This document shows positions 1 to 49,097 of a stretch of 49,097 bases of DNA, in pieces. Position 1 is the stretch's first letter; each line of letters begins with the position of its first letter. This DNA comes from a bacterium. Lineage in GTDB: Bacteria; UBP15; UBA6099; JAJRTR01. Below the pieces are notes generated by a model. The model made no database searches and had not been told where the DNA came from. It was given only the letters and a program-made list of their open reading frames with translations. The stretch is from positions 1 through 49,097 of the forward strand of contig JAJRTR010000103.1 of assembly GCA_024278215.1 (NCBI GenBank), in the 5' to 3' direction. The translations under genes and the position numbers were made by a program.

Positions 1-41
1 ATTTTGAACATTGCATAATATCCGTCTGCTGATATATAGTA

Positions 42-219
42 GAGCCAATTGCAAAATTATGTTCGTAGCGAGGTCGAGCGAAATCGTTCAGAGCAAGGCG
101 GAGAGGTAAAATCCTCGCAGGCGTACTTGTAGAGTACGTCGAGGACGATTTTGCACCGACAACGCAGCTATGGACAATAGCAGCCGATCGCAGCAGAATC
201 ATAATTTTGCAATTGGCGC
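42..219 (+). mobile_element. MITE-like repeat family A, copy 1 (~178 bp)
   Basis: Terminal inverted repeats GAGCCAATTGCAAAATTATG...CATAATTTTGCAATTGGCGC; AGTA duplicated on both flanks; 6 more full-length or near-full-length copies in the window. Confidence 0.9.
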
Positions 220-235
220 AGTAGTCGAAGATATT

Positions 236-1375
236 ATGAGCGATAATCAGGAAAACAATGAGCGGGCTTCGGGGCGTGATCGAGGCGCAGTGTATTTCTT
301 CTGGTCCACACTGTCGATACTCGTGCTCCTGTGCATCGTCATTTGGTTTTTCGGTCGGATCGGCGACATTATCGGCTACTTCGCGGCTGCCGGAGCGATA
401 GCATATATACTTAATCCGGCTGTGGAGGCTATTACTGCCCGCAGGGTGCCGCGTTCTGTCGCTATTATGATCATGTTTCTCGTGCTGCTCGGCGGCATAA
501 CGGCGGCGATCATGCTGATTATCCCGCCGGCTGTCAACCAGTTTAATATGCTGGCGGACAACATACCTCGGTATTTCGATTCGATGAAAGTGTTATGGGA
601 GAAAGTCGTCAGCCTCTCACAAAGCAGTAATATGCCGGTCAGCCTCGAAGAGTTTCCGCAGCGGCTCGCAGGCGACATGCAGAATGTCATCATGAATGCG
701 GGCCGGAATATTTTCACAAATATCGCCGGTTTTTTCAGCGGACTCGCCACGCTGGTCATTGTCCCCATCCTCGTATATTACTTCCTGAAAGACGGCCCGA
801 AGGTTCGCGGCGCGTTCCTCTCTTATATACCTGCCCGGTATCGCGACGAAACCGGCGAACTGCTGTCCAAAATGAATGTTGCACTCGGCGGATTCATTCG
901 GGGGCAGTTGAAGCTCTGCCTCGCTATGGGTGTGCTTACTTTTGTGAGTCTCATATTCCTGCCGGGCATGGAATACGAACTGATCTTCGGCCTCATCGCG
1001 GGCATCACTGAATTCATACCCTATCTCGGGCCGCTTCTCGCTCTGATCGGGCCACTGATTTTCGCGACAACTGTTTCCTGGCAACTCGTGTCGATGGTCC
1101 TCTTGCTTTTCGTGGTGATCCAACTCATCGAGGGCAATTTGCTCGCCCCCCGCATCATCGGCAAAGATGTCGACATGCACCCCGCAATGATCATGCTCGT
1201 TCTGATGGCGGGCGGTCGGCTCGGCGGCATCGTCGGCATGATCGCCGCAATACCGGCCACCGTAATTCTCAAAGTGCTTTTCGACCACTTCTATGTCGGC
1301 AAAGTTATTCGTCCTTCGGAAGCGGCACAGGAGCCGCCGCCATCCACTCTTCAAAACAGCGACGAACGATTATAA
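236..1375 (+). CDS. AI-2E family transporter (PerM/YhhT-like permease)
   Basis: Multi-TM hydrophobic protein with YFLKDG, FIRGQL, FIPYLGP, QLIEGNLLAPRIIG and HP motifs. Start placed at 236 because ATG 170 lies inside the MITE. Confidence 0.9.
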   Translation: MSDNQENNERASGRDRGAVYFFWSTLSILVLLCIVIWFFGRIGDIIGYFAAAGAIAYILNPAVEAITARRVPRSVAIMIMFLVLLGGITAAIMLIIPPAVNQFNMLADNIPRYFDSMKVLWEKVVSLSQSSNMPVSLEEFPQRLAGDMQNVIMNAGRNIFTNIAGFFSGLATLVIVPILVYYFLKDGPKVRGAFLSYIPARYRDETGELLSKMNVALGGFIRGQLKLCLAMGVLTFVSLIFLPGMEYELIFGLIAGITEFIPYLGPLLALIGPLIFATTVSWQLVSMVLLLFVVIQLIEGNLLAPRIIGKDVDMHPAMIMLVLMAGGRLGGIVGMIAAIPATVILKVLFDHFYVGKVIRPSEAAQEPPPSTLQNSDERL

Positions 1376-1609
1376 AGCGGCGAATGATCTTCCGGATTCT
1401 GCAATCGGCCTCAGTCGTCGTATGCTTTGAAAAAGGCGGCGCGGGCCGTGAGTTCACGCGCCGGTGCTCGAAGTCGCACCCGTCACCGTCGGCACGCCCG
1501 CATTCGCTTTACCCTTCGATTTCGCTCATCGAAGAAATGCTCTGCACAACGCTATGAAGAGTTACGTCTGTTATAATAAGGCAATCTTTGCACAACGAGG
1601 AGCACGATT

Positions 1610-2767
1610 ATGTATGGTTACGACCTGAGCGAAGAACAGAAAATGACACTTGATATGGTGAAGAAGTTTATCGGCAACGAACTCGAGCCCATCGCCGCCG
1701 AGATCGACGAAAAAGGCGAGTTCCCGATGCACCTCTATAAAAAAATGGGCGAACTCGGCCTGCTCGGCCTACGGTTCCCGGTGGAATACGGGGGCAGCTC
1801 GAACGGCGAAGAAGATTTCCTGCTGAATAATCTGTGCAACGAGCTGATGGCGGGTGCCAGCGCCGGTTTTACGCTTTCAGTCGGCGCGTCCACTTTGCTG
1901 TTCGGCAACAACGTATTGAAACTCGGCACCGAGGAGCAGAAGAAGAAATACATTCCACCTGTGATCGCTGGCGACAGGATCGGATGCTGGGGACTCACCG
2001 AACCCGAGGCCGGGTCCGACGCTCTCGGCATAAGAACAAAAGCGGTTAAGGACGGTGACCATTATATCCTGAACGGACAGAAAACCTTTATCACGAACGC
2101 GCCGATAGCCGACTATTTCATAATTCTCGCGCGAACGACCGGCGGCTCGGGCGAGATATACGGCGGCTCGGCTTTTCTGCTCGAGCGCGGCATGGAAGGA
2201 CTCGAAACAGGCAAACCGTTCGACAAAATGGGCATGCGGTGTTCGCCCACCGGTGAGATATTCATGGACAATGTGAGGATTCATAAGTCGCAGCTTCTCG
2301 GTGCGCAGGACACGGGTTTCCTCGGCATGATGGATTCGCTCGACGTGGAACGCGCCGGATCGGGCATAATAAACATCGGCATCGCGCAGAAGTGCCTCGA
2401 CATCGTACTGAATTATGTTCGGGAAAGAAAGCAGTTCGGCAGGCCGCTTGCGAAATTTCAGTTGATACAGGAAAAAATAGCTGCAATGTATCGCGACATC
2501 GAGCTTGCGCGTGCATACACATTCCACATACTCGATATGGCCGCAAAAGGCAAAAAGATCACGCGGGAAGCGGGCGTGGCAAAATGGTTCGCCACCGAAA
2601 TGGGCACAAAGGCAGCCCTCGAGGCCATACAGATCATGGGCGGTTACGGCTACATGAAAGAGTATCACGTCGAGAGATACATGCGCGACGCCAAGTTGCT
2701 CGAAATCGGCGCCGGCACAAACGAAATACAAAAACTCCTCATAGCGCGTTTTTTATTGAGCAGGTAA
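1610..2767 (+). CDS. Acyl-CoA dehydrogenase (isovaleryl/short-chain type)
   Basis: GLTEPEAGSD, GQKTFITNA, KMGMRCSPT, R.QFGRP, QIMGGYGY, IGAGTNEIQ motifs; GAGGAG RBS. Confidence 0.93.
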   Translation: MYGYDLSEEQKMTLDMVKKFIGNELEPIAAEIDEKGEFPMHLYKKMGELGLLGLRFPVEYGGSSNGEEDFLLNNLCNELMAGASAGFTLSVGASTLLFGNNVLKLGTEEQKKKYIPPVIAGDRIGCWGLTEPEAGSDALGIRTKAVKDGDHYILNGQKTFITNAPIADYFIILARTTGGSGEIYGGSAFLLERGMEGLETGKPFDKMGMRCSPTGEIFMDNVRIHKSQLLGAQDTGFLGMMDSLDVERAGSGIINIGIAQKCLDIVLNYVRERKQFGRPLAKFQLIQEKIAAMYRDIELARAYTFHILDMAAKGKKITREAGVAKWFATEMGTKAALEAIQIMGGYGYMKEYHVERYMRDAKLLEIGAGTNEIQKLLIARFLLSR

Positions 2768-2878
2768 GGGGCGTGTCACCGGAAATGCGGTGCCCTTTTA
2801 CAAAAACGCGCAAGTTCAGTTAGTATTGTAGGCGGAGAGTACGACATCCGCCGGTGTATCAAGTGAAGGAGAGTCATC

Positions 2879-3334
2879 ATGAAAAACAAATTTCCTGCCA
2901 TGTATGTTGTGTTGGCGCTGATAGCAGGCGTCGCTTTGGGTTGGGGAGGGAAACACATAGTCGACCAGCATCGCAACGAGGTGTTGCCCGACAACATCAG
3001 CAGTGAAGAAAAACAAAGAATAATCAGTATCCTTAAAGGGACTTACACCCCGCGCGGCAAGGATTGTCCACGATTCGTTTTCGATGAAACCAGAGTGCGT
3101 ATATTCTGCTACAAGCTGGGGCCGGTAACCTTCGACGGTATCGATCAGGAGTATGAGTATTCTCACGAGCAGCATCTTATCCGAATTCCTATACATATCC
3201 TTGAGGAAGACGGCATAGAGCTTAATCATACGGTGACACTTGAATGGAATGAAGTTAACGAAATCGGTGACGAACATGGCACGATCCTGAGCAAAAGAAA
3301 GAGCTCCGACCCGGATAGCCCGCAGTCACCATGA
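2879..3334 (+). CDS. Hypothetical membrane-anchored or exported protein
   Basis: 151 aa ORF with AAGGAG RBS and an N-terminal hydrophobic segment. Confidence 0.65.
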   Translation: MKNKFPAMYVVLALIAGVALGWGGKHIVDQHRNEVLPDNISSEEKQRIISILKGTYTPRGKDCPRFVFDETRVRIFCYKLGPVTFDGIDQEYEYSHEQHLIRIPIHILEEDGIELNHTVTLEWNEVNEIGDEHGTILSKRKSSDPDSPQSP

Positions 3335-3509
3335 ATACATACAGTGATCGCAAACAGCTTCCTTCCTGAACCGGCAAAGCCGGAACCAAACAGGACGCAT
3401 TTTCGTGCCCGAACTAATGCGGTTTGAGCACGGCACACAGAGTTTCATCAACCCGGATTGCTCACAAAGAAATCCTGAAAGCATGATGTCCCCGGAGTTC
3501 CTGAATTGC

Positions 3510-4298
3510 TCACAGGTTCTTGAACTTTGCAGTGATGGCGGCAATGGCGGCGAATTTATCTTTCACAGTATCGAGATCGCCGCCCATGCGGTAGGTGTCC
3601 TTGTCGAGCCTGCCTGCCGGGTCGAGTTCGCTGAGCACATTATCCTGTTTCATATCCGGGTTCTCTACTTTGAAGGGCCACAGCCTGAATGAACCGCCTG
3701 TGATCTCGTCGATAAGATAGACGTCGTCTTTTATAATGCCGTATTCGAGTTTCATGTCGATGAGTTGGACACCGAAGCGTGCAAAAGCTCTTTCGAGGTG
3801 TTCGAAGACTTCTGCGTTTATCCTGCGTGCTTCGGAATATTCGCGGGCGTTCTTCTCGCAGATCATGAACTCGATGTATGACTCGTCGAGCATCGGATCA
3901 TGGAGGGGATCGTCTTTATAGTGAAATTGTGTAATGACCGGGTCGTAGAGGTCGCCTTCGCTGATGCCCGTGCCCCATTTGAGGATAGAGCCGGTGGCGA
4001 CGCGCCGCGACACTACTTCGAGATTTATCTTGCGTTCGAGTTTTTTAACGATGGAAACCTTTTCTTCGGGACTGGAGACATAGTGTGTGCGAACACCGCA
4101 TCTGTTGAGGTAATCGAAGATGTCCCGGTTTGTCTGCCAGTCTACAAGCGCTTTGCCTTCGATCGTGTCGTGTTTTACGCCGTCGCCAGCCGTGATGTCA
4201 TCTTTGAAAACCATGAATACGGTATCCTTATCGGATGGGTTTTCGTAGATGATTTTTGTTTTCCCTTCAATTATTATTTTCAATTTGCTTGTGTCCAT
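3510..4298 (-). CDS. purC: SAICAR synthetase
   Basis: EGKTKIIY, FKDDITAGDG, LEVVSRRVATGS, YKDDPLHDP, LIDMKLEYG, DEIT..SFRLW, DKDTYR motifs; GGGAGG RBS. Confidence 0.93.
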   Translation of the reverse strand: MDTSKLKIIIEGKTKIIYENPSDKDTVFMVFKDDITAGDGVKHDTIEGKALVDWQTNRDIFDYLNRCGVRTHYVSSPEEKVSIVKKLERKINLEVVSRRVATGSILKWGTGISEGDLYDPVITQFHYKDDPLHDPMLDESYIEFMICEKNAREYSEARRINAEVFEHLERAFARFGVQLIDMKLEYGIIKDDVYLIDEITGGSFRLWPFKVENPDMKQDNVLSELDPAGRLDKDTYRMGGDLDTVKDKFAAIAAITAKFKNL

Positions 4299-4599
4299 TT
4301 TCTTTCCTCCCTATGGTAATGCTCTGTCTGCTGAATGAGTTTCCATGTCCCTGCCGATTTCCCGATTGTTGAGGTGATTTGTAGTCAGCGTCATCACCGG
4401 GGATGGTGGAAACGAGTAATATCTTATTATTTACTCCTTGCGGTTTCAACAGAGACGGTAAAAATGATAAACTACATGGTTGGACTCAGGGTGGGCCGGG
4501 GAACGATAACAACAATAAAGCAGGTGGATGGTAACAGTAAAAAAAATTATTTCTCACGGGAACATTCTTATCACAAGACTGTCAAAAAATATCTATAGG

Positions 4600-4775
4600 G
4601 AGCCAATTTTAAAATTATGTTCGTAACGAGGCCTATCGAAACTGTTCGGAAGCAGGGCAGGGGCACAAAATCCGCCCGGATGTACTCATAGTGTATGAGG
4701 GTGATTTTGTGTGGCAGCGCCGCAATGGACAATTGCAGCCGACCGCGGCGGAATCAGAATTTTTATAATCGGCTC
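4600..4775 (+). mobile_element. MITE family A, copy 2 (diverged)
   Basis: GAGCCAATTTTAAAATTATG...AGAATTTTTATAATCGGCTC termini; body aligns to copy 1; no intact TSD. Confidence 0.85.
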
Positions 4776-4810
4776 CTGAGGGACAGAAAACATAATATCA
4801 GGGTATACAA

Positions 4811-5743
4811 ATGATCAAAGTTGACAGACTGGAAAAATCTTTCGGCGCTACAAAAGCAGTGGATGACGTATCATTCGAGCTGAAAGCGGGCGAAGTGCTG
4901 GGGTTCCTAGGTCCCAACGGCGCAGGCAAGAGCACGACGATGAAGATCATGACCACTTATCTGTCCGCGGATTCGGGCAGTGTGTCCGTCGAGGGTTTCG
5001 ACACGGAGGAAAACGCCATCGAGGTGCGCAGGCGCATCGGGTATCTGCCAGAGAATAATCCGCTTTATGTGGATATGGATGTGCTCGATTACCTGTGTTT
5101 TGTGGCGCAGGTGAGGCGTTTGCCCGCGGCTACAAGGACGAAACGGCTGAAGGAAGTTATCGGGATGTGTGCGCTGGGCGACGTGCAGAGGAAAAACATC
5201 GGGCAGTTGTCGAAAGGATACCGCCAGAGGGTAGGCCTCGCGTCGGCGCTGCTGCATGATCCGGGCTTCCTTATTCTCGACGAGCCCACATCGGGTCTCG
5301 ATCCGTCGCAGATAAAAGAGATAAGAAATATGATACGAGAAATCGGGAAAGAAAAAGCGATCATTATCAGCACACACATACTGCCGGAAGTGGAGGCGAT
5401 GTGCGACCGCGCGATTATCATCAATCGCGGGCGGCTCGTCGCCGAGGGTGTCACAAGTGAATTGAGCGCGAAGGCGGCGGGCGAGAAGATTGTGTATACG
5501 GCGATAAAAAGCGAGGCAAGCGATGTGCGGGAAAAACTGGCGGCTCTCGAAGGTGTGTCCGAGGTGACTGTCAGGGACTCGCTCGCGCAGGGACACAACA
5601 GCTTCGCTTTGAAGTGTTCGCCGGATAAGGAAATTTCTGAAGCTGTTTACGATCTTTCTGTCGCCGAAGGCTGGAAACTCACAGAATTGCACAGCGAGGT
5701 GGCGACGCTCGAGGATGTGTTCCTGCAACTTACGAAGGATTAA
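4811..5743 (+). CDS. ABC transporter ATP-binding protein (GldA-like)
   Basis: Walker A GPNGAGKST, signature LSKGYRQRV, Walker B LILDEPT, H-loop STH. Confidence 0.92.
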   Translation: MIKVDRLEKSFGATKAVDDVSFELKAGEVLGFLGPNGAGKSTTMKIMTTYLSADSGSVSVEGFDTEENAIEVRRRIGYLPENNPLYVDMDVLDYLCFVAQVRRLPAATRTKRLKEVIGMCALGDVQRKNIGQLSKGYRQRVGLASALLHDPGFLILDEPTSGLDPSQIKEIRNMIREIGKEKAIIISTHILPEVEAMCDRAIIINRGRLVAEGVTSELSAKAAGEKIVYTAIKSEASDVREKLAALEGVSEVTVRDSLAQGHNSFALKCSPDKEISEAVYDLSVAEGWKLTELHSEVATLEDVFLQLTKD

Positions 5744-5800
5744 GCCTTTCGGGCCTGTTTGCGCGGGTGCCGTGACGACTAAAGTATAAAGGTGTGAGAA

Positions 5801-6544
5801 ATGTACAACATACTGGCAATTACGAAAAAGGAATTTACCGGCTACTTCAACTCCCCTATCGCCTATGTGGTGATGGTCGTATTCCTCGGAATAGTCAATA
5901 TTCTGTTTTTTAACGGAGCGGGCTTCCAGGGGTTGGCATTCAGTCCGGGGTTGTTCCTGCGGGGAACAGTCGATATGAGGCCGATGCTGACACATCTGCC
6001 GTGGATATTCATAGTAATCGCGCCTGCGATTACTATGAAGCTGTGGGCAGAGGAGCGGAAGCTGGGCACGCTCGAGATACTGCTCACGCTGCCCGTGAGA
6101 GACTACGAAGCGGTGCTGGGCAAGTACCTGGCGAGTTTCCTTTTTCTCGCCCTGAATCTGGCGCTGACGCTTTCTATCCCATACACACTCACGCGGATCG
6201 GCAACCCGGACTTCGGGCCGATAATAGGCGGCTACACAGGCGCGTTGCTGCTGGGCGGTGTGTATCTCGCCGTGGGCCTGTTCGCGTCATCTCTGGCTGT
6301 CGAGCAGATCGTAGCGTTTATCCTGGGCGCTCTGGTGTGTGCGTTTCTCTTTATCATCGGCAACCAGGTGATTGTAATGCAACTCCCGGTGCAGCTCGGC
6401 ACACTGCTGATGCATATATGCACGGCTACTCACTTCGAGAACATATCGCGGGGAGTCATCGATTCGCGCGATGTGATTTATTATCTTTCGGCAACTGTTT
6501 TCTTCCTTGTGTTGACCAATATCACCGTGGAAAGCAGGAGATAG
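5801..6544 (+). CDS. ABC-2 type permease (GldF-like)
   Basis: KEF..YFNSPIAY, PAITMKLWAEERKLGTLEILLTLP, RGVID.RD..YY motifs. Confidence 0.9.
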   Translation: MYNILAITKKEFTGYFNSPIAYVVMVVFLGIVNILFFNGAGFQGLAFSPGLFLRGTVDMRPMLTHLPWIFIVIAPAITMKLWAEERKLGTLEILLTLPVRDYEAVLGKYLASFLFLALNLALTLSIPYTLTRIGNPDFGPIIGGYTGALLLGGVYLAVGLFASSLAVEQIVAFILGALVCAFLFIIGNQVIVMQLPVQLGTLLMHICTATHFENISRGVIDSRDVIYYLSATVFFLVLTNITVESRR

Positions 6545-6620
6545 GAACCCGGCGCGGCAAAACCCGACGGGCGCGCCCGCAATGTAAATAAATATCACGT
6601 TTTTTGGAGACCTCAACCCG

Positions 6621-8252
6621 ATGGACGGAAAAAAGGCGAAAAGAAGAATCAGCGCACTCACAGCAGGGTTGCTCACGCTGGGCATCCTGGTGGTTGTGAA
6701 CCTGTTCGCGCTACGGCATTTTAAACGTGCCGACCTGACGGAAGAAAAACAGTATACACTGAGCGATTCGAGTAAATCCGCGGTGCGCGGGCTCGACGAC
6801 ACACTCACTGTTACCGTTTATATGTCCGAAGACATCCCGGCAAACCTGATGGAACTCAAGCGCGGTGTCATCGACATGCTCGAGGAGTTTCGCTCGTATT
6901 CCGGCGGTCACATGCGAATCAAGTACATCGACCCGGAAGGTAACGACGAACTGAAGCAGGAACTGGCGCGGCTCGGCATCCAGGAAGCAATGTGGCGGGT
7001 GATCGAAAAAGATAAAGTCGAAACGGCAAAAGGATATTTCGGCATTGGCCTGCGCTACCGCGACAAAGAGGAAGGCATACCGGTCGTGGGGCGGCTCGAC
7101 ACGTTCGAATATGTTATGACCGCGACGATACTGAAAGTCGCCTCGCCGGAAGCTATCACTATCGGCTTCCTTATGGGCAACAAAGAGTTCGAGCCCTATG
7201 TCGAGATGAACACGCTCTGGAACACGCTCCAGAGCCAGTATGAAGTGACGGTTGTGAATCTCGACAACCAGCCACAGGTCCCGAATAATGTCAATGTGCT
7301 GATTATACCGCGACCGTCCGAGGAAATCCCGGATTACCAGAAGTTCGCCATCGACCAGTTCCTGATGAGCGGAGGCCGTGTTGTTATGCTGCTCGACCCG
7401 GTGAAAATGAAGCAGGGAACCCTGCGCGCCGAGCCGATAAAAACAGGCCTGAAAGATATGCTGAAAAGCTACGGCCTGACACTTAACGACGCGCTCGTCC
7501 TCGACCGCTACAACCAGAACGCCCAGTTCAATATGGGCCGCGGCATGATCATGAACACACCCTATCCTTTCTGGGTTAAGGTAGTGCGGAAGAATATGGA
7601 CAAGAACAATCCCGCTCTGACAAATATCGACGAAGTGCTGCTCCCGTGGACCACCTGGATAGATGTCGCCGGGGAAATGCCCGAAGGCCTGAAGGCGAAG
7701 ACGATTCTGCGCAGCAGCGAGTTTTCATGGACTCAGCCTTATTATAATCTGAGCCCGCAGCAGCGGTTCCAGCCGAATCAGGAAGACATGAAATCGCGAC
7801 CGCTCGCCGTGCTCGTGACGGGAAAATTCCCGAGCCATTACGCAGGTCAGGATATACCCGCGAAGCCGGTGGATGAAGCCGCCACGCAGCAGCAGCAGGC
7901 ACAGCCGTCGATGACGTTCCCCGAAGATAAGCGGATCGAGGAAGCTACCGCGGACGGCGCGCTGCTCATCATCGGGAACGCCGAATTCATCACAGGTGGT
8001 TTCACCAGGATGGCACCGACAAACCAGTTGTTCCTCCTGAACGCAATCGACCAGATGGCCTATGGCGACAAGCTGATAAGCCTTCGCGCGCGCGGTATGA
8101 AACCCAGAGCGATCGACAAGGACATCATGGACAACGAAAAACTTAAGAGCAAGATCAAATGGATAAACCTGTTGCTCATGCCCGGATTGGTCATTATCTT
8201 TGGAATCGCCCGCGGTATATTCAGGCGCAACAGGAAAGGGCTGGACGTTTAG
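6621..8252 (+). CDS. GldG-family ABC auxiliary protein
   Basis: DLTEEKQYTLS, IDQFLMSGG, NQLFLLNAID..LISLR motifs; N- and C-terminal TM helices. Confidence 0.88.
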   Translation: MDGKKAKRRISALTAGLLTLGILVVVNLFALRHFKRADLTEEKQYTLSDSSKSAVRGLDDTLTVTVYMSEDIPANLMELKRGVIDMLEEFRSYSGGHMRIKYIDPEGNDELKQELARLGIQEAMWRVIEKDKVETAKGYFGIGLRYRDKEEGIPVVGRLDTFEYVMTATILKVASPEAITIGFLMGNKEFEPYVEMNTLWNTLQSQYEVTVVNLDNQPQVPNNVNVLIIPRPSEEIPDYQKFAIDQFLMSGGRVVMLLDPVKMKQGTLRAEPIKTGLKDMLKSYGLTLNDALVLDRYNQNAQFNMGRGMIMNTPYPFWVKVVRKNMDKNNPALTNIDEVLLPWTTWIDVAGEMPEGLKAKTILRSSEFSWTQPYYNLSPQQRFQPNQEDMKSRPLAVLVTGKFPSHYAGQDIPAKPVDEAATQQQQAQPSMTFPEDKRIEEATADGALLIIGNAEFITGGFTRMAPTNQLFLLNAIDQMAYGDKLISLRARGMKPRAIDKDIMDNEKLKSKIKWINLLLMPGLVIIFGIARGIFRRNRKGLDV

Positions 8253-8354
8253 AAAAAAGAGGAGCGCCGGAAGCCGCCGGCGTTTCCCCGAATGCGCCTC
8301 ATCAACAATACTGTTTTGAGAGGCCGTTAAAATTATTTCGACAGGTGTAAAGAG

Positions 8355-9425
8355 ATGAAAAACAAGACGATACTTATACTCGCAGTAGCTTTCTTCGCAA
8401 TGCTCGCGGCATACTACATTATGGAAAAACCGGAAACCGACATATACAAAAAGTCGGAAGCGCAGGTGAAACCGCTGTTCGGCAATATCAACGCCGACGA
8501 CATTGCTAAAATCACAATCGCCGCGAAAAACAACAATACCACACTTGTCAAATCCGACAAAGGTTGGGTTGTGAAAGAGGAAAACAACTTCCCGGCAAAT
8601 AAAGATTTGATCGACAAGATCGTCAAGTCGATACCCGCGATGACCGACGAGGAAATCGCATCCGACAACCCCGAAAACGCGGCGCTCTATAAAGTTGATA
8701 AAGATAACGCTGTGCATGTGCAGGTGTTCAACAGCAAAGATAAGGTTATAGCAGATTACTATGTCGGCAAAAACGGCACGGGGAGAACCAGCTACGTGCG
8801 GGCGGAAGGCTCGGACGTCGTGACGCTCCAGAAAGATGTTTTCAGATATCAATACGACAAATCGCCAAAAGCATGGCGGAACAGATCGATAGTGAAATTC
8901 GACGCGGAAAAGGTACAAAGAATAGAGATCACGCGCCCCGATGCCGCTCCGGACACTCCACTCGCCGAAGCCGCGGGCGGTGCCACACAGACTGTCGTCA
9001 TAAGGAAAAACGGAGAAGGCACATGGGAAATGACCGAGCCTGAATTCAGGACAGGCAAAAAAGCCGCGATACAGAACCTTGTACGCACATTCTCGAACCT
9101 CACAGCAAGTGATGTGCCCCCTCAGGATGCCGAAAACACGGGACTCGACGAGCCTTACATCACCGGCAAAGTTGTGCTCGAAGGCGGCACAGAACATGAA
9201 ATACTGATAGGCGCGAAAAAGGAAGGCACGAACAATTATTTCGCACGCAGCGCGGATTCCGACCTGCTGTATCTCATCGCAAAATATCAGGTGGACATAT
9301 TCAGGAAAAAACTCGACGATCTTGGCAACGTGCCTGAACAGAAACCGGTAACCGATTCCGAATCGGGGACCGGCTCCGGGGAACCCCCGGTTGTCCCGGA
9401 TGCCGCACCCCAGGCTCAAGACTAA
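8355..9425 (+). CDS. DUF4340 domain protein
   Basis: N-terminal TM, two repeated DUF4340-like units, WRNRSIVKF motif; usual fourth gene of gldAFG-like operons. Confidence 0.8.
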   Translation: MKNKTILILAVAFFAMLAAYYIMEKPETDIYKKSEAQVKPLFGNINADDIAKITIAAKNNNTTLVKSDKGWVVKEENNFPANKDLIDKIVKSIPAMTDEEIASDNPENAALYKVDKDNAVHVQVFNSKDKVIADYYVGKNGTGRTSYVRAEGSDVVTLQKDVFRYQYDKSPKAWRNRSIVKFDAEKVQRIEITRPDAAPDTPLAEAAGGATQTVVIRKNGEGTWEMTEPEFRTGKKAAIQNLVRTFSNLTASDVPPQDAENTGLDEPYITGKVVLEGGTEHEILIGAKKEGTNNYFARSADSDLLYLIAKYQVDIFRKKLDDLGNVPEQKPVTDSESGTGSGEPPVVPDAAPQAQD

Positions 9426-9536
9426 CTTTTTCATGACTTTCGGAGTTGATGGATTCGATGCGGAAAAAGTGTAGTAATAGAGAGGAATATCAGGACAGTA
9501 GTTGGGGCTTACGCCTCTGGGTCAAAAAAACCGAAC

Positions 9537-9571
9537 AAAAAAGCCCCCTCGCATCCGAGGAGGCTTTTTTT
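9537..9571. terminator. Bidirectional intrinsic terminator
   Basis: AAAAAAGCCCCCTCGCATCCGAGGAGGCTTTTTTT hairpin with A and T tails, between convergent operons. Confidence 0.8.
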
Positions 9572-9676
9572 ATGGTGACTTTGCCTTAAATTTGCAATGT
9601 CATATATTGCCCCGGACCGGCGTCGGCCCGTGACAATGATGAATTGATCGTGTGTTAACAGCTTCGATTCGCGTGC

Positions 9677-10855
9677 TCAGTACTTCTCGCGCTCGAAGAG
9701 GCCCGCCGCGCCCATGCCGCCGCCTATGCACATCGAGACAATGCCCCACTGCTTGTCGTAGTCTTTCAGTTCATAGAGCAACTGGTTGGTGAGCTTGGCA
9801 CCCGTGCAGCCCAGCGGGTGTCCGAGTGCGACGGCACCGCCGTGCACGTTTACACGGTCCATGTGTTTGTCATAGAGACCGAGTTCGCGAAGACAATAGC
9901 GTGCCTGTGAGGCGAACGCTTCGTTGACTTCGTAGTAGTCGATGTCCGTGATGTCTTTGCTTGTAGCTTTGAGCAGTTTGCGGATCGAGTAGAGAGGTCC
10001 TACGCCCATTTCGTCGGGGTGCGTACCTATGGTCGAGTACCAGCGGAAAGTCGCCATGGGCTTGCATCCAAGCTCTTTCGCCTTTTCCTTGCTCATCACG
10101 AGGACAGCGGCCGCGCCATCGTTCATGGGCGACGAATTGCCTGCTGTGACTGATCCGCCTTTTTTAAAGACGGTGCGAAGTTTAGCGAGACCTTCGACAG
10201 TTGTGTTGTAACGCGGGGCTTCGTCTGTGTCGAACACGACTTCTTTCCAGCCCGCGCCGTCTGCCACACGCGCATTCACGGGAACGATCTGTTCCTTGAA
10301 CTTACCGCCTTCGATGGCGGCTTTGGCCTTCATCTGACTATCGTAAGCGAATTCGTCCTGCATCTCACGTGTGATCCCGTAGCGTGAGGCTACGTTCTCG
10401 GCAGTGATGCCCATGGGGCAGTATGCCGCCGGGAAATCCGTGGCCAGTTTCAGATTGAGCTCCGGGATGTATCCGCCCATGGGAACCATGGTCATGGATT
10501 CGGTGCCGCCCGCGAGGACAACATCGTTCCAGCCCGCCATGACTCTTTCGGCGGCTATCGCTATCGACTCCAGACCGGATGAGCAGAATCTGTTGACGGT
10601 CAGGGCCGCCACTTCAATCGGCATATCCGCGGCGAATGTCGCGATACGCGCTATATTCATACCGAGCGATGCTTCGGGCATCGCGCAGCCGAGGATAACG
10701 TCTTCGACATCCGATTTTTTTATCTCGGCCCTGTCAATGACTTCATTTATGACAATTGCGGCCAGATCGTCGGCTCGCATATTGGCAAGCGTGCCGCGCT
10801 TGGCGCGTCCGATGGCTGTTCGGGCCGCGGCTACTATGACTGCTTCTTTCGCCAT
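9677..10855 (-). CDS. fadA: Acetyl-CoA C-acyltransferase (3-ketoacyl-CoA thiolase)
   Basis: NRFCSSG (catalytic Cys), NEAFA, GHPLGCTG, CIGGGMG motifs; GGAGG RBS. Confidence 0.93.
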   Translation of the reverse strand: MAKEAVIVAAARTAIGRAKRGTLANMRADDLAAIVINEVIDRAEIKKSDVEDVILGCAMPEASLGMNIARIATFAADMPIEVAALTVNRFCSSGLESIAIAAERVMAGWNDVVLAGGTESMTMVPMGGYIPELNLKLATDFPAAYCPMGITAENVASRYGITREMQDEFAYDSQMKAKAAIEGGKFKEQIVPVNARVADGAGWKEVVFDTDEAPRYNTTVEGLAKLRTVFKKGGSVTAGNSSPMNDGAAAVLVMSKEKAKELGCKPMATFRWYSTIGTHPDEMGVGPLYSIRKLLKATSKDITDIDYYEVNEAFASQARYCLRELGLYDKHMDRVNVHGGAVALGHPLGCTGAKLTNQLLYELKDYDKQWGIVSMCIGGGMGAAGLFEREKY

Positions 10856-10887
10856 TTCTATTCCTCCATTCTTTTTTCAATTTGTCA

Positions 10888-13377
10888 TCAGTTGCGAAGC
10901 GGTTTGTTGAACTGCAACATGTGCTGCATGCGCTCCTGTGTCGGTTCCATGCCGCAAAGCGTTACAAATGCTTAGCGTTCGAGGTCGAGAATGTGCTGTT
11001 CATCTACTATCGCACCCTGCGGTATATCGCCGCCGGTGAGTACTTTGGCGACATAGTCGGAAACCACCACATCGTGATCCGTCATGAATTGTCCCTGGTG
11101 CATAGTCCATATAGCGTTCTTGAAAGCTGCGTAGTACTGGTGACCCGCCATTTTGATGTCGTCGCGCGGGCTCTTGCGGTTGTAGCCGGCCCTGTACATC
11201 CCGAGCACCATTTGTTTGGCGTCGCCCAGCAGGTAATCCCTGTTAAGGGTGATTTTATCTGTCGGTCTGATGATGTCCATCTCCACCGCTTCCACCGCGT
11301 TCATGGCAACCTTCGCCATCGCGATGTTCTCGAATGCCTTGCGCACATTAAAGAATGTGGAAGGAACATGCGGGTTGCGCAGTGTCGCTTCAAGATTGCG
11401 AATCAGATACTCTTTGCAGCCGCCGCCCGCGGGTATGACACCCACGCCGACTTCCACGAGTCCGATGTACGTCTCAGCCGCCGCGCACATTGCATCTCCG
11501 TGCATTGCCACTTCGCAGCCGCCGCCCAGCGTCATCCCAACAGGTGCCGTAACCACCGGGAACGGCGCATACTTGATTTTCATGTTCGCATTCTGGAGTC
11601 CGGCGACTGCTTTCTCAAGCATGTCCCACTGTTTGCTCCTTGCGCCCATGAGGATCATCATCAGGTTGGCGCCGACCGAGAAATTCTTCTTTTCGTTGCC
11701 CACAACCAGACCGTAAAGGCCCTGTTCCTGGACAACATCAACAGCCTTGTCAAGCAGTTCGATAACATCGTCGTCGACCGGGTTCATGTCCTTGTAGCTG
11801 TGGAATTCGAGGAGCCCGACATTGTCGCCCATATCATATATGGTCGCGCCTGCGCGGCGGAGCATGATGTTGCCCCTGTCCTTCAGGTCGGCGATCTCGA
11901 CTTTCATCGCGGCCGGGTCGGTGATGTAATAGACGGCGTCCACAGTGCGCTGCGCGAGGCCGTCAACATCGACTTCCAGCGATGTCTTCGGCACTTCCTT
12001 ATATGTGAAGTCCGCCGCGTCGAGATATAGATTTTTAAGTCCGTCTTTTTTATAGAAACCACCTTTTCTGGCGGCCATATCAAGCAGTTTCGGCACTTCG
12101 AGTCCATCTGCCTTTATTCTCTTGACGAGTTCCTTCGCGCCTATTGCATCGGCTGTTTCAAATGGGCCTTCTTCCCAGTTGAAACCCCATTTCATGCCGT
12201 TGTCGAGGTTGACTATATCGTCGCATATTTCAGGTATCTTGTTGCACGAATAGATGGTAACATCGCGCACGACTTTCCAGCCGAGTTCGGCGGCTTTGTC
12301 GTCGCCTGCAATGAGTTTCGCGACCTTTTCGCCCGGTGTTTTACCCTTTTTAGCGGCCTTCACCGAGTCGAACTTCGGCTTCGTGCTCTCGACATATTCC
12401 ATCGTGTTGTAGTCGAGCACAAAGTACTTCTTTTTGCCGTCTACTTTTTCCTTCTTATAGAAGCCCTGCTTCGTCTTGTTGCCGAGCCACCCGTTTTCCA
12501 CCATCTTTTCCATCCACTCGGGCGGAAGGAAGACATCGCGTTCCGGGTCGTCGGGGCATCCGTCATAGACACCCATGGACACATGCTTGAAAGTGTCGAG
12601 TCCGACAAGATCGGCGGTGCGGAAAGCAGCACTCTTTGGGCGGCCCATCGGCTCGCCGGCGATAGCGTCGATCTCGTCTATTCGCAGCCCCATATCCATC
12701 ATGTGCTTGACGGTATCCATGATCGCGTACACACCGATGCGGTTGGCCACGAAATTAGGCGTGTCCTTGCCGTATACAATACCTTTGCCGAGCACACGTT
12801 CTCCGAATCCGGCCAGATCGGTCACTATCGACTCGTCTGTGTCTTCGCCCACTATGAACTCGAGGAGTTTCATGTGGCGAACCGGGTTGAAGAAGTGAGT
12901 GACGAAAAAATGCTTCTTCATCTCGGCGGGCATGTCGGCCGACATGTCCTTGATTGGCAGTCCGGACGTGTTCGACGTAACGATGATTCCGGGCTTCCAG
13001 TATTTCGCGACCTGATCGAAAACAATCTTCTTGATTTTAAGGCTCTCCACGACGACTTCGATCACCCAGTCACACTCGGCGATCTTTTCCATATCATCTT
13101 CGAAGTTGCCTACTTCGATGAGCTTGGCGTTCTTTTTCACATATAGCGGCGCCATGGGCTGTTTTGCCTTGATGGCGATATTCAACGCATTCTGTGAAAG
13201 TCTGTTGCGAAACGCCGGGTCAGTTTCTTTAACACCTTTTTTCTTGTCCTCGTCCGTAAGCTTCGGCACGATATCCAGCATAATGCTTGGTATACCGCAG
13301 TTGGCCAGATGGCACGCTATGGCGCACCCCATGACCCCGGAACCGAGAACAGCAGCTTTTTTAATGTCCCTGCTCAT
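10888..13377 (-). CDS. fadN: 3-hydroxyacyl-CoA dehydrogenase / enoyl-CoA hydratase (FadN-like) with a premature in-frame TAA at 10972-10974
   Basis: GSGVMG Rossmann motif, SNTSG, HFFNP, FVANRIG, GGGCE, GLVEVGVG. The ORF stops at 10972, but the conserved tail AFVTLCG...QERMQHML...KPLRN continues in frame to TGA at 10888. Confidence 0.88.
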
Positions 13378-13527
13378 TTATACCCCCTTTTGCGTTATTT
13401 GGCTTTTTCTTCCGCCTTACAAACTTCTTACCAGTCAATGCGATAAGAAACTTGTCACACGTACAGAATCATCATTCTATCATTAACAGGTACAAATTTT
13501 CAATGACACAATTAAATATATCCGGTG

Positions 13528-13729
13528 GAGCGAATTTCAATATATATGTTCGTGGCGAGGTCAAGAGAAATTGTTCGGAGCGAGGTGTAAGGGAATATTC
13601 TCACCAATGGGAAATGCGGCGATCCCGCCCTCATACTTTTACGATTTTCTGATCTGATGTCCCCGGGAATCCGATGATTTCTGTAAAAACGCACAGGATT
13701 CAGCCCGCATATTCCACCAATGCGGGTTA
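13528..13729 (+). repeat. Degenerate composite remnant: family A left part plus family B end hairpin
   Basis: 13528-13593 aligns to the family A 5' part (GAGCGAATTTCAATATATATGTTCGTGGCGAGG); 13704-13729 CCCGCATATTCCACCAATGCGGGTTA is the family B terminal hairpin. Confidence 0.65.
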
Positions 13730-13839
13730 GTAGAAAAACGAGACTCCCACCGCTCCTCTCTTTACTCTGCAAACAACACAAGCTTATAATATCATTTGCC
13801 TTTGCCTTTGGATATTACAAAAAGACTGGATAATATGAG

Positions 13840-15525
13840 ATGACAAAAACGCCGGGACCGGATTTTATCAGGACGATTGTCGAAGAAGACATGAAAACGA
13901 ATAAATGGAACGGGCGCATTGCCACACGCTTCCCGCCCGAGCCCAACGGCTATCTGCACATCGGCCACGCTAAAAGCATCTGCCTCAATTTCGGTATCGC
14001 AAAGCAGTATGACGGCGAGTGCCATCTGCGGTTCGACGACACCAACCCCGCAAAGGAAGAACAGGAATATATCGACTCGATTAAAGATAACGTTCGGTGG
14101 CTGGGTTTCGACTGGGGTGAACATGAATATTATACATCTTCATATTTCGACCGCCTCTACGAATGGGCGGTGCGCCTGATTGAAAGCGGCGACGCTTATG
14201 TTTGCGATCTTGACGCGGAGCAGATAAAGGAATACAGGGGCACACTCACCGAACCAGGCAGAAACAGCCCTTGCAGGGACCGGTCTGTCGAAGAAAATCT
14301 CGCGCTTTTTGAAAAAATGAAGGCCGGCGAATTCGACGAAGGTTCTCACGTGCTGCGAGCGAAAATTGATATGTCGTCGCCGAATATCAACATGCGCGAC
14401 CCCGTTATGTACCGCATCATAAAGGCGAATCATCCGCGAACCGGCGGCAAATGGTGCATCTATCCCACTTATGACTTCGCGCACGGGCAGTCTGATTCCA
14501 TCGAGCGAATCACACATTCGATATGCACGCTCGAATTCGAAGACCACAGGCCGCTCTACGACTGGTATCTCGACAAACTCGGCGAACATCATCCTCGCCA
14601 GATCGAGTTCGCACGCCTTAACATAACATACACGTTGCTCAGCAAGCGCAGATTAATAACACTTGTCGAAGAAGGACACGTCGACGGCTGGGACGACCCG
14701 CGAATGCCGACAATCTCGGGCCTGCGCAGGCGCGGCTTCACTCCCGAATCTATAAGGGATTTCTGCCGCCGCATCGGTGTCGCGAAATCCGATAACACTA
14801 TCGAGATAGAGTATCTCGAACACTGCCTGCGCGAAGACCTCAACAAACGTGCACAGCGTGTGATGGTCGTGCTCAACCCGCTTAAAGTTGTCATCGAGAA
14901 CTATCCGGACGACCTCGAAGAGGAATTCGATGCGGTAAATAATCCTGAAGATGAAGTGATGGGCACGCGCAAAGTACCGTTTTCTAAGGAACTATATATC
15001 GAGCGCGACGATTTCATGGAGGACCCTCCGCGAAAGTTTTTCCGGCTCGCCCCCGGTCGTGAAGTGCGGTTGCGCTACGCTTATTTCATCAGATGCACCG
15101 ACGTTGTTAAAGATGACGCGACTGGTGAGATAAAAGAGTTGATATGCACCTATGATCCGCTGACCCGCGGCGGCGACGCACCCGACGGCAGAAGAGTGAA
15201 AGGCACACTTCACTGGGTATCCGCCCGCCATGCGAAAACGTGCGAAGTCCGGCTCTACGACAGGCTGTTCACAAAACTCAATCCGGCACGCGGCAAAAGA
15301 GGCCGCGACTGGCGCACCAACATCAACCCGGATTCCGTCGTAATCCTGAATAATTGCAAAATGGAACCATTCATCGAGTGCATGAAACGTTTTGATAATA
15401 TTCAGTTTGAAAGAACAGGATATTTCTGTGTCGACCCCGACACCACGCCCGAAAAGTTCGTCTTCAACCGCACCGTCTCACTTCGCGACTCGTGGGCGAA
15501 AATCCAGAAATCTCAGAAAAAGTAA
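13840..15525 (+). CDS. glnS: Glutamine--tRNA ligase
   Basis: [62 protein letters not shown]. Confidence 0.96.
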
Positions 15526-15572
15526 AGCGGCAATGTGCTTTTCGTTCTCGCTCCCGGGGGCGAGAACAGCCC

Positions 15573-17552
15573 CTAAAGTCCGGGGAATTCTTTTCGATCA
15601 AAATCCTTTTCGAGCCCGGCAAGTTCGTTCGATCTCATTTCCCATTCATCATAAAGCGATTCCAATTTATTGTTAATGTGTTTGAGTTTACCGGGCAGCG
15701 ATTTAGTCTTTTCCTGGTCGTTATATGTCGCGGGATCTGCAAGCTCCGATTCTATTGTTCCCGCGCTGTCTTCGAGCAGGGCGATCTCCTCTTCGATCCC
15801 GGCGATTCTGTTGCGAATCGGATTCAGGGCTTTCGCCCGCTCGGCGACAAACTTCGCACGTTCGCGGCGCACATCCTTTCTCGATAATGTTTTGTCTCCG
15901 TTTTTGTTGCTTTCGTCATCATCTCGCGCCCTGCCCTCTTCAGCGGCCTGCTCCCTCAATTTTTTCTGTTCTTTGTAATCTTCATAATTTCCGATATATT
16001 CCTCGTAGCCGCCCGGCACTATCTCTATGATTCTCGTTGCAAGATTATTTATGAAATACCTGTCGTGGGAGACGAAACATATTGTGCCGTCGTAGTTAAG
16101 AAAAACGTCTTCAAGCATTCGGCGCGACTGTGGATCAAGATGGTTTGTCGGCTCGTCCAGCAGCAGTAGATTAGCGGGATTCGCCATCATCTTCGCGAAT
16201 AGGAGTCTGCTCTTTTCGCCGCCGCTGAGCATGCAGACTTTCTTTTCCACATCGTCGCCGGAAAAGAGGAAGACACCGAGTATGCCCCTGATGTTTCCAT
16301 CGAAGCCCGCGCCGCACGAGCGTTGCGCTTCACACAATACCGTATTGTCGGGCGAAAGCAGTTCGTATTGATCCTGCGAAAAATAGCTGAAGGATACTTT
16401 GTGCCCGAGTTTTCTGACTCCCTCGAAATCGGTTCTGCCGGCCATTACGCGCATAAGAGTGGTTTTCCCAAGTCCGTTCGCGCCGATAATTCCTACCCTG
16501 TCGCCCCGGTTTACTGTGATGTTTATGCCTTTTAAAACTTCGTGGTCGCCATAAGATTTGCCGACATCCTTAAGCTGGAGAACAACCTTTCCGCTCTTTT
16601 CTCGAGCCTTGAATTTAAAACTCAGATTGCGTTCCGCGCCGGGCAATTCGATGCGGTCTATCTTTTCGAGCATTTTTATCCTGCTCTGCACCTGTCGCGC
16701 CTTTGTCGCCTTATAGCGGAACCGCTCGATAAATCGCTCAGTGCTGCGTATCTCCCGCGCCTGATTTGCGAAACGATTTTTCAGGATCTCCAGCCGTTTC
16801 ACTTTTTCAACTTCGTAATATGAATAATTGCCGTCGTACAGTTCGAGTTTTTTCTGCGTAAACTCAGCGATGCGCCGCACCACTTTATCGAGAAAATACT
16901 GATCGTGCGAAATAATGATTACAGCACCGTCGAAAGTCTGAAGAAAGTTCTCGAACCAGATAATAGCAGGCAGATCGAGATGGTTTGTCGGCTCGTCGAG
17001 CATCAGTATTTCCGGGTCTCGCAGAAGGAGTCGCGCAAGAGCAACACGCATCTGCCACCCACCGCTGAATTCACTCATGTCACGCTCGAAATCCGATTCC
17101 GTGAAACCGAGTCCTGTCAGCACTCTCGCCGTTTCCGTCCTGAATGTGAAACCTCCACGCGTTTCGTATTCCATCTGTAGGTTGCCCACACGCTCGAGAA
17201 ACGCATCTCCGGCGGTTTCGTCTTCCCCGGCAGCAATCTTCCTGTTGAGTTTTTCTATTTTGTCTTCTATTTCTATGAGATCGTCGAAAGCCGCGAGTGC
17301 CGCATCGTATACAGAGCGCCCCTTCTCATAAATGCCGTCCTGTGGAAGACAGCCCGTTACGATGCCTTTTCTTCTCGATATTGTCCCGGAATAGCTACCT
17401 ATCTCGCCTTCGATAATTCGCAGGAGAGTAGTTTTTCCGGCACCGTTCGGCCCGACAATACCGATGCGGTCTCCCGGCCTGACATGCAGCGAAAGCCCCT
17501 CCATGAGCATCCGGCCGTCATAGCCGAAATGTATTTCGTTGAGTTGTATCAT
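15573..17552 (-). CDS. ABC-F family ATP-binding protein
   Basis: Two ABC domains (GPNGAGKTT/FSGGWQMR/DEPTNHLD and GANGLGKTT/LSGGEKSR/DEPTNHLD), no TM segments, C-terminal coiled coil. Confidence 0.93.
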   Translation of the reverse strand: MIQLNEIHFGYDGRMLMEGLSLHVRPGDRIGIVGPNGAGKTTLLRIIEGEIGSYSGTISRRKGIVTGCLPQDGIYEKGRSVYDAALAAFDDLIEIEDKIEKLNRKIAAGEDETAGDAFLERVGNLQMEYETRGGFTFRTETARVLTGLGFTESDFERDMSEFSGGWQMRVALARLLLRDPEILMLDEPTNHLDLPAIIWFENFLQTFDGAVIIISHDQYFLDKVVRRIAEFTQKKLELYDGNYSYYEVEKVKRLEILKNRFANQAREIRSTERFIERFRYKATKARQVQSRIKMLEKIDRIELPGAERNLSFKFKAREKSGKVVLQLKDVGKSYGDHEVLKGINITVNRGDRVGIIGANGLGKTTLMRVMAGRTDFEGVRKLGHKVSFSYFSQDQYELLSPDNTVLCEAQRSCGAGFDGNIRGILGVFLFSGDDVEKKVCMLSGGEKSRLLFAKMMANPANLLLLDEPTNHLDPQSRRMLEDVFLNYDGTICFVSHDRYFINNLATRIIEIVPGGYEEYIGNYEDYKEQKKLREQAAEEGRARDDDESNKNGDKTLSRKDVRRERAKFVAERAKALNPIRNRIAGIEEEIALLEDSAGTIESELADPATYNDQEKTKSLPGKLKHINNKLESLYDEWEMRSNELAGLEKDFDRKEFPGL

Positions 17553-17600
17553 TAACTGTTGCTTATCCTGTTTTCGTGTCGCTCCACATCAATTGATCCA

Positions 17601-18089
17601 TCAATCATCGCAGACGAAACGGTCGTCAGCCGAAGTTTCAGGCGCCGCGTGTGCCGCCTTTTCGATCCAGCCCGACTTTGTCACTTCGACCACATCGAAT
17701 CCCGGCACGTATGGTTTTATGTCGATAACCGGTGTGCCGTCCAGCATATCTGCACCTTTGAAATATATGACATTCCCGTCGACCTTCACGATATTGACGA
17801 TTGACAACCCTATCTGATTGGGCCGCCGCGGTGCCCTGACTGCGAATATGCCATGTTTCTCTTTGTCGAGAAACGGCTTCACTTTCAATTCATATCCCTT
17901 TGACAGGTGAAAATGGAAAAGGACATATATATGTGAAAAGCCGTCCAGGTCTCTCAAGCCTTCCTCATATTCCGGCAAAATCTCGATGCGCCCTTCACGG
18001 GCGCTGCATGTCGACTGAATAGGAGCACCCTGTCTCTGCTTTATATCCGAATGTATGTAACCTATCGGCCTGAAAACTATTTCGTCCAT
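17601..18089 (-). CDS. tsaA: tRNA (N6-threonylcarbamoyladenosine(37)-N6)-methyltransferase TrmO/TsaA
   Basis: PIGYIHS, L.GFSHIYVLFHFH, GIFAVRAPRRPNQIGLS, DMLDGTPVIDIKPY; GGAGG RBS before ATG 18089. Confidence 0.92.
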   Translation of the reverse strand: MDEIVFRPIGYIHSDIKQRQGAPIQSTCSAREGRIEILPEYEEGLRDLDGFSHIYVLFHFHLSKGYELKVKPFLDKEKHGIFAVRAPRRPNQIGLSIVNIVKVDGNVIYFKGADMLDGTPVIDIKPYVPGFDVVEVTKSGWIEKAAHAAPETSADDRFVCDD

Positions 18090-18161
18090 CTCCGATTCCT
18101 CCCTTATCGAAAATTTATCTGGAATGTGGTGCAATCCCAAAAAGTTGATCAAGACTCATTT

Positions 18162-18241
18162 TAACAATACCGATTATCACAGGGCAATATGCGATAGGAG
18201 AGGCACGAAGCGCTTTATGATATTAAGTGAACGGTATTGCC
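18162..18241. repeat. MITE-like family C, degenerate copy
   Basis: CAATACCG (18165) and TTAAGTGAACGGTATTG (18223-18239) are inverted; the same terminal motif occurs at 40417-40520. Confidence 0.55.
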
Positions 18242-18278
18242 GCTGCCCCGCATATTTCGCCAATGCCGGCTAAATTTC

Positions 18279-20042
18279 TCAACTGCCGTTTTTTGAAAGG
18301 TTCAGTAGCGCATCGGCAACGGGCTGGTCGGGCGGTGAGAACTCGTCTTTCACTCTGAACTTGTCGATTTCGTCGGGCTTGACAACAGTTATCTCACGGG
18401 TTGAACTATCCGGATCGGCATATACAAAGTAGGCATCCTCCATCCCACTTTCGAAAATCACATTGACCGCATATCCGTATCCCTGGAGTTCCTTGCTGAG
18501 ATCAAGCGCTTCATCCTGATTTTGAAATATTCCGACAAGCACTCCCTGTGGTTTTGTGAATGTTTCGTCTTCAAGATAAACATCGAATCCCCTGCCCCTC
18601 ATTTCCCAGGCCAGATCGCGAAGTTTTTTCTCGAGCGGAATCCCTTCATAACCGACAAGCGAAGGTTGTGTCACCTTTAGCACAGGCCCGGTCGCTATTC
18701 CCGATTCATTTACACCACCGGACTTCCGCCCTCCGGTATCAGAAGTTGCTTCGGCGACAGGTTCCTTTATAATCCTGTCCCGGTCATAGAGTCCCACTGC
18801 GAAATCACTTGCCGAAAGCATTGCGAGAAGGTCTTTGCCGCCGCTGCCGTCGCCGGGAAATATCTCGTCGAGCTTTGTCGATGACAGCAGTCCCGACCCC
18901 GGCCCTCGTGCGCTTCCTGTGCCCAGCACAAAGAAGTCGTTTGAATAGGCTCTTAAATAAACAAGCAATTGTACAGCGCTCTGCGCATCGTCGAAACGCC
19001 CCATATCAAGATAGAAGAATTTATCGCCCGAATCGAGTGTTTCCTCGAGTATCACAGGGTGGTATCCGTGTTTGATCAGCTTGTTTATTAGGTCCACCAG
19101 ATCGTTATCCGCCGTGAGTGCAACAGAGCGGACAAGGAACCTTTTAGGGCTCGTGTCTTCTTCTGTTTTTCGGGTTGGAGAAGGCTTCTTGTCGACAGCA
19201 GCCGTCTCCGCAGGTTTCTTTTCAGCATTTTCATCTACAGGTTGCTTTTCCGGTGGCTTCTGTGCGGTCTTCTTTACAGTCGATGCCGTGGGTGTTGTTG
19301 CCGCGTTTTTTTCAGGCGCAGTCGCGGGAGTTGGTTCGGGCGCGGCGGCGGCAGTAGCGGTTTTCGCTTTGGTTTTCGCTTCAGTTTTTACTTTTGCTTC
19401 TGTTTTTGGACTGACTGCCGTCGCCTTATTTGCAACATCCTGTTTCTTTTCCTGCTGAGGTTTTGTTTCGGGCGCGGCAGGCATTACAGCGGTCTCCGGA
19501 TTCGGTTCAGGCGACTTTTCTTCCTTTTGCGGAACCTGTTTTTCTTGCGCGGGGGGAGTGGACCCGGTCCTGATTATTTCGATCTCAGTGCCCTTGCCGG
19601 AGGCTGCCTCCTGTGTCGAATCTTTCTGTATACTTTGAGACTTCGGTTCATTTGTTTTGTTTTCGAGTTGCTGTTCAGTGATAAGTTCACTCGGTTTTTT
19701 TTCTGTAACAACGGTTTCGTTTGCTTCGGCAGGCGATGTTTCGGATTTGACGGTGTCGTATCTTTTCGAACGCTTTGCTTTCACATTGATTGTTTGGGTT
19801 GCGGCGACAAGTGTCGTCTCCGTCGCCATTGCCGATGGAGTGACCGCCGTTGTTGCAGTCGCCGTCGAGTCTGTAGAAACAGTATCGGTCGCGGCGGTGG
19901 TTTCATGCGTGGCCATCTCTTCCTTCTTCAGGGCGAAGGCATCGGTAGTCCGGACAACCATAAGCACGGCAAGCATAATCACAAATACGGCAGGCACGAA
20001 CATTACCGGCAGCGTTCTCTTATGTTTAAATATTTCAGACAT
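18279..20042 (-). CDS. SPOR-domain protein with N-terminal TM and long Thr/Ala/Lys/Pro/Glu-rich linker
   Basis: Single N-terminal TM, ~260 aa low-complexity linker, two SPOR-like segments (LDMGRFDDAQSA, VLVGIFQNQDEA). Confidence 0.7.
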   Translation of the reverse strand: MSEIFKHKRTLPVMFVPAVFVIMLAVLMVVRTTDAFALKKEEMATHETTAATDTVSTDSTATATTAVTPSAMATETTLVAATQTINVKAKRSKRYDTVKSETSPAEANETVVTEKKPSELITEQQLENKTNEPKSQSIQKDSTQEAASGKGTEIEIIRTGSTPPAQEKQVPQKEEKSPEPNPETAVMPAAPETKPQQEKKQDVANKATAVSPKTEAKVKTEAKTKAKTATAAAAPEPTPATAPEKNAATTPTASTVKKTAQKPPEKQPVDENAEKKPAETAAVDKKPSPTRKTEEDTSPKRFLVRSVALTADNDLVDLINKLIKHGYHPVILEETLDSGDKFFYLDMGRFDDAQSAVQLLVYLRAYSNDFFVLGTGSARGPGSGLLSSTKLDEIFPGDGSGGKDLLAMLSASDFAVGLYDRDRIIKEPVAEATSDTGGRKSGGVNESGIATGPVLKVTQPSLVGYEGIPLEKKLRDLAWEMRGRGFDVYLEDETFTKPQGVLVGIFQNQDEALDLSKELQGYGYAVNVIFESGMEDAYFVYADPDSSTREITVVKPDEIDKFRVKDEFSPPDQPVADALLNLSKNGS

Positions 20043-20154
20043 ACTTCAGTATATTCCCTGTTGCAATAATAAAGTCCGGTTTCGCGCAGACTTCTTATAC
20101 TATATTTTATATAGCTATCCGGATTCAACTGTCAGTTTCTGAAAAAAAACAATA

Positions 20155-20333
20155 GAGCCGATTGCAAAATTCTGTTCGTAGCGAGGTCGAGAGAAATCTT
20201 TCAGAAGCAAGGCGGAGGTGCAAAATCCTCGCAGGCGTACTCGTAGAGTACGTTGAGGACGATTTTATGCCGACAACGCAGCTATGGACAATTGCAGCCG
20301 ACCGCAGCAGAATCATAATTTTTCAACTGGCTC
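20155..20333 (+). mobile_element. MITE family A, copy
   Basis: GAGCCGATTGCAAAATTCTG...CATAATTTTTCAACTGGCTC; AATA duplicated on both flanks. Confidence 0.9.
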
Positions 20334-20357
20334 AATAGCTGAGGGATTGCGGAAAAT

Positions 20358-21503
20358 CTACATGACCTTTCCGATTATTTTCTCATATTCATTTTTCGCA
20401 TACATATCCGTCATACCGGCGATGTAATCGCAAACTATTCGCTCCGGGTCTTCATCGCGGAAACGGTCGGCAAGATCGGCGGGGAGAAGTTTCATGTTGT
20501 CGAGATATACTTCGAAAAGAGAAGCAATTATTCTGCGTGCGACATCCGTCATTTTCACTACACGGGGATGCCTGTAAAAATTTTCGTGGAGGTGGCTTTT
20601 CAACTCATGATTGAGACTTGCCATTTCGGCGCTGAAGCCAACAATTTCGCCGGAGGCGGCACGCACATCATCAAGGTTTCTGATATTGCGCCGCTCAAGT
20701 GCTTCAGATGTGTTCACGAGCAGGTCGGTAACCTGAATATTGATAAGACCGCGCACGAGGTGGTATCTTCTCATTTTTTCGCTGTTTTCAAACTCGGAAC
20801 GTTTCATGGAATCAAAAACACGCGCCGGCAGCCCGACACTGCGAAGTGTCTTCTCGTCGAGGATTCCCGCCTTCTGCCCATCGTCTACATCGTGGCAGGA
20901 ATAAGTGATTTCATCGGCGATATTAACTATCTGGGCTTCGAGCGTCGGCGCGCCGCCGTTTTCGTCGTCCAACATGTTTTTGCCGGGATGATCGTATGCG
21001 GTACTGTGCTTGATGATTCCTTCCCTGATCTCCCAACTGAGGTTGAGACCGGGGAAATCCGGGTAGCGGGTTTCCAGCAGGTCGACAACACGCAGTGACT
21101 GCTCATTATGTTCGAAACCCCCGCACCGGCGCATCAGTTCGTTAAGCACAGATTCGCCGACATGCCCGAAAGGAGAATGGCCGAGGTCGTGTGCCAGAGC
21201 GATTGCTTCGGCGACGTCTTCGTTAAGCCGCAGCGCGCGGGCTATGGTTCGTGAAATCTGCGCCACTTCGATTGTGTGTGTGAGGCGGTTTCGATAGTAG
21301 TCGCCGGTGAATGTAACAAAGACCTGTGTTTTCCCTTCGAGGCGCCGGAAAGCGGATGTGTGAATGATCCTGTCACGATCGCGTTGGAAAGGGCTCCTGT
21401 ACGGATGCTCGACTTCCGGGTACACACGCCCCTTCGACTCAGCGCTCTTTGTGGCGTATGGCGCAAGAATCCGTTCTTCTATTTCGGAGTACGATGTTTT
21501 CAT
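20358..21503 (-). CDS. dgt: Deoxyguanosinetriphosphate triphosphohydrolase (HD family)
   Basis: FQRDRDRIIH..AFRRL..KTQVF, RNRLTHTIEV, AHDLGHSPFGH, ADEITYSCHDVDD, DYIAGMTD. Start at 21503 because ATG 21569 lies inside the MITE. Confidence 0.93.
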   Translation of the reverse strand: MKTSYSEIEERILAPYATKSAESKGRVYPEVEHPYRSPFQRDRDRIIHTSAFRRLEGKTQVFVTFTGDYYRNRLTHTIEVAQISRTIARALRLNEDVAEAIALAHDLGHSPFGHVGESVLNELMRRCGGFEHNEQSLRVVDLLETRYPDFPGLNLSWEIREGIIKHSTAYDHPGKNMLDDENGGAPTLEAQIVNIADEITYSCHDVDDGQKAGILDEKTLRSVGLPARVFDSMKRSEFENSEKMRRYHLVRGLINIQVTDLLVNTSEALERRNIRNLDDVRAASGEIVGFSAEMASLNHELKSHLHENFYRHPRVVKMTDVARRIIASLFEVYLDNMKLLPADLADRFRDEDPERIVCDYIAGMTDMYAKNEYEKIIGKVM

Positions 21504-21519
21504 ATCTGTTTTTACAAAG

Positions 21520-21698
21520 GAGCCAATTGAAAAATTCTGATTCGGCGGCGGTCGGCTGCTATTTTCCATAGCTGCGTTGTCGGCATAAAATCGTCCTCGA
21601 TGTACTCTACAAGTACGTCTGCGAGGATTTTACACCTCCGCCTTGCTTCTGAATAATTTCGCTCGACCTCGCTACGAACATAATTTTGCAATTGGCTC
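21520..21698 (-). mobile_element. MITE family A, copy in reverse orientation
   Basis: Same TIRs with a reverse-complement body; AAAG duplicated on both flanks. Confidence 0.9.
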
Positions 21699-21707
21699 AA
21701 AGGGAGT

Positions 21708-22517
21708 CTATTCGCTGCTGATGTCGATATCCGGAACGTTTTCCCGGCGCCCACCGACACCGCCGCCTGGCGGTTCGTTCTCATATCCGATTATTTCTCC
21801 ACTGTGGCAGCACCTGACACCGAATTCGACATGGCGATCCTCCGGAGAACGAAGGTCCACGCTGTTGCAGCGGGAGAATATGGAACGGTCTCTGTATGAA
21901 CCACCCTTGAGTATGCGGAGTCTTTCATATTCGCCAAGCGAGGAGACATTTCCATAAGAGTCCGCGACCCATTCCGCAAGGTTGCCGTTCATATCCATCA
22001 CGCCGTCTATGCTTCTGCATTTTTCATTAGATCCACTTGTCTCAAGCGTTTCCGAGTTGATGTTGCACTGATTCTGCACGTAGCGGTATCCATAGCTCCA
22101 TACATTTTCCGCCTGTCCGGCGCAGGCGCGTTCCCATTCTACTTCCCTGCAAAGCCGCTTTCCCGCGCCGGCGCAGATGTTCTGCGCATCGTACCATGTC
22201 ATCCTTGACTGGGGTTGCCGACCAGCTCTGTTCGGGAATTCATACCTGTCGATACAAAAGGAATCAACATGGGCAATCCGCTTTGGCATCTCGTTCTTGA
22301 ACCAGGATTCGTAGCAGCCACCTACCGTCATGTCGCAGAGTTTCACAAGGTACAAAAATTCTTTTTCGGATGTTCCTGTGAAAAAATCGCCGCCGGGTAT
22401 GTATATCATTCCCATAGGGCATATCTCGCGCGTATACAACGTGCTGCGACCATAGAACAGCGCGCCTGCAACCATAAGAAAAACGAGTATTAACTGACCA
22501 ATATGTTTTTGCTTCAT
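21708..22517 (-). CDS. FGE-sulfatase (SUMF1/EgtB/PvdO) domain protein, probably exported
   Basis: CPMGMIYIPGG.F, FCIDRYE, GKRLC.EVEWERAC, DMNGNLAEW, KGGSY, GVRCC motifs; N-terminal hydrophobic segment; start uncertain (22517 vs 22586). Confidence 0.85.
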   Translation of the reverse strand: MKQKHIGQLILVFLMVAGALFYGRSTLYTREICPMGMIYIPGGDFFTGTSEKEFLYLVKLCDMTVGGCYESWFKNEMPKRIAHVDSFCIDRYEFPNRAGRQPQSRMTWYDAQNICAGAGKRLCREVEWERACAGQAENVWSYGYRYVQNQCNINSETLETSGSNEKCRSIDGVMDMNGNLAEWVADSYGNVSSLGEYERLRILKGGSYRDRSIFSRCNSVDLRSPEDRHVEFGVRCCHSGEIIGYENEPPGGGVGGRRENVPDIDISSE

Positions 22518-22790
22518 CAAATTCTGCAACTCCACATGACCGCGACCGACACCTGCCGGGCAAACTATTCCCAATATTCTAATCACATTTCGGCATCTGC
22601 GCTACTCTAACAACATTTTAAACAATATCCGGTATACGTTCACAGGTAACTGTTCGCAATGGAACATCTGAAATACCTGGAATGCACCGACTATGTCGTT
22701 GCAACTGTGAAGAAGTCGCATTTCGCAAAAACTGACGTTTTTGCATTCCAGAATTTTCTGATAGTGCCGTTTAACTCAAAATCCGCAGGT

Positions 22791-22816
22791 TGTCATTCTG
22801 AGCGAAGCGAAGAATC
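22791..22816 (+). repeat. REP-like short palindrome
   Basis: TGTCATTCTGAGCGAAGCGAAGAATC: (T/C)GTC tag followed by an ATTCT...AGAAT stem. Confidence 0.55.
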
Positions 22817-22870
22817 GTCAGGTGTTTAACGCATTACTTTCAATGTCCTCCGTGAACAGTTACAATATCT

Positions 22871-23032
22871 GAGCCAATTGCAAAATTATGTTCGAAGCGA
22901 GGTCGAACGAAATTGTTCAGAGCAAGGCGGAGGTGCAAAATCCCCGCAGGCGTACTCGCCGAGTACGTTGAGGATGTTTTTGTGCCGACAACGCAGCTAT
23001 CCGCAGACGAATCAGAATTTTGCAATTGGCTC
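22871..23032 (+). mobile_element. MITE family A, copy with an internal deletion of ~17 bp
   Basis: GAGCCAATTGCAAAATT...AATTTTGCAATTGGCTC; ATCT duplicated on both flanks. Confidence 0.9.
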
Positions 23033-23060
23033 ATCTGTATAATAATCCTTAGTTTTGCAG

Positions 23061-24896
23061 TTACTCGACAGTAACAGATTTCGCAAGGTTACGCGGCTGG
23101 TCGACATCGGAGCCCCGGTTTACAGCTACATAATATGCAAGCAATTGCAGCGGCACGACGACAATCATGGGCGACAGCAACTCGTCGGTATCCGGCACAT
23201 ACATAACATCCTTCGAGTAACTGGTGATGTTGACGTCGCCTGTCGTGGCGACAGCGATCACCATCCCTTCGCGTGCGATTACTTCCTGAATATTGCTGAT
23301 GATCTTTTCATAAGTAGCGCTCCGGGTTGCGATGGCAACGACAGGCATACGGCGGTCGATCAGCGCGATGGGGCCATGTTTCATCTCGCCAGCGGCATAG
23401 GCTTCGGCATGTATATATGATATTTCCTTGAGCTTGAGAGCGCCTTCCATCGCTGTCGGGAAATTGACACCGCGCCCGAGATACAAAAAATCGCGAAATT
23501 CGGAATATCGGTCCGCGATATCTTTTATGGCTTCGATATTGTCCAGTATTTCTTCTATCTTGCTCGGCAGCCCTTTCAACTTTCGTATCAGGCGTCTCGC
23601 TTCGGGCGCTTCGATAAGTTCGCGAATCCTACCAAACTGGATGCTTAGCAGCATCAGCGCGATGAGCATTGCCATGTATGCTTTAGTCGACGCTACGCCG
23701 ATCTCGGGCCCCGCGTGGATATAAAGCGCCCCGTCGACTTCGCGCGCTATCGAGCTGCCCTTAACATTGACGATGCCGATAACTTTCGCACCGCGTTTCT
23801 TCGCCTCCCTCAGCGCCGCGAGCGTATCCGCCGTCTCGCCGCTCTGGCTGATGACTATCACAAGTGTTCTCTCATTCACCATCGGTTCCCGGTATCTAAA
23901 CTCCGATGCGAGGTCCACATCAACATGTACCCGCGCAAGCTTCTCCAGCAGGTATTTGCCCACGCAACCCGAGTAATACGCTGTGCCGCACGCTACAATA
24001 TATATCGTTTCTATATTCTTTATCTCTCCATCCGTCAGTCCTATTTCCTCGAGGTATATCTGTGCGTTCTCTTCGTCTGTGCGACCGCCGATCGTGTTGC
24101 GGATCACCTGCGGCTGCTCGAATATTTCCTTGAGCATGAAGTGATCGTACCCGCTTTTTTCCGCCAGCACAGGATTCCACTCGATGTGCTCGACAGGTTT
24201 TTCGATCCGGTCTCCGTCGAGATTGAATATCTCGACATTATCCTTTGTAAGCACCGCGATCTCTTCGTCGTCGAGATAGATGATACTGCGAGTGTACGGC
24301 AGTATGGCCGGCACGTCTGAGGCAATAAAATTCTCGCCGTCGCCGAGTCCGATGATAAGCGGACTGTCCTTGCGGCCTGCCAGCAGCACATCCGGCCTGT
24401 CTTTGTGTACAACACCGATTGCATACGCGCCTTCAACCCGTTTCAGCGCCCCGCGCATGGCAGCTGCCATGTCGCCGTCTTTCGACATTTCGTCCGCCAT
24501 GAGATGCGCGAGAACTTCCGTGTCGGTCTGCGACACGAACTTGTATCCGTCCGCTTTCAAATCTTCTTTCAGCGACATGTAGTTCTCTATGATGCCGTTG
24601 TGCACAACAGCAATTGAAGATGTGTTGTCGACGTGCGGATGCGCGTTGAATTCAGTCGGACGGCCATGCGTTGCCCAGCGCGTGTGGCCGATCCCGGTGT
24701 GGCCGATTATCGGGTCGACATGGAGACTTCCGGAAAGATTTATCAGCTTTCCCTCGCTTCGCCTCCGTTCGATCACACCGTTGCTCACTATCGCTATACC
24801 GGCGGAATCGTATCCCCGGTACTCCAGCCTCTGAAGTCCCGAAATTATTATCTCCGACGCGTCTTCTTTTCCTATATAGCCTACTATCCCACACAT
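23061..24896 (-). CDS. glmS: Glutamine--fructose-6-phosphate transaminase (isomerizing)
   Basis: MCGIVG, LEYRGYDSAG, GHTRWATHG, HNGIIEN, SQSGETADT, LKLKEISY, PRNLAKSVTVE. Confidence 0.97.
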   Translation of the reverse strand: MCGIVGYIGKEDASEIIISGLQRLEYRGYDSAGIAIVSNGVIERRRSEGKLINLSGSLHVDPIIGHTGIGHTRWATHGRPTEFNAHPHVDNTSSIAVVHNGIIENYMSLKEDLKADGYKFVSQTDTEVLAHLMADEMSKDGDMAAAMRGALKRVEGAYAIGVVHKDRPDVLLAGRKDSPLIIGLGDGENFIASDVPAILPYTRSIIYLDDEEIAVLTKDNVEIFNLDGDRIEKPVEHIEWNPVLAEKSGYDHFMLKEIFEQPQVIRNTIGGRTDEENAQIYLEEIGLTDGEIKNIETIYIVACGTAYYSGCVGKYLLEKLARVHVDVDLASEFRYREPMVNERTLVIVISQSGETADTLAALREAKKRGAKVIGIVNVKGSSIAREVDGALYIHAGPEIGVASTKAYMAMLIALMLLSIQFGRIRELIEAPEARRLIRKLKGLPSKIEEILDNIEAIKDIADRYSEFRDFLYLGRGVNFPTAMEGALKLKEISYIHAEAYAAGEMKHGPIALIDRRMPVVAIATRSATYEKIISNIQEVIAREGMVIAVATTGDVNITSYSKDVMYVPDTDELLSPMIVVVPLQLLAYYVAVNRGSDVDQPRNLAKSVTVE

Positions 24897-25034
24897 ATAT
24901 GCACGAATCCTCTCGTATTTATAATAAAGGTTGCAAAGTTTTCCTCATTCCATCGTTCTCAATTGGATCAGATACAACATTTCATATCACTTTAACTGCC
25001 TGAAGTGCCGCAAACAAGATTCCACCGTAAAAAA

Positions 25035-25212
25035 GAGCCAATGCAAAATTGTGTTTGAAACGAGATCGAACGAAATTGTTCAGAAGCAAGGCCGAGGTGA
25101 AAAATCCCCGCAGGCGTACTTGTAGAATACGTCGGGGAAGATTTTGTGCCGGCAAAGCATCTGTTGACATTTGCAACTGACCGCAGCCGAATCAGAATTT
25201 TGCAATTGGTTC
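25035..25212 (+). mobile_element. MITE family A, copy
   Basis: GAGCCAATGCAAAATTGTG...CAGAATTTTGCAATTGGTTC; no intact TSD. Confidence 0.85.
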
Positions 25213-25228
25213 TACAATTATTCTATTG

Positions 25229-25237
25229 TGATATAAT
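25229..25237 (+). promoter_or_regulatory. Extended -10 promoter element (TGaTATAAT)
   Basis: TG-n-TATAAT ends 8 nt before the GTG start at 25246. Confidence 0.5.
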
Positions 25238-25245
25238 GCTGTTCA

Positions 25246-26712
25246 GTGAGAATACTGTTTATACATATGGGCGTGGAAAGTCTCGGCGTGGAATACCTTG
25301 TAGCGGCGGCACGCCGCGCGGGCCACGAGGCCGATCTCCTGTTTGATCCGTCGGTTTTCGGCGGCCACCTGATGTGGGATGTACCGGCGCTGGCCGCAAT
25401 CTTTTCTCTCAAGAAAAAGATCATTCGCCGCACCCTCGAGGAGAAACCTGATGTCGCGGCGTTCTCCTGTGTCTCGGCGATATACCACTGGTCGCTCTCG
25501 ATTGCCCGGGAGATCAGAGAAAACGATCCGGATATAAAAATCCTTTTCGGCGGTGTGCACCCGACCGCGATGCCCGACATCGTTATCGCCGAAGATGCAG
25601 TCGACGCGATAATACTGGGCGAAGCGGATATTTCACTTCCACTGCTGCTCGACTGCTGGCCGGATGGCATCAACCGTGATGCTCCAGGTGTCTGGTGGAA
25701 AGAAAATGGACAGGTAATAAAAAACGAGTTGCCGGAAACAGTGAAGGACCTCGACACGCTCCCGTTCCCGGCAAAAGATGTTTACTTCAGCAAAGCGCCT
25801 GCTTTCGAAATCAATTACTCTGTGATCGCTGCACGCGGATGCCCCAACAATTGCACATACTGCTATAAAGGCATATGGACTGTAGGGAACACCGGGGGGC
25901 CGGGGGTGCGGCGAAGAAGCATTGACAACGTGATAGAAGAACTCGAACCGGTCGCACGGCGGGGACACGCGAAGATGATAGTCTTCCGCGACGACATTTT
26001 CACGCTGAAAAAGAAGTGGCTTGCCGAATTCACCGAAAAATATCCCGTAAAAGTCGGCATACCTTATTTCTGCAATACCTACCCGCTTGCGCTCGACAGC
26101 GAACGTGCGGACATGCTGAAGGAAAGCGGCTGTGTGTACACAACTGTTGGCGTGCAGTCCGCCGATGAAGACCAGAGAAAAAACATCCTGAACAGGCGCT
26201 ATAAAAACGAGTCCGTCATCAAAACGATGAGCCTGCTCAAGGAGCGGAATATTACAGTTTCCATCGACCACATAATCGGCCTGCCGGGCGACACCGACGA
26301 GATACTTCGTGACGCCGCCGACTTTTATTGCAAACTCAAACCGGATAGATTGCTGACCTACTGGCTCACTTATTTCCCAGGCACCGGGATCATCGAAAAA
26401 GGGCTTGAATGCGGGCACCTGACTGCCGAAGATGTCGAAAAAATAAACGCCGGGTATGTCAACTGTCTGTACGGAGGCAATGACCGGCGAAGGAAAAAAC
26501 CTTCGCTGCGGAAATTTATTGTGCTTTTTTCACTTATTCCCCTTTTCGGGGCGTCAATCTCGAAGATGCTTGCAAGAGAAAACGTATTCCGGTTTATTCC
26601 TACATCAACTTTTTTCACCAATATCGCTATCGCGCTCAATGCCGTATTCAAACGCGACCCTTTTTTCCTGTACAATATAAAATACTTGTTTTCACGAAAA
26701 AAAACGCCCTGA
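25246..26712 (+). CDS. Cobalamin-binding (class B-like) radical SAM protein
   Basis: N-terminal B12-binding domain (SLGVEYL, GGVHPT, GEAD); RGCPNNCTYC CxxxCxxC motif; FRDDIF; IGLPGDT. Confidence 0.9.
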   Translation: MRILFIHMGVESLGVEYLVAAARRAGHEADLLFDPSVFGGHLMWDVPALAAIFSLKKKIIRRTLEEKPDVAAFSCVSAIYHWSLSIAREIRENDPDIKILFGGVHPTAMPDIVIAEDAVDAIILGEADISLPLLLDCWPDGINRDAPGVWWKENGQVIKNELPETVKDLDTLPFPAKDVYFSKAPAFEINYSVIAARGCPNNCTYCYKGIWTVGNTGGPGVRRRSIDNVIEELEPVARRGHAKMIVFRDDIFTLKKKWLAEFTEKYPVKVGIPYFCNTYPLALDSERADMLKESGCVYTTVGVQSADEDQRKNILNRRYKNESVIKTMSLLKERNITVSIDHIIGLPGDTDEILRDAADFYCKLKPDRLLTYWLTYFPGTGIIEKGLECGHLTAEDVEKINAGYVNCLYGGNDRRRKKPSLRKFIVLFSLIPLFGASISKMLARENVFRFIPTSTFFTNIAIALNAVFKRDPFFLYNIKYLFSRKKTP

Positions 26713-26825
26713 ACTTATACCGGGGAAGCTACGGATAACGGATTGCTGTTAAGCAAACATCGCTATCTATCAGCTTTTTGGGATTCTGCCACCGTTTTTC
26801 CACAAACTTGCGTTTCAGGGGTGGC

Positions 26826-26854
26826 TTGTAAAAGGTGGTTGCGTGTGCTAAACT
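26826..26854 (+). promoter_or_regulatory. Sigma70-type promoter of the rpsB operon
   Basis: TTGTAA (26826-26831), 17-bp spacer containing the extended TG, TAAACT (26849-26854). Confidence 0.6.
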
Positions 26855-26905
26855 TTTCTCCCGTGGTTGCAGATGGCCCGGAAGGGGTTGTCTGTGCCCG
26901 TGACG

Positions 26906-27011
26906 ACACATGTTTCCGGATTTCGGTGAAGGTGCCCGCGGGAGCAGTCCGCCCGGACAGCTCGGGTCTTGCCGGAAGGTGAAGGAAGCAGAGGAAAAAA
27001 CCAACAGGAGG
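26906..27011 (+). promoter_or_regulatory. rpsB (S2) 5' leader RNA, putative autoregulatory element
   Basis: ACACA...GATT...AGGTGC...TGAAG..AGC.GAGG..AAAACCA..AGGAGG pattern resembling the Firmicutes-type rpsB leader (recalled); nested stems. Confidence 0.6.
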
Positions 27012-27018
27012 TATCTCA

Positions 27019-27942
27019 ATGCCGGTTGTCACTATGAAACAATTACTTGAAGCAGGTGTGCATTTCGGACACCAGACGCGCAGATGGAATCCTAAGATGA
27101 AGCCGTTCATTTTCCAGGAAAGAAACGGCATCTATATTCTTGATCTCCAGCAGACGCTGAAACGGATCGAAGAATCGTATCATTTCCTTAAAGACGTGAC
27201 CGCAAAGGGTGGAAAGGTCCTGTTTGTGGGCACAAAAAAGCAGGCATGTGACGCTATCGAGGAAGAGGCCGGAAGGGCCGGTATGCTCTATATCAACCAA
27301 CGCTGGCTGGGCGGTCTGATGACAAACTTCAAGACGATACATGTGCGGATCAAGAAGCTCAGGGAACTTGAAGCGATGGAGGAAAACGGCGACCTGGAAA
27401 ACATGCCGAAAAAGGAAGCCAAAGTCTACCGCACTCAACTCAACAAGCTGCGGAAGTATCTCGGCGGTGTACGCGACATGGACGAACTTCCACAGGCGCT
27501 TTTTATTGTGGACCTTAAAAAGGAATACATCGCATTTCTCGAAGCCAGGAAACTGAATATTCCTGTCGTGGCGCTCGTCGACACAAACTGCGACCCGACA
27601 GGCGTCGATTACCCGATCCCCGGCAACGACGACGCGATCCGTGCGGTGAGACTGCTCTCCAAGGCTATGGCTACCGCGTGTGAACAAGGTGTAAAGTCGA
27701 GAGAGATGCAGGAATCGGACTTCCAGGCCGAGGAAGGCGCGGAAGCGGCTGCCGAGGCCAAAGACGAGGCCGCCCCGGCTGAGGCGCAGGCAGCGCCGGT
27801 TGCCGAGGCCGAACCGGAACCCAAACCCGAGCCCGCCCCCGAAGTCGACCTGAAGGAAAAGGAAGTTTTCGAAGCCCCGGCGCAGGAAACAGAACCTGAA
27901 GCGCCGACCGGAGAAGCTGCACCTGAAAACCCGGTGCAGTAG
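27019..27942 (+). CDS. rpsB: 30S ribosomal protein S2 with acidic C-terminal extension
   Basis: [51 protein letters not shown]. Confidence 0.97.
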
Positions 27943-27990
27943 ACCGCGATCAAGTCATATATATTCGATATTATGGAGGAAAGCAATAAA

Positions 27991-28584
27991 ATGAAAATCA
28001 CTTCGAAGATGGTAAAAGACCTCAGGGACAAAACCGGACTGGGCATGATGGATTGCAAGAAGGCGCTGGTGGAGTGCGAAGGCGACACGGAGAAGGCAGT
28101 CGAAGTGCTGCGCAAGAAAGGTCTCAAGGTCGCCGAGAAACGAGCGGGCCGTGAGGCGCGACAGGGCATCGTCGAGGCATACATCCACACGGGCGGCAAG
28201 ATCGGTGTGCTTGTCGAATTGAATTGTGAAACAGACTTTGTGGCACGTACCGACGAGTTCAAGGGGCTCGCCCGCGACCTGGCAATGCAGGTAGCGGCGG
28301 CAGACCCGAAATGGCTTGCCCCGGAAGATGTGCCGGAAGATGTGCTCGAGAAGGAAAAGGCGATTTATGCCGAAGCTGCCGCGGGCGAAGGCAAACCGGA
28401 AAAGATAATTCCCAAGATTGTCGAGGGCAAGCTGCGTCGCTTCTTCGAGGACGTCTGCCTGCTCGAGCAGAGTTTTATCAAGGATTCCGATAAGAAGGTT
28501 AAAGAATTGATCACCGAGCAGGTGGCGAAAATCGGCGAGAACATTAAGGTCGGTCGCTTCACACGGATAGTGCTTGGGGAATAA
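27991..28584 (+). CDS. tsf: Elongation factor Ts (short ~197 aa type)
   Basis: VKDLRDKTGLGMMDCKKAL, ELNCETDFVAR, GENIKVGRF. Confidence 0.96.
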   Translation: MKITSKMVKDLRDKTGLGMMDCKKALVECEGDTEKAVEVLRKKGLKVAEKRAGREARQGIVEAYIHTGGKIGVLVELNCETDFVARTDEFKGLARDLAMQVAAADPKWLAPEDVPEDVLEKEKAIYAEAAAGEGKPEKIIPKIVEGKLRRFFEDVCLLEQSFIKDSDKKVKELITEQVAKIGENIKVGRFTRIVLGE

Positions 28585-28761
28585 GACAATTATTTTCGAC
28601 GGTTTTTACTCGTAAACATTAGTTTTTCATATATAATAATCTATCTGAGAACGGCTCACAGGTGCCGCAGGCACCCTGTGGCGTGTCCGCCGGGCGGCGT
28701 GTTTGCCGTTTGGCGCATCTGCGCGCAACATGAGTTGATAAAGACGACCAGGAGAAAATAT

Positions 28762-29493
28762 ATGACAGAAACGCGAAAACCGGTCTTCAGGAGAATCCTT
28801 CTGAAGGTCAGCGGCGAAGGACTCGCAGGCAAACAGGGCTTCGGCCTCGATGCCGCGACGATGGACTTCTACGCGGAGGAGATTCTCGCCGTGCGAAAGC
28901 TGGGTGTCGAGGTGGCGGTTGTTGTCGGCGGCGGGAACTTCTTCAGGGGCGACTCGGAGGCCGCTCGCGGCATCGAGAGGTCTACTGCCGACCACATGGG
29001 GATGCTGGCCACGGTCATAAATTCACTGGCGCTCCAGAGTGTGCTCGAAAACCACGGCATGGACACCCGCGTGATGTCGGCTATCGAGATGAAGGCTGTT
29101 TGCGAATCCTATATACGCCGGCGCGCTGTGCGCCACATGGAAAAAGGAAGGGTCGTCATCTTCGGCGGTGGCACCGGGAATCCTTATTTCTCCACCGATA
29201 CCGCCGCCGCGCTGCGTGGTTTCGAGATAGGCGCGGACATCATCATGAAAGCGACAAAGGTGGACGGCGTCTACAACAAAGACCCGAAGAAGCACCCGGA
29301 TGCCGAGATGTATGACACCATTACATATATGGATGTCGTCGACCAGCGCCTGAAGGCCATGGACACTACAGCCACGACGATGTGCATGGAAAATAATATG
29401 CCGATCATCGTTTTTAACTTCCTCGAGGAAGGTAATCTCAAGAGAGTCGTGCTCGGCGAAAAAGTGGGGACAACTGTTAAGGAGGACCAATAA
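28762..29493 (+). CDS. pyrH: UMP kinase
   Basis: ILLKVSGE, VGGGNFFRG, DHMGMLATVIN, GTGNPYFSTD; AGGAG RBS before ATG 28762. Confidence 0.96.
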   Translation: MTETRKPVFRRILLKVSGEGLAGKQGFGLDAATMDFYAEEILAVRKLGVEVAVVVGGGNFFRGDSEAARGIERSTADHMGMLATVINSLALQSVLENHGMDTRVMSAIEMKAVCESYIRRRAVRHMEKGRVVIFGGGTGNPYFSTDTAAALRGFEIGADIIMKATKVDGVYNKDPKKHPDAEMYDTITYMDVVDQRLKAMDTTATTMCMENNMPIIVFNFLEEGNLKRVVLGEKVGTTVKEDQ

Positions 29494-29494
29494 T

Positions 29495-30052
29495 ATGCTC
29501 GACGATCTATATGCCGATGTGAAAGACAGGATGAACAAAACTATCGAAGTGACAAAACGCGAATTTAACAGCATACGCACAGGCAGGGCCACACCGGCGC
29601 TGCTCGACGGCATCAATGTGGAAATATACGGATCGAACATGAAGATCAACCAGCTTGCCACTATTGCCATACCGCAACCACGCACGATCATGATCACTCC
29701 ATTCGATAAGAATAATCTGTCTCCCATCGAACGCGCCGTCTCCACTTCCGAACTTAACATCACTCCGCGCAACGACGGCAACCGCGTCATCATCGAAATA
29801 CCCGCACTCACGGAAGAACGCCGCGAAGAACTCGCGAAACAGGTGCGGAAAAAAGCCGAGGAGAAGAAAATCGCCATCCGGAATGTGCGCCGCGACGGCA
29901 ACGACGAATGCAAAATGTACGAAGAAGAAAAAGAGATCAGCGAAGACGATTGCAAACGCGGCAAGGATAAGATACAGGAGATCACCAACGAATACATTAA
30001 GAAAATCGACGAACTTGTCGAAGCGAAAGTTAACGAGATAATGGAGTTTTGA
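29495..30052 (+). CDS. frr: Ribosome recycling factor
   Basis: IRTGRATP, PALTEERR, IRNVRRD, ISEDD motifs. Confidence 0.96.
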   Translation: MLDDLYADVKDRMNKTIEVTKREFNSIRTGRATPALLDGINVEIYGSNMKINQLATIAIPQPRTIMITPFDKNNLSPIERAVSTSELNITPRNDGNRVIIEIPALTEERREELAKQVRKKAEEKKIAIRNVRRDGNDECKMYEEEKEISEDDCKRGKDKIQEITNEYIKKIDELVEAKVNEIMEF

Positions 30053-30053
30053 T

Positions 30054-30314
30054 GTGATACCCGAAGTGACGGGGATGCCCCTTGAAAAAGCGCGGAGGAC
30101 ACTCGAACAGGCAGGTGTCGCGGTGGCTGTTTTGAAGCCCGCCGCGCCCCCGGAAGGCACCGGCAGGCCGCCGGCGGGCAATGTGGAACTCTCTTTGTTT
30201 GTTGCTTCTCAAACAGAGAATGAAAGCAGGGCCGTCACACTCCGCGTCGTTTCCGTGCCGTCTGTGGACACCGACGCCGCTCCCGGCGCTCCCGCCGCGG
30301 CGCACAGGGAATAA
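30054..30314 (+). CDS. Small PASTA-domain-like protein
   Basis: N-terminal IPEVTGMPLEKARRTLEQAGV resembles a PASTA motif; directly abuts frr. Confidence 0.6.
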   Translation: MIPEVTGMPLEKARRTLEQAGVAVAVLKPAAPPEGTGRPPAGNVELSLFVASQTENESRAVTLRVVSVPSVDTDAAPGAPAAAHRE

Positions 30315-30355
30315 TCAAACTTCACGGATGAATTGATAGATCAGCGGAAACTATT

Positions 30356-31147
30356 ATGACTGAAGACAAAAACAGGAAACAGGGCAGTTCATACCACAAT
30401 GATGCTTATGACACTTACTGGCGCATTTTACACAAGCTCGCGCCCACGCTGAAAAAACTGCACAGCATCAAGACAATAAACGCTTACAACCTCCCGTATA
30501 ACGGAACCGGCGGAGTGATAATCGCCGCTGTGCATAACGGCGCTGTCGATGCCGCGCTCATCTCGGTGTCCGCGGCAGACCGGATGCGGGCAGTGCGCTG
30601 GGTGGCCGACGAGGGGATATGCAACACGCCCGTTATCGGCCAGGTTATCCGTGATGCAGGCTGCATTCCCATCGCTTCGCACAAGGGCAAAAGCACAGAC
30701 CCAGAGCAGGTGCGTGAAGCCCTGTCGGCAGCGACTACGCTCCTTCGCGAAGGCGGCACGCTCGGCCTGTTCCCCGAGGGGACGATCCATCCATTCTATA
30801 AAAACAGGCGCACTCTTCCGTTCAAGACAGGCGTGATCCGTATCGCTGTCGAGGCCGGAGTGCCGATCGTGCCCGCCTGGGCGCGCGGCGCAGGTGCCAT
30901 ATTCCCGTGGCTGTCTCCGATGTCGGTCAAGAACCTCAGCATGTATCTCGCGCTTCCGCTCTGGACTCCCGTGAAGATCAGGGTGCATTTCGGGGAACCG
31001 TTCCATGTTGATAAAAGCCTGACGCTCGAATCGCCGTACGAGGATATAAAAGCGGAATGTGTGCGGCTTCAGGATGCCGTTGACGAGCTGATACGCGAAA
31101 GCCGCGCGCGCGGCGCGAAACACGACGATTCGCTCGATTATTTCTGA
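30356..31147 (+). CDS. Lysophospholipid acyltransferase family protein (PlsC-like)
   Basis: HNGAVD (HxxxxD), LFPEGT, PFKTG, VPIVP, V.FGEP motifs. Confidence 0.85.
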   Translation: MTEDKNRKQGSSYHNDAYDTYWRILHKLAPTLKKLHSIKTINAYNLPYNGTGGVIIAAVHNGAVDAALISVSAADRMRAVRWVADEGICNTPVIGQVIRDAGCIPIASHKGKSTDPEQVREALSAATTLLREGGTLGLFPEGTIHPFYKNRRTLPFKTGVIRIAVEAGVPIVPAWARGAGAIFPWLSPMSVKNLSMYLALPLWTPVKIRVHFGEPFHVDKSLTLESPYEDIKAECVRLQDAVDELIRESRARGAKHDDSLDYF

Positions 31148-31370
31148 GGTCTGTCGGATGCGACTGCGATTCCACGCACCGGCGTTATTGCTCCATAACG
31201 CAACTTATCGAGAATAATGAATTTGTGGAAACTGAACCGGTGTAAGAATTCGAGCCGTACTTCAAACAGCCGACCGATTTGAAATCTGAGATTTAAACTG
31301 TAAGATACTTTTATGGGGCGCTTCGTAATGCTTTTGCGAATAATGGCGCGAAACGGGTTTTGAATTGTCA

Positions 31371-31552
31371 TAACCCGCATATTTCACCAATGCGGGCCAG
31401 TAATCGGGAGAATGCCTTGTAATACAAGATGTGGCAAGTGCGTGGTGAGGGAACATACTGTTAGTATGTGACCGATCCCGAATCGCCGCCGCAACGCAGT
31501 AGAATAGGCGTTATCCCGATTTTCCGGATTTCTTGGTGAGAAATCCGGGATA
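31371..31552 (+). mobile_element. MITE-like repeat family B, copy 1
   Basis: TA-ACCCGCATATTTCACCAA...TTGGTGAGAAATCCGGGA-TA imperfect TIRs; body shared with 37465-37669 and 40519-40718. Confidence 0.85.
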
Positions 31553-31682
31553 ACAGTAAACTGCCCGGCCCGGTGTAATCCGCCGAAAGAAGCGGCAACG
31601 GGTATTTCAACGGAAAGAAAAACAACTGTTCGCAGGATGGTGTCTCCGAAACTGATGCCGGAACAGAAAACAGGGTTATCAG

Positions 31683-33263
31683 ATGATACTGGGTTATGTA
31701 AGGATAGGACTCGAAGTACTTATAGCATTTGGGATCGTGATATTTTTCCATGAATTCGGCCATTTTCTACTTGCGAAGCTCAACGGGGTGGCGGTCCCTG
31801 AATTTGCCATCGGCATGGGGCCGGAAATAGCAGGCTATGATTACAAAGGCACACGCTACAAACTCTGCCTGTTCCCGATCGGCGGCTATTGCCGGATGGT
31901 CGGCGAAGAGGAAGACGAAGAACTCGAATCAACGGTGCCGAGGGAACATAATTTCAGGTATAAAAGACCAATACAGAAGATATCGATTGTGTTTGCCGGG
32001 CCGTTTCTGAACTTTATACTCGCGATCCTTCTTTTCGCTATGATACTGATGATCTGGGGCGCCGCACAGACACCGTCGCTGGAAGATGTGCCGCTCAAGG
32101 TAACTGTCAGTTCGGTCAGCGACGGCTATCCCGCGAAAGCCGGCGGCATGCAGGGCGGCGACATAATCGTGGCGGTCAATGGCGAGACTCCCGCCGACAC
32201 TCAAAACGTCATAGACACAATAAAAGAAAATCCGGGCAAGGCCGTGCAGTTCACTATCCTGCGCGACGGCACGGAGAAAACGCTCGAAATCACTCCGCAG
32301 AAAACTGATAACACCGGCTACGGGCTGATCGGGGCCTATCTTTCAGACTCCATCAACTACCTTTTCGACACTGTGACACTCGCGTTTCTGGACCCCCGCA
32401 GAGAAGGCGCGAGAGCAGGCCTGAAAATGGATGATACCATTATCAGCGTCAACGGACAGGCCGCAACGGGGGTAGCTCAGGTCGGGCGTATTATCTGCGC
32501 CAACCCCGACCGCGAGATACCGATTGTCGTGAAGCGCGGCGGTGTGCAAAAGACGATACACGTGACACCGAAAATGAATAGTGTGACAAATTGCGGCGAA
32601 GTCGGCGCAATGTTCTCACCGCCCTCACCCCGCCTTGTCGAGGAAGTCGCCGCGGGTTCGCCTGCCGCGAAAGCCGGCCTCACAGCAGGCGACATCATAC
32701 TCGATTTCGACAACGACAACTTCTCCGGGCAGGACTATCTGCTTCCTTCCACGACAATATCGCTCAGTGTTTTCAGAAAAAACAAAGGCAAACTCGACCT
32801 GACCGTAACAGGCGCGAAAGGTGCGCCGCTGGGCGTGCGGCTCCAGCCGCTGCACAAGCGTCTCGGCCTCTTCGCGGCGCTGGCCGAAGGCACGCGAAAA
32901 AGCTGGCAGACTGTCGAACTTATAGGCATATCGCTGTACAAGATGGCGCGCCGCGAAGTGTCTGCAAACGATGTCGCCGGCCCTGTAGGCATCATCCAGA
33001 TCGCATCCTCCTTCGCACGCTCCGGCCTGCGCGAGCTGATAGGCTTCTTCGCCACAATCAGCGTCTGCCTCGGCATGATGAACCTGCTGCCCTTCCCCGC
33101 GCTCGACGGCTCAAGAATCGTGTTCCATATCTGGGAAGCCATCATCAGGCGACCGCTCGACCCCCACCGCGAAAACATGATTCATTACGTGGGATTCTGC
33201 ATTCTGATCGCACTGATCCTTTTCATCACATACCGCGACCTGCGCATGTTGTTCGGCATCTGA
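31683..33263 (+). CDS. rseP: RIP metalloprotease RseP (M50) with multiple PDZ domains
   Basis: HEFGH, FAIGMG, PIGGY, AGP..NF, NLLPFPALDG; three PDZ-like repeats. Confidence 0.92.
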   Translation: MILGYVRIGLEVLIAFGIVIFFHEFGHFLLAKLNGVAVPEFAIGMGPEIAGYDYKGTRYKLCLFPIGGYCRMVGEEEDEELESTVPREHNFRYKRPIQKISIVFAGPFLNFILAILLFAMILMIWGAAQTPSLEDVPLKVTVSSVSDGYPAKAGGMQGGDIIVAVNGETPADTQNVIDTIKENPGKAVQFTILRDGTEKTLEITPQKTDNTGYGLIGAYLSDSINYLFDTVTLAFLDPRREGARAGLKMDDTIISVNGQAATGVAQVGRIICANPDREIPIVVKRGGVQKTIHVTPKMNSVTNCGEVGAMFSPPSPRLVEEVAAGSPAAKAGLTAGDIILDFDNDNFSGQDYLLPSTTISLSVFRKNKGKLDLTVTGAKGAPLGVRLQPLHKRLGLFAALAEGTRKSWQTVELIGISLYKMARREVSANDVAGPVGIIQIASSFARSGLRELIGFFATISVCLGMMNLLPFPALDGSRIVFHIWEAIIRRPLDPHRENMIHYVGFCILIALILFITYRDLRMLFGI

Positions 33264-33285
33264 ATCGTTACTGAAGTGTGGAAAT

Positions 33286-34863
33286 ATGGAAACACGAAGT
33301 GAAAAGATAGTAGTTCTCGGATTCGACGGTGCCGATTATTTCCTGATGAAACAACTTATGGAAGCCGGTGCGCTGCCCAACTTCTCGCGGCTCGCGGCAA
33401 AAGGGGTTTTCGCACCTCTGCGCTCCACCATTCCTCATCACTCCGGTCCTGCGTGGACGACATTCGCCACAGGTGCTCATCCCGGCACAACAGGTATTTT
33501 CAGTTTCTTCCTCCCGCCGGAATCCTATTCCCAGAAACCGGCGTTTTCCACGGATATAAAAGTACCCTCCTTCTGGGACATCGCGAGTCTGGCCGGTGTG
33601 AGATGCGGGGTTCTGGGGGTGCCGCTTACACATCCGCCGCAACCTGTCAACGGCATCATGGTTTCAGGCTATCCGGCAAGGGACGAAAGCGAAGCATACC
33701 CCGAAAATGCACATAAAAAAATATACGACGAGACACCGGCGGAAGCGCCCATGACAAAAACCGTATTCGACGCGGCCGAGTGGATACGGTTTCTCTATAT
33801 GAAAGACATACGGCGGGCTAGGCTGATACCCAGGCTCATGAAGGAATTCGATTTGCAGATACTCACCGCCGTATTCGAGATGACCGACCAGGTACAACAC
33901 TACTACTGGCACGATTTCGACCTGCAACACCCGAACCACGACCCAGACACACCGCACGAGATTCAGGAATTCATACCGAGAACCTATATGACGGCCGATG
34001 CGCTCACCGGCAGGATTATGGACGAAGTCGGCGAAGACGCCAATTACTTCATCGTTTCGGACCACGGTTTCGGCCCCATGGATAAGGTGTACAACATCCT
34101 GTTCGCGTTCCAGAATATCGGCCTCTTGAAAGTTAAAGACCCCACGGCACTTAACGAAGCGCTCTCGAAAGGCTCCAACGACATGAACGACCTGCTCGAC
34201 ATCGAGCACAGCTTTGTTTATTTCACTCACATGGGCCTCACATTCGCAACCGGCATCAATTTGAATCTCGCGGGCCGTGAACCCCGCGGGATCGTACCGC
34301 CGGGCGACGGCGAAAAGCTGCTGACAAACATTAAAACACTTCTGGAAGCGGAGATCGACCCCGAAACCGGCGCGCATGTTTTTACTCAAGTCTCACATAA
34401 AGAAGAAATATACAGCGGCCCGTGCCTCGACAACGCGCCGGACCTGCTTGCCCTCAGCAACTATAAAATAGTCACAACCCCCACTTGCAATGCAAAATTC
34501 AACAGCATCAAAGTACCCGCTTTCGGCGAATCCAGGAACCATTTGAACTGGACCGGTACACACCGTGTCAACGGAGTCTTCATCGCCGCCGGCCCCTCGA
34601 TCGGTAAATGCAACAATGAGATCAAGCCTTCCATCGCCGATGTCGCACCTACCATACTGAAAATCGCCGGTATAAAAAAACCGGATTACATGGACGGCTC
34701 TATTATCCACATTCTGAAAAATTCCGTGATCAACTATCCTGCCGTATATGTAGCACCCGGTAAATATGTCGAAGATGCAGACTCCTGTCACCCCGCCCCA
34801 CCACTCACTGAAGAAGACAAACAAAATGCAATCGACAGACTCAGGGGCATGGGTTATATCTGA
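33286..34863 (+). CDS. Alkaline phosphatase superfamily protein (type I phosphodiesterase/nucleotide pyrophosphatase)
   Basis: VLGFDGA, STIP..SGPAWTTFATG, DQVQH, VSDHGFG, GTH..NG, DVAPTIL, C-terminal RLRGMGYI. Confidence 0.9.
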   Translation: METRSEKIVVLGFDGADYFLMKQLMEAGALPNFSRLAAKGVFAPLRSTIPHHSGPAWTTFATGAHPGTTGIFSFFLPPESYSQKPAFSTDIKVPSFWDIASLAGVRCGVLGVPLTHPPQPVNGIMVSGYPARDESEAYPENAHKKIYDETPAEAPMTKTVFDAAEWIRFLYMKDIRRARLIPRLMKEFDLQILTAVFEMTDQVQHYYWHDFDLQHPNHDPDTPHEIQEFIPRTYMTADALTGRIMDEVGEDANYFIVSDHGFGPMDKVYNILFAFQNIGLLKVKDPTALNEALSKGSNDMNDLLDIEHSFVYFTHMGLTFATGINLNLAGREPRGIVPPGDGEKLLTNIKTLLEAEIDPETGAHVFTQVSHKEEIYSGPCLDNAPDLLALSNYKIVTTPTCNAKFNSIKVPAFGESRNHLNWTGTHRVNGVFIAAGPSIGKCNNEIKPSIADVAPTILKIAGIKKPDYMDGSIIHILKNSVINYPAVYVAPGKYVEDADSCHPAPPLTEEDKQNAIDRLRGMGYI

Positions 34864-37400
34864 TTATTTTCATCAGATAGCCTTGCTCTACAAGTTCTTC
34901 AGGGTCTCCCTTCCGAAGCAAGTTGTTCATTTTTTGTATAGCCTTTTCTCATTCAACCCCACAATACACGTCGTCAATTTCAACTGAATATGCGGACTCA
35001 GACTGCCACCGATTTGAATAATACTTCCATTACAACATACACTTCTACCCTTTTCGATACTATTGCTATATTAGTGCTTTTTAAATCTCATTTCCAAACA
35101 TTTCATCAAAACATATTGCTTTCGGCTTTCAGTGTTTCTCCCATTTGTTTGCGAATACCCTAATTGGTAAATGTCCGTTTCTATAACTCTGCATTTATCA
35201 TTTATCTTTATTCATCACAAAATGTGTAACCAGCTTTCTATGCAACCACAACTCTCAGATCAGCCTCAATTCACTGTGTAAAACTTGATATTATTACATG
35301 TAGCACCATTTAATGTTCTTAAGAATTGTATTTGAGATTGCTCGCCGGCGCTTAAAGTGTATATCAGTCACTTACGTTGATTGGAATCCATTAAAAATAT
35401 CAATTATTCAGTATATAAATGCAAAAAATGCGAATTCTTTACTAAACTATCAGCAGTTGTGTATAAAATTTCGTTTGTAGAATTTACAATCTCCGGGTTT
35501 ATGTCCCCACTACACCTAGTGATATGCCCGCATTCGTTTCAACATCGCGAATATCTACATTCAGTTCAAATACAGACACACTTTTCTCAATCACAGCATA
35601 ACATGTAATTACTTATATATCCCGTATACTTCACCTTAAAATATTTCGCGTTAGATACTAAGAAACACTATTCATTATCAGCTATTTAGTCGTTTCGGGA
35701 AAATGGCCGGTATGCATATTGCTATTACTGCTATATATCGCATTTCTGTATATTCCTTCTTACAGCATTATTTTACTTATAGCTATTAGTTAATATAATC
35801 TTCAAATACAATATAGATTAAATATATTTGCAGTCAATATATTTATTATAATCTTCTTGCATACTCATCAAATTTCAATTACTGATAACCAATAATTACT
35901 ATATTGATATTTGCTCGTGGTTCTGCGATTATCATGCAGTATTTTTTCCTATGATATCATTCCTGTAACCATCAATGAAGTAATTTTTCTCTAATTATCT
36001 ATTGTATTTGATGACGCCTATATACATGCGTTATCCCAGCATGACCAATTGCAACTATCCCAGGTGACAACTACATTATACTCGATAAATGTGCATAGTT
36101 ATTGCTTCCTTATAAGCAATAAATGTGTAATCTGTTTTATCAAAGTATATTTACGCGATAATATACATAATAATATACTCGATTACAAATGTGAGCGATA
36201 TTTGTTTTTTGATTCCTTACATACTATTTCTATTTATCATTAGTTGGTTTTATATATTGCATAGTTGCCAATATTGGATATTAATAATTATAATTTCTAA
36301 AAATGTATTTTTCTATTATCACTCGTATACATAAATAATCATGGCAATATCATTATAGTATCATCTCTGAAATGTATGTTGTGCATTTGTTTTAATCTAA
36401 ACTACTATGCCGGCATCTCAATGTCATATATATTCTTCCAAAACTTATACATTTCTGTGATATTTCCATAATACTTATCAATGTTATATATATTTTTAGC
36501 GGAATGGCATGTATTATTCGAATATATTTTCCGTCGTATATTTATCAATTATCACATATGGAATAATAGAATTAATTAATAATATCACCAATACCGTTAT
36601 ATGCGATTTTTGTAATATTGTGCTATTCCTGATAATATTTGACAAATTATCGTAATTTTGTAATAGCAATCATTATTGTAATATCCGAAATAAATATTGA
36701 CAATACTATATCCAGACAAAAGATGCTACGAATGAGTAACCTATAATGATATTATTGCTTAATACAAGCATCACATAGTATTTAATGAACAATAAGTGAA
36801 GCATAATAATATATAAATAGAATAATAGTGCTGTCAAGTATCTAAGGTGCAATTCTACACTGAGCTAATGTAGTACCAGATATTACGCTAAAAATGTACA
36901 AGTATTTTGATATTCATGCTTATATTTGCAATATTTATATTTCGCAATTTACAATGATGCTATAATGAATATTGAAATACGATTCATCATTACATTATCC
37001 ATTACCTAGTCGTGCTATAATTCCACTATATGTTATTATAGCACGATTATTGAAAATGAGTTAATACTGGATGACATCTCCGTTTATGTCTTTTTGTATT
37101 CATATATGTTATATGGCCCACAATATTATACTAGACAACTAATTATAGAGGAATGCTCTCACACCACATCAACTATGATAGATGCATTGATTAGATGTAT
37201 TACCTCACATGCTACATATAAAATATATTCACATGAATTCAATTTAGAAATGTTCCATGCAAGGAGATCTTCATGCGTATCAGGCAGTTTTATATGATCC
37301 TGGTTTTTACTAACAATATGTGGTACATTCTTAGAAATATACCTGACACTGTCAACATACATATATTGTATTAAATGAGGTATACACATAACTCAACCAA
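34864..37400. other. Very AT-rich ORF-less region, possibly a decayed gene
   Basis: Sample lines 35761-35820 and 36241-36300 have 11/60 and 12/60 G+C; no ORF longer than ~76 codons lies wholly inside it. Confidence 0.7.
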
Positions 37401-37464
37401 CATAAAAGGTGAACTGTGCAATATCTTCATTGGATTCCCGCCTAAAAGTGGGAAAATGGCAGAA

Positions 37465-37669
37465 TAACCCGCATATTTCACAAATGCGAGTGAAAACCGG
37501 AAGAATATCCATAATACAAGGCGCGGCAAGTGAGTGGTGATGGAGCCAGCCGGCCAGCCGGCCTCTTGCGCAAAATACAGGTATGTGACAGATCCCGAAT
37601 CGCCGCCGTAACGCAGTAGAATGGGGATTCTCACGGTTTTCCGGATTTCTTTGTGAGAGATCCGGTTTA
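37465..37669 (+). mobile_element. MITE family B, copy 2
   Basis: TA-ACCCGCATATTTCACAAATGCG...TGTGAGAGATCCGGTT-TA; same body as copy 1. Confidence 0.85.
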
Positions 37670-37988
37670 AATACAAGACAGCTTAAAATATATAATTCAC
37701 GTGAAGACGGAAATCCATTTTAAACCAGGCTGAGTCCAGTATGTCAATACAAAGTTGACGCGACAATATAGCAAGATAATATATATAACGGAAGGACGCA
37801 GAAGTTGACATGTGTATGATTCGGTATACAATAATATTTCAAGCACCATGGCGGTGCCCGTTGACAACTACTTGAAATTGAAATGCAAATACAAAATACA
37901 TGTAGATACGCACAACATAGCAATTAGTGGGCATCATGGTGCTATGCAGTGCTATAGCCTATATTCTATATATATGCACATACTACTG

Positions 37989-38167
37989 GAGCCAATTGCA
38001 AAATTATGTTCGTAGCGAGGTCGAACGAAATTTTTCAGAAGCAAGGTGGAGGTGCAAAATCCCCGCATGCATACTCGCCGGTTACGTTGAGGATGATTTT
38101 GTACCGACAACGCAGCTACGGACAATTGCAGCCGACCGCCGCAGAATCAGAATTTTGCAATTGGTTC
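37989..38167 (+). mobile_element. MITE family A, copy
   Basis: GAGCCAATTGCAAAATTATG...CAGAATTTTGCAATTGGTTC; TACTG duplicated on both flanks. Confidence 0.9.
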
Positions 38168-38348
38168 TACTGGGATTATCACGGACAGAAAAAGACCCTA
38201 ATCGAAAGAGAAGGCAGCAGAATTGGGGACAGACTTAGAATTATGCACAGAGCGGAAGTGCAAGGGGCAGGACGTGAAGTAAAAATTTGAGAGTAGTTTA
38301 TTGGTTCGGAATAGTTTTGTTCACGTCAGCTATTTGATGCCTGTTGTT

Positions 38349-38386
38349 TTTCGAACTCTCTACAAACATAATTTTTCAATTGGCTC
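38349..38386 (-). repeat. MITE family A, truncated left end
   Basis: Reverse complement reads GAGCCAATTGAAAAATTATGTTTGTAGAGAGTTCGAA. Confidence 0.7.
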
Positions 38387-38508
38387 TTTAGTAAACAGCC
38401 GTCCCCCACCCTCCTCTGGGACATCTGAAACCGGGTTGCAAATTTCAGCCATGTTCCCGGGATTCCGCGACTTCATTTCAGGTTGCTGAAGTATTGCGCT
38501 GTTTCCTG

Positions 38509-39963
38509 TTATCCTTTTTTTCGTTTCTTCTTCTTTTTAAGTTTTTCGATGTTTTTCCCAGGAGACTTTTTCTTCTCATTCCTCTTTTTTCCGGGTTGTA
38601 ATATTGAATCTTCTTTTTTCCGGGGGCGCGGTCCGGCAAATTTCAGTTCGAGTGTGACACCACTCAGATTGAATATTGCCCTGATCCTGTTCTCGATAAG
38701 TCTTTTGTAATTCCGGTCGAACAATTCAGGATCGTTCGCGCGGATCACAATACGGGGCGGGTTCGTACTGTCATGAATAACATCGAGGATTTCACCGACC
38801 CTGCCTTTCCTGGCTGCCGGTGAGTACAGAGTCCGTGTATCGTAGATAACATTTTTCAGCAGTTCCAGAGGCAGCAATTCGTTCTGTCTACGGTGAACAT
38901 CGACAATATTGTCCAGCAGTGCATCCATGCCGGACCTCTCCAGCGCGGAAACAAAAAGTATCGGTTTGCTTTTCAGAAACGGCGCGTTGAGAAAAAAATT
39001 ATCGAGAAAATAGTCGTAATCGGGATTATCGATGAGGTCCATTTTATTTACAGCAATGAGAAGCCCCTTCTTATTTGTGATAACAGCGTCGGCGATACGT
39101 TTCTCCCCCTCGAGCAGGCCGTCTTCCGCGTCGACAACAAGCACCGCGAGGTCTGAATCCTCGATGGACCTTTTCGCCCTTGTATAGCCATAATACTCCA
39201 TATTATCCATTTTAGTTTTTTTGCGTTTCACGCCGGCGGTGTCGACGATAATGAAGCGGCGGCCATCGTGAGTAAAGTCTGCGTCCACCATATCGCGAGT
39301 GGTGCCGGGCACGGAAGAAACAACGCATCGTTCCTGTCCGAGAATAGCGTTGGTGATGGATGATTTGCCGACATTCGGGCGACCGACAATGCAGAAACGG
39401 ATCGGTGGTTCCGTAAAGTATTCGGGCTCGAACTCGGGCAGTATTGTCGCGAGCCGTTCTGTGAGTTCGTGGATGTTGCTTCCATGAAGGGCAGAAATCA
39501 TGATGGGATCACCGAGCCCGAGCCCCGCCAGTTCGAGCGCTGTATTCTCGTCGCGGCGACCGTCCGCCTTGTTTGCGACCATGACAACAGGCTTACCGCT
39601 TCGCCTGAGCTTTTCGGCGACAAAAATATCTTCGTGCAGCATTCCGGCCTGCGCGTCCGCCACAAAGACGACTATCGACGCGCTGTTGATGGAAAGCATG
39701 ATCTGTTTTTCGACACCTGCCTCGATCTCGTCGCGGCCCATGTCATAGGTCAGCCCGCCCGTGTCCACAATCTGACAGGGCATCCCCTCGATCCGGCAAC
39801 GCGCGAATATTCTGTCGCGTGTCACTCCCGGCATATCGTCGACAATCGCCACACGCCGTTTCAGCAAGCGATTAAAAAGTGTGGATTTCCCCACATTCGG
39901 CCTGCCGACGATTGTTATCAACGGTATTGCGCTTTTCGTTTCTGTTTGTTTCTGTTTTCCCAT
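38509..39963 (-). CDS. der: Ribosome biogenesis GTPase Der (EngA) with Lys-rich tail
   Basis: Two GRPNVGKS G1 motifs, GVTRD/GTTRD, DTGG/DTAG, NKAD/NKMD; start placed at ATG 39963. Confidence 0.94.
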   Translation of the reverse strand: MGKQKQTETKSAIPLITIVGRPNVGKSTLFNRLLKRRVAIVDDMPGVTRDRIFARCRIEGMPCQIVDTGGLTYDMGRDEIEAGVEKQIMLSINSASIVVFVADAQAGMLHEDIFVAEKLRRSGKPVVMVANKADGRRDENTALELAGLGLGDPIMISALHGSNIHELTERLATILPEFEPEYFTEPPIRFCIVGRPNVGKSSITNAILGQERCVVSSVPGTTRDMVDADFTHDGRRFIIVDTAGVKRKKTKMDNMEYYGYTRAKRSIEDSDLAVLVVDAEDGLLEGEKRIADAVITNKKGLLIAVNKMDLIDNPDYDYFLDNFFLNAPFLKSKPILFVSALERSGMDALLDNIVDVHRRQNELLPLELLKNVIYDTRTLYSPAARKGRVGEILDVIHDSTNPPRIVIRANDPELFDRNYKRLIENRIRAIFNLSGVTLELKFAGPRPRKKEDSILQPGKKRNEKKKSPGKNIEKLKKKKKRKKG

Positions 39964-40077
39964 CGTTTCAGCTCCGTTTGTGACATTTCGCACGCATCGC
40001 ACGCCGCCGCCTATAAATTTTATAGTACGGGGTCTATAATTAAAACATATACAGCCTTTATTGAAGAAAACCGTGAT

Positions 40078-40410
40078 ATGAAATTCCTGGAAAACATCGA
40101 AAATGTCGAATTTATCGAAGAGGAGATCACCCATTTCGTCAGCGGGCCTTATGGCTATTACGCTATCATCAGAAGCGGAATGCGGATCGACATTACCGCT
40201 GTTTTTACGATCCAGCCGCCAATAGATGATTTCGATACTTACTACTCGTTCCTGTTTGTGGAATCACTGCATGATTTTTTCCTTTTCAGGCAGCTTGTTT
40301 GTGAAAACAAACCAGGTGCGTGGGAAGTATATCTGAGACTGGAAGTTGCGGAACGGAACGGTTTTTTCGCACAGGCACAGGATTACTTCAACCGGATAAA
40401 AGCCGATTAA
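40078..40410 (+). CDS. Hypothetical protein (110 aa)
   Basis: 3' part of ORF 39469..40410 that does not overlap der; globular-looking composition; no recognised motif. Confidence 0.5.
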   Translation: MKFLENIENVEFIEEEITHFVSGPYGYYAIIRSGMRIDITAVFTIQPPIDDFDTYYSFLFVESLHDFFLFRQLVCENKPGAWEVYLRLEVAERNGFFAQAQDYFNRIKAD

Positions 40411-40416
40411 GTTGTT

Positions 40417-40520
40417 TAGCCCCAATACCGTTTACTTAAGAGGGTATGGGTATCAATATTCGCAATAAATACAGGCTTTTTTGCGTATCATTGTTGTTAA
40501 AGCAAACGGTATTGGGTTTA
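40417..40520. mobile_element. MITE-like family C (~104 bp)
   Basis: Left end TAGCCCCAATACCGTTTACTTAAG; reverse complement of right end TAAACCCAATACCGTTTGCTTTAA; TA at both ends. Confidence 0.7.
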
Positions 40521-40718
40521 GCCCGGCACAAAGAGAAATCCGGAAAATCGCGATAACACCTATTCTACTGCGTTGCGGCGGCGATTCGGGATCGGTCACA
40601 TACCGCATTTTGAGCAAGAGGCCGGCTGGCCGGCGGCTCCCTCACCACTCACTTGCCGCGCCTTGTATTACAGGCATTCTCCCGATTTTTAGCCCGCATT
40701 GGTGAAATATGCGCGTTA
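40519..40718 (-). mobile_element. MITE family B, copy 3 (reverse orientation)
   Basis: Reverse complement of 37465-37669, with TA-bounded ends. Confidence 0.85.
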
Positions 40719-40771
40719 GTATCAATACCGGTCACTTAAGGCGCTAAAAATCATAATTTTGCAATTGGCTC
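40719..40771 (+). repeat. Solo family C end followed by solo family A right TIR
   Basis: GTATCAATACCGGTCACTTAAGG, then AATCATAATTTTGCAATTGGCTC. Confidence 0.7.
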
Positions 40772-40903
40772 TTCTGTTCTAATCACCCATTAATGTCGCA
40801 CACAGGTGATATACTTATTTGAGATGTCAGCAATTAACGATAAATGTCGGAGATTCTTTTGCAGGGACACTCTGTGAAGAAAATTTATATCTGGAGGAAG
40901 AAA

Positions 40904-43900
40904 ATGGCAAAGAAGGATCAGAAACAGACAACTACAAGAGCTTACACGATGCGGCTGAAAGGCATGGATCCGGAAGACAGTAGCTGGCGCGATATGCTGT
41001 GGGAAAGCCATGTCGCTATCAATCGTGGCGCTCGCGCATTCGGGGACTGGCTTCTCACGTTCCGTGGTGGTATCTGCCACACTCTTGCTGATACGCCGGT
41101 GCCTGTGAAAGGAAAGCCGGACAGGGAACCAACGCGCGAGGAGAAAAAAGACAAACGTATTCTCCTGGCTCTTTCCTGGCTTTCTGTGGAGTCGGAAGCT
41201 GGAGCTCCACAGAAATATCTCGTATCACACGAAGGAAAAGGCAAACGTCGAAGGTGGCAGACAGTCGAAGCGCTCGAAGATATTCTGCACACGCGCGGAC
41301 TGCCGCCGGAAGCTATTCGGTCATGGCTGGCGGACTGCGCCCCCGCCGTCTCTTCAGCAATCCGCGACGATGCTGTCTGGGTGAACCGAAGCAAAGCCTT
41401 TGACGACGCTGTGAAAATGATCGGCGATTCTCTAACAAGAGACGAAATCTGGGACCTTCTCGACAGGTTCTTTAATAGCAAAACCCAGTACATCACTCCA
41501 ATTGAAAAACTGTCCGATAAAGATGATGATGCGCCCACGGAAAAAATCGAGAGCAAGGATCTCGTTCAAAAAGCACTGGGATGGATAAGTAACAGATTCG
41601 GGAAAGCCAAAGGTGCTGATTTCGAGTCTATGGCTTATGCGTTTGATGTAATTGCAGATTGGGCGAAGTCGGAGAATGCCGGGATCGATACAAAAGAGGG
41701 ATTATCAAACCTCATCGCGAAATTGAAAGATAAGGGATTGGTTGTATCTCAAGACAACCCGGCAGGGATCATGAACCTGGTGAGCAGGCCAGGACCACCC
41801 AACAAAATGCTGCTGACTATAAAATCCATATCAAAAAAAACGTGTATTGATGACGAAACATTAAACATCCTCAAAGGAGCATCCACAGACGCAGAGGAAT
41901 GCAGAAAAAAGATAGGTCGAAAAGGGCCGAAACCATGGTCGGATGGCATCCTTGCAGACATAGAATCGCAATGCGGTTTTACATATCGAAAACCTGGAGG
42001 TACTGCGGCAAACGCCGAGTTCTCCGTCATGCTCGATCATGCCGCAAGGCGCGTATCCGGAAATCAGTCGTGGATCCGGCTTGCCGAGGCCAATCGGCGA
42101 TCTTTCGACAATGAAGCCGATAAGATTTCACTCGTACTCGACGACGCGAAAACATGGCTCGACGCATATTGCGAGAGAAGAGCCGGCACTTCGGGAGCTA
42201 TCGATGCATACGTAATAAACAAACGCGCTATCGAGGGGTGGGGGCATGTAGTTCAAGCATGGTCACAACCTGATTGCAAAACTGTAGAAGACCGTATCAA
42301 GGCGGCCCGCAATCTGCAGAGCGATCAGGATATCGAGAAATTCGGAGACATCCAACTCTTTGAAGCACTCGCCGATGACGATGCAGTTTGTGTCTGGCTG
42401 AAAGACGGCAAACCATCGCCTGACAATCTCAAAAACTATGTCGCAGCCGCCATCGCCGTGCGCAATAAACTCCGTTTCAAAGTTCCTGCATACAGGCACC
42501 CCGATCCTCTCCTGCATCCTGTCTTCATCGACTATGGCAACTCACGCCTCTTCATAAAGTTCGCCGCTCATAAACCCAAAAAGGGACAGGACATCCGTTC
42601 CCTTGTCATGACCATAATCCGCAATGGCGCGCCTGAAACTGTTTCCCTGTTGTGGCAATCGAAAAAACTCATGGCCGATTTCGACCTGCGAAACAAACTC
42701 CTTGAGTCCAAAAACGAATCATCCGAGCCGGCAAATGTCTCACGCGCCGACAGGCTCGGCCTCGCCGCATCGGCCGCCGACCCCGACGGTGAGATACATA
42801 TAATGAATGTATTCGATGAGAAACACTGGAACGGTCGCCTCCAGGCGCCCCGCGCGCAGCTCGAAGCCCTCGACAGAGCGCTCAGGAAGAACGGAGGCCA
42901 GTGGGATGAGCGAACCCTGCGCATGAAAAACAGCATACAATGGTTCGTCACTTTCTCCCCCAAGCTACAGCCCGCCGGACCATGGATAGACTTCGCGAAA
43001 CATAATGGATTAAACCCTAACAGTAAGTACTACCCACCTGCTACCCTCAACAAGGGCCGCAAAGGCATGGCCCGCATCCTGCTCTCGCGGCTGCCCGGAT
43101 TGCGCATTTTATCTGTAGACCTGGGCCATCGCATCGCCGCTTCCTGTGCTGTCTGGGAAACTCTTTCAAGTGAGCAAATGCAGGCCGCCTGCTCCGCCGC
43201 CGGTCACGATGCACCCGGATCAGACGACATCTTCATTCATCTTTCTTCGCAGAATCCTGAAGGCCAAACCCGAAATGTTATTTACAGGCGAATCGGCGCA
43301 GACCTCCTCCCCGACGGTTCTCCGCACCCGGCACCGTGGGCCAGGCTCGACAGACAGTTTCCTGTCAAGCTCCAGGGAGAAGCCGAAAAACCACGAAAAC
43401 CCGGTCCGCTGGAATACGAAGCCGTTGCCGCCCTCGAACAGAAAATCGGACTCGTCGAAACTGAACCTATAGAAAAACGATTCCATCACGTCGACAAACT
43501 CATGTCCCACGCGGTGCGCATCGGAAGACTCGGGCTCCGAAGGCACACCACCGCTGCCCGCATCGCCTTCAACCTGACAACTGATAAGAAAGCGCTTCCC
43601 GGAGGCTCAGCAGAGAAACTTTCTGACGACGACCGGGTCAAACTCCTCACTGACTCTCTTTTCGAGTGGCATCTATCAGCTTCATCCACCAGGTGGAAAT
43701 CACCAGTTGCGTCCGCCTTGTGGAAAGAACACATACAGCCGCTGACCTCCGGCATCGAACTCCCGGACCCCGATTCACAGGACACCGAGATGTCCGCACC
43801 AGCGAGAAAGAAGAAGAACGACACGCTTAAAGCCACACTTAAACCCGCTGCTGAAAAACTCGCCGGCGACAGAGCTCTTTGTATTAAGCTGCACAAACTA

Positions 43901-45142
43901 TGGGCCGACCTCTGGGCACGCGAAGATAGCGATTGGAAAGTGAGCCTGCGCACCCTGCGAGACTGGTTGCTGCCGTCCGGCAAATCAACCGCCTCGGGCG
44001 CCATCCGCTGCGTCGGCGGTCTCTCTGTCGAGCGCATTACCACTCTGAAATCTCTTTACCAGCTGCAGAAGGCATTCTTCACACGGCTAACTCCCGAAGG
44101 AAGGCAGGTAGATGAATCTTCCGGCCAGCCGCTCACCGCAGGCGAACACTTCGGAAAACGCACTCTCGACGCTATAGAAAAACTCAGGGAAAACCGCGTC
44201 AAGCAGACAGCTTCACGCATTACAGAAGCCGCGCTCGGAATAGGAATCGAATCGAAAAGACCTATCGAAAAAGATTCAAAAAGATTCAAAGGAAAGATGC
44301 CAGCCCGGCCTTCTCGCCAGGTCTTTAAACCCTGTCATGCCGTCATCGTCGAAAATCTCCGGCACTACCGCCCGGAAGAAGTACGCACAAGACGCGAGAA
44401 CAGGCAACTGATGTCGTGGGCCTCCTCGAAAATATTCGACCACCTGGCCAATGCCTGTGAACTCAACGGTTTGCTGCTTCGTGAAGTGTCCGCCGCTTAC
44501 ACATCGAGACAGGACTCACGCACAGGAGCGCCCGGCAGCAGATGCAAAGATGTGCCGGTGAAGGATTTTATTGGAGGAAAATCTTTCTGGAAAAACGAAA
44601 TCGCACGCTCAGACAAGAAATTCAAGAAAGGGACAGCCGACTCCCGTGACGACCTGCTGCTCGATCTGCGAAACTTCTGGGAAGACAAACCGCCCGAAGT
44701 CATCGAAAAAGCCCGCCCGATCCGCATCATCTACAGGGGCGGCGAACTCTTCGTTTCCGCCGATGCTCTCTCGCCTCTCTCCAACGGTATCCAGGCCGAC
44801 ATAAACGCCGCCGCCAATATCGGCCTCAAAGCGTTGCTCGATCCCGACTGGGCCGGTGCATGGTGGTATGTGCCGTGCAACACAAAGACGCACAAACCCC
44901 TCGCCAGGCGCGCTGGAGGCTCGACGGCAATCGACACTTCGCAGTCTCTTAAGGAAGATGACACCAGTGAAAAAAGCGGTAAGAAGAAAAACACAAAGAA
45001 AACCAGGGATGTTGTGAATTTATGGCGCGACCCTTCAGGCGGTCCCGTCCATGATTCTCAATGGAGCCCCACAACCGAATACTGGCAGGATGTCCAGAAA
45101 AGAGTTGTCAGTGTGCTGAGAAAATATAATAAACTGGAGTAA
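40904..45142 (+). CDS. cas12b: Type V-B CRISPR effector Cas12b (C2c1), ~1412 aa
   Basis: N-terminal RAYTMRL...LWESH.A.NRG...FGDWLLT; RuvC-I LSVDLGHR (D at 43118), RuvC-II VIVENL (E at 44351), YTSRQDSRTGAPG, RuvC-III ADINAAANIG (D at 44798); next to cas4-1, cas2 and array; GGAGG RBS favours ATG 40904 over 40844. Confidence 0.95.
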   Translation: MAKKDQKQTTTRAYTMRLKGMDPEDSSWRDMLWESHVAINRGARAFGDWLLTFRGGICHTLADTPVPVKGKPDREPTREEKKDKRILLALSWLSVESEAGAPQKYLVSHEGKGKRRRWQTVEALEDILHTRGLPPEAIRSWLADCAPAVSSAIRDDAVWVNRSKAFDDAVKMIGDSLTRDEIWDLLDRFFNSKTQYITPIEKLSDKDDDAPTEKIESKDLVQKALGWISNRFGKAKGADFESMAYAFDVIADWAKSENAGIDTKEGLSNLIAKLKDKGLVVSQDNPAGIMNLVSRPGPPNKMLLTIKSISKKTCIDDETLNILKGASTDAEECRKKIGRKGPKPWSDGILADIESQCGFTYRKPGGTAANAEFSVMLDHAARRVSGNQSWIRLAEANRRSFDNEADKISLVLDDAKTWLDAYCERRAGTSGAIDAYVINKRAIEGWGHVVQAWSQPDCKTVEDRIKAARNLQSDQDIEKFGDIQLFEALADDDAVCVWLKDGKPSPDNLKNYVAAAIAVRNKLRFKVPAYRHPDPLLHPVFIDYGNSRLFIKFAAHKPKKGQDIRSLVMTIIRNGAPETVSLLWQSKKLMADFDLRNKLLESKNESSEPANVSRADRLGLAASAADPDGEIHIMNVFDEKHWNGRLQAPRAQLEALDRALRKNGGQWDERTLRMKNSIQWFVTFSPKLQPAGPWIDFAKHNGLNPNSKYYPPATLNKGRKGMARILLSRLPGLRILSVDLGHRIAASCAVWETLSSEQMQAACSAAGHDAPGSDDIFIHLSSQNPEGQTRNVIYRRIGADLLPDGSPHPAPWARLDRQFPVKLQGEAEKPRKPGPLEYEAVAALEQKIGLVETEPIEKRFHHVDKLMSHAVRIGRLGLRRHTTAARIAFNLTTDKKALPGGSAEKLSDDDRVKLLTDSLFEWHLSASSTRWKSPVASALWKEHIQPLTSGIELPDPDSQDTEMSAPARKKKNDTLKATLKPAAEKLAGDRALCIKLHKLWADLWAREDSDWKVSLRTLRDWLLPSGKSTASGAIRCVGGLSVERITTLKSLYQLQKAFFTRLTPEGRQVDESSGQPLTAGEHFGKRTLDAIEKLRENRVKQTASRITEAALGIGIESKRPIEKDSKRFKGKMPARPSRQVFKPCHAVIVENLRHYRPEEVRTRRENRQLMSWASSKIFDHLANACELNGLLLREVSAAYTSRQDSRTGAPGSRCKDVPVKDFIGGKSFWKNEIARSDKKFKKGTADSRDDLLLDLRNFWEDKPPEVIEKARPIRIIYRGGELFVSADALSPLSNGIQADINAAANIGLKALLDPDWAGAWWYVPCNTKTHKPLARRAGGSTAIDTSQSLKEDDTSEKSGKKKNTKKTRDVVNLWRDPSGGPVHDSQWSPTTEYWQDVQKRVVSVLRKYNKLE

Positions 45143-45145
45143 CCC

Positions 45146-46879
45146 GTGACAGACGAATATCTCTGGCCCGCACGAAATGTTGCTGAATACGCGTATTGCC
45201 CGCGACTGTTCTATCTTATGGAAGTCGAAGGCATACACGTGCCGAGCTCGGACACTGAAGAAGGCAATATCGTGCATTCCCGTGTCGACAAGCCCGGCTC
45301 AAAACCGCAGACACCGGACGCTGCACAAGAAGCCGGCGCGCACGTTTCGCAAAAGCCGGAATCCGTGCGCAGCCTTACGCTGACGGACAAAAAACTGCAA
45401 CTGACCGCCACACTCGATCTGGCAGAGCTGAAAGGCGTGGAAGCCGTCCCCGTCGAATATCGAAGAGGGCGTCCACGCCATGCTGTCATAGCGCCCCCTC
45501 CGGACGACCCCGACGACGCGCAACAGAAACCCCTCACACGGCCCGAACCATGGCCCACCGACCGGGTCCAGATCGGACTCCAGTCCATTCTCCTCGAAAA
45601 CAACGGCTACATTGTCCCCAGAGCCGTTCTCTACTACGCGGCAGAAAAACGCAGACTTGAAATCACCATCGACGCAGCTATAAAAGCCGAAGCCATCGAC
45701 ACGCTCGAAGCGGCAAAAGATTGTGCCGCCCACCAGAGGCCGCTCCCTCTGGTTAATGACCCCAGGTGCCCTCGTTGTTCCCTCCAGCCTGTCTGCCTGC
45801 CCGACGAAATAAATTACCAGCGTTTCACGGACAGAAAACCGGAACTCACACCAAGAAAAATATGGCCGCCCCGGGACGACGGCATCCATGTAGTAGCGCA
45901 GAAAGACGGCATACGAATAGGCGTCAGAGGAATGTCGCTATACGTCACAGACCGCAACGGCAAAAAAACAAGTGAAGTGCCCGTCACAAATATCGAAAGC
46001 TTGTCTATCATCGGCAAAGTGCAATTAACCACACAGGCCCTCCATGTACTCGCCGAGCGTAATATTCCCATTGCTTTCCTCTCGGGGGCGGGCCGAATGA
46101 TCGCCATGATCGACCCGCTCGGCCCGGTAAGCGCTTCCGTCAGAGCAGCGCAATTCAAGGGTTTCAACGATCCCGTGAAATGCCTGGAAATCACAAAGCG
46201 CCTGGTAGCCGCAAAGATAAGCAATCAGCGCACCATGCTGCTAAGAAACTTCCCGGACACACCAAAAAAATGCGCCCGCGAACTGAAAACACTCATCAGC
46301 AATACCCTGGATGCCGCGACCATCGATTCCATCAGAGGCCTTGAAGGAAATGCCGCGGCCATATATTTCGAACAATTCCCGAACATGATAAAATGCGACG
46401 CCGCTTCAGAATTCGCCGCACACGGCAGGCAGCGCCGCCCTCCGCCCGACCCGATAAACTCCTGCCTCTCCATGGCCTACACAATGCTTGCTCATGAATG
46501 CACCTCCGCCGCTCGCATCGCCGGGCTCGAACCATCTCTGGGCGCCTATCACGTATACCGCCCGGGCAGACCCGCCCTGGCTCTCGATCTCATGGAGCCC
46601 TTCCGCCCTCTTGTCGCCGACTCCGTCGCTCTCACCGCATTCAACAAAAACGAACTGCGCGACAGCCACTTCCGGCGCACCGCCGCAGGCTGCCTGCTTT
46701 CAGATGCCGGCCGCAGAGCTTTCTTCAACGCCTATGGCAGACGCCTCAACACCGACGTCACACACCCTGTGTTCGATTACAGACTCAGCTACAGACGCAT
46801 GATAATCCTTCATGCACGCATGATAGCCGCATGGCTGAGAGGAGAAATCCCCCGGCTCGAATTCCTCACTACCAGATAG
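45146..46879 (+). CDS. cas1: Cas4-Cas1 fusion
   Basis: Cas4 part: YCPRLFY, PVEYRRG, RVQIGLQ, CPRCSLQPVC (Fe-S cysteines). Cas1 part: GLEGNAA, RRPPPDP.N, GAYH, LALDLMEPFRP. Confidence 0.95.
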   Translation: MTDEYLWPARNVAEYAYCPRLFYLMEVEGIHVPSSDTEEGNIVHSRVDKPGSKPQTPDAAQEAGAHVSQKPESVRSLTLTDKKLQLTATLDLAELKGVEAVPVEYRRGRPRHAVIAPPPDDPDDAQQKPLTRPEPWPTDRVQIGLQSILLENNGYIVPRAVLYYAAEKRRLEITIDAAIKAEAIDTLEAAKDCAAHQRPLPLVNDPRCPRCSLQPVCLPDEINYQRFTDRKPELTPRKIWPPRDDGIHVVAQKDGIRIGVRGMSLYVTDRNGKKTSEVPVTNIESLSIIGKVQLTTQALHVLAERNIPIAFLSGAGRMIAMIDPLGPVSASVRAAQFKGFNDPVKCLEITKRLVAAKISNQRTMLLRNFPDTPKKCARELKTLISNTLDAATIDSIRGLEGNAAAIYFEQFPNMIKCDAASEFAAHGRQRRPPPDPINSCLSMAYTMLAHECTSAARIAGLEPSLGAYHVYRPGRPALALDLMEPFRPLVADSVALTAFNKNELRDSHFRRTAAGCLLSDAGRRAFFNAYGRRLNTDVTHPVFDYRLSYRRMIILHARMIAAWLRGEIPRLEFLTTR

Positions 46880-46893
46880 AAAGGATATTCCCG

Positions 46894-47184
46894 ATGCGCA
46901 GATGCTACATCGTATGCTACGACATCGCAGACCCAAAAAGACTCAGACTTGTCCACAGAACACTCAAAGGCTACGGCGAAAAATGGCAATACTCCGTCTT
47001 CTTCTGTGTTCTCAAAGACATAGACCGTGTCAGGCTCCAGGGCGACCTGAAAAGCATCATCAACAATGACGCGGACCAGGTCCTTATCATCGACTATGGC
47101 CCCGACGAAACAAAAGCTCGCGAAAATGTCACCACACTCGGCGCCTCACTGCCCGAACAACAAAGTTTCACACTTGTAATCTGA
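46894..47184 (+). CDS. cas2: CRISPR-associated endoribonuclease Cas2 (96 aa)
   Basis: MRRCYIVCYDIADPKRLR..., QYSVF; AAGGA RBS; 3' end of listed ORF 46498..47184. Confidence 0.95.
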   Translation: MRRCYIVCYDIADPKRLRLVHRTLKGYGEKWQYSVFFCVLKDIDRVRLQGDLKSIINNDADQVLIIDYGPDETKARENVTTLGASLPEQQSFTLVI

Positions 47185-47186
47185 AC

Positions 47187-47215
47187 TTGACAGGCAGAGC
47201 CATCGATGCTATCAT
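47187..47215 (+). promoter_or_regulatory. Sigma70 promoter for the tracrRNA
   Basis: TTGACA (47187-47192), 17-bp spacer with extended TG at 47207-47208, TATCAT (47210-47215). Confidence 0.8.
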
Positions 47216-47221
47216 ATTGCT

Positions 47222-47315
47222 AAGGTTCTACAGGAACCGGCACCTCCATGAAAGCGTCTTCCTCCTCAACGAGTTCAGCACATGGCATCGTTCAGGTCTG
47301 CGTCGCCGGGCCGGG
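47222..47315 (+). ncRNA. Putative Cas12b tracrRNA
   Basis: 5' hairpin GGTTC/GAACC; CCATG/CATGG stem enclosing GCGTC (pairs with repeat 3' GACGC); CATCGTTCAGG...CGTCGCCGG anti-repeat at 47286-47309; ends approximate. Confidence 0.8.
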
Positions 47316-47332
47316 CATCTGTCCTTTGACAA

Positions 47333-47506
47333 TATCTTTCGAGCATCCAGGTGGCATAGCTACCCCCGGACCATGCTCGAAAGATAGAATACAAGGGAAG
47401 TTTTGACCGGATTGACAAACAATTCCCCTCCCCCAAAAGGACAAGTTAATGCAAGCTCGAAAAACAGAGAAAAAACCTATATGCATAAGCCGGATTTTCG
47501 CCCGCG
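47333..47506 (+). promoter_or_regulatory. CRISPR leader with a 14-bp perfect inverted repeat
   Basis: TATCTTTCGAGCAT (47333-47346) / ATGCTCGAAAGATA (47373-47386), then an A-rich stretch up to repeat 1. Confidence 0.65.
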
Positions 47507-49097
47507 GTCACACCGGCAGACGACACCCCGAACGATGGACGCCTTCCGCTGCTGTAGTTCGTACGGCCATTGCGCGGTCACACCGGCAGACGACACCCCG
47601 AACGATGGACGCAAAACCAGCAGCACCATTTATGATAGTGCATCCGGTCACACCGGCAGACGACACCCCGAACGATGGACGCCGGTTGCTGCTGCGCTTG
47701 CTGGTGTTACACTAGCAGTCACACCGGCAGACGACACCCCGAACGATGGACGCCACGCGCAGAAATGCCGGTGCCGGGACTCGGATTCAAGTCACACCGG
47801 CAGACGACACCCCGAACGATGGACGCAAGTACCCTTCGCACTTTTTTCCGCTTCATTACTGTCACACCGGCAGACGACACCCCGAACGATGGACGCATGA
47901 AGAAGATAATTTCAGTTACGAAAAAGTTTCACGTCACACCGGCAGACGACACCCCGAACGATGGACGCGAATTGATCGTGAACGCGGCGCAGGCACTCAA
48001 TCGTCACACCGGCAGACGACACCCCGAACGATGGACGCTCTCTGGGAACACGAAAAACGGATATGTGTTTTTAGTCACACCGGCAGACGACACCCCGAAC
48101 GATGGACGCTCAACCGCATAGGATTCGGCATTTATGCACCCTGGTCACACCGGCAGACGACACCCCGAACGATGGACGCTAGACTGTTACTAACTCATCA
48201 GTGAGATAATCAAGTCACACCGGCAGACGACACCCCGAACGATGGACGCTGAAAGTCGAACACGTAGATATATCAGAAGTCTCGTCACACCGGCAGACGA
48301 CACCCCGAACGATGGACGCTAAACATGCAGAGAAATATGATAAAAGTAGATTGAGGTCACACCGGCAGACGACACCCCGAACGATGGACGCCGTTGACGA
48401 TCAGCGAAAAGAAAGCGAGTTGCGAGTCACACCGGCAGACGACACCCCGAACGATGGACGCATCTTGCTGAATCGCGAAAAGCGCGTCGCCGATCGTCAC
48501 ACCGGCAGACGACACCCCGAACGATGGACGCCCGTTATCAGTGTTCCGATTGTCGTATAAGTTCCAGTCACACCGGCAGACGACACCCCGAACGATGGAC
48601 GCATACAATCGTAAGCCGACTTGTAATCTCGCGTTAGTCACACCGGCAGACGACACCCCGAACGATGGACGCGGGAAACCTGATTCGATCGCGGCGCGCG
48701 CGCACGGTCACACCGGCAGACGACACCCCGAACGATGGACGCAATCATCGTTCTGAAGTACCGCTTCACCCATGATTGTCACACCGGCAGACGACACCCC
48801 GAACGATGGACGCTCGTCGAGATCGACTTCAACGAATTCACTATTGGTCACACCGGCAGACGACACCCCGAACGATGGACGCTTCTTATGATTAAAAAAA
48901 ATCTTACTGAAGATGATCGTCACACCGGCAGACGACACCCCGAACGATGGACGCCATCGCCATAGCGTGTCACCGTCTCTGCGCTTTACGGTCACACCGG
49001 CAGACGACACCCCGAACGATGGACGCCATCGCCATAGCGTGTCACCGTCTCTGCGCTTTACGGTCACACCGGCAGACGACACCCCGAACGATGGACG
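47507..49097 (+). CRISPR. CRISPR array: 23 repeats of GTCACACCGGCAGACGACACCCCGAACGATGGACGC (36 bp) and 22 spacers of 33-37 bp; runs off the window end
   Basis: Identical repeats start at 47507, 47577, 47647 ... 48991, 49063 (last one missing its final base); orientation inferred from leader position and tracr complementarity. Confidence 0.99.

Follow-up and report, generated by a model that had tools for sequence, protein, structure and literature searches.

We find that the 3' end of the window, by which we mean the whole stretch of 49,097 nucleotides analysed, is occupied by a CRISPR locus, very probably an intact type V-B adaptive immune system that is encoded on the chromosome and belongs to the large-Cas12b (ChCas12b-like) clade. 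On the + strand the locus reads cas12b, a cas4/cas1 fusion, cas2, a tracrRNA gene, a leader and an array that runs past the end of the contig, and each of these elements had been listed in this order by an earlier, sequence-only reading of the same DNA. That reading also took the locus to be complete and apparently active. A complete and apparently intact type V-B locus is supported here: none of the three cas genes is interrupted, and the catalytic residues of the effector are in place. What this analysis observed directly comprises the genes and the families to which they belong, the catalytic residues, the conserved fold of the tracrRNA and its pairing with the repeat.

The effector and its place in the Cas12b family

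The cas12b gene (40904..45142, + strand) lies within an open reading frame spanning 40844-45142, and its likely start is the ATG at 40904, which has GGAGG 9 nt upstream and gives a protein of 1412 aa. The NCBI Cas12b equivalog NF033949 (cut-off 150) matches at 947.2 bits from position 1 to position 1252 of its 1253, and the Pfam families PF22126 and PF22077 scored 83.5 and 28.9 bits (cut-off 27 for both). The four motifs that had been quoted from the protein, RAYTMRL, LSWLSVES, KFGDIQLFEALA and KVPAYRHPD, are all found in the translation. Type V-B2 was considered and ruled out, the Cas12b2 proteins being about 700-800 aa long in the sections of Altae-Tran et al. (PNAS 2023, PMC10691335) used here. 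The same sections describe a clade of large, ~1,500-aa Cas12b1 proteins, with which the window has the size class and the combination of a Cas4-Cas1 fusion with Cas2 in common.

A characterized member of the same clade is ChCas12b from Candidatus Hydrogenedentes (1496 aa). The parts of the NAR 2025 paper on this enzyme used here (PMC12204704) report four cryo-EM structures (PDB 9KLN-9KLQ), a 5'-TTN PAM, an sgRNA made of a 75-nt tracr and a 16-nt repeat part, and cleavage in vitro at 55 C, and they cite a genome-editing study, Wei et al. (Sci Bull 2024). The homology is full length, the 9KLN chain matching the window protein with 1252.9 bits over residues 29-1427. In the alignment, D739, E1150 and D1299 (numbered from ATG 40904) stand opposite D767, E1220 and D1364 of the ChCas12b-like protein P0111, the triad for which mutagenesis and metal coordination have demonstrated a catalytic role in ChCas12b (PMC12204704, sections used here). 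The triad is thus the same in both enzymes, which confirms the three RuvC residues named in the earlier reading, and it is conserved without exception in the 25 aligned sequences; D482 is the counterpart of ChCas12b D496. The two proteins also differ. That of the window is 84 aa shorter and, among other gaps, has no counterpart to a ChCas12b segment of about 42 residues immediately ahead of the bridge helix.

AacCas12b and BthCas12b (PDB 5U30, 5WQE and 5WTI) are of the same subtype and share the RuvC chemistry and, as far as the sequence tells, the dependence on a tracrRNA and the Cas4/Cas1-Cas2 module. However, only their RuvC part aligns with the window protein (query residues ~1018-1251, E values from 1e-17 to 2e-23), and their chains of 1108-1137 aa, in keeping with the ~1100-1150 aa given in the earlier reading for Alicyclobacillus and Bacillus Cas12b, compare with 1412 aa here. 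With a full-length identity of 46% to P0111 and a match to the Aac and Bth enzymes in the RuvC part only, near-identity to a characterized Cas12b, for which the earlier reading had proposed a check, is absent.

A search at E<=0.001 gave 466 protein clusters related to the window protein. The best 120 of these 466 are 1375-1569 aa long and 43-66% identical to it. The clade has a wide distribution among uncultured bacteria, with relatives in the genomes of 138 species. In a tree of 120 sequences the window protein falls inside the clade, whose members are some 1400-1570 aa in size. Its resemblance to the long Desulfatirhabdium butyrativorans C2c1 type, suggested in the earlier reading, proved right, as the D. 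butyrativorans protein P0095 (1489 aa) belongs to the same branch and is 45% identical. The accompanying description of this branch as much less studied no longer holds, given that ChCas12b of the same clade has a solved structure and a defined PAM and sgRNA (PMC12204704, in the sections used). The only close relative among the matches listed is P0004 (66% identity), and the two form a divergent pair inside the large Cas12b1 clade, with a support of 100 and a median path of 1.77 to the remaining sequences versus 1.21 among the others.

Adaptation genes and tracrRNA

Four nucleotides past the cas12b stop, a GTG opens the cas4/cas1 fusion gene (45146..46879, + strand; 577 aa), whose product has Pfam matches to both Cas4 and Cas1 and covers positions 1-546 of 546 in the NCBI profile NF049935 (cas4g_cas1g) with 630.6 bits (cut-off 560). 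It is followed by cas2 (46894..47184, + strand; 96 aa), which begins with an ATG preceded by GAAAGGA and matches Pfam Cas2 at 59.8 bits and TIGR01573 at 34.4 bits. The adaptation module is therefore a Cas4-Cas1 fusion with Cas2, as in type V-B.

Next comes the tracrRNA gene (47222..47317, + strand), which contains stems 1, 2 and 3 as in the ChCas12b sgRNA and then the anti-repeat. A sigma-70-like promoter is predicted at 47187..47215 (+ strand), where TTGACA, a 17-nt spacing and TATCAT with a TG match the consensus at 11 of 12 positions and are so placed that transcription of the tracrRNA would begin near 47222. The site is the only one of its kind within 47100-47600 (the mean in shuffled sequences was 0.3), so this interval holds no second promoter-like site before the array, and no terminator-like site was found at the end of the tracrRNA. 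No Rfam family reached its gathering score anywhere in the window. Homologues of the tracrRNA were found by nhmmer in 64 of 80 related loci, and a covariance model located it in 67 of 81 sources, in each of them with the cas genes on one side and the array on the other; it scores 72.4 bits here, the window itself being part of the seed. Across 70 sequences all 14 base pairs show compensatory changes on both sides. In the alignment, 95.5% of the cells are paired versus 70.9% in shuffles, of which 0 of 500 came up to the real alignment, and sliding the partners left no more than 56.9% paired; these figures come from a structure-fitted alignment that leans towards the model, in whose seed the window stands.

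A link to a known guide is given by locus L042 of a Hydrogenedentes genome, whose tracrRNA is homologous to that of the window and whose sequence agrees by eye with the ChCas12b sgRNA as given in the published sections used (PMC12204704). The window and ChCas12b tracrRNAs fold alike, with three stems and two repeat:anti-repeat duplexes, and the two systems also have in common a 36-nt repeat that stands 5' of the spacer and a gene order in which the cas genes precede the tracrRNA and array. In duplex 1, the anti-repeat (47286..47317, + strand) pairs perfectly through CAUCGUUC with GAACGAUG of the repeat and continues into an imperfect extension; the duplex is predicted at -38.7 kcal/mol, compared with -27.7 +/- 3.8 for shuffled repeats, the best of which reached -39.6. 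In duplex 2, GCGUC (47254..47258, + strand) pairs with the last five bases of the repeat, GACGC. The earlier reading held that the guide scaffold might be orthogonal to existing Cas12b tools. The scaffold is a homologue of that of ChCas12b and therefore not a new one, and it is probably unlike the Aac and Bth scaffolds, since sgRNAs of the ChCas12b type fold differently from those (PMC12204704, as far as the sections used describe them).

Two traits particular to the locus

Among the sequences compared, two traits are particular to the window locus, namely the GACGC/GCGUC pair and a remodelled PAM-reading loop. The repeat does end in GACGC, as had been read, whereas ChCas12b and 48 of 48 resolvable relatives (3 more could not be resolved) have GACAC, and the tracrRNA partner is GCGUC versus GUGUC in ChCas12b and in 64 of 64 relatives; the pairing itself is preserved. 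The combination is unique among the loci examined, and a relative in the same phylum has the canonical GACAC/GUGUC. In the PAM loop, 21 of the 24 relatives in the alignment retain ISGPG[YH]KSAT, and the window reads VSRPGPPNKM; in the wider set, 91 of 119 relatives carry GPG[YHFW]K[ST]A at the place of RPGPPNK. ChCas12b itself has PGYK where the window has PGPPNK. The position of ChCas12b G230, which is Gly in 23 of 24 relatives, is Ala (Ala235) in the window. ChCas12b requires both this residue and the loop to read its PAM.

These traits raise the alternative that the locus is the same kind of system in a functionally distinct variant, the window and P0004 forming a side-branch in which two interfaces were rewired, the last crRNA-tracrRNA stem (from A:U to G:C at the -2:-59 pair) and the PAM loop together with G230, with a PAM other than TTN and with guides that could replace those of ChCas12b, or be replaced by them, in part only. 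The well-supported, long-branched pair with P0004 and the unique duplex 2 fit this reading, and so do the ChCas12b mutants G230A, P289A, G290A and K292A, which were crippled, G230A cutting poorly (PMC12204704, sections used). The divergent loop may accordingly change the PAM preference. However, the loop retains its Pro-Gly, and a Lys lies two residues further on, while the one protospacer found, which has three PAM-proximal mismatches, is flanked on its 5' side by TTTTT inside a T run and is compatible with TTN. The exchange in duplex 2 need not alter function either, because ChCas12b reaches this duplex through backbone and sugar contacts only (PMC12204704, in the sections used), and a crRNA of the window paired with the tracrRNA of ChCas12b would merely form a G-U wobble. 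On balance we consider a distinct variant unlikely, though it is the alternative to be taken most seriously, and prefer to see the locus as a ChCas12b-like system of the ordinary kind.

Leader, array and spacers

The leader (47318..47506, + strand) contains two motifs that the alignment shows to be conserved in the clade, TTGACA (47327-47332) and CGAGCA..GGTGG; 34 of 65 loci have TTGACA 3' of their tracrRNA core, and 21 of 1300 control windows contain it. The array (47507..49097, + strand) is made up of 23 36-nt repeats with 22 spacers; the contig stops within it, and it goes on in another contig of the same genome, C112. Its repeats are invariant, as had been claimed: 22 are identical and the 23rd differs just by the loss of one base at the contig end. 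The spacers are 33-37 nt long and 21 of the 22 are distinct, spacers 21 and 22 being duplicates.

Spacers from the window and from C112, which include 25 distinct ones, had no match among 50,697 phage records or in any of the remaining 12 genomes of the phylum, and against plasmids they gave only weak matches (81-84% identity, E 0.04-0.4) that we took as chance. A 24-nt match on contig C115, made up of the last 8 bases of the repeat and 16 of spacer 13, was likewise treated as chance. Spacer 20 (48883..48918, + strand) matches contig C46 of its own genome at 33 of 36 positions (E 4e-9), inside an ORF of 218 aa, with all three mismatches in positions 1-3, which adjoin the TTTTT flank. C46 has a length of only 11 kb and is perhaps a mobile element that was binned together with the genome. 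It could not be demonstrated to be a phage or plasmid, as 2 of its 10 ORFs have weak PHROG matches of unknown function and its Pfam matches are limited to TPR/zinc ribbon and transglutaminase-like domains.

The duplicated spacers, the match to the cell's own genome, the lack of a convincing match in the phage and plasmid collections and the presence of Cas12b in only 2 of the 13 genomes examined in the phylum could be taken to mean that the locus is decaying or silent and no longer defends the cell. We regard this as very improbable, as each of the three cas genes has an open frame that spans its whole profile, none of the catalytic residues is lost and the repeats are identical. Furthermore, the compensatory change is found in the tracrRNA and in every repeat, which argues for selection on the pairing, and mismatches at three PAM-proximal positions of the self-match are what would be expected if cleavage of the cell's own DNA is avoided. 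Cas12 enzymes start pairing with their target at the PAM-proximal (seed) positions. Hence the idea that spacer 20 regulates the 218-aa gene by binding without cutting, suggested by its near-complete match within an ORF beside a T-rich flank, is hardly credible, because the mismatches sit where pairing begins and make stable binding unlikely; it also rests on a single case, and on a short contig with few family matches that is perhaps a mobile element.

Proposed mechanism

We thus return to an intact type V-B system, for which we infer expression, RNA processing, PAM recognition and cleavage by homology to ChCas12b. The promoter just 3' of cas2 would drive a tracrRNA of about 95 nt, which would join each repeat of the array transcript through the two duplexes, CAUCGUUC/GAACGAUG and GCGUC/GACGC. 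Cas12b would bind this tracrRNA:repeat scaffold, with the spacer 3' of the repeat, and would locate spacer-matching DNA beside a 5' T-rich PAM, where the single RuvC site (D739, E1150, D1299) is predicted to cleave both strands. New spacers would be added by Cas4/Cas1 together with Cas2.

Implications

Because one member of the clade has already been solved structurally and engineered, the value of the locus as a tool is incremental. It offers an orthologue with 46% identity that is 84 residues shorter and carries a naturally compensated pair in a stem that does not vary elsewhere in the clade, and if the window and P0004 did form a functionally distinct side-branch, it would complement the existing large-Cas12b editor as an orthogonal partner. 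The GACGC/GCGUC pair is also a natural test of why GACAC/GUGUC is so conserved in spite of the backbone-only contact in ChCas12b. For the host phylum, which is small and uncultured and in which two genomes carry such a locus, the gain in biology is one more intact system, and the known clade gains one more complete and, as its sequence suggests, apparently working type V-B locus.

Results

The window is contig C76 of its genome in full; its final 8.2 kb carry four elements in one orientation and then a CRISPR array, and read as an apparently intact type V-B system. On the plus strand, the long cas12b open reading frame (40844-45142) gives a protein of 1412 aa from its most likely start, ATG 40904, with GGAGG 9 nt on its 5' side. 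A Cas4/Cas1 fusion gene (45146-46879, plus strand; 577 aa) begins 4 nt past the cas12b stop and matches NF049935 end to end (630.6 bits; cut-off, 560), and cas2 follows (46894-47184, plus strand; 96 aa). Together with the tracrRNA and the array, all of the components that the sequence-only reading had reported for this locus are thus present.

The Cas12b protein scored 947.2 bits against the NCBI Cas12b equivalog model (cut-off, 150), with the whole profile covered, and also passed both Pfam C2c1 domains. Its best match by far among solved structures was the 1496-aa chain of PDB 9KLN-9KLQ, the Candidatus Hydrogenedentes Cas12b (ChCas12b), with 1252.9 bits over residues 29-1427, whereas the AacCas12b and BthCas12b chains (1108-1137 aa) matched only around RuvC (E 1e-17 to 2e-23). 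A ChCas12b-like database relative, P0111, aligned over its full length at 46% identity (BLASTP), placing D739, E1150, and D1299 opposite D767, E1220, and D1364. In ChCas12b, these three residues are described as coordinating two metal ions, and alanine swaps abolish or strongly reduce cleavage (PMC12204704); the catalytic residue numbers proposed from the sequence alone are therefore right.

A search of 5.8 billion proteins, with 8000 candidates scored, returned 466 relatives at E<=0.001. The best 120 of these are 1375-1569 aa long and 43-66% identical to the window protein, and P0004 is the sole close relative among them (66%; next, 50%). In a FastTree phylogeny of 120 sequences, the two form a pair with a support of 100, and the median path from this pair to the rest was 1.77, compared to 1.21 among the others. 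Relatives occur in 138 GTDB genomes from many phyla (one genome per species). In the small phylum of the window, UBP15, 2 of the 13 genomes examined carry Cas12b, the second protein being 50% identical to ours. The V-B2 type described in PMC10691335 was rejected because its proteins, at 700-800 aa, are too small.

A promoter-like site (TTGACA, 17 nt, TATCAT; 47187-47215, plus strand; 11/12 consensus positions), the sole one in the region, lies directly 3' of cas2, and about 7 nt past it comes a sequence that resembles the published ChCas12b single guide RNA (sgRNA), as judged by eye. Iterated nhmmer found this tracrRNA element in 64 of 80 related loci, oriented like the cas genes and lying between the last of these and the array; one of the 64, from a Hydrogenedentes genome (L042), matches the published sgRNA by eye. 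An extra, opposite-strand tracrRNA-like copy was found upstream of cas12b in three related loci (L047:5571-5669, L053:5515-5612, and L061:3931-4024, minus strand; 54.6-61.1 bits).

A covariance model, made by writing the three ChCas12b stems reported in PMC12204704 onto the alignment, gave 70 matches in 67 of the 81 sources searched; the window tracrRNA, itself part of the seed, scored 72.4 bits. All 14 pairs showed changes on both sides, and 95.5% of cells were paired compared to 70.9 ± 0.8% in shuffles (0/500 as high) and at most 56.9% when partners were slid along the alignment; the alignment was fitted to the model, which biases these values somewhat towards the structure. Duplex prediction recovered a two-part pairing with the repeat: its five terminal bases pair with GCGUC (47254-47258, plus strand), and its GAACGAUG pairs with CAUCGUUC (47286-47293, plus strand), plus an imperfect extension. 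The energy of -38.7 kcal/mol compares to -27.7 ± 3.8 for shuffled repeats, with the best shuffle at -39.6.

The array runs on the plus strand from 47507 to the contig end, a direction set by the published ChCas12b sgRNA, in which the repeat lies 5' of the guide (PMC12204704). It has 23 copies of a 36-nt repeat, 22 identical and the last short by one base at the contig end, and 22 spacers of 33-37 nt, 21 of them distinct, spacer 22 being identical to spacer 21. It goes on into contig C112 of the same genome. The first 132 bases of C112 overlap the C76 end (98% identity, one repeat variant), and beyond them lie four further distinct spacers, with C112:414 as the end of the last repeat. One 36-nt spacer stands twice in tandem at 48955-49062 and again at the C112 start (L002:1-97), where the adjoining repeat is a variant at one base. 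Either a tandem duplication or variation between strains accounts for this arrangement, the probable cause of the assembly break.

In the gap between the tracrRNA and the array (47324-47360 and related loci), a conserved TCTTTGACAA is followed by GCGAGYGCGAAGGTGG in relatives and CGAGCATCCAGGTGG in the window. TTGACA occurs in this interval in 34 of 65 loci, compared to 21 of 1300 control windows. It may serve as a leader signal or as the -35 element of a promoter for the array; a matching -10 element was not recognized in the window.

Elsewhere in the window, a dispersed 20-nt word, GAGCCAATTGCAAAATTATG, often forms inverted pairs about 160-180 bp apart (42-61, 200-219, 20155-20333, 21520-21698, 22871-23032, 37989-38167, 38367-38386, and 40752-40771, among others), and one arm lies about 130 nt 5' of the cas12b start. 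There were 14 matches in the window (0 expected) and, with up to 2 mismatches, 559 genome-wide compared to 0 for the control, many at contig ends; this pattern suggests a highly abundant MITE-like element. A stretch at about 34990-38500, between a phosphodiesterase-family gene and a der/EngA-like GTPase gene, is AT rich (GC, 0.32-0.41, compared to about 0.51 elsewhere in the window) and almost free of ORFs of at least 70 aa, the few small ones giving no Pfam match.

Discussion

The window repeat ends in GACGC, as first read, while GACAC is the end in all 48 resolvable relatives of the 51 with both tracrRNA and array (three were left out for contig-end cuts or too few copies). The tracrRNA partner is GUGUC in 64/64 relatives and GCGUC in the window alone, and the other Cas12b locus of the phylum has the canonical forms of both. 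Duplex 2, the pairing at the repeat end, therefore has G:C in place of one A:U pair, a change shared by the tracrRNA and all the repeats. The swap is tolerated because, in the ChCas12b structure as described in PMC12204704, this duplex is contacted solely via phosphates and one sugar; such backbone-only contact leaves the near-universal conservation of GACAC/GUGUC unexplained.

The loop that reads the PAM is also altered. Its P289, G290, and K292 are all reported as required for cleavage by ChCas12b (PMC12204704); the loop reads ISGPG[YH]KSAT in 21 of 24 aligned relatives (motif in 91/119) and VSRPGPPNKM in the window. The ChCas12b G230A variant is reported to cut poorly (PMC12204704), and the corresponding position is Ala in the window and Gly in 23/24 relatives.

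Spacer 20 matches contig C46 of its own genome at 33/36 positions (E 4e-9), inside a 218-aa ORF without a family match; the mismatches are the three PAM-side bases, and the 5' flank is TTTTT. This single case fits a T-rich PAM and a tolerated self-match. Searches of phage, plasmid, and same-phylum genomes gave no other convincing protospacers. On C46 (L085:1-11166; 11 kb), nearly all ORFs share a strand, and the few family matches are to a TPR/zinc-ribbon protein and a transglutaminase-like protein; this contig may be a mobile element that was binned together with the genome.

The guide scaffold, first suggested to be possibly orthogonal to existing Cas12b tools, is a homologue of the solved ChCas12b one. 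We consider an effect of the compensated stem and the altered PAM loop on guide compatibility or on the PAM unlikely, though conceivable. The assignment to the long Desulfatirhabdium butyrativorans branch was sound, that protein (P0095; 1489 aa, 45% identity) being among the listed relatives. This branch can no longer be called much less studied, given the solved ChCas12b (9KLN-9KLQ) and the ~1,500-aa Cas12b1 proteins, described in PMC10691335 as having an adaptation module of their own. Judged from its sequence, the locus is a new member of this large ChCas12b-like clade.

Follow-up and report, generated by a model that had tools for sequence, protein, structure and literature searches.

Background

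The window, by which we mean the whole stretch of DNA analysed here (49,097 nt, a complete contig), has at its right end a type V-B CRISPR-Cas locus on the + strand, in which 322 nt separate cas2 from the array. The question raised by this locus is whether that gap encodes the tracrRNA of the system, as a first-pass annotation had proposed, and whether its anti-repeat is divided into two parts that match an unusual repeat end. Comparison with related loci leads us to conclude, with high confidence, that positions 47187-47328 of the + strand represent a tracrRNA gene, and that the type V-B system it serves belongs to the long 'ChCas12b' clade. The features of the locus are listed in Table 1.

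Table 1. Coordinates of the features of the type V-B locus in the window
Feature	Start	End	Strand	Description
cas12b	40844	45142	+	1432-aa ORF; NCBIfam NF033949 Cas12b, 947 bits
cas4/cas1 fusion gene	45146	46879	+	NF049935 cas4g_cas1g, 630.6 bits; Pfam Cas1, Cas4
cas2	46894	47184	+	96 aa; ATG at 46894, stop TGA 47182-47184; Pfam CRISPR_Cas2, TIGR01573
tracrRNA promoter (predicted)	47187	47215	+	-35 TTGACA 47187-47192, 17-nt spacer, -10 TATCAT 47210-47215
Stem 1	47224	47238	+	GGUUC/GAACC, 5 bp, loop UACAG; 5/5 pairs doubly changed in relatives
Linker L2	47239	47245	+	7 nt, GGCACCU; placed by model alignment
Stem 2, 5' arm CCAUG	47246	47250	+	Pairs with 47281-47285; 5 bp here
Short anti-repeat GCGUC	47254	47258	+	Against the last 5 nt of the repeat, GACGC; pseudoknot, 'R:AR duplex 2'
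Stem 3	47262	47273	+	CUC 47262-47264 / GAG 47271-47273, loop CUCAAC; 3/3 pairs covary
Stem 2, 3' arm CAUGG	47281	47285	+	
Long anti-repeat ('R:AR duplex 1')	47286	47309	+	47286-47293 perfect against repeat GAACGAUG; A47294 mismatched; 47295-47296 paired
Possible 3' end of primary transcript	47295	47328	+	Two small GC hairpins, then UUUG; weak, terminator-like
Conserved leader element	47333	47386	+	Perfect 14-bp inverted repeat around 'Box A' 47341-47379; outside the minimal tracrRNA
CRISPR array	47507	49097	+	23 copies of a 36-nt repeat with the end GACGC; copy 23 truncated at the contig end

The cas genes and the CRISPR array

In addition to the Cas12b family model, the Pfam C2c1 RuvC-like and Nuc-II domains were matched in the cas12b ORF. 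The family match begins at residue 52, and the true start of the gene may lie further 3' than that of the ORF. The start of cas2 was taken from the sequence. The array runs on into contig C112, which has six further repeats at its start. Counted by its 30-nt core, the repeat is present in 28 copies in the assembly (22 in the window and six on C112), and all 28 end in GACGC. The last two spacers before the contig end (48955-48990 and 49027-49062) are identical, which may reflect a true duplication or an error of assembly where collapsed repeats end the contig.

Only two of 13 genomes from the same phylum carry cas12b, the window's own and that of locus L163. The window protein falls within a clade of long Cas12b proteins (approximately 1400-1550 aa), among which the closest relative is 66% identical and the rest at most 50%. 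Related loci show two layouts. The array lies either some 400-600 nt past cas12b with no intervening adaptation genes (for instance L003, L046 and L085), or approximately 2.4 kb past it with cas4/1 and cas2 between (L010, L013 and L090). The tracrRNA and the leader blocks described below are common to both layouts. In the window, the tracrRNA stretch follows the last cas gene and precedes the array, whose strand it shares.

What the window alone can show

Within the window, neither complementarity nor promoter score nor single-sequence fold exceeds chance. A single promoter-like site was observed, where shuffles have 0.6 ± 0.8. The 8-mer CATCGTTC at 47286-47293 is complementary to GAACGATG of the repeat, as the first-pass annotation had read it; the + strand upstream of the array has five occurrences of this 8-mer, and a spacer one more (48746), with approximately three expected. 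The two-part pattern of GCGTC followed by this 8-mer has two occurrences against 0.15 expected, and 2 of 100 shuffles reach two. The second occurrence (39281-39333, +) lies inside the Der GTPase gene of the opposite strand and was considered a chance match.

Duplex energy against the whole repeat was scanned in 31,624 windows over the full stretch. The candidate has -35.5 kcal/mol, approximately 3.7 standard deviations below the mean, and three other sites are at least as good: 10105-10158 (-41.2 kcal/mol), 8641-8700 and 28672-28725. Because these chance sites outscore the real candidate, duplex energy was rejected as a criterion for a tracrRNA. The first of the three (+ strand) lies inside the ORF 9677-10855 (-), about 30 kb from the locus, forms 30 pairs with the repeat and was likewise taken as chance.

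Folded alone, 47222-47296 forms stem 1 and neither stem 2 nor stem 3, with z = 0.03 relative to shuffles, and its minimum-energy fold pairs the anti-repeat internally. A search for a continuous 13-nt anti-repeat with at most three mismatches returned no match at the tracrRNA stretch, because the anti-repeat is split. No Rfam family matched 40000-49097 at E up to 1. Since the sequence statistics of the window are at chance level, the case for a tracrRNA rests on comparison with relatives.

Related loci and family models

An alignment of 25 long Cas12b proteins (A1) served to gather related loci, 80 each from genomes and metagenomes. Of 162 loci, 104 yielded an array, and nearly all repeats have 36 nt and end in GACAC. 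An 8-mer complementary to repeat positions -13 to -6 with at most one mismatch was found 190-400 nt before repeat 1 in 77 of the 91 distinct upstream regions; that of the window is at -221. Four of the 77 placements (L109, L118, L125 and L161) were mis-anchored; alignment A2 was made without them, and the model afterwards gave their positions. The 71 stretches in A2 share a conserved scaffold that extends beyond the mere anti-repeat.

A covariance model with three hand-set stems (R1) was built from A2, with the window in the seed. It matched 71 of 82 sources (74 matches) and 69 of 80 sources (70 matches), almost always on the cas12b strand and downstream of the last cas gene, and many of these loci are outside the seed. 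Searched against the whole 4.5-Mb assembly, R1 gave one match, at the tracrRNA stretch. Because the seed of R1 included the window, a second model (R2) was built from metagenome matches only (alignment A4; loci L083-L162), with the window absent. The first-pass annotation had named a covariance model across homologous loci as a check on its reading, and in the 49-kb window R2 has a single match, at 47216-47325 (+), covering the model in full (1-112) with 60.8 bits and E = 3.9e-13; no further match was present in the window at E up to 1. The match ends 182 nt before repeat 1, a distance that is mostly 160-340 nt in relatives.

Weaker model matches (24.7-55.9 bits) were also found on the opposite strand upstream of cas12b in four loci: L046:6563-6675(-), L052:6507-6618(-), L061:3919-4030(-) and L160:1741-1848(-). 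These could be a second copy of the tracrRNA for a divergent array. In the tracrRNA region of locus L085 (11216-11338), the segment from stem 2 to stem 3, with the short anti-repeat, is duplicated in tandem.

Covariation of the stems

Across 73 distinct sequences, 96.5% of the 982 cells of stems 1-3 are standard-paired, in alignments (A3 and A4) that were fitted to the model structure, so that pair counts favour it. When the partner registers were slid by 1-3 columns, only 38-53% were paired. All 14 stem pairs have changed on both sides among the 73 sequences. The observed covariation was reached by none of 500 shuffles, a significance that is overstated because the relatives share descent.

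The hairpin GGTTC-TACAG-GAACC and the CCATG/CATGG stem of the first-pass annotation are both present in the window, the former homologous to the covarying stem 1 and the latter to stem 2, of which all six model pairs are doubly changed among relatives. The 3-bp stem 3 was not among the features listed earlier. Its family consensus is CCC/GGG with the loop UUCAAU, from which the window differs. Comparison of the sequences thus establishes both the homology of the window stretch with this family and the covariation of its stems.

The two anti-repeats and the repeat end

Pairing between tracrRNA and repeat was scored in 90 distinct combinations, the ninety-first (L075) having been dropped for a mis-called repeat end. 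Anti-repeat positions +2 to +9 pair with positions -7 to -14 of their own repeat in 91-100% of the combinations, with several pair types at most of these positions; +1 pairs in 76% and +10 in 72%. Past +10 there is a poorly paired stretch, and then a second, looser one to about +22. Over the first 10 positions, anti-repeats pair on average at 9.12 of 10 with their own repeat, versus 7.55 with the repeats of other loci. In the window, the long anti-repeat directly 3' of stem 2 faces repeat positions -6 to about -15 with nine of 10 paired, the first eight of them contiguous, and looser pairing continues past 47296 to approximately 47309. In a gapless register the window scores 8/8, 9/10 and 15/22 with its own repeat, in agreement with the looser pairing beyond the 8-mer that had been noticed earlier.

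Regarding the short anti-repeat, the loop motif is GTGTC in 118 of the 120 distinct matches, the window and L069 being the exceptions. On the repeat side, 80 of 83 distinct repeats end in GACAC and the window in GACGC, and the other two are mis-called ends. The repeat end called unusual by the first-pass annotation is therefore really so, and it is accompanied by a matching change in the loop: GTGTC stands with GACAC in 89 of 90 combinations, and in the window GCGTC stands with GACGC, complementary at 5/5 positions as proposed. A sixth pair, between T47259 and the adjoining G of the repeat, had also been suggested. It found no support: in the published description of ChCas12b (PMC12204704), the equivalent U has its partner within the tracrRNA, and the equivalent G is part of the long duplex.

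The other exception behaves in the same way. The match at L069:3972-4081 has the loop GTCTC (and stem 3 GUC/GAC), from which a repeat end GAGAC was predicted; the repeat L069:4306-4341 was then found to end in GAGAC, in one copy at the contig end. Both GTGTC and GACAC, the standard forms, are present in L163, the nearest genome relative with the system, so the GCGTC/GACGC state of the window is, by this comparison, derived. On the sequence evidence, a 5-bp intermolecular helix has undergone compensatory change twice independently, in the window and in L069, each time in a single lineage. A plausible route in the window would be a change of A to G in the repeat, tolerated as a G-U pair, and then of U to C in the tracrRNA. 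Since a window-free model finds the stretch, its stems covary, and both parts of the anti-repeat follow the repeat of their own locus, the reading as a tracrRNA with a bipartite anti-repeat is upheld by the comparison.

Comparison with known guide RNAs

The discovery of ChCas12b is reportedly due to Wei et al. (Sci Bull 2024). The window Cas12b is homologous to this protein over its full length (PDB 9KLN chain A, 1496 aa; 1253 bits), with 46% identity by BLASTP and 51% of aligned positions. With AacCas12b and BthCas12b it scores 66-85 bits, over approximately 150-220 residues around the RuvC region. By these scores the window effector falls outside the AacCas12b/BthCas12b short clade; the topology of the RNA is shared.

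The guide of ChCas12b, from Candidatus Hydrogenedentes, is known from cryo-EM structures (PDB 9KLN-9KLQ; Li et al., Nucleic Acids Res 2025, PMC12204704), whose description reports the tracrRNA to be required for DNA cleavage by ChCas12b. It consists of a 75-nt tracrRNA, 16 nt of repeat and a 24-nt guide. The order of its elements is stem 1 (5 bp, loop UACAG), L2 (7 nt), stem 2 (6 bp), L3 (3 nt), R:AR duplex 2, L4, stem 3 (3 bp), L6 and R:AR duplex 1, the last predicted to have 10 bp. In 9KLN, R:AR duplex 2 is formed by GUGUC, G(-60)-C(-56), with GACAC, G(-5)-C(-1) (PMC12204704).

The window RNA has the same order of elements. It shares with the described ChCas12b guide a 5-bp stem 1 with the loop UACAG, a 7-nt L2, a 5-nt short anti-repeat, L4 UUC, a 3-bp stem 3 whose 6-nt loop holds CAA, and a 7-nt L6 ending in GCA that is followed by the long anti-repeat. 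The location between the last cas gene and the array is also shared, as is the promoter. The differences are the short duplex (GCGUC:GACGC in the window, GUGUC:GACAC in ChCas12b), the length of stem 2 (5 and 6 bp, respectively), stem 3 (CUC/GAG and CCC/GGG), the inner pair of L6 (U-A and C-G), and the sequences of the long anti-repeat and the repeat. The window RNA therefore belongs to a known and structurally solved family, of which a homologous member has been visualised with its Cas12b (PMC12204704). The earlier view that the fold is conserved while the sequence is different does not hold against the ChCas12b guide, with which the sequence is conserved as well.

The locus of ChCas12b itself is among those gathered (L041, L111-L114). 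Protein P0112 (1496 aa), encoded in L114 (100% identical) and L041, has 27 of 28 named RNA-contacting residues at the numbers given in PMC12204704. The native tracrRNA of L041 fits the numbering of that description except for one base, named differently at -76. Of these 28 residues, 17 are identical in the window Cas12b and 11 differ; all four that contact R:AR duplex 2 are identical. The contacts of ChCas12b with this duplex are described as being solely through phosphates and a sugar (PMC12204704), and natural base-pair swaps in it fit such contacts with the backbone.

In Cas12b systems the anti-repeat is reported to be at the 3' end of the tracrRNA, in two discontinuous parts (PMC6546382, PMC11246509). 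AacCas12b, BthCas12b and BhCas12b have a long bulged duplex and a short duplex of 5-7 bp by the guide, which makes a pseudoknot (PMC6546382, PMC11246509). Three stems and two R:AR duplexes are described for each of these and for ChCas12b, and the members of the short clade (approximately 1100 aa) differ in stem lengths, linkers and overall shape (PMC12204704). The split topology that the first-pass annotation gave for AacCas12b is thus documented for Cas12b in general; as the closest counterpart, AacCas12b gives way to ChCas12b, whose guide the window RNA resembles more. Likewise, the single guide suggested earlier (47222-47293, a loop and 13 nt of repeat) comes near the published ChCas12b design without reproducing it. 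Carried over to the window, that design would join 47224-47296 to the final 16 nt of the repeat with no loop between them (PMC12204704).

Among other effectors, the tracrRNAs of Cas12f1, Cas12g and Cas12l are said to have, as here, a pseudoknot with a short repeat:anti-repeat stem (PMC11246509), with other effectors and scaffolds than those of the window. The tracrRNA of type II (Cas9) systems is also trans-encoded, carries an anti-repeat and is needed for crRNA maturation and interference; unlike the window RNA, it has a continuous 5' anti-repeat followed by nexus and terminator hairpins, and the crRNA has the opposite polarity (PMC6546382).

Predicted promoter and RNA ends

The promoter that had been noted right after the cas2 stop is in place. 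It matches 11 of 12 consensus positions, has TG ahead of the -10 box, and is the sole promoter-like site in 46800-47700 when spacers of 16-18 nt are considered. Among distinct relatives, 72 of 121 have a promoter scoring at least 9/12 that ends 4-12 nt, mostly 6-8 nt, before stem 1; in the window the -10 box is 8 nt from stem 1. Because this position relative to stem 1 matches the family, transcription would be expected to start near 47222.

Just 3' of the anti-repeat, 18 of 48 distinct loci that carry T(C)TTTGRCAA have a T-run preceded by a GC hairpin, at a distance of 0-3 nt. The version in the window is weak and ends at 47324, and the terminator scan called no intrinsic terminator after the anti-repeat in the window. 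From the arrangement in relatives and this weak counterpart, the primary transcript may end near 47325-47328, which would make it approximately 105 nt long. The TTGACA at 47326 could be taken for a promoter of the array, but no -10 box lies 16-18 nt downstream of it, either in the window or in the relatives listed.

The leader downstream of the tracrRNA

The leaders of long-clade type V-B loci contain conserved blocks in a fixed register to repeat 1. In the window, whose leader spans 47326-47506, they lie at 47324-47386 and 47455-47459, with counterparts in about 88 related loci. The T(C)TTTGRCAA block lies directly 3' of the tracrRNA. It is followed by the leader element of Table 1, which has a fold z of -4.7. 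Box A (39 nt, GAGYRYG..GGTGGTG..GGGG..RYRCTCG) was found in 88 of 91 loci. In 81 of the 83 distinct sequences listed, a distance of 124-141 nt separates its end from repeat 1. The exceptions are L059 at 230 nt, where the stretch has Ns, and L014 at 47 nt, where the regular expression matched elsewhere. Further blocks are GCTCGC at -53, AA at -35/-34, and TTGCGAGnGCGGCG at -14 to -1, the last being absent in the window and in L163.

As evidence for an RNA helix, Box A offers one position pair that changes from G:C to A:T, the rest being invariant or unpaired, and the conserved blocks between -70 and -1 show no convincing covarying pairs. These blocks were not found described in the parts of the literature on type V-B leaders that were searched. 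Possibly they are integration signals or a structured leader.

Alternative explanations

The same promoter could start one long RNA comprising tracrRNA, leader and array, from which the tracrRNA is released by processing. We regard this as unlikely but worth keeping in mind; it is a variant of the tracrRNA explanation and does not deny it. In its favour are the lack of a second sigma-70-like site in 46800-47700, the conserved TTGACA at 47326 with no -10 box at the proper distance, and the absence of a strong terminator after the anti-repeat in the window. Set against these are the terminator-like hairpins and T-runs at the same place in relatives, the limitation of the promoter scan to spacers of 16-18 nt, and the AT-rich leader at 47387-47506, which could hide a weaker promoter. 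More conjectural still, and decidedly improbable as we see it, is a pair of separate proposals: that 47187 is the only promoter of the RNA module, with the Box A hairpin (47333-47386) serving in processing or insulation, and that the GCGUC tracrRNA rejects GACAC crRNAs, as it could because an A-C mismatch results. The reverse combination, a GUGUC tracrRNA with a GACGC crRNA, would be tolerated as a G-U wobble.

Explanations that do away with a tracrRNA on this strand fare far worse. If only the window were considered, the chance-level complementarity and the unremarkable fold would suit a leader sequence without any RNA function, whose complementarity is either accidental or left over from a decayed, inverted repeat. 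Such an origin is very improbable given that 73 distinct sequences of many phyla show both conservation and covariation in the scaffold outside the repeat-like parts (stems 1-3 and linkers), that the window-free model matches at E 4e-13, and that a homologous RNA is functional and was visualised with its Cas12b (PMC12204704). The program-made ORF list includes a 66-aa ORF with a TTG start at 47187-47387, but relatives vary by paired compensatory changes and indels of 1-2 nt rather than codon-wise, and the ORF crosses the promoter and the leader hairpin; a small protein has hardly any probability at all. An RNA of the minus strand, or an array transcribed from its far end, we judge extremely improbable: both models match the window on the + strand only; the cas genes, the promoter and the AT-rich leader are all oriented +; and the crRNA of Cas12b is reported to have the repeat 5' of the spacer (PMC6546382), with the anti-repeats fitting the 3' end of the + strand repeat.

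Proposed mechanism and meaning

In the preferred explanation, that of a tracrRNA gene between cas2 and the array, a sigma-70-type promoter would start the RNA near 47222, and the transcript would fold into stems 1, 2 and 3. The long anti-repeat would pair with the repeat body of the pre-crRNA and GCGUC in the loop of stem 2 with the spacer-side repeat end GACGC, making a pseudoknot. The long duplex would be processed, probably by a host RNase, and the dual RNA would be bound by Cas12b and guide DNA cleavage, an activity that is predicted here.

The tracrRNA of the locus is thereby fixed for annotation, and the family model (R1/R2) finds the RNA in approximately 140 of 162 related loci, a family that Rfam does not have. 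For tool building, the locus supplies a candidate Cas12b that shares about 46% identity with ChCas12b, and its guide scaffold can be read straight from the sequence. The tracrRNA itself, the compensatory changes and the family model are useful, and will not surprise a specialist. Compensatory changes arose naturally in this system's 5-bp short duplex and in that of L069, which shows that what selection preserves is its pairing and not the identity of its bases. This agrees with the backbone and sugar contacts described for ChCas12b (PMC12204704) and with the reprogramming of the short duplex of BhCas12b and BthCas12b reported at the bench (PMC11246509).
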